Of a stretch of 64,000 bases of DNA, positions 1 through 64,000 are shown piece after piece. Below the pieces are notes generated by a model. The model worked only from the letters and a program-made list of their open reading frames with translations, did no database searches and had not been told where the DNA came from. The translations under genes and the position numbers were made by a program. Source of the DNA: Sphaerodactylus townsendi (Eukaryota); contig NC_059425.1 in NCBI RefSeq assembly GCF_021028975.2, forward strand, positions 155,682,001 through 155,746,000, written 5' to 3'. Within the stretch, counting starts at the first letter, position 1; each line of letters opens with the position of its first letter.

Positions 1-638
1 GTAGACCACAATCTGAATATGAGTGTGATATGGCAGCCAAGAAAGCCAATGCAATTCTGGGAAGCAGCAATAAGAGTATTTTGAGGAATGTAATAGTTCT
101 ATTTTGAGGGATGTAATAGTACCACTGTATTCTGCATTGGTCAAACCTGACCTGGAATACTGTGTTCAGTTCTGGGCACCACAATTCAAGAAGGATATTG
201 ATAAGCTGGTACGAGTCCAGAGGAGGGCAACAAAAATGTTAAAAGATCTTGAATCCATGGCCTACAAGGAGAGTCTTGGGGAGATTGGTATGCTTAAACT
301 AGAGAGGAGGAGGTTAAGGGGTGACATGAAAGCCATGTTTAAATATTTGAAAGGATATCATGTTGAAGATGGAGCAAGCTTGTTTTCTGCTGCTCCAGAG
401 ACTAGGACAAGGAATAATGGAGTCAAGGTACAGGAAAAGAGCTATCTAGACAGTGGGAAGAATGTCCTGACAGTAAGTGCTGTTTGATTGTGGAATATAC
501 CTGCCTTGGTGGAGTCTCCTTCTTTGGAGGTTTTTAAACAGAGGCTAGATGGCCATCTGTCAGGAGTTCTTTGATTGTGTATTCCTGCACGCCGGGGATT
601 GTGAACTTGATGGCCCTTGTTGTCTCTTCCAACTCTAT
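1..638 (+). mobile_element. CR1 LINE 3' fragment (ORF2 C-terminus + 3'UTR); terminal (ATTCTATG)-type tail continues at 1101-1113 after a MITE insertion
   Basis: Translation VPLYSALVKPDLEYCVQFWAPQFKKDIDKLVRVQRRATKM...LERRRLRGD is the typical CR1 RT C-terminus; ends ttccaactctat|...|tatgattctatga. Confidence 0.93.
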
Positions 639-1100
639 GGCCGTTTCCGCACGGGCAAAATATGACGTCGTTCATAGCGGAAAAAGAAAGCGTCAGAAGC
701 CGGTAGGCGTTATGCCAAGCAGCAGCGCGCGAAGTCAGCGCCCGTCGCAAACGCTAAACGGCCAAGACGTGTATTCAGAAAAGCGCTTTAAAAGCCACTC
801 TTTTTTCCCCATGTAGCGCGCTCGGCGCTTCCGCTTCAGTCGCGAACAGCCGCCACGGAGCTATGCGTCACATAAATGGCGTCGGGCCTGCCGCGGCCGT
901 TAAAGTCTTGCCAGAAGCTAACGTCGCTGAGACGCCCGCTTCCGCCGAAGCGCTCAGGCGTGAGCAGTCACATTTCTGCGGGGCTGCGGGCGCCCGCGCT
1001 CCGCCTGTCTGCAATAATGGCTTCGCGCTTTTAGGATGCGTGCGCCCAATTGGCGCAAAGCGTCATACGCTGCCATGCTTTTGGCCGTCTTGAAGCAGCC
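639..1100. mobile_element. CpG-rich non-autonomous DNA transposon (PIF/Harbinger-like MITE)
   Basis: 3-bp TSD TAT (636-638/1101-1103); imperfect TIRs ggccgtttccgcacgggcaaaa / ttttggccgtcttgaagcagcc; splits the CR1 tail. Confidence 0.75.
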
Positions 1101-1299
1101 TATGATTCTATGACTGAAATAGCTGAACTATCTGCTTTATAAAGTAGGTAATGGGCTGCAGTGCCTGAATCAACTGGCTAATTGAAATCATTATATATCA
1201 TATGCACAGTAGATGAAGAAATGTGTATTTTTTCTGAATAGTGTTATTTAGTTATGTGATAGTATATGGACAGATTGTATAACATAATTGAGCATATAA

Positions 1300-1747
1300 G
1301 AAATACATACAAAAGGTAATGGCAAAGAGCCATGACAAAACATTCAGAAGATAAAGGAAGATAAGAAACGTAACACTCCAGAGTGGATAAAAAATTCTCA
1401 GAAATGTTGATACAGCAAATATAGACAGTGACAAATCAAATTAAGCAATCAGAAGAAAGAACTCCAAAAAAAATCAGACAAGCTTAAAAGAACAAACAAA
1501 AATGAATTAGGCAAGCAGAAAAGAACACACAACAGGGGATAAGAAAGGAAGTGCAAAGCTTGAGGCAGGAGATATCCAAAGGGTTATCAGAAATCCAAAA
1601 AAGTATACAAGAAAACACACAAGAATTATAAAAATTGAGGAAAGGCAGAAAGGCATTAACTTGCATTTAAAAGGTGAGATCTGTGAATAAAAAAGGCAAA
1701 CCAAAGGTTTGAAACCTTGGAAATGAAGCGCAGAAGTAACAATGTAC
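1300..1747 (+). mobile_element. Degraded L1-clade ORF1 remnant
   Basis: A-rich coiled-coil-like broken frames (QGIRKEVQSLRQEISKGLSEIQKSIQEN...) ending in ETLEMKRRSNNV, resembling the L1 ORF1 ENRSRRNN motif; boundaries approximate. Confidence 0.55.
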
Positions 1748-4043
1748 TATTAAATGTACTATGTACAATGTACTATTACCATTAAAGCACTTTTAATTGA
1801 GATTAAGCAATTAATGGCCCCATCCGGGGGGAGGGCAAATCGACTCTTGGGAGCAGTGCATATTTGGCCTCTCCGGGGCACTTACCCTGGCAAAGGGGCA
1901 AAAACGCCACAGTGCTCCAGGGTGCCCAAAAATGACACTGAGTGCTGCATCAGTGCTCCCAAGTCACAGTCAGCCTCATCAGTGCAGGAAGGGGGCAGGC
2001 TGGAAGCATTCCCAGGGTGTGGAGTTAACTGGCCTTTAGAGCTGGGAACATCACATCCTGGGCCTCGAAGTTACACCACCCAAAAGGCATGGGCATAAGC
2101 ACAATTGATAGTGGATGTCAGGCATGGTCAAGTTTTTCTGTCATTTCAAGGATGTTGCTGGACATAGTAGTTAAAGTGCTCCATTGCTGACAATATAACT
2201 ATAGCCACAATAACCAATAATATGGGTTAATGAAATGTATAAGCTCTAACCCACCCAGTTTCAGACACTTCACCCACCTGTATCTTTTTGGGTCCCCCCA
2301 CCAGTATTCAAGTGTTGAGCATAACTAGGATACAGCAATAGAGCATGTTCTAAGCATAACCTGCCCATGGGCACAAAGTCATCAGCAATACCTTGTCTAT
2401 TATTAAAGTCAAGTCCAAGTATGTAAATATTAACCAGACAAGTTTTAAAGGTGGGAAGGTAGAAGTGAGGTCCCAAAGTGTTCTATACTTTGGCCTATAC
2501 TTTGTCTCAGCAAAAGAAAAAAACCCAAATTGTAACTTCATTCACCACATGTTGGACCACCTTTGTTTTAGAATGCCCTGTTTGGGTTCTAGTGCCTACC
2601 TAACAGAACTAGGTAGGCACTAGGACCCAAACAGAGAATTCTAAAACAAAGATAGTCCAATATGTGGCAAAGAAGTTAACAACTTTGGGTTTTTTTCTTT
2701 TGCTGAAATAGGACTGCAAGGGCAGCAGAACTCTTAAAGATCTATTCATATTTTTAATACAGATATTTATGCATCATTTTCCACAGGGTCAATCCAGGGA
2801 TACCATTCATTTTTCTCCCAAACAATATTTGTATATATCTATATTCCTGGGGATGGTTTTGAGAACAACTGGATGGACTAGGTATCGAAAGTTTGAGTTA
2901 TGGCCCTCGGAATGCACAGGGAATGCATCAAAAACAAGAGAATCATACAAGCCAAGGTGAATGGTAGCAATCACCTGAGCCAAGGTGTTTGATTGCTTTC
3001 AGCAAAATGAGCTCAAATAGCATCCTACTTCCAGCAAATCTAATGATTTGGCAGGCTACTGTGTAAGAAAACCGACCCTTACAATCAGATGTTCAGTTTC
3101 TTAATAATCTATCATGTTTCAGATAGGTGCTTTGCTGTGAGCATGGTTAATTTACAAAAAGCATCACAGAAAGCCAAAAGTAATGAGCCAGAGGAGCCAA
3201 GCTGGCCTCTGCTAGCAGTGTGGTGATGACCACAACTTCTGTACTTTGTAGGAACTTGCCTTTTCAGTGTAACCCCCTCCCCCCACCCATATAATGAAGT
3301 GCATTATCTGATGAAACTATTTCATCCCTGCCAGAATTTCCAATATGCACTATATCAAAGTGTATACAGTATTTTTCTGTTCAGTTTATTGCATATTATA
3401 TCAAACCCATCATGTATTTTATTAGCTCTCTATACTTCATATTCATCCCATTATGCTTTACTAAGTCCAATGTAATCTTAAATCTACAATGCAATATATC
3501 ATTTCCTTTCTTTTGATCAGTATTACTTATAAGCTTTTTCTATATGCTTCAATAAGCCCCATTACATTATAAAAGCATTCACGAAAGAACACTTTTCAGC
3601 ATTTCTATAACAAACTGTATGATTTTAGGAGACCATGAATTGACTGTGGAAAGGTATAAATGGCTCTATCTAATGGATTTTGTGAGCAAGATATCTTAAA
3701 ATCTGTCTCATCTTATATACAGGAATGACATTTCCTGTCAAAGGGATGGGCCAATCATGGAATCCAGAACAAGAGACCGCTTAACAATTTTTTACAATGG
3801 AGTTATGGATTTTGGCTACCTTTAGGGTAAATGGATTTTGCCTTAAAAATCACTTGGCTGAAATCAGGGATTTTGACACAAATTGTTAATATTCCTTAAC
3901 AGTCAAAGCCTTTATTTTATTTACATCATTTATACCCTTGTCCCCAGCGTGAACCCAAAGTTGCTAATGTCATCATCCCCTGTACCATTGTAACCTTACA
4001 GTAGCCATATAAAGTAAGTTAGGCTGAGTGTGTGTGACTAGCC

Positions 4044-4455
4044 CAGTGGTGGCGAACCTATGGCACGGGTGCCAGAGGTGGCACTCAGAGCCCTTTCTTT
4101 GGGCACGCGTGGACAGAGTTCATCATGTGGGGGGCGGAAAATCACCCCCCCACCCACACACACACACCCCTAGGCTGGCCTGGGCATGATCCTTTACCTG
4201 GGAGTAAGCTCGGTTGCTGGCAATGGGGCTTGCTTCTGAGTAAACCCTCCGAAGGCTGTGATTCATCCATTCAAAGCGTTGCACGGTTGCTTCACCAAGC
4301 TTACTCCCGAGTAATATGTGCCTCGGAGCCAACTGTTTTTTCTAAACTAAAACCTTAGTATTCAGGTTAAATTGCCATGTTGGCACTTTGCGATAAATAA
4401 GTGAGTTTTGGGTTGCAATTTGGGCACTCGGTCTCAAAAAGGTTTGCCATCACTG
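4044..4455 (+). mobile_element. hAT MITE family A (internally shortened copy)
   Basis: TIR cagtggtggcgaacct / aggtttgccatcactg; perfect 8-bp TSD GACTAGCC; inserted in an old SINE. Confidence 0.9.
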
Positions 4456-4776
4456 GACTAGCCCATGGTGACCCAACAAATGTTCATGGCTGAGTGAGCA
4501 TTCAGACCTGGATGTCCCAGATCCTGATCAGTTTTAGGAGGACAACCATGTTGTCTACAGTAAAAGAACTTGATGTGAGTCCAGCAGCATCTCAGAGATG
4601 TTTGTTTTAGAGAGTCAAGGGTCTCTTCATCAGATACAAATTACAGAGATTCCTGAGCCCATATATCCTAGTCAAAACCTGAGGAGGGTACCACAGGGAA
4701 GGGGATTCGGATGCAAAGGTGCAATGCAAAATGTAATCAGCTTGATTAGAGCAAGGGGTATAAAATTAGCATCTGT

Positions 4777-5055
4777 AGAAGAAGAGTTTGGATTTATATC
4801 CCCCCTTTCCTGCAGGAGACTCAAAGGGGCTTACAGTCTCCTTGCCCTTCCCCCCTCACAACAAACACCCTGTGAGGTAGGTGGGGCTGAGAGAGCTCCG
4901 AGAAGCTGTGACTAGCCCAAGGTCACCCAGCTGGCGTGTGTGGGGGTGCACAGGCTAATCTGAATTCCCCAGATAAGCCTCCACAGCTCAGGGGGCAGAG
5001 CTGGGAATCAAACCTGGTTCCTCCAGATTAGATACACGAGCTCTTAACCTCCTAC
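4777..5055 (-). mobile_element. tRNA-derived CORE SINE (Squam3-like), 5' end clipped
   Basis: Near-identical to copies at 16463 and 61872; (CTT)n tail, CORE motif ctgggtgaccttgggctagtcac, B box on minus strand. Confidence 0.88.
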
Positions 5056-5220
5056 ATTCTTATTCAGTGCACCTTTTCTATCTTGACTCCCTTCTTTATA
5101 ACATTCTTGCCACCTTCTGACTGGAATAAAAGGGCTCTGATCTCCATTTCTACTTGTATCTGAAAAGGGGAGCTTTGAGTCTTAAAAGCTTATACCCCCC
5201 CAAATCTTGTTGGTCTCTAA

Positions 5221-5361
5221 GGCTCATTCCGCACATGCAGAATAATGCACTTTCAAACTAATTTCAGTTCTCTTTGAAGCTGTGCGGAATGGCAAAATCT
5301 ACTTGCAAACAGTTGTGAAAGTGGTTTGAAAACGCATTATTCTGCGTGTGCTGAAGGGGCC
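5221..5361 (+). mobile_element. 141-bp PIF/Harbinger-like MITE family H
   Basis: TIR ggctcattccgcaca / tgtgctgaaggggcc; TSD TAA; multiple copies in window. Confidence 0.88.
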
Positions 5362-6036
5362 TAAGTTGCTGCTTGAGTCAAATCTATACCCTGATTGGAC
5401 CCTCTAATCACTAGACCTCAATGGTTTTTGAAATATAACATCCATCAGAATTTTAAGGGGGCACCTTTAGAAATAGTCTGAAGTCAGTTTGCCACATTTC
5501 ATTGGGGAGATACAGGACAGGATGGAAAGCTGTGAATTTGCAGAAAGCAAAATATCAATGAGCACAGGGAGTTTTCTTTGGGGAAATTATAGGACCAGTA
5601 GCTTTGGTGCCTTAAAAGAGTGTGCTTGCTTCCAGAAAGCTCTCTCTCATATATTTCTTCATAGAACAAATAGAATTCTATTAATACTTTGATGTTTTGT
5701 CATTAACCCCTCCCCCCCAGTCCTATAGGATTTTTCTGGGGTTTCTCACTGCTTAGATACACGGGGAACATGTAGTCATGATGTATTGGTTCCCAGTAAC
5801 AATTTAGCCCGAGTGAGTAGAAATTCTGAGTCACCCCTCATGATCCAGTGTCTTTGTACGTACAAAATGCTATGAAGACATGTAGTATGTTTGCTGTATT
5901 TCTTTACAAGTATGTAGGTTGTGTAGATAGAAAGAGTTCACAGCTAGAGTTGCCAACAACATGGAGAAAAAAAATGTCCTGCTCCTTTACCAGGCTTTTA
6001 ATAGGATTCAATTTGCTTGGTGATACTTTTTATGCT

Positions 6037-6302
6037 GGGACAGCCAGCATGGCAAAGTGGTTAAGAGTGACAGACTCTAATCTGGAGAAATGAGCAGCAG
6101 ACTCCAACCTGGTAAACTAGGTTTGTTTTTTCTTCTCCACATGAAGCCTGCTGGGTAACCTTGGGCTAGTCACTCAGAACTCTCATCCCCACCTGTCTCA
6201 CAAGAGTGTTTGTTGTGGGGAGGGAAAGGGGAGGTGATTGTGAGCTGCTTTGAGACTCCTGAAAGGTAGAGAAAAGCAGGGTATAAAAATCAACTTTGCT
6301 TC
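6037..6302 (+). mobile_element. tRNA-CORE SINE (older subfamily)
   Basis: A-box-like tggcaaagtggttaagag, CORE motif gggtaaccttgggctagtcac, gggtataaaa tail. Confidence 0.8.
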
Positions 6303-6750
6303 TATCTCAGTACCATGAAAAGCAGCACCCCTCATGCAGCCCTGACAAGAATGCTTCATAGCTTTTAACGTTGATTTTATTGACTTACCGCTGGCAGCAA
6401 GTGTTCCCTTGGTTCCCGAGCCTGCAGATAGATTCAAGCATTTTCCACAATGAACTTTAGGGAATGACTAGTTTGAACCCTGGGTGTCTATTAAATGAAC
6501 ACTTTCTGTTCACTTTCAGCATTTGGGAAAGAAAGCTATTTCTTTGCTGGAAACAAGGGAATAGCACAGGCCATAACAATACTGTTTTCACACAAGACTC
6601 AGAATGTTTAAGATAAAGAATGCAATTAAACAGTGCTGAGCATTTTGAGACCACCCAGTGCCTATTTCAGGCTGGCTGTAGCTCTAGCTCCCACTCTCCC
6701 CTGGAATGTGCATTCAACAAAACTTGAAGCTAAGAAACTACTATATCACT

Positions 6751-7024
6751 TGGGTGCTGTGTGGTTTCCGGGCTGAATGGCCGTGTTCTAGGAGCATTCT
6801 CTCCTGACGGTTCGCCTGCATCTGTGGCTGGCATCTTCAGAGGATCTGATGTTGGGAAAGCAAGTGGAGTATATATATCTGTTGGAGTGTCCAGAGTGGG
6901 TGAAGAAACATTGTCTGTGAGTAACAAAGAAGGCAACTCCACTTGCTCCACTGCTAGAACACAGCCATACAGCCCGGAAACCACACAGCACTCAAGTGAT
7001 TCCGGCCGTGAAAGCCTTCGACAA
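6751..7024. mobile_element. Penelope-like element fragment with inverted pseudo-LTR and hammerhead ribozyme motif
   Basis: Inverted arms (~6751-6790 vs ~6953-6995); flanking 12-bp direct repeat TACTATATCACT; CUGAAGA...GAA core on minus strand at 6802-6845. Confidence 0.8.
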
Positions 7025-7818
7025 TACTATATCACTGTGGCCAGTAGTAGGAAACTATTGCTGAAAATCACACTATTTCCACATTAGTTTCCTAGGAAAA
7101 AAGGAAAAGGTCAAATTGTTGTTGTTGCTTTAAAAAGACCAGTAGATGTCAAGACTTTTCAAAGCATGTTTGCTAAAGGAAATCCCAAGTATGTAGGTTT
7201 AGGACTGCATTCTTAGAGTTATATTGCAGGTCCCCGCAATCGTTTCATTCCATTTAGGGGTCAATAAAATTGGACGCCCTCACCCAATCATTACCCAACT
7301 TGGGGTTTTCATGGCAAGAGAGTCACCTGGAGTTATGCTGAATATTTGGTGGCTCTACCTTGAAAAATAGCACACATACACACTCTGCCAGAATCCTGGA
7401 ATAATTCCCCATAATCTGCCACTGTCCAATTTGCACCAGAAACAGTGGAAACAATGAAGGATAAATGGCACACCCTCTTTGTGGGGTCCATAAAATCGGA
7501 CCCCTTAACCCAATCTTTATCAAACTCAGGGTTTCTTCTATGGAGAATCACCAGCAGCTATGCTACCAATTGGTGCCTCTATCAGAAAACAAACATGTGG
7601 TTCAGAGACCCATAAAAATTTCCCAATTTGGAGTAAAAATTTTTTTGAATAGCTGAAAAAAGCCTTAAAAACATACCAATTTGGCTTTCTTTGGAAATGC
7701 TAAGAATTCTTCAGTTTAATATACTTAAATCCAAAAAAGTCAAGAACAATAATCATATTTTGATTACACTCCTAGTCCTTGTGCCTACCAAAATGCTAGT
7801 CTGCATCCAACTCACCTT

Positions 7819-8088
7819 GGCCCTTTCCCCACTTACTGTTTGCTGCGCGCTACTCTGCCCAAATAGCGCGGGGTCCAGCGGTGCTCCCCACGAGTCCAGG
7901 CGGCGACAACGCAGCCGCCCCGACTCTGCCGCTCTCCCGCCCCCTCAGCATGAGTCATTTCTGGCGCTGATAAAACGCCACCTTTCATGACCCCGCGCAG
8001 AGCGCAGGGCAGTGGGGAACACGACCCCGCGCCAGAAATGACTCGCGCTGCGGGTAGCGCACCACAAACGGTAAGTGGGGAAAGGCCC
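7819..8088. mobile_element. GC/CpG-rich MITE (Harbinger-like)
   Basis: TIR ggccctttccccacttactgtttg / caaacggtaagtggggaaaggccc; 3-bp TSD CTT. Confidence 0.8.
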
Positions 8089-8321
8089 CTTGTCTTGCTG
8101 TTACTAGATGTCCCAGTCTTAAGAATACAGGCAAAAAGAACCATCTAGTCTTATTCAGTGACTTATTCATACAAATGAGCAGTTTAATTCGTTGAAGATT
8201 TATTGCAGCCTTTATTTCAAGGGTTTAGACTGAACTAATTTTATATAAGATTGCACTGTGCTGTATTACTAGGCTACAAATCCTGTCTGTAAATATTTCG
8301 GTTTTCTTTTCTTTTTTTCAG

Positions 8322-8580
8322 ATTATTACCATAAGAGACTACATCCCCAAAGTTATTGGTCCAGACGCTTTTAATGAATACATTGGTCCTTATAAAGGTT
8401 ACAGTCACACAGCAGATCCCACCGTAGCCAATGTCTTTTCTACAGCAGCTTTTCGCTTTGCTCACGCTGCAATTCATCCTGTAATAAAGAGACTCAACAC
8501 AGAGTATCAGAATGACCCAAATCTTCCCAACCTTAATTTGCATGAGGTTTTTTTTGCACCCTGGAGACTCATTAAAGAAG
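8322..8580 (+). CDS. TPO: Thyroid peroxidase exon (human exon 9 equivalent; contains proximal heme His)
   Basis: ttttcag|...|gt; 259 bp; IITIRDYIPKVIGPDAFNEYIGPYKGY...AAFRFAHAAIHP...FFAPWRLIKE. Confidence 0.97.
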
Positions 8581-8839
8581 GTACTTTTTGCAGTTTAATT
8601 ACATCTTTTTACATTATTGCAAAGATATTACGAATTGAATTCCTGTCAGATCAGGAAAATTTTCATTTCATAGACATCCAGACTGTCAAACAGGGGCTGG
8701 GACATGCAAAGCTGATGAAAGCATTTTAGAGCATAAATTAAAGTTGAGGTTACATTAAAATACTGAACGAGTTAACTCAAATCTGGTGATTTCTTGGCCC
8801 CACTACTACTGCTACGATTACTATGTCTTTGTTTTTCAG

Positions 8840-9010
8840 GAGGTTTAGACCCCTTGCTAAGGGGGATGTTGGCAACCGCCGCAAAGCTCCAGGTACAGGA
8901 TCAACTGCTGAATGAGGAACTAACTAGGAAGCTCTTTGTATTGTCTAATAATGGTTCACTCGATTTAGCATCACTAGATTTACAACGGGGACGTGATCAT
9001 GGGCTCCCAG
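8840..9010 (+). CDS. TPO: Thyroid peroxidase exon (exon 10 equivalent)
   Basis: tttcag|...|gtatat; 171 bp, phase 1-1; [12 protein letters not shown]...[17 protein letters not shown]. Confidence 0.97.
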
Positions 9011-9194
9011 GTATATTGCCCTTTTAATGTCCTGTGCTGTGAACTGATCCATTACTTCTTAGAATGCAGAGCAAGTAAGTGTATTTAAACCTGTACTGTC
9101 CAAACAGAAGGGCACTTCTGTTCGTGCAAAAAAGGGGGGAACTTCTATAATGTTCAGCTGGAGCTTTCACTCCAAATCCCATTCTATTTTCTGA

Positions 9195-9320
9195 GGCCCC
9201 TTCCGCACACGCAAAATAATGCGTTCTCAAACCACTTTAACAACTGTTTGCAAGTGGATTTTGCCATTCCGCACTGAAAGTAGTTTGAAAGTGCATTATT
9301 CTGCATGTGCGGAATGAGCC
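9195..9320 (-). mobile_element. MITE family H copy (15-bp internal deletion)
   Basis: Reverse complement of the 5221 element; TSD TGA. Confidence 0.85.
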
Positions 9321-10486
9321 TGAGCGTTTCTGACCATAAAGACTGGCTTTTTTACTGCTGCCCAGAGCTGTACTATGAAGTGGATGATGAAACCAAAATT
9401 TGCTGTAGATTTCTTAGGTAATATCAACTATAAGTTATATCAGAATGTAATATTAGTTAATTAACTGGCAGTGAAAATTGTACTTTAAAAGAAATTTAGT
9501 CACTGTGATACATGTTTTCTGTACATGTTTTCAGACCATTTTTCTTTCTCATAGTCTTTTCTCCACTTAGTTGAATCTATCAGTAAGAGACTTCGCTTGA
9601 GTATATGGTATGTGAATAAGGTTGCAGGGTTTCAGGATGCCTTGGTTGCAGGATGCCTTGTTCATTCAGCATGAATCTCATTCTAGACAAGTGACTTGTG
9701 CATGTTTATGCAATAGTAAGTGCCAGTCAATTCAACGGGACTTATTTCCAAGCAAGTATGTTCTGAATCACAAGTTTGTGCAGTCCAGAGAATGCTTAAC
9801 TGGAGATAAGTGACACTGAATTCTGTAGCACTTACTAGGGCTGGGAGTGGGGAATCTGCACCCCAGGCCCTATCCCCAGCCATCAGTCATCACGGCTGCA
9901 GGAGGACTTAGCAGTGGGAGAAACCTAGGTCAGAATCACAGAAACATTGTCAGAAACACTGCAATGTCGCTCCCAGCACCTCATAGGAAGTGATGTCATT
10001 GCATCACTGGTGACACAAGTTGCTGTGGTATGTGGTCAAATACTTTATGATAAACAGCTTCTATTATACAGGTTTTACCCAGATATCACAGTATCTCTGC
10101 ATCACTGGTGATGCAATGCCACCAGTTCTGATGTGTGCCAGAGTGGTGTTGGCACATCGCCAGAGAAATCACTGCAATGCCAGTCTAGACCCCTTCCTCC
10201 ATCTTTTGGTAAGCCCCCCTACACACCAATTACCAGGAGGAAAATGGCAAGCCTAGCACTTATTGATTTGACAGATAAGTGTTCTGAGCTCTTCGGAGGA
10301 GAGGAAGGAAGTCACTATGATAAATGTATCTTTCATGTCATGTCTCAACATTTTAATGTTTGATTTTGATTTTTAAAAAATTATTTTTAACCTGCCCTTT
10401 TCTGATTATGTCAGGCTCAACATACAATATTAGTATTGGTATAATAGTATTCAGAACAACAAACCCTAACAACAATCATCAGGGCC

Positions 10487-10638
10487 CAGAGGCGGAGCGA
10501 GGGAAAACTGTGCTCAGGGCACGCACATGCACTGTGCCCCTGCCGCGGCGCCCCTGCCCCTCCACAGCCCGGCCATGCCTCCACCACAGTTCCGCCTGTG
10601 GTGTTGTACCCCCCCTCCCCCTGGGCGCTACGTCACTG
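10487..10638. mobile_element. Short GC-rich hAT MITE family C
   Basis: cagaggcggagc...gctacgtcactg ends; perfect 8-bp TSD TCAGGGCC. Confidence 0.8.
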
Positions 10639-10781
10639 TCAGGGCCACATATTCAAAGTTAAGAAGATCCAAGGTTATCTCTTGTAGCAGGTTTGGTCCA
10701 GCATTTTAAAAATAAAACACATCTCACGTAGTAAAGCCTTTAACCGAAAGCTGTTTGAATTTTGCTATGTAATATTTGTAG

Positions 10782-11019
10782 GTTACAATGAATGGCGAGA
10801 ATTCTGTGACTTGCCAAGAGTAACAACAGAAACTGACCTGGCAATAGCAATAGAGAACAAGAACGTTGCTAAAACAATCATGGAATTATATGGCAACCCC
10901 AACAACATTGATGTCTGGCTAGGCGGTATAGTTGAAAACCTTTTACCAGGTGCCAGAACAGGCCCATTGTTTGCTTGTATCATTGGAAAACAGATGAAAG
11001 CACTAAGAGAGGGTGACCG
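10782..11019 (+). CDS. TPO: Thyroid peroxidase exon (exon 11 equivalent)
   Basis: tgtag|...|gtaagt; 238 bp; [12 protein letters not shown]...NIDVWLGG...[20 protein letters not shown]. Confidence 0.97.
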
Positions 11020-11266
11020 GTAAGTACATCTGTGTTGTTTCTTTCTTCATCTTGCTTTGATTTCAAATATTCTGGTACCAGGTCAGGAGCAGAAAATGAA
11101 CATGGGTAGATTTTGGTAGGATCTCAACTTTTTACTCTTATAGGTGGTGTTGGTATATGCGATAGGCAGACAAAGCCAATGTTTTAACTTCTAGTTGGGG
11201 ATGTTTGAACTGTGCGTGCAGGGAAGTTAATGTGAATGCAGTCCTTGCAACTGATCCTGCCAAGCT

Positions 11267-11443
11267 TTTACCTTGCTCTTTCACCAGGGACTCTTCCTTT
11301 AAACATATGATGAAGCTACCCTATGGCATCAGACCCTTTGTCTATAGATGACAGTATCTACTCTGACTTACAGTGGTTTTGGATATAGTTTGGATATGTA
11401 TATATAGGATATATCCATGGTTTTGGATATAGGTCTTTCTCAT
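11267..11443 (+). repeat. 177-bp local duplication, copy 1
   Basis: Matches 14071-14247 with one visible mismatch. Confidence 0.9.
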
Positions 11444-11568
11444 CACCTACTGCCTGATCCTTTTAATTTTTAGAATGTTGGGAAGGAATCTGGGAACTTT
11501 TTGCATGCAAAGTAGATTAGCCATAATCCCTGCCTGTTTCAAGAGACACTCTGGGGAATTCTATGCTG

Positions 11569-11723
11569 NNNNNNNNNNNNNNNNNNNNNNNNNNNNNNNN
11601 NNNNNNNNNNNNNNNNNNNNNNNNNNNNNNNNNNNNNNNNNNNNNNNNNNNNNNNNNNNNNNNNNNNNNNNNNNNNNNNNNNNNNNNNNNNNNNNNNNNN
11701 NNNNNNNNNNNNNNNNNNNNNNN
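11569..11723. other. Assembly gap (N run)
   Basis: Run of n characters. Confidence 0.99.
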
Positions 11724-12620
11724 TCTGTTTGGTTGGCTGTCATGTTTACTATCCAATATTTATCTGGTCCTTCATACAAATTCACCTTATGTAGTTGGAA
11801 CAGTTGTGAAATGTTGACTTCTCTGAGTGAGGAATGATCTAGATGGAATAATGTTTTCACAAGTTATTTTCAATAACTTCTATCAACCCAGTCTTAACTA
11901 TTTTTCTTCAAATGACCAAGAAATGGCCAAGAAATATCTTTTGTTACGATAATTTTAATTTTGTGTGTTCAAATTGTTCAAAAGTGATCTCATTGTATCA
12001 CATTCTATGGATCCTTGAAGAGGTTAATCTATAAAAATAAATCAGCCCCTGCTAAGTACTTAGCTCCATTGTGAAAATACAAGGTCCTTGAATTCCTACT
12101 GATTTGAGAGTACTGGGCATTCTCAACAGTGCCTCTTTTTCAGAACAAATCTGTAAATTACTTCAAGCAGAAGATTAAATTACATTGCACCCCCCACCCC
12201 CCAATCAATTGCACTATTAGAGAAATAGTGGTTCAACAGCAGATTTTTTTTCTAATAAAAAAGTCATAATTTTCCCCCTTATTGTCGCTCATATTTTTCA
12301 ATAGCCCTGTATACAAGTGACAGTAAAGGAATACACTATCTACATGCAACGAATACTTGATTTTTCCTAACACATGCATTGATTAATTCTCATGTTGCAT
12401 GTTCAATTCAATGTGTGATTTAAACCCCACATTTATCAGGAACTGGTCACCAGTTTCAATTGTAATGTGAACACATTTTGGCTCTTTATTACAAACAGAT
12501 GTACACACAGGATGTAAATGCATTCACTGTAACTTGTGAACAAGGCTTCCATGTTTGGTGGCAGATTTTATAATGAGGCACATATTTCCAAGAACTGCTG
12601 ATTAAAGGAGAGTTACAATT

Positions 12621-12895
12621 GAGAGACAGCATGGTGTAGTGGTTAAGAGCAGTGGACTCTGATTTAGAGAACCAGGTTAGAGTCCATACTCCTTCACATG
12701 AGCAGCAGACTCTAATCTGGTGAAGCAGTTTGTTTCCCTACTCCTTCACACAAAGCCTGCTGGGAGACCCTGAGCTTGTCACAGTTCTCTCAGAATTCAT
12801 TCAGCCCCACTTACATCACAATGGGGGAAGGTGAGTTGTAAGGCACTTTGAGACTCCTTACAGTAGAGAAAAGTGGGTATAAAACCCTATTCTTA
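12621..12895 (+). mobile_element. tRNA-CORE SINE (older subfamily)
   Basis: tggtgtagtggttaagag A box; same body and tail as the 6037 copy. Confidence 0.8.
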
Positions 12896-13094
12896 TTTGA
12901 CTATTTCTTAGCACACATAGAAAGCCAACTATTTTGGGGGAAATGTGTGCCATATCTATTACACACAACTTGTGGCTGGAGTCCAACACAATTATGTTTG
13001 GTAAAATCCACTAAGATCAATGAGCATCAGCATACCCAACCTTATGTTGTATAGCAGTCTTCTAATATCTTACAGTTTTATTTCTTCTCTACAG

Positions 13095-13303
13095 ATTTTG
13101 GTGGGAAAACAGCAATGTTTTTACAGCTTCTCAAAGAAATGAACTCAGCAAATATTCTTTATCCAGACTGATCTGTGGCAATACAAATCTCACTGCATTA
13201 CCCCTTGATGCTTTCATGCTTGGAAAGTTTCCTGAAGATTTTAAGAGTTGTGAAAATATACCCAACATTGATTTAGGAGCTTGGCGGGAAACCCTTCAGC
13301 CAG
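13095..13303 (+). CDS. TPO: Thyroid peroxidase exon (exon 12 equivalent)
   Basis: ctacag|...|gtaact; 209 bp; [30 protein letters not shown]...DLGAWRE. Confidence 0.97.
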
Positions 13304-13466
13304 GTAACTGAAAGATTAACTGCCTCTTTAATCATTTGGAAATTAGAAACATGATGAAATGTTTGGGGAGTGGGAGGAGCTTGATTTTTTAAAATTTACC
13401 TGTAGTACATGAAAGGGACATGAACAGAGCTGAAAGAGCATTTTTCAATCTCAGCACTTCCTAAGG

Positions 13467-13951
13467 CAGCGATGGCGAACCTTTTCGAGACCGAGTGCCC
13501 AAATTGCAACCCAAAACCCACTTATTTATCGCAAAGTGCCAACACGGTAATTTAACCTGAATACTGAGGTTTTTGTTTAGAAAAAACGGTTGGCTCCGAG
13601 GCGTGTGTTACTCAGGAGTAAGCTTGGTGGTGGTCGGTGGCTTTGCTTTGAAGCAACCTTGCAACTCTTCCAACGGGTGAATCACAACCCTAGGAGGGTT
13701 TACTCAGAAGCAAGCCCCATTGCCAGCAACCGAGCTTACTTCCAGGTAAGGGATCACGCTTTAGTTTAACAGCGCTTAACAGGGTTACCTACACTGCTTC
13801 CCCAAAACTAGGGCTTAGGTTTAATGCTAATAATTGAGCCCAGCGGCCCAGGCCAGTCTAGATGTGGGGGGGGGCACTCTGTTTGCACGTGCCCACAGAG
13901 AGGACTCTGAGTGCCACCTCTGGCACCCGTGCCATAGGTTCGCCATCACTG
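13467..13951 (-). mobile_element. hAT MITE family A
   Basis: TIR cagcgatggcgaacct / aggttcgccatcactg; perfect TSD TCCTAAGG; inverted relative to the 4044 and 49652 copies. Confidence 0.9.
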
Positions 13952-14070
13952 TCCTAAGGATTTCTATGTCAACTGTTCAAACCAATGCATTTAGTCCCAT
14001 GGATATGTATGAAACAGGAGCAGCTTAAAACCGAGCACGTATTCTTAATTATAATAATCCTAAACTGAAA

Positions 14071-14247
14071 TTTACCTTGCTCTTTCACCAGGGACTCGTC
14101 CTTTAAACATATGATGAAGCTACCCTATGGCATCAGACCCTTTGTCTATAGATGACAGTATCTACTCTGACTTACAGTGGTTTTGGATATAGTTTGGATA
14201 TGTATATATAGGATATATCCATGGTTTTGGATATAGGTCTTTCTCAT
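14071..14247 (+). repeat. 177-bp local duplication, copy 2
   Basis: Matches 11267-11443. Confidence 0.9.
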
Positions 14248-14940
14248 TGACTTTAGAGGGTGTAACTCTGCTTAAACTTGCATTGTGGGTCACTTGGATG
14301 TAGTAAAACCCATACTTTGAATCATATAGGTACTCCCTAAATGTACTCACATCAGTGAGACTGAGTATTATATTCAACATGGAATAGGTGATGTTTATGC
14401 CTGACACTTGAGAATCTGTATGCCATAACATGCACAGTCAAGGCTCACTATCAATATTATGTCAGTATTATAAATTCAATAGTTTAACATGATGGTGTTT
14501 TCACTGCTAAACAGAAAATTTAAGTAAAGTTGAGTTGTTTTAAAGGTAAAATGAAATATAGTGAAATTAAATAAGTTCCAGTGTTAACTACCAGCTACAA
14601 AATACTTCTGTTTTGGTTATCTAAGTATAAACTTTTTGATTTACAGCTATTTGGAAGATGCTAGTAAAACAACTAATATGCAAAATAGAACAATTTATCA
14701 GAACCAATATCTTCAGATGTAGAAAAATCCTTTGACAGTGCAGCATCATTCTTGAAACCTTGAAAGCATTTGGTTTCAACCAAAGCATGGATCCAAGATA
14801 GTTAAAAGCATGTATATTGGAGCTGGAATAAATAAGATGTGTAGTTAACCTCAAAGAAGTCTATTTGTGTATGTGTGTATATAATGTGCCCTGCTTCGAT
14901 GCTCTTTATTCATGGACACAAATAGCTTTTTTTTTTTTTG

Positions 14941-15113
14941 CCATCAAGTCACAGCTGACTTATGGTGGCCTATGGTGGGGTTTTCTAGACTAGAGATGTT
15001 CAGAGGTGGTTTGCCATTGCCTACCTCCACGTCACAACTCTGGTACCCCTTGGAGGCCTCCCATCCAAACACTTGTCAGGGTTGATCCTGCTTAGCTTCT
15101 GAGATCTGACAAG
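14941..15113 (-). mobile_element. 5S rRNA-derived SINE fragment
   Basis: Minus strand cttgtcagatctcagaagctaagcagg...ttggatgggag resembles the 5S internal control region, followed by a non-5S body. Confidence 0.7.
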
Positions 15114-15319
15114 TTCCCCATTTACTAGTTATGCATGGAACTGAACCCTCTTTACAATGAATGATAACATTCTTTTGCATATTAGATAACATTATTTGCA
15201 TATTAGAATACCCATTCCTGCAACAGAGAGAGACCACTTAGTAAAGGTGTGCAAGGTATAATAGTCATTTTCAATGTTACTACTTTAAGAATATAGTTAT
15301 ATTCTTGTTTAATTTCTAG

Positions 15320-15490
15320 AGTTTACTTGTGGTCTACCAAAAAGAGTAGAGAATGGTGAATTTGTACACTGCACAGAGGCAGGAATATCCAAGGTGACCT
15401 ACTCATGTTATCAAGGATACAAACTACAAGGAGAAGCACAATTATCTTGCACAAAGAAGAGGTGGAATATGGATCTACCAGTCTGTCAAG
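15320..15490 (+). CDS. TPO: Thyroid peroxidase exon (exon 13 equivalent; CCP/sushi domain)
   Basis: ttctag|...|gtactt; 171 bp; TCGLPKRVENGEFVHC...YSCYQGYKLQGEAQLSC...W...PVC. Confidence 0.96.
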
Positions 15491-16462
15491 GTACTTAAAG
15501 TTTGATTTTGGAAGAGAGAAAGAACAGCATTGTCATATAAAATGATTCACTTTTAGGCACCTGTTCAGTGTTCTGTAAATTTGGATTCAATATGACTGTC
15601 AAGATTGAATCCCATCAGTTTCTGAAGAGGTCACTGCTCATTCTACTGATAAGAAATTGTTTTAGGTGGGCCTTTTTCTACTTCCAGTTATCTAGCCTCA
15701 GGGGCAGTGGTGAAATCCAAAAATTTTAGTAACAGGTTCCCATGGTGGTGGGATTCAAACAGTGGCGTAGCGCCAATGGGGCTGGATGGGGCATGACGGG
15801 GGCATGGCCGGCCATTCCGTGGGTGGGGCATTAATAATTTCTCTGTTACTGTAAAAAACTCTTACTGTTAAAAAAAGTTCCTAATTCCAGCTGGTATCTT
15901 TCTGTCCATAATTTAAATTCATTATAGCAAGTCCTATCGTCTACTGCCAACAGAAACAACTACTTCTCCTCTAATTGACTGCCTGTCAAATACTTAATAC
16001 TTTCAAATACTTAATTTTGTTTCTAGAAATCAAAAGAAGGATACTTTCTTTAAACAAGGAACTTTACCATATTTCTAAAACATGTTTTTAAAACAGCCCA
16101 ACAGGGAGAATTATCCCCGTTTTCTACCTTTGCTAATCAGCCACATAGGAAACAACAGGACTTGATGCCAACTGTGAAATCATGAGTGGTCACTACAGTT
16201 TAGTGAAGATTCACCATCACCCCTGTTTGTTAACTATATTCTGAAGGGCTAATACATTCAATACTCAAAATAATTTTCACTTTAGATTAAATTCATTAAA
16301 ACATGGATCCGATGGACCATTGCTACTGCATAGGCATATTCAAGAGCTAGATATCAAGGCTACTGCCAGGATACACAGGTCATGACTTTTTAAAAAATTG
16401 AGTAAGCATTAGTAGTTAGTACCTTTAACCTTTCACTTATACAAAATGCTTTGTAATCCTTT

Positions 16463-16762
16463 AGAAGAAGAAGAGTTTGGATTTATATCCCCCCTTTCTC
16501 TCCTGCAGGAGACTCAAAGGGGCTGACAATCTCTTTGCCCTTCCCCCCTCACAACAGACACCCTGTGAGGTGGGTGGGGCTGAGAGAGCTCCGAGAAGCT
16601 GTGACTAGCCCAAGGTCACCCAGCTGGTGTGTGTGGGAGTGCACAGGCTAATCTGAATTCCCCAGATAAGCCTCCACAGCTCAGGCGGCAGAGCTGGGAA
16701 TCAAACCCGGTTCCTCCAGATTAGATACACGAGCTCTTAACCTCCTACGCCACTGCTGCTCC
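16463..16762 (-). mobile_element. Full-length young tRNA-CORE SINE (Squam3-like)
   Basis: Minus strand ggagcagcagtggcgtaggaggttaagag (A box), gggtttgattccc (B box), CORE, (CTT)n tail. Confidence 0.92.
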
Positions 16763-16802
16763 ATAAATACCTAAAATCAGTCATTAACACTCCCTTTTTA
16801 TT

Positions 16803-16955
16803 CCTGGGTGACCTTGGGCTAGTCACAGATTTCAGCCCCACCCACCTCACAGGGTGTTTGTTGTGAGGAGGGTAGGGCAAGGAGATTGTAAGCCCCTTTG
16901 AGTCTCCTGCAGGAGAGAAAGGGGGGATATAAACCCAAACTCTTCTTCTTCTTCT
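16803..16955 (+). mobile_element. 3' half of the same SINE family, opposite orientation
   Basis: ctgggtgaccttgggctagtcac ... aaacccaaactcttcttcttcttct. Confidence 0.88.
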
Positions 16956-18465
16956 GTTTAAAGTAAAAAATGAACCAGAACATCATCCATTGTGAACTAG
17001 AATTCACAATCCATACTGTATATTCTGCAAATATTTCACATTAATTAATCCAGGATTAGAGACACAGATTAGCATAACATTCTCACATACAGGAATACAG
17101 AGCTTTAAAGTGGCCAAGCATCATGGTAAGTCACAATTTATCATAAAATGAAAAGACAGAGTGCCAAAATAAATAGCCTACCAAGCAAGTAAAGAGTCCC
17201 CTGGACCCAACAGTAGTTAAAGGGTCCCTCCTCTTACTAGCCAGCAAGGTCCGGGCTATGAGAAAGAAGAAGAGAGGGGGAAGCGAGGGCGTGGAGACAG
17301 AAAAGCGGACCCAATTAGTAACCCCCTCTTGGCACACACAAATAATTAGTAACCCACTCTTCGGAACTGATGAGAACCTGCTGGATCCCACCTCTGCTAA
17401 GGGGGCAGTAACACATGGGAAACATTCAATCAGATCTCCATACGTCTTTTATTTTTCTTGAAATTAATCAGTAGGATTTGGATTGGGACCATAGCACTGC
17501 AAAGGAGGGGGGGTTGGGAGGATTAACTCTTTCTCCTTTGTCTCATTTCTCAGACAGACTTTCTCCTCCGAACACTGACTGTTATTAACCCCTGGTAGGA
17601 TGACACAACAGCTTGTATGTCCCTTTCCTCCTGTCAGGTCTAATATTAGCTGGAAGGCCTGATTTGTTGCAGTGGAATGGGTTTAAGCATCCTCCTATCT
17701 TACTGCTGCTCTCCAAATCCAAATCAAATACATGTATACATACAGATGCCTTAAAAGAAAATTAAAGACGTCTATGAGAACTCATCACAAACCTCCAATG
17801 TCTCATCTAGTTTCACCTTCCGATTCCATTCGTCTCCAAACTGGAATTAATTGGGAATTTTATGATGCCATTAAAAAGAAAATTGTATAGATCCTGAATA
17901 GATATTTCCAGTTCCGGTGCTGCGTTTATGGATCTATGATCTGGGCACAGTCTATTAATTCTTCTTTGTGTTCCGCTTGACTTTTTATACTTTGGGATTT
18001 TGTAATATGAAAGGGATCCCAGCTGGTCTGAACAATGAGAGCCTTGATTTCATTTCCACCTCACAAATTATTCTTTTAAATTTTATTTGCATAACTTTTT
18101 TCTTAATGTCCTCTTTCTCTTGTCGGGGAAGTAAAAACTAACCTTTGTTTCCTGTAACATGTATATAGCAGAAATTTACATGATACAGTTGAAATCTGGG
18201 GTCACTCACTTTTCGTCACTGAATAGAGGGCTGTACATTTTTAAAGTTCCCAGACACTTCTATTTTTTTAATCCACATTCATTTTTACTGTTGCACTTTC
18301 TAGATTGCTGGGAACAAGGCTTAGAGAGTTATGAGAGAACCATGACTAGCCTAAGGTCAACCAGCAGGCTTCATGCAGACGAGTGCAGAAATGTATCTAG
18401 TTCTCTTATTTGAGTCTGCCGTTCTTAACCACTGTGCCATGCTGGTTCTCAGACTTTCAGACCTA

Positions 18466-18601
18466 GGCTCATTCCGCACATGCAGAATAATGCACTTTCA
18501 AACTGTTTTCAGTGCTCTTTGAAGCTGAATGGCTAAATCCACTTGCAAACAGTTGTGAAAGTGGTTTGAAAATGCATTATTTTGCGTGTGCGGAAGGGGC
18601 C
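18466..18601 (+). mobile_element. MITE family H copy
   Basis: Same TIRs; TSD CTA. Confidence 0.85.
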
Positions 18602-19639
18602 CTAGAATGCTATTTTCCCCCCTGAACAAATGGCCCAGCTATTGAAGAATATATATTTTTTAATTCTGAGGGAGGTCTACTTTAAAGCTAGGAAGAGTGC
18701 ATTTTAGTTTTTGTATACAGCATACAAACTTTTCTCTACTGCACAGCTCATACTCCCTTCCATAATTCCTTTTTTTCCCATTACAAGTTTACAGTTACCA
18801 CACAATTGATGAAAGATTAGATATGAGACCATAGTAGCGCTAGGGGTAAAGTTGGTCCCTTGTTCATCTCTACAAACTAGTACTTTATTCCCTATATCCA
18901 TTAGTAAATCAAGAGAATGTACGAAGTCTCCCTGAATGCAACTAAAGCATAGCAAAATTTGGGCAGCCTTCCTAGCAAAGCTCATTTTTGTTCTTTTAAA
19001 AAGAAGAGTATAGATCAAAGGGAAGCACTGAAGGAAGCTTAAGCTCCTGGAAGATCTGTGTGTGACATCAGGGGAATCAAAAAGTGGGCAGAATTTAATC
19101 AGCACAGGCCTCAATAGGACTCAGCCGAGATCCCCAAATACAGTACCAGGTCTTTGCCTTGTGAACTTGAGAAAGAATATACAAGTGCAATCGTATGAAT
19201 ACCTCTTGTATGTGCTTGGGGGTGGGGAGTGGGGAGGCATTCTCCTTCTGCCACTACTTTTTAAAAACAATTCTTGCATTCTTATATATATTCATGTACT
19301 CATATAAACAAACACATATATAGAGAGAAGAGATCTCTATCCAGAGATTTTTTCCCCCCAGATAGATTTTTTGTTTGGCTACCTCGCATTCACAACTGGG
19401 AGACCAAAAAAAGAGTTATAACTCAGTCTGGGGTCTGGAAGAAGGACCTGCCAAATTACAGAAAAGTCAATAATTATTATTCTCTAAATATTTCCCCCTC
19501 TTGGACACACACATGGTTGGGTTGGTTCTGTGCATCAGTGAAACCAAGAGCAATACTGTAAGGCACCTAGACTCAGTCAAGATGCAAAACCCCTGGCAGA
19601 CCACTGAAAGTGGAATGGTCAAAGCTGAGACACCAGACT

Positions 19640-20197
19640 AAGAAGAAGAGAAGAAGAGTTTGGATTTATATCCAGTAGTGGGATTCAGCAAGTTCGCACC
19701 ACTTCGGAAGAACCGGTTGTTAAAATGGTGCTTGTAAACAACCAGTTGTTAAATTGTTTGAATCCCACCACCGGAACCAGTTGTTAAATTATTTGAATCC
19801 CACCACTGTTTATATACCACCTTTCTGTCCTGTAAGGAGACTCAAGGTGGCTTACAAACTCCTTTCCCTTCCTATTTCCACGACAGACACCTTGTGAGGT
19901 AGGTGGGACTGAGAGAGTTCCGAAGGACTGTGACTAGCCCAAGGACACCCAGCAGGAATGTAGGAGTATGGAAACCAGGGGCGGAGCGAGGGGGAACTGT
20001 GCCTGGGGTACGTGTGTGCCCTGCGCCCCTGCCATGGCCCCGCCCAGTGTGTCGGGTACCCCCATCCCCTTGGCACTACACCGCTGGCAGAAACACTTCT
20101 GGTTCACCAGATAAGCCTCTGCCACTCAGGTGAAGGATTAGGGAATCAAATCTGGTTCTCCAGATTAGAACCCACCTGCTCTTAACCACTACACACC
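19640..20197 (-). mobile_element. tRNA-CORE SINE interrupted by two hAT MITEs (19673-19808 family B; 19976-20086 family C)
   Basis: SINE sequence resumes after each insert; TSDs TTTATATC/TTTATATA and decayed ATGGAAAC/GCAGAAAC. Confidence 0.82.
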
Positions 20198-20394
20198 AAG
20201 CATCCACCCCCTTCAGAAATCAGTGGCCACATCAGCAGAAAAAACCCAATCAGCAGAAAAAACCCAATAGCATTCTAGATCTGATGGGGGCAGATCAATC
20301 ATGAATGGTAACTACTGCACAGCAACGGTAGTGGAAGGTAACATTGATGGAAGATATTTCATAGATTATGGCAGTGGCACTTCAGCTAACCATG

Positions 20395-20545
20395 GTTAGT
20401 ATTGTGCAGAAGAAAGCAATAATAAACCACTTATGATCAACCCTTACCTTGAAAACCTTATGATGAGACAGTTGAAAATGAAAAGAAGATATAGTGCTGA
20501 AGATGGAACCCCCAGGTCAGATACAGTGGCATCATGCCAACAGAC
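20395..20545 (+). mobile_element. RTE/BovB-related relic
   Basis: aagatatagtgctgaagatggaacccccaggtcaga resembles the BovB 5' region as I recall it. Confidence 0.4.
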
Positions 20546-21010
20546 AGGGTGGTGTGACGCTCCGGCCAGAGCCATGGAGGAGGCATGGCCTGGGCATGGA
20601 GGGGCCATTCTAGGGCAATGTGGCCAGTGCTGCGGCAGGGGCACTGGGCGCACATGTACCCCAGGCGCAGTTTCCCCTTGCTCCACCGCTGGGCCAAGGC
20701 TCTTAGAACTGCTGTAATCAATAAAGAAGTTACCAAATTTTATTCCAACAAGGTTGTCTGACTCTGTGCTTCCTGGGTGCAGTATGGGTTGAAGAGGGTT
20801 GCTGCCCCCTTCCCTTCCCTTTAATGCTGGGTCCACCAAGTGTAGTAAGTACTTCCTTTCTCCTATCCTTCCCTAATAGACAACCTGTAATTAGCCATAG
20901 ATGCTTTTGAATGCAGAGAGAAAGGAACAAAAACCCACTCTAATACCTACACTGAGAAAAACAATTATTCTGGGTCGAGGTGTGGGGAGGTAGTACATAA
21001 TGGCAGAAGA

Positions 21011-21270
21011 TAAGGTAATGGTAAAAGAAGTTCCCTGTGCAAGCACTAGGTCATGACAAGGTTTACTAGGCAAACGATGTGTATGGGTTGTTTGCCCTTG
21101 TCTTCCCCAGTCATCTACTGGTACATTTTATCCCCAGCAAGCTGGGTACACATTTTTTCAACCTTAGAAAGATGGAAGACTAAGTGAACTTTGAGCCAAC
21201 TATCTGAAACCAACTCAGATCATAAACAGAGCTTTGATTGAAGTACTGCAGCTTATCACTCTGTGCCACT
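21011..21270 (-). mobile_element. Sauria SINE relic
   Basis: aaggtaatggtaaaag (decayed reverse ACCTTT tail), ccctgtgcaagcac, cagcaagctgggtac..tttt..acct..gaaagatggaag. Confidence 0.6.
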
Positions 21271-21361
21271 TTGCTATTTAGCACAGTCTATGATGTCAAA
21301 AAGTACCTCGATCTGCCACAAACTGCCAATGTACTATATGTTTGATGATATAGGTTTAGAG

Positions 21362-21509
21362 CAGTGGTGGCGAACCTACGGCACTCCAGATGTTCATAGA
21401 CTACAACTCCCATCAGCCCCTGCCAACATGGCCAATTGGCCATGCTAGCAGGGGCTGATGGGAGTTGTAGTCTATGAACATCTGTAGTGCTGTAGGTTCG
21501 CCACCACAG
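21362..21509. mobile_element. Fully palindromic 148-bp hAT MITE
   Basis: Near-perfect inverted repeat centred on ggccaattggcc; TSD GTTTAGAG. Confidence 0.92.
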
Positions 21510-21621
21510 GTTTAGAGGATAGGCTGTGACCATTGGAGGACTAGTGATCTTCAGAAGTGGTTCGTCTCAAAATTGTGTTTAAACATCCACTTTTAGTGAC
21601 TATTTGTTACATGGTTTATTC

Positions 21622-21757
21622 CAGTGGTTTGATTCAAATAATTTAACAACCGGTTCCGGTAGTGGGATTCAGATAATTTAACAACTGGTTGTTTACAAGC
21701 ACCATTTTAACAACCGGTTCTTCCGAAGTGGTGCGAACCTGCTGAATCCCACCACTG
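21622..21757 (+). mobile_element. hAT MITE family B (136 bp)
   Basis: cagtggt..gattc / gaatcccaccactg; TSD GTTTATTC/GTTTACCC (decayed); copies at 19673 and 31329. Confidence 0.85.
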
Positions 21758-21909
21758 GTTTACCCCAACCTCAAGCTTAGTTGCCAAAACCCTGCACACC
21801 AATATGCTTTGAGACATGGTGCAAGTGTAAATTTTGATCCCTACTATCAATTACGCTTGTAATCTAAGCACAGGCTTGTAAGAATATACTTCTAACTTTC
21901 CTAATATAG

Positions 21910-22041
21910 ATATCAATGAATGTGAAAACAAAACCAATCCTCCTTGCCACACCTCTGCCAGATGTGTGAACACCAAAGGCAGTTTCCAGTGTTTCTGTAC
22001 AGATCCTTATGAACTGACTGAAGATGGACTAGCATGTACTG
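21910..22041 (+). CDS. TPO: Thyroid peroxidase exon (exon 14 equivalent; Ca-binding EGF domain)
   Basis: atatag|...|gtaaga; 132 bp; [44 protein letters not shown]. Confidence 0.97.
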
Positions 22042-22089
22042 GTAAGATGACTATATTGCATTGTAAATTAAAACCATATAATATTAAAC

Positions 22090-22482
22090 CAGAGGTGGGA
22101 TCCAGCAGGTTCTCACAGGTTCCCGAGAGTAGGTTACTAATTATTTGTGTGTGCCGAGAGGGGGTTACTAATTGGTGATTTTGCCACGTGATTTTTGCCT
22201 TAGTTACGCCCCTCCGCTCCTCAGCAGTAGCGCGCAGAACTTGAAGCAGTCTAGCAGGAGGTGCACCGGCGTGCGTGGCAGCCTGCGCCTGCATGCATTC
22301 GTTTCCCGCCCAAGGACCGGCAGAGCGGCTGCGTCCTTGCCACAGCCCCGCCCAGAAATGCCCCGCCCCAGAATGTCCGGCCATGCCCCATCATGCCCCG
22401 CCAAGCCCCATTGGCGCTACGCCACAGTTTGAATCCCACCACCATGGGAACCTGTTATTAACATTTTTGGATCCCACCACTA
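22090..22482 (+). mobile_element. hAT MITE family D
   Basis: cagaggtgggatcc / ggatcccaccact; perfect TSD TATTAAAC; 48 bp after the exon 14 donor. Confidence 0.88.
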
Positions 22483-23223
22483 TATTAAACTATCATTCGC
22501 AAACGTTTCTGCAGTCATATGTTTGCAACTTACCCTATTGTCTTCCAAGATAAATGTTGTATAGTGATAATAAATAGAAAGTGGCCATGACTGTTTTTTT
22601 TAAAGATTGAAACAGCCATAGAGAACAAAACAACCCAAGCTCGGGCAACAGGCAATGACTGTTTAAAGGCTTCAAAATATGTTTGGTGACTTAAAGGAGA
22701 TTTGGAGGCAGATCTCCCCAATACAGTACCAACATCTCTATCTATAACATCTTACTAGTACTTCTTATTGGATGGATTATTTTGTGCTCCAGACATTGCA
22801 ATGAAGGTAAGGTACAGCTCCAGGATGCTTTGGTGAACAGTAGATGCAGGAATCCTAATGGTCAGGCTTTTGGTATCATAAAGTTGCAAGTGGGAAGCAA
22901 AGGTCTAGGCTGCTAATAAAATCTCCCAAATTCTGGATATGGGATTCATTTGTATTCCTTTACATGCCGTGAGTGTTCCTTTGTTTGATTAAATGCCTCA
23001 GTCTTTGTTTGATTCAGTCTTTGTTTGATTAAATGCCTCAGTCTTACTTCTTTCAATCAGTCAACAGTAATTTATTCTTGTTTACTCAAAAATACCACTC
23101 TTTTAGGGCCCAACAGTTCTAAGCCACCTACTTAAAAAAGGGTATCTGTGATTAACACAGCAGAGTTGCCATTCCTGCTATAAGGCTGCTGTTAAAACTG
23201 TGTCCGTGGGTGCTGCTTCCTGT

Positions 23224-23363
23224 GGCCCCTTCTGCACACACAGAATAGTGCACTTTCAGTCCACTTTGAAGCTGGACTTTACTGTGCGGAATAGGAAAAT
23301 CCATTTTCAAACAATTGTGAAAGTGGATTGAATGTGCATTATTCTGCATGTGCAGAAGGAGCC
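23224..23363. mobile_element. MITE related to family H (older subfamily)
   Basis: ggccccttctgcacac / gtgcagaaggagcc TIRs. Confidence 0.75.
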
Positions 23364-26300
23364 TCTGAAAACACTGTGTATTTCGTTCCATGCAAATAGG
23401 GCACAGCCAAGGTAAAAGCAATAGAGCACTTATTCATACCATGTCTAAGACTTTTATGATACATAGCTTGTTTGTCTACAATTAAACAACTTCCACTTGA
23501 AGAATTAAACATTTCTGGGAGCATTTCTGCTTTGTAAGTAGAAATCAGTGACTATTGATGCCCTCAGTAAAAAAGTCCTTCAAACTCCATCTACCTACCT
23601 GCGTCAGCCCAAGTGTTCTTCTGCTTCCTGGTGAGTTACTGAAGAGAACTATTATTCTTATCATGCTGAAGTGATCCAGAATGAAATTCCCCTTTAGCTA
23701 CTATGAGTTGGGTCTTATGACATCTTTACAGGGTAGAATCTTACAACCCCCTTCTTCTATGTCTACATTTGACAAAGAAAGATTTCTCTCCAAAGAAGAA
23801 AGAACTTTTTTTCCAATGGAGAAAGGCTTCATTAGAGGAAGTCTTGGTAGAAGCTAGTCACAGGATCCAACAGCAGACAGGAGTCTCAAGATCAAAGACT
23901 ACAATTGAAATGCTGGTAGTGCACTTGAAGAGGAGTCAGAATAACTTAAGGAACCTGCCTATTTTAGGAAATAAGTGGGTAGAACTTCTGAACTTCACTG
24001 CTTGTGGGTGAAAGATCCCGAAGTTTAAAATAGCTGTTCTTATTTGATTCTCACATCTATGACACTTAACAATTCATAAAAAATTAAGACATATGTACAC
24101 TTTGGCTTAGCAAAAGGGTTCTCAAAGTTCCTGTTGACTATTGAAGTCATAAATTATTTGTTCATTCATTTGAAGACACCAACAAGAAATATTGCCACCC
24201 TGCCTAGCAAGGAAGGCAGACTGTGTCCCTCTGTACAAGAGGACCCATTAAACCCTCAGTGAAGTAGTGTGTGATACTGCAGACTCTGACCATAACAAAA
24301 TGAGATAGGTGCTATTTCCCATGAAAAGAAATTGCCGTCATAAACAAAGAAAGAAAAGGTGGCCAATGGAATATGTCAGCACAATCTATAGTTCAAGCTG
24401 AACACAGCCCACCTGCTGTCTATTATGGCCTGACTCTCCGTCACCCATTTCTTCAATTTCAGACAGGGAGGTAGAATAAGATCAGAAATTCATTGAGTGC
24501 AAATGGGCTGTCAAAACGTTGGGTAGGCTGTGTTTGGCTTGCTAGGTCTCTAGTTGTACAGGTTGGTACCAAAAAGAGGGACACTCAAGAGCGTTAGCTT
24601 TTAGTTTCAAGTAAATGTATAATCTCAGGTGGTATACAGTATCATAAAATTTCATATTGAAGAAGTTTGAAGGAAATTTGGATCAGATAATTACAGCTTG
24701 TCTCTTGAGCTGCTTGCAATTTGCTTATTATCTGAAGGCAGCATTCAGAATTGAGAAATGATTAGAATGTTGGTGTTGCCCCATTGGAGAGCAATTGAAA
24801 AATGATTAACATGCATCTCTTTATTCCACCGACTTCAATCTTCCAACTGAAAGTGCTTTTAAAACGTCTGAGAGAACCTAGTGATGATAACTGCTTTGTG
24901 CATTTATATAACCTCAATTCACTTGATGCTTGGGCTTTGCCATTAAAGTCATCTTAAATTATTATTTATCACATTTGTATTACACCCTTCCTCCCAGGGC
25001 ATCTCACAGGAGATCCTTCCATAATATTCTCACAAAAATATCCCCAGACTGGATTGTTTCCTAAAAAACTTTCCTCAAGCAAGTTTGACACCTTTGTCAA
25101 CTGCAAAAAGTTTTTCCATCAGAGGAAAACCCTCTTCATAGGAGGAATTCTTCTCAAGCTGTACGAAGGCTTCAGACTTAGCTGCACAGAGACACAGGAT
25201 ACAAGAGACAGAGGATACGGAGGCACAGGATACAGAGAAACAAGATACAAGATTTGGCTAAGGCCGCATAGCAAGCTGAGGGAGGTTTTGAGCCCAGGTC
25301 TTCTCAGTTAGAGCCCAGTGCTTACATTTCTAACAGCCCCATCCAAAAGCTCTGGACATCCCCAACACCGAAAAGCCTCATAGGGTCAAATGGATGTACC
25401 CTGCCAAAAGGCAGGCATAAGTCTGAGGGCCATTGTGCCACACTACCAGCCCTCAATCCCGGTAGGGAGCCGAATAAAGTTGCTCTGCCCAAGGAATGTC
25501 CTGGCCTATCCCCCTTGAACTTCCAGGTGCTGTGGTGGCAGTACTGTGGAGCAGCCGACTGCTGGCATGTCTGGCCCTCCGTTGGGGAAAGTGCTCCATG
25601 GAGGGCAAATGTGCTAGTGTGAGGAAGCGCTGCCACTAGCCCTTTCCCCCACCCCCTTTGTATGGGGCTCCTACTCTTAAGAAACACTTTTTGACCATTC
25701 AGAAACTTTACCTGAACTTTCTGATTGAAGAATACAGTTTAATTTTGTTTGGGTCCTGTCAGTCTAGGGAGAATTCTTTAATCCATACTCCTTTCTGTGG
25801 ACTCTATTTCCCAATTCAAACAAAATGAGAGGTCTGACAGCCAAAAACTGAAAGTGAAGTCAAATTTGCAAAGCTTTTTGAAGACATTAGCAGGACAGAG
25901 ACGTCTGCTCACAAAAAGAATTATGTGGATTTCTTTCAGCAAGGCATAGCATGCAGTTGTTACCTATTCCTTATGTTTTGTTTCCTTTGCCCTTCATTTA
26001 AGGCAACATAGTGACTTTTCCATTAAAGATGGCTTGTTTTTAATTATTCCTCATTTCGTTTGAAGTTGTCTAATGTGCCTAACAAATTAATCAACCCATA
26101 ATGGCAAGTTAATTTTGTTCCTCAGACTCTCTGCCTTGGCATTAACCCTCCTCTTTAAAAACAAATTATATTTTGGGATCCACCCACCTCCCATAAATTA
26201 ACTAGGTATACAGATATTTTGACAAGAATGCGTTTATGCAGAATTTGTTCTACAACTACTTATTCATTTCAATGAGTATTTTAAAAATATGTGGACAGAT

Positions 26301-26760
26301 CAATTAATACATTACTGTTGCAGGTGCATAAGTCATTCCTTGACGTCACCTGCATGACCAAGATGGCCTATGTATCTGTGTAAGACCCAGGAAATAACTG
26401 TGACCAGGAAATAACCAGGAAATAACTGTTCCAAACACATGGAAACACACTTCACACTAATGCCAGATAAGAGAAGATGGGAATGCCTTCAAGTATATTT
26501 AAGACACCTTAAGGAAGCATTTATGGCAATTTAGCCTGAATAAAGACTTTATAATTTCCTTATCCATTTTTGATGCTTTTTTCATTCCATGCCAAACAAG
26601 AGAGTATAAGAGATGCACTCAAAACCTGCTAATTTTCATAGCTCTTGTATCAGTACACTAGAGATTCATTGATTTAGTTCTCTCTTAGAGGGGATAAAGA
26701 ACGAGACTGAGTCAAATGTTAACCATTCCCAACAGAGGCATTAACATGCTAGGGCCTATA

Positions 26761-26841
26761 GGGCCAATTGGCCATGCTGGTAGGGGCTGATGGGAATTGT
26801 AGTTTCTGAACATCTGGAGAGCCGCAGGTTCCCTACCCCTG
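26761..26841. mobile_element. Right arm only of a palindromic hAT MITE
   Basis: ggccaattggccatgctggtaggggctgatggga...cctacccctg, homologous to the right half of 21362-21509. Confidence 0.7.
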
Positions 26842-28091
26842 TGCTAGGCAATCTTGTTTTGCCCTTAGAATATTAAAGGCACCCATATTTAATACATTGT
26901 GTCCAAATGGTTATTCACAACTGCTGTGCAAATAGAAACAGCATCTGTGTTATCTACAAATCTATTATCAACTTTCCTTAGCTTTTGGAGGGAATTTTTG
27001 CTGTGTTCATACAATTTAAGATATTTCACTCTTACAGTGCTATAGTAATCATTCACAGCTAGACTGTCCACATAGAGAAATATTTAATAACCAGTGACTG
27101 ATGTAACAAAATGATAAGGCAATATCCTAGAATGTGTGGAAACAGGCTTTGAGTCTCCAGTAAGAGATCTATAATAAATGAAACTCAACCTACATCCCAC
27201 ACTGGGAATGGTTGGGAGACATAAGATAGGTTAACCTTGCTGAATCCAAGCAGGTCTAGGATTAGTCAGTACCTGGATGGAAGAACGGCCAGGAATCTGT
27301 GTACACCATATTGAATTCCATGTAAGAAGAGTGGGGGGGGGCGGGGGGCGGAATGTCATAAATACCTTGTGTTTAAATCTCTCATTCAAGCCATCTGGAT
27401 AATCTAGGTTTTATTGTGATTGTGAACATGTCATCGATAGACTCATCCTTGATAACATTACAAAAAAAGAGATGGCCCCCCGCCCCCCCAAAAAAGATGG
27501 AAAATGTTGCAGGGCTTGCTATGGTAACAGTGGGTTGAATCCAATCATCTTTTTCACTCAATCTTGTCTAATGCCCCTTCTAACTGTGTCCTTCAACCCA
27601 CATGGCTTCAGTACATGCAAGTTCCATAATCTTCAACAGAGCTTTTTGCGGGGTGATCAAATGGAACCAATTCTCTTTTTTCATCAGCAGAAAAGCTGAT
27701 TGGATTCGACACAATATATAAAGTGTTCCAGAAAGTGGAATAAGAACACTTCTTTTATTTAGAGTTGGTAGTGGGAGGCAACTAGAGAATGAGAATAAGG
27801 GAAATGAGGTGTGCAAAGCTGAAAATACCCTCTATATATGATCTATACAAGTTGGGAGAGGTACGGGCTGCAAAGAGACCATTTCAGACAGAACAATCTC
27901 CATACAAAAGAGTTAGCTCTTGCACTGTCTGAATACTAATGTGATCCTGATCATAGGAAATACTTTTAAGGCTGATTTTGTGGTGACTCTGCTGGTTTAC
28001 AAAGTCTCATCCTGAATGTAATAGTACCAAAAAGGATTCTGATGATATTTTTTTTGCTACTTAAATAAATCCTAACATTTCACTGTTTCAG

Positions 28092-28191
28092 ATTCGGGAA
28101 GGCTTCCCAAAAGCTCTGTAGTTGCCATCATTTTAGGCATTATTTTGTGTTGTTGTTTGGCAGCGGCAAGCTGGTTCATCATTTGCCAGTG
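28092..28191 (+). CDS. TPO: Thyroid peroxidase exon (exon 15 equivalent; transmembrane helix)
   Basis: tttcag|...|gtaagt; 100 bp; DSGRLPKSSVVAIILGIILCCCLAAASWFIICQ(W). Confidence 0.96.
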
Positions 28192-29260
28192 GTAAGTATC
28201 AGTGGTTCCTTGCCCTTATGTAAATTCTATGGCAGATTTAATTCTTTCACAGGAAGGAAGATTTCTTTAAGCCTTTTGCTTTCTGTGTCATGACTATATT
28301 TCAGATGCCATTTTTATCTGTGGTCTTTATCTGTGGCCTTATTTTTTTTCCACTGGACAGCAGCACCAATACCATCTACCCTGTGTTTTTTTATTATTTA
28401 TCACATTTGATATGCTGCCCCACCCCCCACCCCGAAGGGCTCTGGGTGGTGTTTATTTATGTTGCAACCTACATTTAAGTACATTAAATAATATTGATGG
28501 AGATTGGCTCCTATCTTAGGCTTTGTTATTTTAAATTAATGTAGGATACTTGCTATCTTAGGAAAACAGAAATCGTCAGTGAAGAAAAGACTTAAAAGAA
28601 AGAAGGCAAATGTGTACGTGAATATTAATAGCTTTCAAAAACAGATTCTGTATACTAGCTGCTATGTTATCCACTTTGATGGCATACACTTGGAAGGGTT
28701 GAATTTAGCCTCAAGGTCACTTTCAGATCTCCTGGTTTCACAAATACTACTTTAGTACCTGTTTTCTGAGAGAAAATTGCAGGATAAAGCAGCTTTAAAG
28801 CAACAAATGACAAGTAACCCAATTTAAGCCTTTGAATATGTGTGCCAGAAATGACCACATTTTTCTTCATTTCAGTAGAATAGAAGCTGCTTGATCCAAT
28901 GTTGACAAACAAAAGGCCCACAGCCTCTGTAAAACAAGCAAAAAATGTTTACAGCTATGGAGGTAGAGCTGGTAGACAGTGTTGGTAAGGCTAAAGAGGC
29001 AATGGTTCCAAATTCCTATCCAATGATTGTTCCTGCTCTATTTTTGAGGAAATAAAGCAGAGGAAGGGAGCTCACTGGCAGTGGTGTAGCTAGGGGACAT
29101 GGGGGGCTGGAGCCTTGGGGGACACTTTCCAGGGCCTCACAGCAGGGCAGCACCCCCTTGCAACTGCACCCATCTGAAACTCCAGGGAGTTCAGGGTGGG
29201 GCACTGTTGAACACCAGCGAGTGGGGCTCACTGTATGAGGGTTGACTTTACCCAATGAAC

Positions 29261-29613
29261 TGTCTCCTTCAATCTTGCTCTTTGCCTAATCACACCTGAA
29301 AATGGTTATCAGGCTTCAATGATGGAAGGGGCGGCTCGTCCTTGAGCGGAGAAATTGGTTTTTGAAGACAGCTGGGAAGTAAGGACGGGGAGGCTGTGTT
29401 TTAACTGAGAGTTGGTTGAGTTGTTTGTTTTCTGCTCCCTACGCTTCCGTGACTTGGAGCGTTAATTTTGTATTAGCTATCTCGTTTAAGATTCGATATA
29501 TTACATGGGGAGCTGATGATTTAATGTGGGAATGTTTGCCAATAAATCTTTGAACTTTGTTTGGACAACAGCGTGTGGAGCTGTTATTGTGTTTGCAAAA
29601 GTCCCTGTTGACA
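29261..29613 (+). mobile_element. Possible solo LTR
   Basis: TGTC...GACA ends, AATAAA at 29541, residual CpGs; TSD imperfect (gaac/aacc). Confidence 0.45.
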
Positions 29614-31328
29614 AACCCTTTAATGAAGAAGATTAGAGTAGGAGAGACTTTTCAGCTCATCTTCAGCAACTGAACTGCTGTGCCCCCTGACAGAGTTTCT
29701 TGGAGTGGTGGGAATGTATGAGAAGAGGATGAACAAACAAGCAGTTCCGTACACTCACCTCACCCACAATCTCTATGTGGCGATTGCCCTGCCCCCCATC
29801 TCCATGTGAGGTCAGGAGTGGAGTCAGTTGGCTTGACCCATTCCCGACCTCCACATTCAGAGGGGGGGCACAGCAAGCTGGCTGGCCCCCCTTCTGATCT
29901 CCATGTGGAAATGGGGTGGGGTGAGCCCTGCTTACTGGCACTCAACTGTACCCTATCCTGAACTCACCAGGGGCTGGGGCACAGCTGGGTGAGTACGGTG
30001 CCCAGGGTAAGTCCTAGATACCATTTTATTAAGCTAAACCCCTACTCACTGGGTAGTTGTATCTGTATTGCTCAGTATTCTGTATTGTAAGAAGGAGATG
30101 AAAGAGAAATGCGTATTGCTCGAAGGAATAAAAATGTGATACATGATTAAGTAAACGGGATAAAATGTAATAAAATTAAGCATTAGGCTTTCTTTGGGTA
30201 GATGTATCCAACTATGGAGAGCAGTGACTGGACTCCACAATTGTTATAAGCAAGTTCAAAAACAGAATTTGGAATGATGGAAACTCAAACAACTATATAT
30301 GAGAAAAAGATATTACAATTCAGGCACAGGCTGACCTTCTGTCAATCTGTATAGATTGGAAAGGGTGCTTTGGGAAAAACACATCCATGTTGTAGTGTCC
30401 AGAGCAAAGCAGAACAAAGCAATAAATTCTCCAATTTGCAGGAGTGACTTTAAACTACTCGCTGCCTTTGGCAACACTGTTTGCACTTCAAAGTGAAGGG
30501 TCAGCCCTTTATTGTACAAACAGAATGGATTAACTACAAACTCTCAGTCTGATCTAGCAAGTATCAAAAATGCTAGGATTAAAATCATTTTAGTTCTATT
30601 GTTTTCAGTAAATTTGGAGTCAGGTTTAAATTCCGCTTTAAATCTAGACCACTTCCCTTTGGAAGAGTCCACCAACAAGTTGCACTGAAGCTTAGTATAG
30701 AAGTAATTTAAGGCTTGCTTCAGAACATGTGGCGTGCTTATTTGACAATCCAGCTTTATCGTACTTCCCGTATGTTATTCAAAGACCTGAAAATACTTCC
30801 CTTTAGCTCAGCAGGACTTTTTTCAGTTCACGTCAATATCTCAGGCTGGGGGGAAATGCTATTATCACTGCTCCCTGTTGTTTTTAATGTTATGTCAAAG
30901 GGTCTTAAAAGGCTGATCATACATTTCTTTAAAAGTTGCTGTTAGGTGAAAAAAAATTCCCTCTGAGAACAGCAAGGGGATCACAGCGAGGAGTGCATAA
31001 CCTACAGTACTGACATATCGCAGCAGGCTGCAAGGTGCTCAGCCACCATTATGAAGTGTTGACTGAATGACCCGTCAAGGCTGGAGACCCAGTTAACTGG
31101 AGTGGCCACACAGCCTGACTTCTGGCACAGCTATCAAGGAAATGGCAAGTGTGCAGCTTTGAGTGAGTGGTCTTGCTGCAGGGGGCGCGGAAGCAGCATG
31201 AAGCACTTTCAGGCTTCTGACTTTTTAAATGCTTTCATGGCGACCCTCAAAAACAATCCTTTAATTGTAGCACCTACCATCTAAAGAACGAGAGCGTGCC
31301 TTGGACTGCATTACAACAACAGTTGGCA

Positions 31329-31465
31329 CAGTGGTAGGATTCAAATAATTTAACAACCGGTTCCGGTGGTGGGAATTCAAATAATTTAACAACTGATTGT
31401 TTACAAGCACCATTTTAACAACCGGTTCTGCCGAAATGGTGCAAATCTTCTGAATCCCACCACTG
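31329..31465 (+). mobile_element. hAT MITE family B
   Basis: Perfect TSD AGTTGGCA; matches 21622-21757. Confidence 0.88.
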
Positions 31466-33029
31466 AGTTGGCAACTTGGCAACAGTATTCCACTACAACT
31501 AAAACTCAAGTCACTGTAGCCTCAATAGCATTTACTGCTCTCCCCTGAAGGGAGGAAAATTTGTGTCCATGAAATAAAATTCATCTGCAATAACAGACAG
31601 CAGAACTGTATAATTAGCTTCAGCTCGATACAGTGGTAGGTAACCTAAATCCACTGGATTCGGTCCTACCACCTTTTCAATCTCACCCCAGTTTCCCTCT
31701 GCACTGTAGTTTCTGTTTTACCATAACAAATGGTTTGACCAGCACCTTCAGTGGTCAAACCAGCTTCCTTGTCTGCTGGAATCCAAGTTGCAGGAATCCA
31801 AGCCATTGGTTTTGAAGGGTTTTGGTATGCCCAGTTCTATACAGAAGAAGACTGTCACCTGACCCTTGCCTTCTAAGATTTAAAAGAATATTAAAAGTGG
31901 AGGTGAGGTTCAAGCCCTCTCTCTTTTAATCCTGGCAATTAGCCATTCTAAAAGAAACCAAGCTTTATATATCAGAGCTTACGCATTCCTCACTCACCAA
32001 GGAGTGAGAAGTCCAGAGGCAGTGCTAGAGAGCGAAAGAGTACACTGGAGGTTTGAGTCGATTTGAAATACTTGCTTTAATTACAAGAATACGAGGATAA
32101 GTAAAGGCAAACAAACACTCCAACAAGATAGAAGATCCTTTGCTGTGCTCAGATCCTCAGAGAGTAAGGAGAATCCGTGCATCCCGAAGGTGCTTCACCA
32201 TCAGCCAACTCACTGTTCCATTCTATGCTTGTTCCAGCTTCAAAAACTACCATTTCTCACAGATAAGGTGCCAAGAGTTTTGCCTCCAAGCTACCCCCAG
32301 ACGTGAGCTCGCCTTTCAGAAACATCCACATCAATTAAAAAACTTCACGTCCCTTTTGTGCCAAATCCCAAATTCCCACTAGGACTGCATCAGTTTGGGC
32401 AAAACTATAATGAAAGCCTATTCATAGCAATTGGACTGCAGGCTCACAACAAAGCATTAGAAACTATACAACAACAGGTGCACAATTCCTATCTTTCAAT
32501 TTCACCTCCAACCATATTTTCTAAAGAAAATCACAACTTCTTCTCTCATCATAATGTTCTTTATTCCATTTCATTAATGTAGTGAAATTGTCCCAGACGC
32601 TTGTCTTTAGCCCTGGCTATACAGCATAGTACTCATTAATTAACAGTTGAGAGTAAAGACTTTTTGATCCAAGCCTTTCCTTTAAAATTTCCAACCATGA
32701 TATCCTGCCCTTGATGTGCACCGGATAAAAAAGTTAGCAAGTTGCATATGAGCAAGTGTTTTTGAAAAGGTAGTCTACCAGTTTCCTGAAGATATGGAAG
32801 GCAGCTGGAATTTGCTCCTTATGTAATACCACTGTAGAAGGCTGTGGCAAGTAACCGGTACGTTGTTATGTGGTTCCCCCAGTGATAAATAGTAGCGACA
32901 AAGAAAAAAGCCATGTTAGGGGCTTTGGAGAAATCTGTTAACATCTGGAGAAGCATATACAAATGCAGATGGGTCTGTGGATGGCTTGTATACTTACGGC
33001 AGCTGTTGCTATTCAGAGGCTTTAAAAAT

Positions 33030-33135
33030 ACTGGCTGTTGTGGACTATCTGGGCTGTATGGCAATGGCCTAGAAGTTTTAGCTCCTAATGTTTTGCTCAC
33101 ATCTATTGTTGGCATCTTCAGAGGCATGTCAAGGT
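33030..33135 (-). mobile_element. Decayed Penelope-like fragment
   Basis: Homologous to ~6755-6845 (gggctgtatggc...ggcatcttcagagg), with hammerhead CpGs decayed. Confidence 0.65.
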
Positions 33136-33872
33136 AAGATATATTTCTACAATCAGTATGCTTGAACTTTAGCAAAGCTTCTATCAACCCAAGATTTGTG
33201 CTGCTGATTATTCCCTTTCATGGATTTCCAGATGTGTTAAATAGAGCAAAAAAGTGGAGGAGAAGACTGTTTCCTATTCTGGAGCCATTGCACATAAAAC
33301 CTGAGCTATAGATCTCAATATTTAAGCAACTGTTAAAATAACTGGTCAGCACTAGATTCACAATCTTTTCTTTGTATTGCTGCACTTGCTAGTAATGCAT
33401 ATTTCTTTTCTTCATTTTTTAAGAACTGTTCCTGACAGTTCAAATTTTTGATTTGATAACAGTATGTCAGACAGATTATCTAGAAAATGGGCAAAACAAA
33501 CACAGCTTGGCAATGCTGGAAGAGTCAAATTTTAAAGAGGGGCTCAACTCATACAAATCTTGCAGGAACTCCTCGAGAACATAATCTGAAATGCCTCTCG
33601 TTCCTTTCAAGTAATACAATTCAAGTAATACAATTAGATAAAGTTCCATTTTACCATCTTTTATAACAAGAACTGCACCTAGAGAATTGGTCTCAGATAA
33701 GCTGAGCAACTTGGTTTTCCTCACCTAGTCCCTAGCACTCAAATGGCTACTCAGAATTCCAAAGCACTTCCTACAAGATTACTGGGAGTTGTCGGGATTC
33801 CTAAAATTCATCCTTCTACCATGTATTTCCCCAATCCGGTTTAACTGCTACTACTGTGAAGATGGTAGAAGG

Positions 33873-33984
33873 CAGTGGCGTAGCACCAAGGGAATGGGGG
33901 GGCGCGATGCATCAGGCATGTGCCAGTTCAGGGGCGCAGGGCATACGTGTGCCCTGGGCGCAGTTCCCCCTCACTCTGGCCCTG
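33873..33984. mobile_element. hAT MITE family C
   Basis: cagtggcgtagc...ccctg; perfect TSD GTAGAAGG. Confidence 0.8.
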
Positions 33985-36208
33985 GTAGAAGGTGATGGTG
34001 AATGCAGCAAACCAGGCAGAAGGCAGAAGGAGAGCAGAACATCCCTGCCTTCTTATCTCCCCACCCCAAATTTCATATAGCAACACCTGAAGCATAGATT
34101 GTACACCCTTGGAAACATAATCTCCCGTGTGACTGACAGTAAATACCTGACATTTGAGAGGCCACATTTTACATACTGCCAACAGTGTCTAAGCTGCAGG
34201 AGTGAGATGGCAGTGGAAAAGCGAGGCAGCAAAATTCATTTCCCTTTTGGCTAGTGCCAGTCATGCGGTTGCCATATTGCCTTCTTGGCCAGATTTTATT
34301 GGGAATTTGTGGGCATGTCATTTGAGGCCATTCATCCCATTAGCCGGCTCAAATTCCCAACTTGCAAGCAAGTCTGTAGGCCTTCTTAATCTGGAGATGA
34401 AAGGCAAAATGTGCAGTTTTCTTCCTTATTTATACAGTTGAATCAGGCCTGTTAATACCTTCCCTTAGTGCTAAGAAGTCACAGCTGAAATTGGCAGAGT
34501 GGAAAGCAAGAGGAAATGGCTTCCTTTGAGCTACTTCTCATCAATAATTGGTAGCTATGGCTGTATTCTTCTTCTTAGGTTTAAATGGCTGTAATAAAAA
34601 TGGATTTTCTCTCTTTAAAATATAAACAGGCAGGGCTTATCTATTCCTTCTTCAGTTCTATCTGTCTAGTTGAAAGTAGCAGAAAAGAAGTGGTCTTTAA
34701 ATATGAAAAATATTTTAAATTGTATACTTGCAAGTCAAAAGGAGGCAGATTGGGTACCCCTATCCTAGTGGATATATATTGTGTAATTCTTCCACTCTTC
34801 GAGGTGATTAAGGCACCTTTTCAAACATTTGGGGTGGGGGTGGGGGATAGGATATAGTGTCACTCTGAATTATCACAACAATTTGGAGGTCTGGATTAAC
34901 CTTTTCGGCACTGCAGGTTTCTCTTCCTTCTATACGTATATTAAGTACAAATATTATTCCTGTTACTTGTTGATCTTCAGCTTATAGTATCCCATAAAGT
35001 ATATTGATGTTCTGCAAATCTGGGGTAGCAATAAACAGCAATATAGCCTGCTCTTGGTGAGGATTCTGTGACAGGACATTTTGTGGTTCAGTTAACTGGC
35101 TGATATATTCCTTCGCATGGCGTGGTGGGAAGACTCATTGAGCGAGTTTTGAAAGCAGCATTTTCCCGCCATTTGGGAGGGTGAGCACAGCGCTGCTGTG
35201 CTGTGGCAGCGGCAGCTGTGCAAACAGCACCCCAGGACGGTGTTTTTATCGTCCCTAGGGCACCGTTTTTGGCCCATGCAGAAACAGCCTTAGTTTTGAG
35301 AGAAGAGGGTGAGTATAAGAGGGAGGTCCTTCTCTGGCTCAGATGGACTATGTGAGCCAGAGAAAATTAGGAACTGCAATGCTGACCTTCATATTGAGTC
35401 ACTGAAAATTATATTCTGAGCACAGGGAACATGATTTTTAGTGCAAGATATCTAATTGTGCATTACGATTTGTTTTTATAAACTTAATGAACAATCAGGA
35501 TCAAAGATGAGAAAAATAATTGTAGCTGACACTGCTGTGGTTTGGCCAAGCAAATACAAGCCTCTCAAAGCATTTTGGGATAAAACAATTCTAATCTAAG
35601 GGTTCCTTAGGTTTGGTTAGCCACTGATAATTATAGTATTTTGATACATTTTTAATTTGGAAACTGATTTCATTATTGAAAGTAGCTTCTTGTTTTGGTG
35701 AAGGGCAGATAATACTTTACAGATGAAATCAAGGGGACATAAAGCAGCTGTAGGTCTGATGGGCATGAATAATTTCTTACATGTAAAATCAGATTGATAC
35801 TCTGCCTTCAAGTTAAGCTATGATCCAAAAGTTATATAGTGTTTATAGCTTGAAAAAAAAGCTTGACTTCTCTGACAAGGATCAGATTAAGTTTTTTTTT
35901 AATTGTATAGTATTATATGTACATCCTAATATTTTCCCTAAGTGCAAATATTAATACATGAGTGCTATTTTTAAATTTAAAATAATCAATATATTAAGTC
36001 ATTGCTTGTGGATAATGAAAATCACTGCTGAATTTTGTAAAACAGAAAGAAGGAATTATTTATCCATGTTTCCTGATATTTCTCTCATCTTTAAGCATCT
36101 TCTGGAAGCACTGAAAAACTTCATACAGGCTACCTTTTTGGCCAAAATTTTGGCTGTTCAGAATCAAAAAAAGCTTAATCTATTGAGATCAGTGGATTCT
36201 TTAGTGAC

Positions 36209-37448
36209 AGTATTACGTTGAGTTCCAAGGTTCAGTCTGAGCATAGGGATATGGTCAGTTTTAGGTTTTGGGTTTTTGTTAGAATTTTGGGAACAATTTA
36301 TGACTGAATAAATTAAATAAGAATAAAAAGTTAGGGTTAGGGTTCAGGCAAATGCAAGGGTTAAGGGAAAACCCCGAAACCTAAAACTGACCATACAGCT
36401 ATTCTCGGACTTCTCCCTAGAACTCAACATAACAGTAAGGCAAGCCCAAGCCTGAACCCTAACCCTAACTTTTTAAATTTATATTTATTTTATTCAGTCA
36501 TAAATTGTTCCCAAAATTCTAACAAAACCCCGAAACCTAATACTGACCATAGCCCTATTCTCGCACTGCGCCCTAGAACTCAACATAACACTAAGGCAAG
36601 CCTGAGCCCCTGCCCTTTCCTTGACCCTAACCTGTCATTTTTATTTCATTTATTTTTTCTTACAATTTTGGGGAAAATTTACAACTGAAAAAATTAAATA
36701 AAAATAATAAGTTAGGGTTAGGGTTGAGGCAAGAGCAAGGACTCGGGCTTCCCTGAGTGTTACGTTGTGTTCTTGGGGGCAGTCCGAGAATAGCTCTATG
36801 GTCAGTTTTAGGTTTTGGGGTTTTGCCTTAACCCTTGTCCTTGCCTGAACCCTAACCCTAACTTTTTATTTTTTATTGATTTATTCAGTCATAAATTGTT
36901 CCCAAAATTCTAACAAAAACCCGAAACCTAAAACTGACGATAGCCCTTTGCTCGGACTGAGCCCTGGAACTCAACGTAATACTAAGGCAAGCCTGAGCCC
37001 CTGCCATTTCCTTAACCCTAACCCTAACCTGTCATTTTTATTTAATTTATTCAGTTATACATTGTTCCCAAAATTGTAACAAAAACCCGAAACCTAAAAC
37101 TGACCATAGCCCTATTTTCGCACTGTGCCCTAGAACTCTACGTAACACTAAGGCAAGCCTGACCCCCTGCCTTTTCCTTTTCCTTAACCCTAACCCTAAC
37201 TTTTTATTTTCATTTGATTTATTTTTTCTTACATTTTTGGGAACAATTTATGACTGAAAAAATTAAATAAAAATAGTCAGTTAGGGTTAAGGCAAGAACA
37301 GGGACTCGGGCTTCCCTGAGTGTTACGTTGTGTTCTAGGGGGCAGTCTGAGAATAGCTGTGTGGTCAGTTTTAGTTTTAGGTTTTGGGGTTTTGCCTTAA
37401 CCCTTGCCCTTGCCTGAACCCTAAGCCTAACTTGCCTGAACCCTAAAG
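36209..37448. repeat. Complex satellite, ~165-bp monomer containing (CCCTAA)2-3, with units in both orientations
   Basis: Recurrent aaacctaaaactgaccatagc...ctagaactcaacgtaacactaaggcaagc...aaccctaaccctaac...cataaattgttcccaaaattctaac and its reverse complement. Confidence 0.93.
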
Positions 37449-37449
37449 C

Positions 37450-37649
37450 TGTGAGTGTTCCCTACACTTTGCCTCGTGCCTCCTTTGTGGCCAGCGCATG
37501 ACACCCAGAGAGAAATGGATCTTCCTTGAACCAATGTTTTTATTAGAACTCTCAGCAATTAGTCAAAAAGCATCTTGACGCAGATGCTTTAAGCAACTAT
37601 TACATTTATTACATCAAGCAACTATTACATTACAACCTCCCCCTCCTTC
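37450..37649 (-). mobile_element. Possible short 3' LTR (37450-37634) with polypurine tract (37636-37649)
   Basis: Minus strand gaaggagggggagg-t-TGTAATG ... AATAAA ... CTCACA. Confidence 0.45.
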
Positions 37650-38134
37650 TATAGCCGCCATCTCCAGCATTTGGGGCTGCAACAAGAGGGGTAGGCAATT
37701 ATTCATACTCTGCAGACAGAAGGATTTAGCACCAGTGGATCCAACCCAAAGGCCCTTGTTGCATTAGCAACCTTTTTGTCAGGTTCTGCTTCCATCAGGT
37801 CTGAGTCAAGAGCCATGATAGCTGCCACCAGCCCCTTTTAACTATCCAAAATCACCAGAAGCCAAGGAGCAAGCTTCTAACCTTCCTGGGATTAATGTCA
37901 AGAAAGTCACTCCTGCAAAGTAGGCCGTTTGCAGAGTGAGTTTCACAAAACCATTAACCTGGTAGATGTAGACACACATAGTCCTAGGTACTAGAATTAG
38001 ATTGAAGCCATTTATAGCGAAACAGCACAAAATATAATTAAAGTGATTTATTAAAATTGTGCAAAAATATTTCTAAGAAAACAGTTGGCAGTCAGGATTA
38101 AAATAACAAAATCTATATCAAAAGGTCTAATTAC

Positions 38135-38305
38135 ACAATAGTAGCTTTCGCAGCCAGATTCAACTGGTTGTGGTGGTTGTAGTGGTAGGTTTTCTGGGCT
38201 GTGTGGCCATGGTCTGGTAGATCTAAGAACTAGAATTCTGAGTTGGCCCGGGCCCATTGATCTACCAGACTACGGCCACACAGCCTGGAAAACCCACCAC
38301 AACCA
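38135..38305. mobile_element. Penelope-like inverted terminal fragment
   Basis: ~45-bp inverted arms ggttttctgggctgtgtggcc..gtctggtagatc / gatctaccagac..ggccacacagcctggaaaacc, related to the 6751 element. Confidence 0.65.
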
Positions 38306-39169
38306 ATAATAGTATTGGTTCAAGTTCCCAGCAGAAATCCTCCAGCAGTCGGAATTTCTATCCCATCAGCAAAGAAGAATTCACAAGATCCAAAGACAGA
38401 TCAAGGAGCACCAAAGACACCAAGAGCATGCAAAACTAGAAGTCTGAGTTGGCTAGGGCCCATTGACCAGTCGGATCTGTGGCTGGTAATGTCAATTAAT
38501 CACATAACCCTGTTACTATCCAGATGACCCAGAGGGTCAAAGTGAGATAAATTGGTAGGATTTATCTGTAGGCTAAACCCTCTCATTTCTCACAGATGAC
38601 AAGCTCACAATTTCATCAGCTAATTGAATTAAATGGGGCTTTGCTCGACTCAACCTTGGAGACTTAGAAGGGAGGCAGGACAGCAACTACTTCCTTCCAA
38701 CACCTGGATTCTTATCTCAGTTGCAAAAGGTCACAGCTTTTCTGGGTCTCAAGCAACAGCACAGTTATTTTTTTCCACTTTCCACTTTCTGTTGTAGGCC
38801 TAAAACATCAAACAATGTATGAGAGAACAAGAAACTGCATTAAGGGACTTAGTTCTTTGACAATCATTTCCCATGAGTATCCCCCTTTCACTACTGCAGG
38901 TATTTGTACAGGTGAGCTGGCCTTAGTAACCTGCTCTAGGAAAGTAATCAAAAGGATTGGCCTATATAATTATTTTTTTTAAAATAGCAATTTTAAAAAG
39001 TAAAAGTATTACATAGTCTGCAGTTTGGTACCATGGAAGTAGCAGTAGAAGATTTCATTTCCCCTGCATTACAGAGCACCAAAGACTTTTATTTTCTTTA
39101 TTTACAAATATGCAAATATGCAAACAGAGCATAACAGAAACAAGGAGGCACCTGTTCAGCAGATGGGAG

Positions 39170-39550
39170 ATCTATTGATGCTGCATAAGATCCCCAGACA
39201 GCAACCATTGAAGCTGACATAAGGTGGCAACTACATCTAGCTAACTCCAGCAAAACTCTCAACTCTTTTCCAAGTTACGATATCTCTCACACATACCTGC
39301 AAAGCATTCATTGCAGCTCCCATCCCAAACAGATAAACAATCCATTCTTGAAATTACCCTTGGCATAAAGAACAGTGAACAGTCTTTTCTCGGGTCTTCT
39401 TTCCACACTTGCCTAAACCTTTCCATGAGTTTTTCAGTACAAATCCATAACAAATCCATAACAACCAACAGATCAACCCCTTTCAGAATCACTTACAAAA
39501 ATAAGTAGCTTTTCAAGATCTGTTAAGCTTCTTCAAGAACAATAGGAAAA
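39170..39550 (-). mobile_element. L1/Tx1-clade ORF2 relic
   Basis: Minus-frame KLMERFRQVWKED...and CFAGMCERYRN resemble the post-RT region of reptile L1; boundaries approximate. Confidence 0.45.
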
Positions 39551-40316
39551 AATAACACCTTTGGGTAAGGAGGAGCTTGCTGTTGGAGGGTCACTTTGAA
39601 GAACAAAATCAATATATTTGAAGAAGTCATAACTAACAATATAGGTTATTTGTGTGACTGTGTATTTTGCACTGGATGATGGAGAATAGCTGGTAGAACT
39701 ATTAATGTGCTTTAGGTTATTAGGAATATAAAATACGAGGGGAAACGGAAGTTCAATAAACTATATCAATTCATATATATGATTAATTAAATGTATAAGA
39801 GGTACATTTTGGGCAAAGTAGAATTGAAGCCTGGGAAATTTTAATGGAGTTTAAACCAAATTTTTAGAAGAGCTACGTAAAGTTTGAAAAATCTGGAAAC
39901 AAGATGAACATTGCTCTTTGTGACCAAAAGCATGCATGCTGGTGCACAGCTACTGAAAGCTTCTGCATTGGATAAATGGTTGACTGAGTTTATCAGACTT
40001 TTCAAAAATTATCATGGGTCACCAGTGTGGGCTGAATTATATGTTCCAGAACAGTGTACTTCTAAGCAGAATTAGACTATCAAGTCAACTGAAGTCAAGG
40101 GATTTAGAAGGATGTAACTTTGATTTAGGATTGCACTGTTATGCACAGGCATGATTCCTGTTTTGAAAAATATGTTCTGAATATTCCCTCGGGAAAAGAG
40201 TGGTCATAGCAAGCTGATGTATTTTTGTTTATTCGCTGAACTGTTCACAGTTTATGTCCCTTATCGAATCTTGGATTGTATCAAGCTGTCCTTATGCCTT
40301 TGCCATTTCTCTTAAA

Positions 40317-40958
40317 TCTGGTGGTGATGGAAAGTGCTGTCAAATCACAGAAGGGCTATGGTGTCTCCAGAGGGTTTCCTAGGCAAGAGATGCTCATGTA
40401 ACCTCTATCTGTGGGTTCTGTGGGGCAGAACTTGGAATGAGTTTGCAACAACAAATTTTAAAAACAAAATGGTTTACTTTCTTAACATATAACATCAACA
40501 TTTAACATCGCACTTCAAGGTCCTGTTCAGGTTGCATTTTCAAGTCCTTATATTTACAGTCTACTGATACTGCCAAGTCCAATTCTTCTTTGCAAGTGGG
40601 TTGGCTCCTGAAGACTCCAAGGGCTTGATGAACAGGATTCAACATGATGAAGGTTTCCAGGAGGACTCTCACCCATTACAACCACAAAAAGAAACCCAAG
40701 GTCCGAGTCTGATAGCCTTGTCTCCTCCAAACTACATGAGGTCTGCAGCCTCTTGCTGCTTTGAGTCTCCACCCCTTACTGGGTCAACCCATTCTGAGCA
40801 TGGGGGTTACACTCACAGGCCATTTTCCATTGCCTGACTGAGCATAGCAACCCTGGACTTCCTTGGTGGTCTCTCTTCCAAGTATTCACCAGGGCTGCCC
40901 CTGTTTAGCGTATGGGATCTGATGAGATCAGGCTAACCTGGGCCACGCAGGTCAGGGT
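40317..40958 (-). mobile_element. 5S rRNA-derived SINE split by a solo LTR
   Basis: Minus strand gcctgatctcatcagatc...ctggtgaatacttggaagagagaccacc (5S-like) at ~40850-40957; body continues left of the LTR. Confidence 0.7.
40397..40811 (-). mobile_element. Solo LTR (415 bp)
   Basis: TGTAACC...GGTTACA inverted ends; perfect 4-bp TSD CTCA; orientation tentative. Confidence 0.8.
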
Positions 40959-42149
40959 CTCTTAAATCTACACAAGGACATTTTCCACAGCAGTATTCAA
41001 AACATGTCCAATTCTTATATAGGATTATCACCTTCTTTCTGGAAGTAGGAGATATCCCATTCCCATCGCCTGTTGCATACTGTCACTGATCTGGGTGTGG
41101 AAGGAAATGCTTAAACAAAATGGGTGGTGTGATGAGCATCCCCAGCATGATCGCATTGGTTCCAACACAACACAATCTAGCATTTGGTTCAAACACCACC
41201 AAAAAAAAAATCTTATTCTGATACTGAATTTGATGAAGAAAATTCTTTCTTTGTTGAAGGAAGTCTTTCTCTGTTGGAAGAAAACTTTGTGAAAGGGAGT
41301 AATACAATCCAAACATTTTCATTTACCAGAATGGGCATGGAATTAACAACAATGATGATGACAACCATGACATTAAGGAGCACGGCTTTGTGTGTATGAT
41401 TGTTTTTGCTATGACTATATTGCAGAAAATCCTCCATCTTTGAAGGAGGAGATCCCATTGAACTGAGTAGGGACTTCCACTCAAGTAAAGAGGATTGGGG
41501 TATTCACATCTTAATAACTTTCTCCTGTTTCTTCTGATAAGGTCTCTTAGAAAGCTGTAATATGCATTTGCCTCCTCTCACAGATCTATCAAAAACAGGA
41601 AAACAGGATGGTGGCATGCATTTTGCTTCTAACACTCCATTTTGCTTCTAACATCAAGCCACACAGTGAGAAGCATCATAAGATGTCAGCTTTTCATTCC
41701 TCTACATACTTAAAACTATCTACGCCAAATAAAAGTGCAGCTAAGGAGGTGTGCCTTACTCTAAAATAAACTTGCCTAGTACCTGTGTTTTCTTAGTACA
41801 ACTTATAGCACAGAGTAGCCATTAACTTGATGAACTGAGAATTGCACAATGATAAGGAAGCTGTTTTATGAGGTTTCTCTAATAATGAGGGAAGACCAAG
41901 GTCAGGACCACAGAGCTAACACCCTACAGCAGAGAGAGTGCCAGAGTAATAAGCAAAAACTGCCAGGTCCACAAGTTTACCTTTTCAAAAACCAAATCAA
42001 CATCTCCTGTTTCTGCTTGTAATCACCTTTCTGACCTCATTCTCCTCCAAATATTGTATAAAGAATCTTCATATAGTCGCTGAAAATGTCATCAAAACAC
42101 CAAAAAATTTGTCTTGAAAATGGATCTTTCCTTCCCAACTGTGTTTACA

Positions 42150-42430
42150 TCTAGGGTCCCTTTACCACCACTGGGACCCATCGCCTTACTCCTCCCTTTT
42201 TTCTTTGTCGAGCAGGGTTTTTAAAAAATGGGTTATTTGCAGAATGCTGTTTTTTATACTGTTTATTGTATTGCACTGAACGCTGCTTTTAATGGGGGTT
42301 TTAGCACTTATGTTTTGGGAGTTTATATTGTTTTATGATCTGTATTAGTCTGATACTCCATCTGTTTTTGTGTGTGTTGTGTTGTGGACTTCCCAGAGCC
42401 CTTCAGGGGAAGGGCGGTATATAAGTCTTG
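42150..42430 (+). mobile_element. L2 LINE 3' end; (TAAA)n tail displaced to ~42815-42835
   Basis: gagcccttcaggggaagggcggtatataa terminal motif; boundaries approximate. Confidence 0.6.
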
Positions 42431-42436
42431 AACCAG

Positions 42437-42813
42437 GGGCCATTCATTGAAAATGCTGGGGGGGGAGAATTAGGACTAATAAAAGGAAACACTTCTTCAC
42501 ACAACGTGTGATTGGTGTTTGGAATATGCTGCCACAGGAGGTGGTGATGGCCACTAACCTGGATAACTTTAAAAGGGGCTTGGACAGATTTATGGAGGAA
42601 AAGTCGATCTATGGCTACCAATCTTGATCCTCCTTGATCTCAGATTGCAAATGCCTTAGCAGACCAGGTGCTCAGGAGCAGCAGCAGCAGAAGGCCATTG
42701 CTTTCACATCCTGCACGTGAGCTCCCAAAGGCACTTGGTGGGCCACTGTGAGTAGAAGAGTGCTGGACTAGATGGACTCTGGTCTGATCCAGCAGGCTAG
42801 TTCTTATGTTCTT
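42437..42813 (+). mobile_element. CR1 LINE 3' fragment
   Basis: RIRTNKRKHFFTQRVIGVWNMLPQEVVMATNLDNFKRGLDRFM; tail gttcttatgttctt. Confidence 0.9.
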
Positions 42814-45800
42814 ATTATAAATAAATAAATAAAATCTTGAGGCTTAAATTGCATGTGGGCAACTGGGGCTGAATAAAGTGTGATTCTTGGTAAACTTTCC
42901 TACTGATGTCGTCCTTTGTGCCTATGGCTGCATTTCAAGTATTGCTGATCACTACTGCAAGGTGGGAAAAAAATCCCTCAAATTTACTGGGGGAGAGGGG
43001 CTGATAGCATTTTTATCCATAGCAAAACATTCTAATAGCAGTACTAGAAGTATTGAGAGGGGAGAACATATTTTAATGTCATTTTAGCAGGCCCAGTAGC
43101 ACAAAGTTAAGTGTTCAAGGTATTAACAATGCATAAATTGGGGCATGGTTAAATCACATGCAAAGAACACTGTGTTTTTCATGGAGGTGATAAGATAGCA
43201 AAAGTTCAGAAAAAGAGAAAGGGAAAGTCTTGATAGGTGATCCGGATATGACAAGAGCCTGGCAAGGAGATCAAACTGCTTTGATGTCAATATGAAACTG
43301 GAAAGCTGAAAAAAGGGCACTTCTGATCCCTTTAGGGAAGATTCTTTCTTTGGGAAAATGTTGCAGTAAAAGCTGTCACTTAAGGCAGCTAAAATCTTTA
43401 TCTAATCACAAGTGCACCAACTTTTGTTCTATAAAGATCCAGAATGTCTGCTATTTCGGAAGCATAAAAAAATATTGGTTTTGATGCCCTCTTTCTTTTT
43501 AAAAAAAGTCATGCCTCCCTTTTGTCACACACAAACTGATCCTGTGGTCTTAGGACTGACTTCTGTACTTTTGGAGATCAACCATAAAGTCTAAACATTA
43601 AACAATGGTCTGAAGGAACACGAACTATCAACCATAAAGTAGCCTGGGACCAATTTATGCACAAGGCATCTGCTGTGCCATGGAGTCAGATGTGCGTTGC
43701 CACAAGATTTCTTGTACGGACATATTTCCTCAAGCCCCACTTTCACTTTCTAGTCTTCCCGTGGCGAGACCACTTCTAGCATGAATTTAATTTTACTTTG
43801 CAGGCAGAGTTGCCAGTGGGTCCAGCTTTGCTCTGGACTTCTTCCCTCCACCCACAGCCAGCTGACCTAGTCTCACCCCCTTACTCTAGCCCCAGTGCTT
43901 TGCATACCTTCCCCCTCTGCCTCTCTAAATGCTTGTATCAATACATTGATAGGAAAAACAGAAGCTGGGTCTCTTTTTGTCTCCACCCCACCTCCCCTGC
44001 TCTGCTTCTGCCCTCCCTGATCATTGGGAGTGCTTTTTAGACCTTTATTTCAATCAAGACTGTACTTTAAAACAATTTTTCTGGTGGCTGCAGCAGCAGC
44101 AGAGAGAGGGGGAGGGGACTCTAACTGCTGTAGGGTGTTAGCTCTGAAAAATGTGAGGAGACCCCTCTGCAAGCCCTGTGTGAACTGAAGAACCCCAAGG
44201 TAAGCATTCCATGTGTAATGAGCCCAGGTGTAAGTATTGCCCAGATGGGAAACCACCTCGGAGCTTTCTGTAAACTGCAAAATTTCTAGAGGAAGATGGG
44301 ATAATATTTTGAAAATAAAACTTTCATAACTATAAGGTTTAGATTAGAATCACACCGACTTGGGTAATTTCCAAGTAAATATGCATAGGACTGGGCTGTT
44401 AATTAATTTTAAAAAAGGGAGAGGACTTTCAGCTCTACAGTTAATCCTCAATCTGATGCTCAGTAAAACTAAACTGAAAAGAGGAAATCTGCTCAAATTG
44501 TGCTTATATAGCAGCACATTCTTTGGAGGAGAAAAAGGGCATTTGGAAAATACAGTTGTACTAAATTGATTTTGATGTCTTGAGTCACTTGAGATGGCTA
44601 ATACATAAAGGTGAAAGCAGCTGTCATGCTCAAAGTCTGTCTCTGGGACACTGTGATGCACTTTTTGTGTGAATGTGTGGCTAGAGGAGGGAGCATTTTT
44701 AACCTTGCATCTGCTCCAATCCCATCTAATTTGAATACTTTGCATGGCACACTACTCAATGTGTCTCTTTAATGTCTTCCGCTAAGCACGCTCTGCCTGA
44801 TTGAGGCTCATTACATTATTCCACCTGTCAAATAATATGTAATGAAGATAAGTGAGCCTTTCCAGGGATTCAATCTTTTCATTGCCCTGTGGATCGCCTA
44901 AAACTTATTTCATCTCGCAGGTTCAGAGGAAAAAAAACAATGTAACACCTATGTTGAACTAATTTAAATGTTTAGCCTCCTTATCTGAGCAGCATGATCA
45001 ATAGAACAGTTGTCGCAGCAAGACTAGATAGGTAATGCATTGGCAATGCTTTGTTAGCCTTCATACTATTTATTGTACCAAATCCTAGCCTCCTTTTTCA
45101 ACATCTTATACCTTAAAGACAACACATAATTTCTTACTGTTCTAAGACTTCATATCAAATATTTTTAAAATATTTACCTGAAGAGGAGCAATATATAATT
45201 TAAAAAAACACCTTCCAACTTGAATTTGTTTTACATTTTTTGCTATTTTTTGAACTCATAGTTTATTGAGTTTTGTATGCAATTCAGTCCACAGCTTGTC
45301 CACTGTTTTCATAACACATGCTGGGAAAGAGTGTTTTCTGCCTGAGACTCTGGAGCGCCCTACCTCCCAAGGAAGGATATACTGGGCTGGAGAGACCATT
45401 AATTTGACTTTACATAAGGGCCATTTGTGTTTTTAGTAGGACAAACTGCACTAGGAGTTCAACTAATTTATGCATAATACCAGATGGAAGAAACCTATCT
45501 GTTGAAGGACACTGGAAAAACTGCCATGAAACAAATGCATCACAATCAAGCATAACTGTTAAACCAGCTGATAAGGTATGACATGTCTCAAAATGTTGTA
45601 GAATATCATCTAAATGAGCACAAACCTTTTCATTTCCTATAGGCAACTGCAAAATATGCATTCAGAATATAGGAATGAACATATACATAATAATGTTACT
45701 AATTTATTGCCTGATTAGTATAAATGGGTGTTTGGGGCTAAAACTTTGGTTAATGGTGGTTAAGGTGCATGACAAAATAATTGTATTATTCTGTCATGGA

Positions 45801-46730
45801 TTGTTCCTTATGGGAGCTAATTATGAAGAGAGAGTGCACTTGTTTGAAGACATCACAACACAGGAAATGGGGCAGGTATGTGAGCATGTGTGGGAAAAGC
45901 AAGAAAGCAAGTAAGCTGTGAGTTGGCTGAAAGATGAAGTACCTTGAAGGTTTCTTTCTCTCTGGAATTCTTCTTTGGATAACTACTTTGCCTCCACTTA
46001 TATTCTATTTGCATCTATATTAATTAAATATTACAGTGGCTTCATTAATCTCTACAGTAATGTTGCTCCAGCAACTTCTGATCACTGGAAAAAGTAGGGA
46101 GTATACCGTAATAATAGCAGAACTTGGTAACTCAATACAATTTAGTAAAATTTAAAAAAATGGAAAATTGTTCAGTCAGATATAATGACAAGCTAACTAA
46201 GAAAGGATGGATAAGATTAATGTTAGAACAATTTTAGAAAAATGAGGGATCAAATGGGAACTGGTTTTTCAAATATCACAGAACATGTTTAAAGACTTCT
46301 GATGAATAACACAACTGTGTAATCAGACATACTTATGGGGCTAAAACTATTCCATGAGTTTATTTTAAAAAATCTTGAAAAGCAAAACATCTAATTAACT
46401 TTTGATGTATCCAATTAAAATTCAGCGTAAAGGACCATAAAGAAAGTTTCATTCTCAATGTATTCTTTTTTTTCTTCCCCTAGCAGGTATAGACTGTCTG
46501 CAATGAATGCCACCAGTTTTATATTTCATGTTACAAAACAGTTGTAATCTAGAAAGTGAAAATATACTCAAGAGTTCAAAGGCTAACTGATGTTCATGAA
46601 AAATAAAAACTCTTCTGAGCCCATTAGCGGATGATCAGAGTAAAGCACAAGAAGTCAAAGTTTAAACTCACAATTAGGAATACAAATACACACACCTAAA
46701 ATCTTCAAAACTGATCCTGAGGAACACATA

Positions 46731-47263
46731 GGCCTGTTTTGCATGGGCAACATAAACAGGCTAAACTGTGTTGCCTGTATCGCCGATTTCACAACGGGTG
46801 TAGGGGCTATCTGGGATTGCTGGGATCCCAGCATCAGGATGTGGCATGGTTCACACAGGAAACACTGTGTTTCCCTGCAAACCTTGCATCTAAGAATCCT
46901 CCCACCCGAGAATACCCCCCCCCACCAGTGAATCCCACACACACACTTACCAGCACAAAATGGCAGCCGCCTGGAGAATCCACTCTAAAAGTGGCCGCCT
47001 GGAGAATCCACCATAACGGTGGACAGAAGGGGGTGGGGAATAGAACATTTTCTGCTTGCCATAGTTTGCACAGACAAGCAGGATGCATCTGAAACCTGGG
47101 TTTAAAGGGGGAAAGTCACTAATTTAGCTACTTTAATTTAACCCGGATTCAGGCAAATATAACAGATTAGAGGCATTTTGGGGCGAGTTCGTAGGGAACT
47201 TCTCCTCCATAACACTTTTTTCACCTCCCAAACATGTTATATTTGGCCTGTGTGGAATCACCC
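46731..47263. mobile_element. Old Harbinger-like MITE
   Basis: Decayed ends ggcctgttttgcatgggcaacataaaca / tgttatatttggcctgtgtggaatcaccc. Confidence 0.45.
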
Positions 47264-47659
47264 TGAATCAACTGAACAAGTATTTAAGCTCAGCAGCTCA
47301 AGGATTTTTAAAAAGAAGGCTTGCTTTGATGGTTCCAGCTGACCACCTCTGTTGGAAATCTGTTGGTCCTCTGATTGCTTATGCCTCCGTGTCCCCAATG
47401 TCAGTGCCCAGGTGCCTGCCCTTGCCCATGGTTGAGGTCAGTACCCAAAGCAAATACTGGAGAATGACACCAGTGTTTTATGCAGGTCCCGATGCCTTAA
47501 TACCTCTCATCTTCAGAGATGTTATCCCGATCAGCCCCCAATATCCTGGGATCAGGCATTTCCTTACACCATCTTAGACATATTCATGAACACTGACGAG
47601 AAAAAAGGCTCGAACTCTTCATGGACAAACTTTCCGTTTCCCTCTCTCTCCTTATTCTA

Positions 47660-47930
47660 TAACAGCAAGTGGATCCACCGCCCTGTCCCCCTTTTGGGGC
47701 TCTGGGTGAATTGAAGCTGGTGCCATCTTGTTTTAATGTTAGTTTAATGTTAATTTTAATAATGTTGTATTTTAATAAGATAGGGTTTATTTATTAGAGC
47801 CATATTTAACTCATATTTATTGGATTTTAATCTATTATTGTGCTCTATTATGTGTTGTTCACCGCGCTGAGCCCTCCGGGGGAGGGCGGTCTATAAACCC
47901 AATAAATAATAATAAAATAATAATAATAAT
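47660..47930 (+). mobile_element. L2 LINE 3' end
   Basis: accgcgctgagccctccgggggagggcggtctataaa + (TAA)n tail. Confidence 0.7.
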
Positions 47931-48569
47931 TCAAAACTGTTAGTTCAATTCAGGACAAAACTTTTCAAGTGAACTGACTATATCTTGATCTAAATGACAC
48001 CACTTGCCACATTCCTGGTTGGTGATATGGTGTCTGGTGTGAGTATTTAGCACATGTGCTAAATAATGCAAACAATAATATACAGTGTGTCATGTAGGAT
48101 TTAAAAAAAATTCCATTGCAGAGTATTCCCCACACTAGACTCTGGAGGTACCATATCCCACAGACTCCTAAAGCAGCTTGATTGTTTCCATTCCTTCAGA
48201 TGGTTTGGAACTCAGTGACCACCAGATACTGAAATTCTTGTTCCCATGAGAGTGATGCAAATGTACAGAATTCAAAACCCAATGCAATCGAACAATAACC
48301 CATTTACATCAAAAAACCATGAATCAGGAAGATTCACACGGTGGCAAGCTAACACCTCAATATGATAAAAACACACAGTAAACACTATGCATGAACTGTT
48401 ACATGAAAACAGAAAATAGCCCAGGGTGAACTGCATCATATAGACCAGGCCTGACATTATTTTTTTTAAGTATCTGTGCAAACAAAAACCATACTAAGTG
48501 AATAACTGTACCTAACTGAAACAATTGTAGGATGCATTTGTGCCATTATTTGGAAGGAAGAACAATATA

Positions 48570-48993
48570 CAGCCCAATCCAAAAGAGGGGTGTGAACTGG
48601 TATATGTAGCTAGCACAGGGCCACAACAGCATGTTTGTCCACCCTGAATATGTGGCACATATGCAGGTCGGATGGGCAAATTGGGAGGCAGGAGGGTGCC
48701 ACACAGCTTCCCAGCGCTCAACCTGGGAATGCCTGCCCAACTGAAGACCTGTGCCGTCCTACACCTGGCTGCCAGTGCAGCTGGGGGTGGCACCAACATT
48801 AATTGGCTTCCACTGGACTTTCAGGCCAGGAACTGCCTGAGCCTAGCCCTTGGATTTATGCCACTCAAAAGACAGTCAAGGTTTTTCTTTCCTTTTTATG
48901 GCCACCTTACACAGCCTGAAAAGTCCTTTGAAGGCAGCACGGTGGCATGGCAACAGAGCTGCCCCTGGCTGCCACAGCCTCTGGATTGGGCCA
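48570..48993. mobile_element. Old MITE with CAGCCCAATCC TIRs (related copies ~25334, ~52498, ~57184)
   Basis: ta|cagcccaatcc ... ggattgggcc. Confidence 0.6.
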
Positions 48994-49651
48994 TAAGACA
49001 AGATCTATCACAAAGTTCAAAAATGAGACAGACTACAGCTTGGAAAATATTTTATTTGTGCTAATGTTCAGTCCCAAACTAATTTGGATGAGTAGATGCC
49101 ACTATCACAGGCCAATAACTAAAGTGAAAAGGCTGGTTTGTGGCTGCGCAAAATGAGTGATTAGTCAGCCACTTTGTTTGCAAAAAGCAACAACATTGTC
49201 ATTAAGGTCTTAGCACAGTAACAAAATGCTTTTCGGTGGTTTTGTTTGCAGGGGCCAAATTTAAATGAGAAATTAATGCAATTCTTTATTTTCTTCTTCC
49301 TTTCAGGATTATCACAGTCCCTGCGTTCTACTTTGAATGTGAATTATGACAAAACATTTTAGAAGATAACATCAGTAAACACTTTGGACTAAGAATCAGA
49401 GGGAATTTAAATGAGAACAAATTATCCAATGATATATCTATGCCAGATTAATCTGCCCTTAATTGAAGTGCATCCTTAACTACGTAATCTATCATCATTC
49501 ATTTGCTTAGAACTGCCCAGTTGTGTTCAATAATGTTATGGTTTAATCTGTCAGTGTCATAAAGCCAATCTGCATGTACATCCTCGATTGAGAAATCTCA
49601 TCTTCAACCTCCAAAATGCCAGAAGGTCTTCCTTCCTAGAAGAATCTAGGA

Positions 49652-50171
49652 CAGTGGTGGCGAACCTATGGCACGGGTGCCAGAGGTGGCACTCAGAGCC
49701 CTCTCTGTGGGCACGCGCAAACAGAGTCCCCCCCCACACACACACATCTAGGCTGGTCTGGGCTGCTGGGCTCAATTATTAGCATTAAACCTAAGACCTA
49801 GTTTTGGGGAAGCAGTGTAGGTAACCTTGTTAAGTGCTGTTAAACCCCACTGATTTTCATGCGAAGAACTAAAGTGTGATCCTTTACTTGGGAGTAAGCT
49901 TGGTTGCTGGCAATGGGGTTTGTTCTGAGTAAACGCTCCTAGGGTTGTGATTCACCCGTTGGAAGAGAGTTGCACGGTTGCTTCAAAGCAAAGCCACCAA
50001 CTACTACACACAAAGTTTACTCCTGAGTAACACATGCCTCGGAGCCAACCATTTTTTCTAAACTAAAACCTCAGTATTCAGGTTAAATTGCCGTGTTGGC
50101 ACTTCGCAATAAATAAGTGGGTTTTGGGTTGCAATTTGGGCACTCGGTCTCAAAAAGGTTTGCCATCACTG
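49652..50171 (+). mobile_element. hAT MITE family A (longest copy)
   Basis: TIRs as at 4044; perfect TSD ATCTAGGA. Confidence 0.92.
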
Positions 50172-50745
50172 ATCTAGGAGAATGAAGAAGAAAAAGCACG
50201 GCAGAGCTCTTTGCAAAGTAGTTATAATCCTTTTGCCATTCTTCTGTGCACAAATTTACTAGGGAATAATCTACTTCAGATTTTAAAAAAATAATAATAC
50301 AATATAAAGAATATAAGAATATATATAAGAATTCTCAACATGTCTGTTTGTTACTAGTTGCATTCCTTCATGTGGATCAGTTTTGCGATTTTTGGTTGCT
50401 ACTGGTTCTGCCTTTATTTTAGATGTCCCGGTAGTTCCTATGAGAGTAGCACCTCTCGTCACCTTTGGTTCCCTGAAAAAGAAAACCTTGCCACAGTTAT
50501 CCATGCTTGGTATCATCCAGGTTAGATCACTCTAGCATAGCTGCTTAGAGGGCACTTTTGCACATGCAGAATAATGCACTTTCACAATTGTTTGCAAGTG
50601 GATTTTGCTATTTTGCACAGTAAAAGTCGTACAGCCGCCAAAGAAGGTGCATTAGAAGAGATGGATTGAAAATGTCATTATTTTGCCATTAATGCAAAGA
50701 GATGCCACATCTTTCTTATAAAACAATTTTGAAACGTCAGTCATT

Positions 50746-50870
50746 TAAGAATAAGAAAGTAAGAATGAGCCTGCTGGATCAGACCAGAGTCCATCTAGTC
50801 CAGCACTCTGCTACTCGCAGTGGCCCACCAGGTGCCTTTGGGAGCTCACATGCAGGATGTGAAAGCAACA
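50746..50870 (-). mobile_element. CR1 3' tip
   Basis: Reverse complement of ~42697-42813. Confidence 0.8.
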
Positions 50871-51196
50871 TGCTACTGCTAACTGAGACTTGCCGATCTA
50901 GTCATATACTGCCACCAACAAAGCATCTTTCCTAGCTGCTACTTTGTTTCCAAGACTAATAAAACGTGTTTTTGACTCAAAAAGCTTAAATGGGTCAGTA
51001 ACAGAATAACAGTAACAGAATACCACTTTCTCTCATATAATCTGTCTGTTTGCCCTAAAATTCAGATGTTAGGCAAATGTTACCTTCCAAGATCTTTCAT
51101 TATCATATGCTATTGGTTGATTAACATTGGAGAGCGTTTTTCACTGTATGCTGTTTTATTGGTGTTACTGTTTTAAATATTATTTTGCAGTTTTTT

Positions 51197-51475
51197 GGCG
51201 CAGCAGTGGCGTAATGGTTAAGAGCAGGTGTACTCTAATCTGGAGGAACCGGGTTTGATTTCCTGCTCTGCCGCTTGAGCTGTGGATGCTTATCTGGGGA
51301 ACATCCAGATTAGCCTGTGCGCTCCAACACATGCCAGCTGGGTGACCTTGAACTAGTCACAGTTCTTCTGAGGTCTCTCAGCCCCACCTACCTCACAGGA
51401 TGTTTGTTGTGAGGGGGGAAGGGAAAGGAGTTTGTCAGCCCCTTTGAGTCTCCTTACAGGAGACAAAGCAAAATA
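51197..51475 (+). mobile_element. tRNA-CORE SINE
   Basis: gcagcagtggcgtaatggttaagag, gggtttgatttcc, CORE. Confidence 0.88.
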
Positions 51476-53217
51476 TAAAAATATTAGAGGCTGTAACAAT
51501 ACACTTATTTTCACTGTTATGGCCTCCAGTACTTCTGTACTTCATTTTGTTTATCTTTATAGAGGTTTATCTTTATCCTTTTCCTGTTAATAAGTATAAG
51601 CAGTGTACAAATTTTTATCTTAATAGAAATCCAGGAGAGATAATTTTAAATAATAATAAAATAGTTTGATTAAATTTCTATGAAGAGATCTCTATTTTCT
51701 TGTAGAACTGCAGTTCTCAAAATTACTTTTGAAAGAGACTGGTCTGTTACATTAGTGTAAATCTATAGAGTAGATATGCTCTAAATTCCTGTGATTCTCA
51801 TTATGATGAATTTGCTCATAGTACTCCACAAGATTTTTCCCCACTGTCTTTTTCCACCTAATTCACTGCTATGGGGTTCCCAGCAGCAAATCAAAAAGGA
51901 AAGTTTTGAGGGCACAGGATCTAATCCTGAGCATTCTCTGATACACCCAGTCTGGAGTGATAACTGCCAGTCCCCTTGTGAGGGAGTTGCATGTCCCAAT
52001 TCCTCTTTCCTGACATTACAGCAAGAGAAAAAAATGGCTGTTGGGTTGACAGCATATCACTTCTGGAAAAACCCCAGATGTGACTTCATAAACCATGAAG
52101 ATTCCTGCAAATTCTAGAGAGATGTGATACCACTTCCAGGTTTTTCCCAGAAGTTATGTCATGCTGTCACCAATGGACACCTTCTCCATGTCCCTGCCTC
52201 CTGCCCCCCCCCACAAACCAGTCTCTTACTGGTTCAAGGGTAAAACTGACTGGTGCAAGATGATTCTTTTTAAATTGAACAAGATCCAAGTTTAATTCAG
52301 AAGAAATACACAACTGAGGTAAACATTAATACTTAAGAAGCAATTGTGAGATGTTAGATTTTACACAGCACATTTGTCAGAAAAACACTTTCTCAGGCAG
52401 TTTTACAACATATAAGCACAGCATCCTGCTGCAACTAAGTTACACACCAGACAAAGCGAAGCCCTGCTGGGCTACTAAAATACCTCTGTATCCTGGGCAG
52501 CCCAATCCAGAGGGGTTGGGCAAACCCTCTGGATCCGGGCAGCCCTGGCACCAGTGTGGGCGCCCATCCCACTGGTGCAAAGGGCAAATGGAGGGTATTT
52601 ACCCTGGAGTACACATGACTCCATGGCACCCCAAACAGAAGCTCCCTCTGTCACCCAAGCTTACCGGCACAAAACACTGTGTCATCATGGCCAGGAGCAT
52701 TCTGCAGAGTGCGGTCAACCTTAGTCAGTCTCCAGTGCCCAGCCAGTCCCCATGTGCTCGTGCAGACACTGGCAGAGATATACCACAATTTTCATGGCGT
52801 ATCTCTATTCTCCCTTATGGGGGAGTCTCTGCTATGGGTTTTTAAAAAACTTTTCCAGGCTTCCCTTCGGAGTGCGCAGGGCAGTGCCATCCCAATCCAC
52901 CAGCTTTCTTTAGTTGGGGCTGTAAGTCCTCCAAACAAGAAAAGTTAAGCAACTATGTGTTGTCACTTCAGATCATTACTTACTCTTCTCTAATGTTCTG
53001 CCTTCAATACCTAACTTGTGAATAACAGTCGAGGCTGCAAACTCTGGATTGGGGCAACTCCTGGAGATTTGGAGGCAGAACCTGGGGAGATCCTCAGTGA
53101 GATCTGGTGCTACAGACTCCACCCGTCAAAGCAGTTGTTCTCTCCACAAAAGCTGGACTTTGCAGTTTGGAGCTGTGATGTAATTCCAGGAAATCTCAAG
53201 CGGGTTGGCATCTATAA

Positions 53218-53358
53218 GGCTCATTCCGCACATGCAGAATAATGCACTTTCAAACTGCTTTCAGTGCTCTTTGAAGCTGTGCGGAATGGCAAAATCCACT
53301 TGCAAACAGTTGTGAAAGTGGTTTGAAAACAAATTATTTTGCATGTGTGGAGGGGACC
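53218..53358 (+). mobile_element. MITE family H copy
   Basis: Near-identical to 5221-5361. Confidence 0.85.
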
Positions 53359-53415
53359 TTGTGTCCTTCTCGTGATCTTCACTTCTCCAGTAAACAACAC
53401 CTGTTGGCTGATTTA

Positions 53416-54123
53416 GGCTGATTTTTCATGGCAAAATTGCCCCTCTGTTGGCACAGGGAATGCCCCAGTGCAATCGGGAGTTCTGCACTGCCCCCATTGC
53501 TGCAGCGTGTCTGCCACGCTGTTGCCCCAGTGCTGCCCCAGAGTATTGGCTTTGCTCCGCAGCTTTCCAGAACCACCAAAATGGAGGTTCTTTTGGAATG
53601 CCCCTCTGTTGCTCTGGGGGCTTCTCTGCCATGCAGAACTCCACGGCAGCACCACTGAGGCCGTTTTTCTCGCATTGCTGCTCTGGCCCACCCTACCAAA
53701 CAAAAGAATCCCACCTCCCACGTGAAAGGAGTTTGCAGGGGGAGAGTCGGTGATTCTCTCTTACACGTGAGGATTTTAGACCCAGGGGGTGGTGGTGGTG
53801 AGATCACTGATTCTCGGCACCTGCCTGCATTCTGATTTTAACTTAAAATAAAATACTGAAATTGAGTGGGGGGAATGGGTTGAGATTCAGCCAATCAGAG
53901 TGCAAGAAATGGAGACTGCCTGCACATGTGTGGAAGAGGCTGCGGAAGAGCTCATGGTGCTTATGGGAAAGCCCTGGGCTCGTGGGGAACCAGATGTGGA
54001 TTCCCGCACCAGCCCTAACTTGAGAGCCAGGCAGCCATGGGGAGCTACAAGCAGGGTGAGAAGTCCTGCAGGAGGTACACTCCCTGGATATGCCACAGGG
54101 CATTTTGCTGTGAAAAATCAGTC
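53416..54123. mobile_element. 708-bp PIF/Harbinger-like non-autonomous element
   Basis: TIR ggctgatttttcatggcaaaa / ttttgctgtgaaaaatcagtc; TSD TTA. Confidence 0.75.
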
Positions 54124-54939
54124 TTAGAGTACTGCTCTAATTTGCTCCTGTGTTTCTGGGACACAGAGACCAATCACTGTCAGTCAATAAGAACTGTGTA
54201 CTGGAGATGTTACTAGAGCTCCCTAGTTTCTTGAAGAACTACAATTCCCAATGTTCCTTAGGAAAATGACATGATACTAAACCAGTTTATGTCTATAGCA
54301 AAGATATGCTCTAGATTCCTAAGAGCTAATTTTAGCAAGTTCTTATGTGGATTCTTCCCCACCCCCCCAAAGAGTAGTAGATAAACAGTACAATAAGCTG
54401 TAGCCTTAAGTAATTTTTAAAAAATATGAATTCAAAGTTTGGGAATAAATCCTTTCCAATTAGCAAATTAATCAGTATAACTCTAGTAACAGGTGTTTAT
54501 CTCTCTTTCTCATTCCTTTTCCCTCTGTAACTTGGGTTCCCCTGAGAGCAAATGTATAGAAATTTCTTTTAAGTTGTCATTTATGATACCAGAGCCCTTT
54601 TCAGACACTAACAAGTATAATCATAGCAATTCATTCCTGAGAATAAGTCCCATTGGGTAAACCTGAATAGGATTCTGAGTTTATTTGCTTACAAACATAC
54701 TGTAAAAAAAAAAATTAAGGAGTGGGGTTGGGAGGTATTGCTTCCAACCCAAGAATGTTCTGTAGACTACAGAACTCAAGCTAAAAATCACACAAACAGA
54801 TTCTCCATAAAGATCACCCATCATTTTATGGGATTCTGAACTGTTTTGACAATTTTTGGTGAAATGAAGTTTGGTTTCCAACTTACTGAATGCACTCACA
54901 TCAAAACTGGGGCCCATTACAGAAAACACAGAACTTTGT

Positions 54940-56230
54940 TTTAATATATGAAAGCAGCAGCAAAAATACTATATGTAAAAAATTGCAAAACTCCAGCTAC
55001 AGCTACAATTGAAGAATGGTGGTTGAAGGTATTAGACTTGGCAGAGATGGCCAAACTCATGTTGTTACTTAAAGAAAATAATTTACCCGTATATACTCGG
55101 GTATAAGTCGACCCGCATATAAGTCGAGGCACCTAATTTCACCACAAAAAACTGGGAAAACTTATTGACTCGCATTTAAGTCGAGGGTGGGAAATGCAGC
55201 AGCTACTGGTAAATTTCAACAATAAAAATAGATACCAATAAAATTACATTAATTGAGGCATCAGTAGGTTAAATGTTTTTGAATATTTATTTCAAAGAAA
55301 AACAGTAAACTAGCTCTGTAGGTGGAAAAGAGGGTCAACAAAACAATATAAGGTCTCAACTTAATAACTTTAAAAGTACCAAAACCTTAGCTCAACCAGC
55401 AACCAAGCTAAGACACAAGAGTTAAAATCCTTCAAAACTGGATTTTTGGTCAGGGGAGGAATGTTTATGTTAACAATACCAACATTTCAGAGTACCTTTA
55501 GGAGACCCTCCTGATGATACCACCCAGGTTTAGTGAGAGTTTGGTTCAAAGGGGTCCCAAAGTTATGGACCCTCAAAATGTAGCCCCATCTACTATTGGC
55601 TCCCATTGGAAACAATGGGGGATGGGGGCACCCCCTTTGGGGATCCATAACTTTTGACCCCCTAAACCAAACATCACCAAACCTGGCTGGTATCAGCAAG
55701 AGATTATCCTGATAATACCAGCCAGGTTTGGTAAAGTTTGGTTCAAGGGATCCAAAGTTATGGACCCTCAAAATGTAGCCCCATCTACTATTAGCTTCCA
55801 TTGGAAACAATGGGGGATGGGGGTCCCTTTGGGGGTCCATAACTTTGGACCCGCAAACCAAACTTTACCAAACTTGGGTGGTATTATCAGGAGAGTCTCT
55901 TGACAAATCCCTGAAATTTTGGTGCCGCTAGCCTAAAAATTGCGCCCCCTGGCAACAGACAAAGTAAAAACCCTAAAATATTTTTTTTTAATGCACCTGA
56001 CTCGCATATAAGTCGAAAAATTCGTGTATAAGTCGAAAAATTCGACTTATATGCGAGTATATATGGTAGTTACATTTTTGGACAATTGAAAACCCTGGAT
56101 AGATTATTCGGATAAAAGGGAAAAAATAAATTGATGATTAGTGGTTTTGAAGGTTAGTGGATTGTTAAAATAAGATCTAATAGAGTTGATGTCTAATAGA
56201 GTGTGATGTCTATAAGTAGTAACTGTAAAG
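54940..56230 (+). mobile_element. L1 ORF2 C-terminal relic split by a Tc/mariner MITE
   Basis: AAAKILYVKNCKTPATATIEEWWLKVLDLAEMAKL...|VTFLDN*KPWIDY continues across the insert. Confidence 0.7.
55086..56066 (+). mobile_element. Tc/mariner (Tc2/pogo-like) non-autonomous element with internal palindromic repeats
   Basis: TIR ccgtatatactcgggtataagtcga / tcgacttatatgcgagtatatatgg; TA TSD. Confidence 0.88.
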
Positions 56231-58599
56231 ATCCAATTTAACTCCCATTGTTGGAACAAGTGATAATATTACTATGCTATCTGCTTCCTCAGTTTCAGAG
56301 TGGTTGTGGTGATGTTGTAACCCTCAACTATATAACCATAAATTCGAATTTCCTGCTCTCCTTTTCATTAGAAAATGTTGTATCTGAGGTTCCTGATAAC
56401 ACATTTTTAAACAATTTCTCCTTTATTAGGCAGACATATTTTTGGTGGCCCACACTCTGTTCTGACTGAGCTAACATACACAAAACATACATAACAGGAA
56501 GACTGTAGGTTGCTACAACATGGTCTGCACATTTTGTGATGCATCAAGCTGAGAATAGTTGTATATATTGTGACTTGGTAATTTTTAAAATTCCAAGCAA
56601 AAAGCAAAATCATAATGTTTATCAAACCTGTAGTAGGTATCAACATATGGGTTGCAGGCAACTTGACAGGTCACAAATAATGCAGGGTAATTGTTAGTAA
56701 TTTCCATTTCCGCATCTTGTTCTTGGAAATCTTGAATGTTTATGGGCACAAATAGCATAATTCAAAATGTCCATAATTTGGGATATGAAAAAAAAATATT
56801 TTAAAACTATAAGTGTATCTTTTAAATCCTAGAATTAAGTGTTGGTACCAATGAGACTATATACATAAGTGCTGTCAAGTCGCAACTGATTTCTGGTAAC
56901 GCCAGCAAAGGGCTCTCCTGGAAATTGAGGAGCACAGGTGATTTGTCATTGCTTCCCACCAGTGAGACTAGAACACTACTATTTCAGTCTTATGCTCTTG
57001 TAAATGTCTCATAACGAGTGAATATAATTAATCTAGATCCTTGGAAACAATTCAAATGAGACCTAAAGTGCAGAGTATTTTAATTTTAAAAATCAGTCAC
57101 ATATTATACTATTTTAAAGTGTGATTTGAACAGATAGTTATACTTAGTTGTCCCTGCAGAAACATTTTAGAATCCAAGTCTTACAGCCCAATCCAATGGG
57201 GGGGGGGGTTTGAATGAGTTGTTGGAGCGGGCAAACTGAGAGGCAGATAAGGGACACCCAACCTGGAAGTCAGCCTGGCCCCCAGAGCAGGTTAATGCTA
57301 GCACAGCTGGGAGCATTACTCCACCAGCCTTTGGAGCCAGGAATGTCCCAGCCTAGCTCTTGGACTTACCCTGTTGGGTGGCATAAGTTCATTTTGAGCT
57401 ATGGAGGGTTTGCAGGTGGCCAAGGAGTTTTTGACATTTGCTGCCTCCCTGAGCCGCCTGCAAGCCTTCTGGAGGTGGTGCAGTGGCATGGCAGCAGCAC
57501 CATCCTTGGCTGCCTCAGCCCTTTGGATGGAGCTGTTTGTCTTTGTTCTCCTGCATTTCAGTAGTGCAGTATTTAGCACCATTAAGGGAGGGGGGATTGT
57601 ATCAGGCTTATGAAACCACTAGGAATGTACTAAATTTATGGACTGCAGACTTGAACTAGGAAACTTAACTGCTTCAGGTATAGTAACTATATATAGTTAC
57701 TATAGTATAGTAACAACTATGGAAACAGAAATTTGTCTGACTGGCTTCCACTTAGTTTTTATGCATTTTTCACATTAGAATCATGTTTCAGTATCACGTT
57801 TCAGTATTCAATTCTTAAGAGTGGTGAAATTCTCCACTCTGCATACTACTACTGAAGCAAGGGCTATAGAACCATGTTGTTCCAAATCTTCTTAGAACAT
57901 CAGAATCTATTCCCAGTTGAAAGACATTCACTCTACTGGAATGTTTTGCATTTTTACACCTCGGAATAGCTCTGCACAACCCTTTCTAGTTAAAAGAAAC
58001 ATATTTTAACTCCTCTCCTTCATTGTTTCTTCTACAGAAGCCTCCCCTGAACATCAGCCATCTATTTGCCCTAGAAGTGTTAAACCAGGGAGGTTTATCA
58101 AAAACTTTTCAAATAATCACACATCAAAGTCTTTGAACATTACAATTAGCTAAACAGAACTCCAGCATTTGAAAATGCACTTCTTGCATTTTTGACTGGT
58201 AACAAGCGGAGATATTGCTTTATTGAATATTGTTTTAAAAGAGCTCTAGCTCTATTCCTAGTTTCTTTTTAACAACTAAACTGGGTTGGATTAAATTGTA
58301 ATGATAATGAAAGGCAGAAGTACTCCCAGACTCTACATGTGGCTTGAGTAAATTAGCTGTACTCAAACTTGATAACCTGCTTTCTGTTATTATTACAAAT
58401 TTATAACAAAGCAAAACAAAACCTACATTGCATAGCTTTTGTAACACAAGCTGTTGCAGAGGCGGAGCAACCAGGGGACAGGGGGGTGTTGCACCGGGTG
58501 TGTGCCTGGGGGGTGGAAAATGGGGTTTTCTTCCCTACATAAATACTTGTGATCTTAGTTGCTCTTGTTGGTTCACAAACACAATCTATTTTCAAGAAG

Positions 58600-59824
58600 A
58601 ATGGCACAGCTATTATCTGTAGTAAGAAGGCAGCTTAACAGAGAGCAAAAGGTGAGCTCTGTTATGGGGGGGGGGGTTCCCTAAAACTAAATCTTTAATT
58701 GTGTGTACCTTTGAGGGTCTATATGTTTGTTTGTTTGTTTTTTGAGAGCTCAGGAGGCCTTTTGTTTGTGGAGGGGAATCTTTGTTTTTGGCCATGGGTT
58801 TGCCTCGGGCTTCTGAGAGGTGGGGCTTCTTGTGAGTCACCAGCTGTATTTAACTGCCATCTGGATCTTCAGAACATTCTCTGAGAGGCAGCAAAAGAGA
58901 GCAAAGGACAGCTGAACAGCGAGCAAAAGATGAGCTCTGCTTATGGGGGTTCTCAAATCTTNNNNNNNNNNNNNNNNNNNNNNNNNNNNNNNNNNNNNNN
59001 NNNNNNNNNNNNNNNNNNNNNNNNNNNNNNNNNNNNNNNNNNNNNNNNNNNNNNNNNNNNNNNNNNNNNNNNNNNNNNNNNNNNNNNNNNNNNNNNCTTT
59101 TGTTTGTGTGGAGGTGGGTTTTTTTGGCCATGTGCTTGCCTCAGGCTTCTGAGAGGCAGGGCTTCTGGTGAGAGACCAGCTCTAACTGCCATCCAGCTCC
59201 TTTGAGCAATTTCTGAGAGGCCATAATTCACGCCATAATCTCTGAGAGGCAGCAGAAGAAGAGAGAGCAAAAGAGGAGGGGTTTTTTGGGGGGAGGTGTC
59301 TTTAAATAATTTATGACCAATCTTTCAGGATAGAGTAGAAGGTGAATTGGTTACTTTTGGGAATAGAGGCTTCAGTCACTAGGTCTCAGTCCCTGGACTT
59401 CAGTGAGATGGAACTTGGCTAACAGGAGCTTAGTGGGAGGAGTTTAGTGGGAGATATTTTGAAAGAGATATCTATTTAAGACTACTTAGTATGGATGGTC
59501 AGGGTGTTGCTGCAGTCACCAGCAATAGCTGTGGAATGTTGCTGTTTTTTTGCCAGAGGATGTGGGTAGCTATACCTGCAATAAATGCAAGTTGGCTGCT
59601 CTCGTAAGAAAAGGTCCAACAGCTTGAGGCATAAGTATCCACTCTTCAGCCCATTAAGAAGAATGAGGTTTTTCCTAGGAAGAGTGGAGCAGGAGTACTG
59701 GGAGGAGAAAACACTGGGGAGTTCTCTGAGGAGGAGGATGGCAACTGTCAGACACAGGAGATGAACTTGATGATCCTTGTGGTCTCTTCCAGCTTTATGA
59801 TTCTATGATTCTATTCTATGATTC
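58600..59824 (+). mobile_element. CR1 5' region (repetitive 5'UTR + start of ORF1) joined directly to a CR1 3' terminus
   Basis: Broken ORF from 59491 MDGQGVAAVTSNSCGM..LPEDVGSYTCNKCKL..EKVQQLEA*VSTL (CR1 ORF1 zinc finger/leucine zipper), then gatccttgtggtctcttccagctttatgattctatgattc; left boundary approximate. Confidence 0.7.
58962..59096. other. Assembly gap (N run)
   Basis: Run of n characters. Confidence 0.99.
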
Positions 59825-60871
59825 CAAGATAAAAATGGTAACATACTGCATGGCAGTACAAATTTATGAACGCTTCTGGTGCTCACAGTTAATCACTTTG
59901 AAATATCAAATGTGCCTCCTTGGGTAAGGAAGAAAAATGGAACCGTTCTTCCATCACAGCCTACCCAAAAATATATATGTAAGAATGTACGACAAGCAAT
60001 CTTATAAACCACCACCTTCAACAGGAAGGGAATTAACAGCATATTCCCCCAGAGGTGGTGGTTTATGAATTTGCAGAGCTCAGAGCTAATCTCAGATAAA
60101 TTTAAGTTGCCCATTTTATGAAGGTATCACGTCTGAAAGCACTGGAACAGAGTACATTTTAGATGTGATGCTGGAACATTCAGCATCTTTTGATGCATTA
60201 CCTATTTCACGGAGTAACTTCCCCCCCCCCCCGTGCACATATGTGAAGGCATATTATTGCTAGTTTGATGCTACATTTGGGTTGCCTTTCTGCCTTCTCT
60301 CTCTTCCTCATAAATAGTGATGATGGGGGAAAGTATTCATTTCATTTTTGCCTCAAATTTAGATACTAATGCAAAATCTACACTTGCTTCCTGGTGCACA
60401 ACAATCCATGGCCTCTACCATTGGAGTCAACTTGTATCCCTTTTCCCTCTCCTTTCCAAGTTTCTTGATGCTTGGTCTTTTTCAGTTTGAGTATTTTGAT
60501 TAAACAGCCAACTGGCCTCTTTTAGTAATATCACAGTTTCTACTATTTGTATCTATATTTACAGGCTATGCTTGGCTATGGGGTTTTTTCAACAGCTGAG
60601 GCTAAGGAGCATGTGGAAGAAATTGGCCTGTCTAACAGAGAAATGGGTTAAGGTAGGTTAGCCAGGTAGGGAAGTAAGCAGACTATCAACCCAAGGTCCC
60701 ATTAACTGGAGTCAGATGCACAAAAGACTATCAAATGCAATTCCAAATAGATCAAATGCAACTCCAAATACTCAGCAAACTCTGAAAATAGCTTGGCCAC
60801 AATCATGAGCAAAAGAGCCAGCCTATTCTTGGAGTGGGAAGGAACAGGCTGCAGTGACTGCTCAAGTCAAA

Positions 60872-61012
60872 GGCCCCTTCCGCACACACAAAATAATGCG
60901 TTTTCAAACCACTTTCACAACTGTTTGCAAGTGGATTTTGCTATTCCGCACAGCTTCAAAGAGCACTGAAAGCAGTTTGAAAGTGCATTATTCTGCATGT
61001 GCGGAATGAGCC
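60872..61012 (-). mobile_element. MITE family H copy
   Basis: Full 141 bp; TSD AAA. Confidence 0.88.
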
Positions 61013-61871
61013 AAAGTGAGCTTGAAGAAGCAGCGGCAAGAACTACTGTGCCCCTTCAAATTGCCCATGACTTTCCCGCTTATATGGAATTACTGCAGTA
61101 TGCCTCTGTGTGTGAGTGTTTTAGCAGTCCAGAAAGGAATGACAAATGTGGCAAACTTATTGTTGATTTTGATATTCTCCAATTATCTCCTTGTATCAGT
61201 CTGCTGACAACATGGAAGTTTCTTTAACTCAGCCCAAGTTTTGCATGGCCGATCATCGCCAGAACAAGCCTATCCCAATTTCAATCTGATTGGAGAATAG
61301 ATGTAATTTTCTAACAACCTGAATATTCATTTCCAAATATTCCTTTTTGTCTTGCAAACAAATGGGCATATGGAAAGGCTGGATAATGGCGATGATGATG
61401 CACGTGCCAGCACTCGACTAGAACAGGTGCCTAATACTGCATTTTTGACAGGTGTGCATGTTTCATATTCAAAGCTCCAAACAAACATTATTCTAGCAAT
61501 TATGCTTTATAAGGGATCGTTTCAAACTATACAGCTCAGTTCCAAGAAAATGAGGTCCATTTTGGACAGCACAAAAAAGTTGTCTGAGTGACATCTTAAA
61601 AAGAGGTGACCTTAATTTCACTCTGCACACCCCAAATTAGACATCCTGGAGACATCTTTTAAAAAGCCACCTCTCATTTGTGGTCCAGTCAGCACAGGCG
61701 TCAGAGGAGGAAAGAGGCTTTCCCCATCTGACAGTTTACCTCTCAGGGCAGTTTCACCCTCCACTTGTGCCTGACATTTTGTGTGCTGCTGAAAGGATTC
61801 TCCCTGCCTCCATTTGCTGAAGGTTGCCCCAGGACGCATGCTCTGCAGGCTCCGGTCCTGGGCACCTTTTC

Positions 61872-62178
61872 AAGAAGAAGAAGAAGAAGAGTTTGGATTG
61901 ATATCCCCCCTTTCTCTCCTGTAGGAGACTCAAAGGGGCTGACAATCTCCTTGCCCTTCCCCCCTCACAACAAACACCCTGTGAGGTGGGTGGGGCTGAG
62001 AGAGCTCCGAGAAGCTGTGACTAGCCCAAGGTCACCCAGTTGGCATGTGTGGAAGTGCGCAGGCTAATCTGAATTCCCCAGATAAGCCTCCACATCTTAA
62101 GTGGCAGAGCGGAGAATCAAACCCGGTTCCTCCAGATCAGCGTGCACCTGCTCTTAGCCACTATGCCACTGCTGCTCC
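61872..62178 (-). mobile_element. Full-length tRNA-CORE SINE
   Basis: Close match to 16463-16762; (CTT)n tail. Confidence 0.9.
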
Positions 62179-62297
62179 CAAAAAGTACATAACTGTACTC
62201 AGTTCTTCCTGCCGAGTCTGGCAATATATAATTTTTCTCTTTTTTTATGATAAAGAGCTGTATTCGTAACTATGCCGACACGCGTATGAGAATCAGA

Positions 62298-62438
62298 GGC
62301 TCATTCCGCACATGCAGAATAATGCACTTTCAAACTGCTTTCAGTGCTCTTTGAAGCTGTGCGGAATGGCAAAATCCACTTGCAAACAGTTGTGAAAGTG
62401 GTTTGAAAATGCATTATTTTGCATGTGCGGAAGGGGCC
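62298..62438 (+). mobile_element. MITE family H copy
   Basis: Full 141 bp; flanks AGA/TTA do not match. Confidence 0.88.
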
Positions 62439-63017
62439 TTAGCCACTTGGAGGACTATTCTACTGCTCATTGAGAAGCATTTGGCAGGCCTCCTCTCCCA
62501 AGTTCTTGCCAAAAAAACCCCCCTCCCAATAATCTAACTGCTAACTTCAGATTCCCATTTTTAGATAACTGTATAAAAGCAATGCCCCCCCTTTTCCTGA
62601 AATACCTCCACATTTATTCTTGACTCTTTGAACAAACAAGGAAATCTACTCTTAAAAATATTTATTGCGCACTCAAAAAAGAGCAAAATTGCTTCTCGTC
62701 TGAAAATAGATTTGTTGTGCGCCCTGGTCCTGTGTATGTTTACTCAGGAGTAAGTCCAGTATCATTTAATGAATATGCTTCCTAGGAACTGTACACAGAA
62801 TTGCAACATCAGCTCTCATAGTGGAAAGTCTGAGACTTCAAAGGTATTCGACACTTATTACCCCTGTCAGCTCAGCAAAATTTTGTTTTGATCTTCAGAT
62901 ATAATGCAGCATATCTATGATGCTCACGTTTGTGAATCTAAGTATAATGCTGCATAGTTGCAAAACATACTGAGGGAAATAACAATTTAAATTAAAAGAG
63001 GTTAAAATAACTATATA

Positions 63018-63926
63018 CCGTATATACTCTCATATAAGTCGACCCGCATATAAGTCGAGGCACCTAATTTTACCACAAAAAACTGGGAAAACTTATTGAC
63101 TCGCGTATAAGTCGAGGGTGGGAAATGCAACAGCTGCTGGTACATTTCAAAAATAAAAATAGATGGCAATAAAATTACATCAATTGAGGCATCAGTAGGT
63201 TAAATGTTTTTGAATATTTATTTCAAAGAAAAACAGTAAACTGGCTCTGTAAGTGGAAAAGAGGGTCAACAAGAACAATATGGTATCAACAATAACTTTA
63301 AAAGTACAAAAACCTTAGCTCAACCAGCAACCAAGCTAAAACACAAGAGTTAAAATCCTCCAAAACTGGATTGCTCATCATCATCTGTATGTCCAAATGT
63401 AACCCAACTTAGATTTTAAGAGGGATATTATCAGAAATGGAAAATCTATTAGCTTCCATTGTAAACAATGGGGGATGGGACATCCCCTTTGGGGGTCAAT
63501 AACTTTGGATCCCCTGACCCAAACTTCACCAAACCTGGCTGGTATCATAAAGAGACTCTCCTGATGAGACCACCCAGGTTTGGTGAAGTTTGGTTCAGAG
63601 GGTCCAACGTTATGGACCCTCAAAAGGGTAGCCCCATCTACTAATAGCTCCCATTGAAAACAATGGGGAATGGGGGCACCTCATTTGGGGGTCCATAACT
63701 TTGGACCCCCTGAACCAAACTTTACCAAACTTGGCTGGTATCATCAGGAGTGTCTTCTGAGGGTACCCTGAAATTGTGGTGCCGCTAGCATAAAAACTGC
63801 GCCCCTTGATGGCCGGCAAAGTAAAAAAACACACAAAAAATTTAATGACCCGCATATAAGTCGAGGGGAGTTTTTTCAGCATTAAAAATGTGCTGAAAAA
63901 TTCGACTTATACATGAGTATATACGG
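63018..63926 (+). mobile_element. Tc/mariner non-autonomous element, same family as 55086
   Basis: TIR ccgtatatactc / gagtatatacgg; TA TSD; shared left ~350 bp. Confidence 0.9.
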
Positions 63927-64000
63927 TACATTTTTCAGGATATCTACCAGTTGTGCATGAAGCCTGCTTGGGTTTTTTAAAAACATTTGGATTTTTTTGC

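Follow-up and report, generated by a model that had tools for sequence, protein, structure and literature searches.

The thyroid peroxidase (TPO) of the gecko Sphaerodactylus townsendi carries an aspartate at the position of human Asn579, the partner of the proximal heme histidine. Sequence comparison suggests, with a probability of roughly 0.7, that this TPO is a working peroxidase that has a His-Asp pair in place of His-Asn, and that this pair would be viable only together with a second change at a heme contact. Across vertebrates, the heme site of TPO seems to have been remodelled recurrently and epistatically. The codon concerned, GAT, is found at positions 8977..8979 on the forward strand of the window, by which the whole 64,000-nucleotide stretch analysed is meant. 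It belongs to TPO exon 10 (8840..9010, 171 nt, AG/GT), which also encodes Arg582 and the RGRDHG motif. The frame carrying the codon (8842-9009) was read across a stretch of 17 residues, and the codon lies within a 13-residue motif of this exon. It aligns without gaps with the Asn of the MPO, EPO, and LPO chains of the PDB and with residue 579 of human TPO (P0116), which is the position of MPO Asn421. The claim of the initial annotation that Asp stands in place of the conserved Asn is therefore confirmed by the codon itself and by both alignments.

The window contains nine TPO exons on the forward strand (exons 9-17, 8322-49336), with AG/GT splicing and a single terminal stop, whose translation is identical to residues 455-935 in the RefSeq S. 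townsendi TPO (P0002). Exon 9 (8322..8580, 259 nt) encodes intact equivalents of Arg491 (CGC, 8454..8456; MPO Arg333) and of His494, the proximal heme ligand (CAC, 8463..8465). It also encodes Ala at human Gly493, the heme contact just before the proximal His (GCT, 8460..8462), which is the partner change in this gecko, and Ala at human Thr496 (GCA, 8469..8471), a residue found in 33/33 squamates and 5/48 placentals. Exon 10 is followed by exon 11 (10782..11019, 238 nt), exon 12 with the end of the peroxidase domain (13095..13303, 209 nt), exon 13 with the CCP/sushi domain (15320..15490, 171 nt), exon 14 with the EGF-like domain (21910..22041, 132 nt), exon 15 with the transmembrane segment (28092..28191, 100 nt), exon 16 with the cytoplasmic tail (45440..45575, 136 nt), and the last coding exon with the stop codon (49307..49336).

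The succession of peroxidase domain, CCP, EGF, and transmembrane segments, together with best matches to TPO, supports orthology, and a search of the gecko's own genome returned one TPO locus (68-91% identity), distinct from the MPO/EPX/LPO-like paralogs. With human TPO it shares 79% identity over exon 10, a common exon pattern, the CCP, EGF, and transmembrane parts, and the distal Gln/His/Arg and proximal His/Arg residues; the two differ in that the gecko has Asp579, Ala493, and Ala496, and human TPO has Asn579, Gly493, and Thr496. The features of family 1 chordate peroxidases are present on the distal side (Gln235, His239, and Arg396, in P0002 and other squamates) and on the proximal side (His494 and Arg491); the Asn partner of the proximal His is the one replaced, which leaves orthology unaffected. 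The DUOX-like inactive peroxidase domain is described as having lost the proximal His (PMC4420034), and no such loss is seen here, as shown by the CAC codon at 8463. The ester residue Asp238 is present in this gecko and in 24/32 squamates with data.

Read-derived contigs from other samples carry the same codon. The contig of X3 (another sample, from the best-matching organism) covers 8250-9214 with one difference, at 9086, and keeps GAT, while that of X4 (another, related organism) covers 8250-9196 with five differences, none at 8977-8979; the read check proposed in the initial annotation thus gave GAT, not AAT, at the level of assembled contigs. The X5 contig has 14 differences, and none of the 10 listed falls on the codon. 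All three are Logan contigs, from which rare variants are dropped. In the RNA run X21, 6% of the reads gave a depth of about 1x or less over exons 9-11.

The initial annotation had also described all exons as intact with canonical splice sites. This is valid for the nine exons in the window, but not for exon 8, one of the eight located upstream of it. Exon 8 (L001:802-891, about 18 kb upstream) has 90 nt in frame instead of the conserved 63 nt. The replaced 63 nt encode the Glu399 helix, after the distal Arg, and the RefSeq model P0002 consequently has no Glu399. Pieces of the motif expected here can be read in the two remaining frames, a pattern that a patch rich in indels would produce, and the odd stretch, when compared with the gecko's own genome, matched only itself. 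Exon 8 is intact in 5/5 other geckos, and Glu399 is present in all 31 other squamates covering that position. The aberrant stretch is likely an assembly defect, and it leaves the clade-wide result for Asp579 unaffected.

The distribution of Asp579 was established on a table of 173 chordate TPOs, one sequence per species, drawn from 454 proteins fetched. The homologue searches provided the best 120 of 236, 1052, and 2168 matches, with cluster look-ups added; among the 120 proteins listed in the first search, 101 had Asn and 19 had Asp. Isoforms, fragments, unnamed fragments, and members of a gamma-2-syntrophin cluster were left out, as were additional birds, primates, and other placentals (all with Asn if they contained the motif), and most 50%-cluster representatives were scored separately. 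Teleosts are thinly sampled, with seven ray-finned fishes in the table. Asp579 was found in 46 of the 173 species and Asn579 in the other 127. The Asp579 species comprise 33/33 squamates (geckos, skinks, a cordylid, lacertoids, anguimorphs, iguanians, and snakes), 5/5 diprotodont and 2/2 didelphid marsupials, and 6/6 ranoid frogs. Asn579 was observed in the tuatara, 8 turtles, a crocodile, and 17 birds; in 5 other marsupials, 2 monotremes, and 48 placentals; in 20 other frogs, a salamander, and 3 caecilians; and in a lungfish, the 7 ray-finned fishes, 10 chondrichthyans, 2 cyclostomes, and a tunicate. The idea that Asp may be common among sauropsids therefore applies to all squamates, but to none of the 27 tabulated species of tuatara, turtles, crocodile, and birds.

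Asp is the sole replacement seen at column 579, which is Asn in 94% of the distant family representatives, and seven other conserved Asn columns show Asp in at most a single species. In the gecko's own genome, 5/5 paralogs keep Asn, including two peroxidasin-type genes. The three MPO/EPX/LPO-like paralogs (L002-L004) are located at C2:74.34 Mb and C16:17.78-17.80 Mb of the genome assembly (G000), all with Asn at 579, and the two on C16 lie tail to tail. A peroxidasin-type match was also observed about 60 kb beyond the window, the identity of this neighbour being read from sequence. A free gene tree, built with columns 238, 493, and 579 removed, gave four changes at 579, with the four Asp clades supported at 95-100. 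The history of Asp579 consists of four separate changes, or of three gains and a reversal. The marsupial gene tree did not separate the alternative branchings of the orders, and the informative columns split 4:4:1, with 238 and 579 among the first four; two gains fit as well as one gain followed by a double reversal.

The replacement does not occur alone. All 45 Asp579 TPOs with data have lost Asp238, have Ala in place of Gly493, or show both changes: 24 combine Asp238 with Ala493 (this gecko included), 16 combine a non-Asp residue at 238 with Gly493, and 5 have both changes. The pair Asp238 and Gly493 was thus found in 0/45 Asp579 species vs 104/127 Asn579 species. Ala493 was detected in 30/46 Asp579 species (26/33 squamates, 2/2 didelphids, and 2/6 ranoids) and in 0/127 Asn579 species. 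The seven squamates with Gly493 (six lacertoids and Vipera) are all without Asp238. Among marsupials, Ala238 accompanies Asp579 in 7/7 species and Asp238 accompanies Asn579 in 5/5, while among frogs position 238 is Ser or Ala in 6/6 ranoids and other than Asp in 1/20 of the others.

Asp238 is itself absent from 42/171 species, 21 with Asp579 and 21 with Asn579, being replaced by Ser, Ala, Gly, or Val. These species form 18 clades, corresponding to about 17-18 losses, and 12 of the clades (21 species) have Asn579. The TPOs without Asp238 include those of 8/8 turtles, rabbit, pangolin, two bats, two strepsirrhines, and several rodents, and they are also found in Hyla, zebra shark, and elephant shark. 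Judging from this residue, a single heme ester would be the state of many vertebrate TPOs. Outside the TPO table, 126 distant family representatives were catalytically intact, and both of those with Asp579 are without Asp238; Ala493 occurs with Asn579 in 5 of the 126. These two, P0289 (a hemichordate peroxidasin homologue) and P0295 (an unnamed protein), have Ala or Thr at 238, and P0289 also has Ala493, a triple identical to that of didelphid TPO.

The coupling of 579 with 238 and 493 rests on three to four independent origins. Besides 579 itself, column 238 is the sole one of 594 columns that contrasts in 3/4 sister comparisons. Given the rate of Asp238 loss, the chance of at least three of four shared stems was 8e-4 (strict) or 0.015 (liberal), values that are post hoc, 238 having been noticed among 14 chosen columns and 493 among 36, and that use a species tree typed from recall. 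The Asp579 clades make up 17% of the tree length. A Fisher value computed over species was discarded because it takes no account of their relatedness. In random clade quartets, at least one private column was found in 59/400 and at least three in 3/400. Columns 261 and 319 passed the private-residue scan, and 261 was rejected as hypervariable. Position 319, which adjoins the calcium loop, is Ser, Thr, or Ile in 29/32 squamates, 6/6 ranoids, and 11/11 marsupials with data, and is mostly Gly or Ala elsewhere; Ser is present in 5/5 Asn579 marsupials, and the position is a weak lead, possibly a permissive background change.

A structural rationale for the coupling can be proposed. In MPO and EPO, the Asn amide faces the anionic proximal His and its carbonyl faces an Arg bound to a heme propionate (PMC10679500); this Arg is Arg491 in TPO. 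In the cryo-EM structure of human TPO, the heme is attached covalently to Asp238 and is also in contact with Gly493 (PMC9986399). An Asp at 579 could not donate a hydrogen bond to His494, so that His494 would be neutral and would become the donor, with the carboxylate as its acceptor and as a partner of Arg491 as well. The resulting His-Asp pair would cause a shift in the ligand field of the iron and in how the heme is seated. Either the freeing of the ring-C ester by loss of Asp238 or the repacking caused by the added methyl at 493 would absorb this shift. The heme potential would be lower or otherwise altered, a direction that we infer, and iodide would still be oxidised. The oxidation potentials are 0.78 V for iodide, 1.13 V for bromide, and 1.28 V for chloride (PMC5787809, PMC4182067), and a natural peroxidase with one ester, whose potential is about 0.1 V lower, reaches a rate above 1e8 per M per s with iodide (PMC5787809). 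Unlike its paralogs, TPO can likely afford Asp579 because the oxidation of bromide or chloride would not be needed.

The retention of His239, Arg396, Glu399, Arg491, and His494 in Asp579 lineages argues for function, and the proposal of the initial annotation that the enzyme is naturally retuned survives in this form. However, the change is not private to the gecko: it is clade-wide, recurrent, and coupled to two other heme-contact changes. A bolder version of this reading, which we regard as possible but doubtful, is that TPO has two interchangeable heme designs, and that squamates, ranoids, and most sampled marsupials independently switched to His-Asp through two epistatic routes (loss of the Asp238 link or Gly493Ala) under selected retuning, leading to distinct redox chemistry and a different sensitivity to goitrogens and antithyroid compounds.

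Uncoupled neutral drift would provide another explanation. Under it, the heme pocket of TPO is relaxed, iodide being easy to oxidise, the three changes are independent, and their overlap is due to chance and shared ancestry. Several observations are consistent with drift: Asn to Asp takes one transition, two-thirds of the clades without Asp238 have Asn579, and an independent-pairs test was not significant (median p 0.25-0.5), a test that with three pairs cannot reach significance. In addition, deviation at 88 conserved columns was 1.2% in 44 Asp579 species vs 0.76% in 103 Asn579 tetrapods, the species not being independent; this slight excess fits mild relaxation. However, drift would not be expected to leave the Asp238 and Gly493 pair missing from every Asp579 species and Ala493 missing from every Asn579 species, nor to make both Gly493 groups of squamates coincide with the groups that lost Asp238. 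No such drift to Asp is seen at other conserved Asn columns, and human Gly493Ser causes goitrous hypothyroidism (PMC8432017), so site 493 is not free. This explanation is considered unlikely.

Adaptive retuning, that is, selection for a changed redox behaviour of TPO, overlaps with the preferred reading in mechanism and differs in cause. The candidate gains include less self-inactivation by peroxide, less competition from bromide, thiocyanate, or dietary goitrogens, and an adjustment to low or variable body temperature. The identical replacement was fixed three or four times at a site otherwise almost always Asn in the family, and the lineages concerned are ectotherms or marsupials. However, Asn is kept by other ectotherms (tuatara, turtles, crocodile, 20 other frogs, and caecilians) and by five marsupials, and a shared ecology is not evident. 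Selection as the cause appears rather improbable.

The initial annotation had also considered a hypomorphic enzyme, and decay of TPO in this gecko or in squamates is very unlikely. It could be suspected from the absence of the Glu399 codon in this assembly and from engineered MPO N421D, which was reportedly impaired (Carpena et al. 2009), as judged partly on chloride oxidation. That mutant has the identical substitution at the homologous residue, but it was made in a protein that bears both esters and the sulfonium link and has a Gly preceding the His; unlike it, none of the 45 natural Asp579 TPOs has the Asp238 and Gly493 background. A review states that the activity of MPO depends on Asn421 (PMC6837458). 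A hypomorph private to the gecko is very unlikely because Asp579 is fixed across Squamata and the catalytic set is conserved, with Gln235, His239, Arg396, and Glu399 kept in 31/31 other squamates covering these positions and Arg491, His494, and Arg582 in 33/33. Against decay also stand the single TPO locus, the intact exon 8 of the other geckos, and a level of about one deviation per species at the 88 conserved columns in Asp579 species. Finally, AAT and GAT differ by a single A/G, but a one-base assembly error or a rare allele, both proposed initially, is virtually excluded by GAT in two other samples and Asp in every squamate species.

Other systems share parts of this arrangement. Dictyostelium DdPoxA has no Asp ester, as in the 42 TPOs, and oxidises iodide rapidly at a lower potential; it differs in keeping the His-Asn-Arg triad and is termed unique for its one ester in that source (PMC5787809). 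Enzymes of the peroxidase-catalase superfamily and DyPs also pair the proximal His with a carboxylate, but have unrelated folds and no covalent heme, and the likeness is one of mechanism only (PMC4420034). The vertebrate peroxidasin group Pxd2 has Ile, Asp, or Asn at the Asn421 position (PMC3533774); the site is variable there, whereas in TPO the alternative is Asp only, fixed across clades of an essential enzyme.

In reviews, conservation across chordate peroxidases is ascribed to the proximal His-Asn pair and to both heme esters (PMC4420034, PMC5787809). In a literature search covering few subscription journals, neither Asp579, nor the loss of Asp238 from TPO, nor the evolution of the heme site in squamate or marsupial TPO was the subject of any paper found, and alignments showing Asp579 may exist; PMC10497151 refers to Asn579 solely in the context of docking. 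Against the conserved view, an essential hormone enzyme has had this Asn replaced in whole vertebrate clades, and its ester residue has been dropped repeatedly. Such TPOs would be natural, viable versions of mutants so far only engineered, and they predict second-site rescuing changes, so what the His-Asn pair and the ester links do can be tested directly. The observed diversity also concerns the extrapolation of TPO-inhibitor data across species, as the residue is Asn in Xenopus, birds, and placental mammals but Asp in ranoid frogs and all squamates, and it bears on the interpretation of human variants at 238, 493, and 579.

Further features were observed in the window. A tandem acceptor (tag tag) at 45437-45440, before exon 16, accounts for two RefSeq isoforms one residue apart (P0002 and P0162). 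In intron 10, positions 9194-9326 hold a very high-copy short repeat; the X4 and X5 contigs skip 129 nt within it, which indicates that the copy here is an insertion absent from those organisms. At the start of the window, positions 74-484 on the forward strand contain an open frame that we take to resemble the reverse-transcriptase end of a CR1-type LINE.
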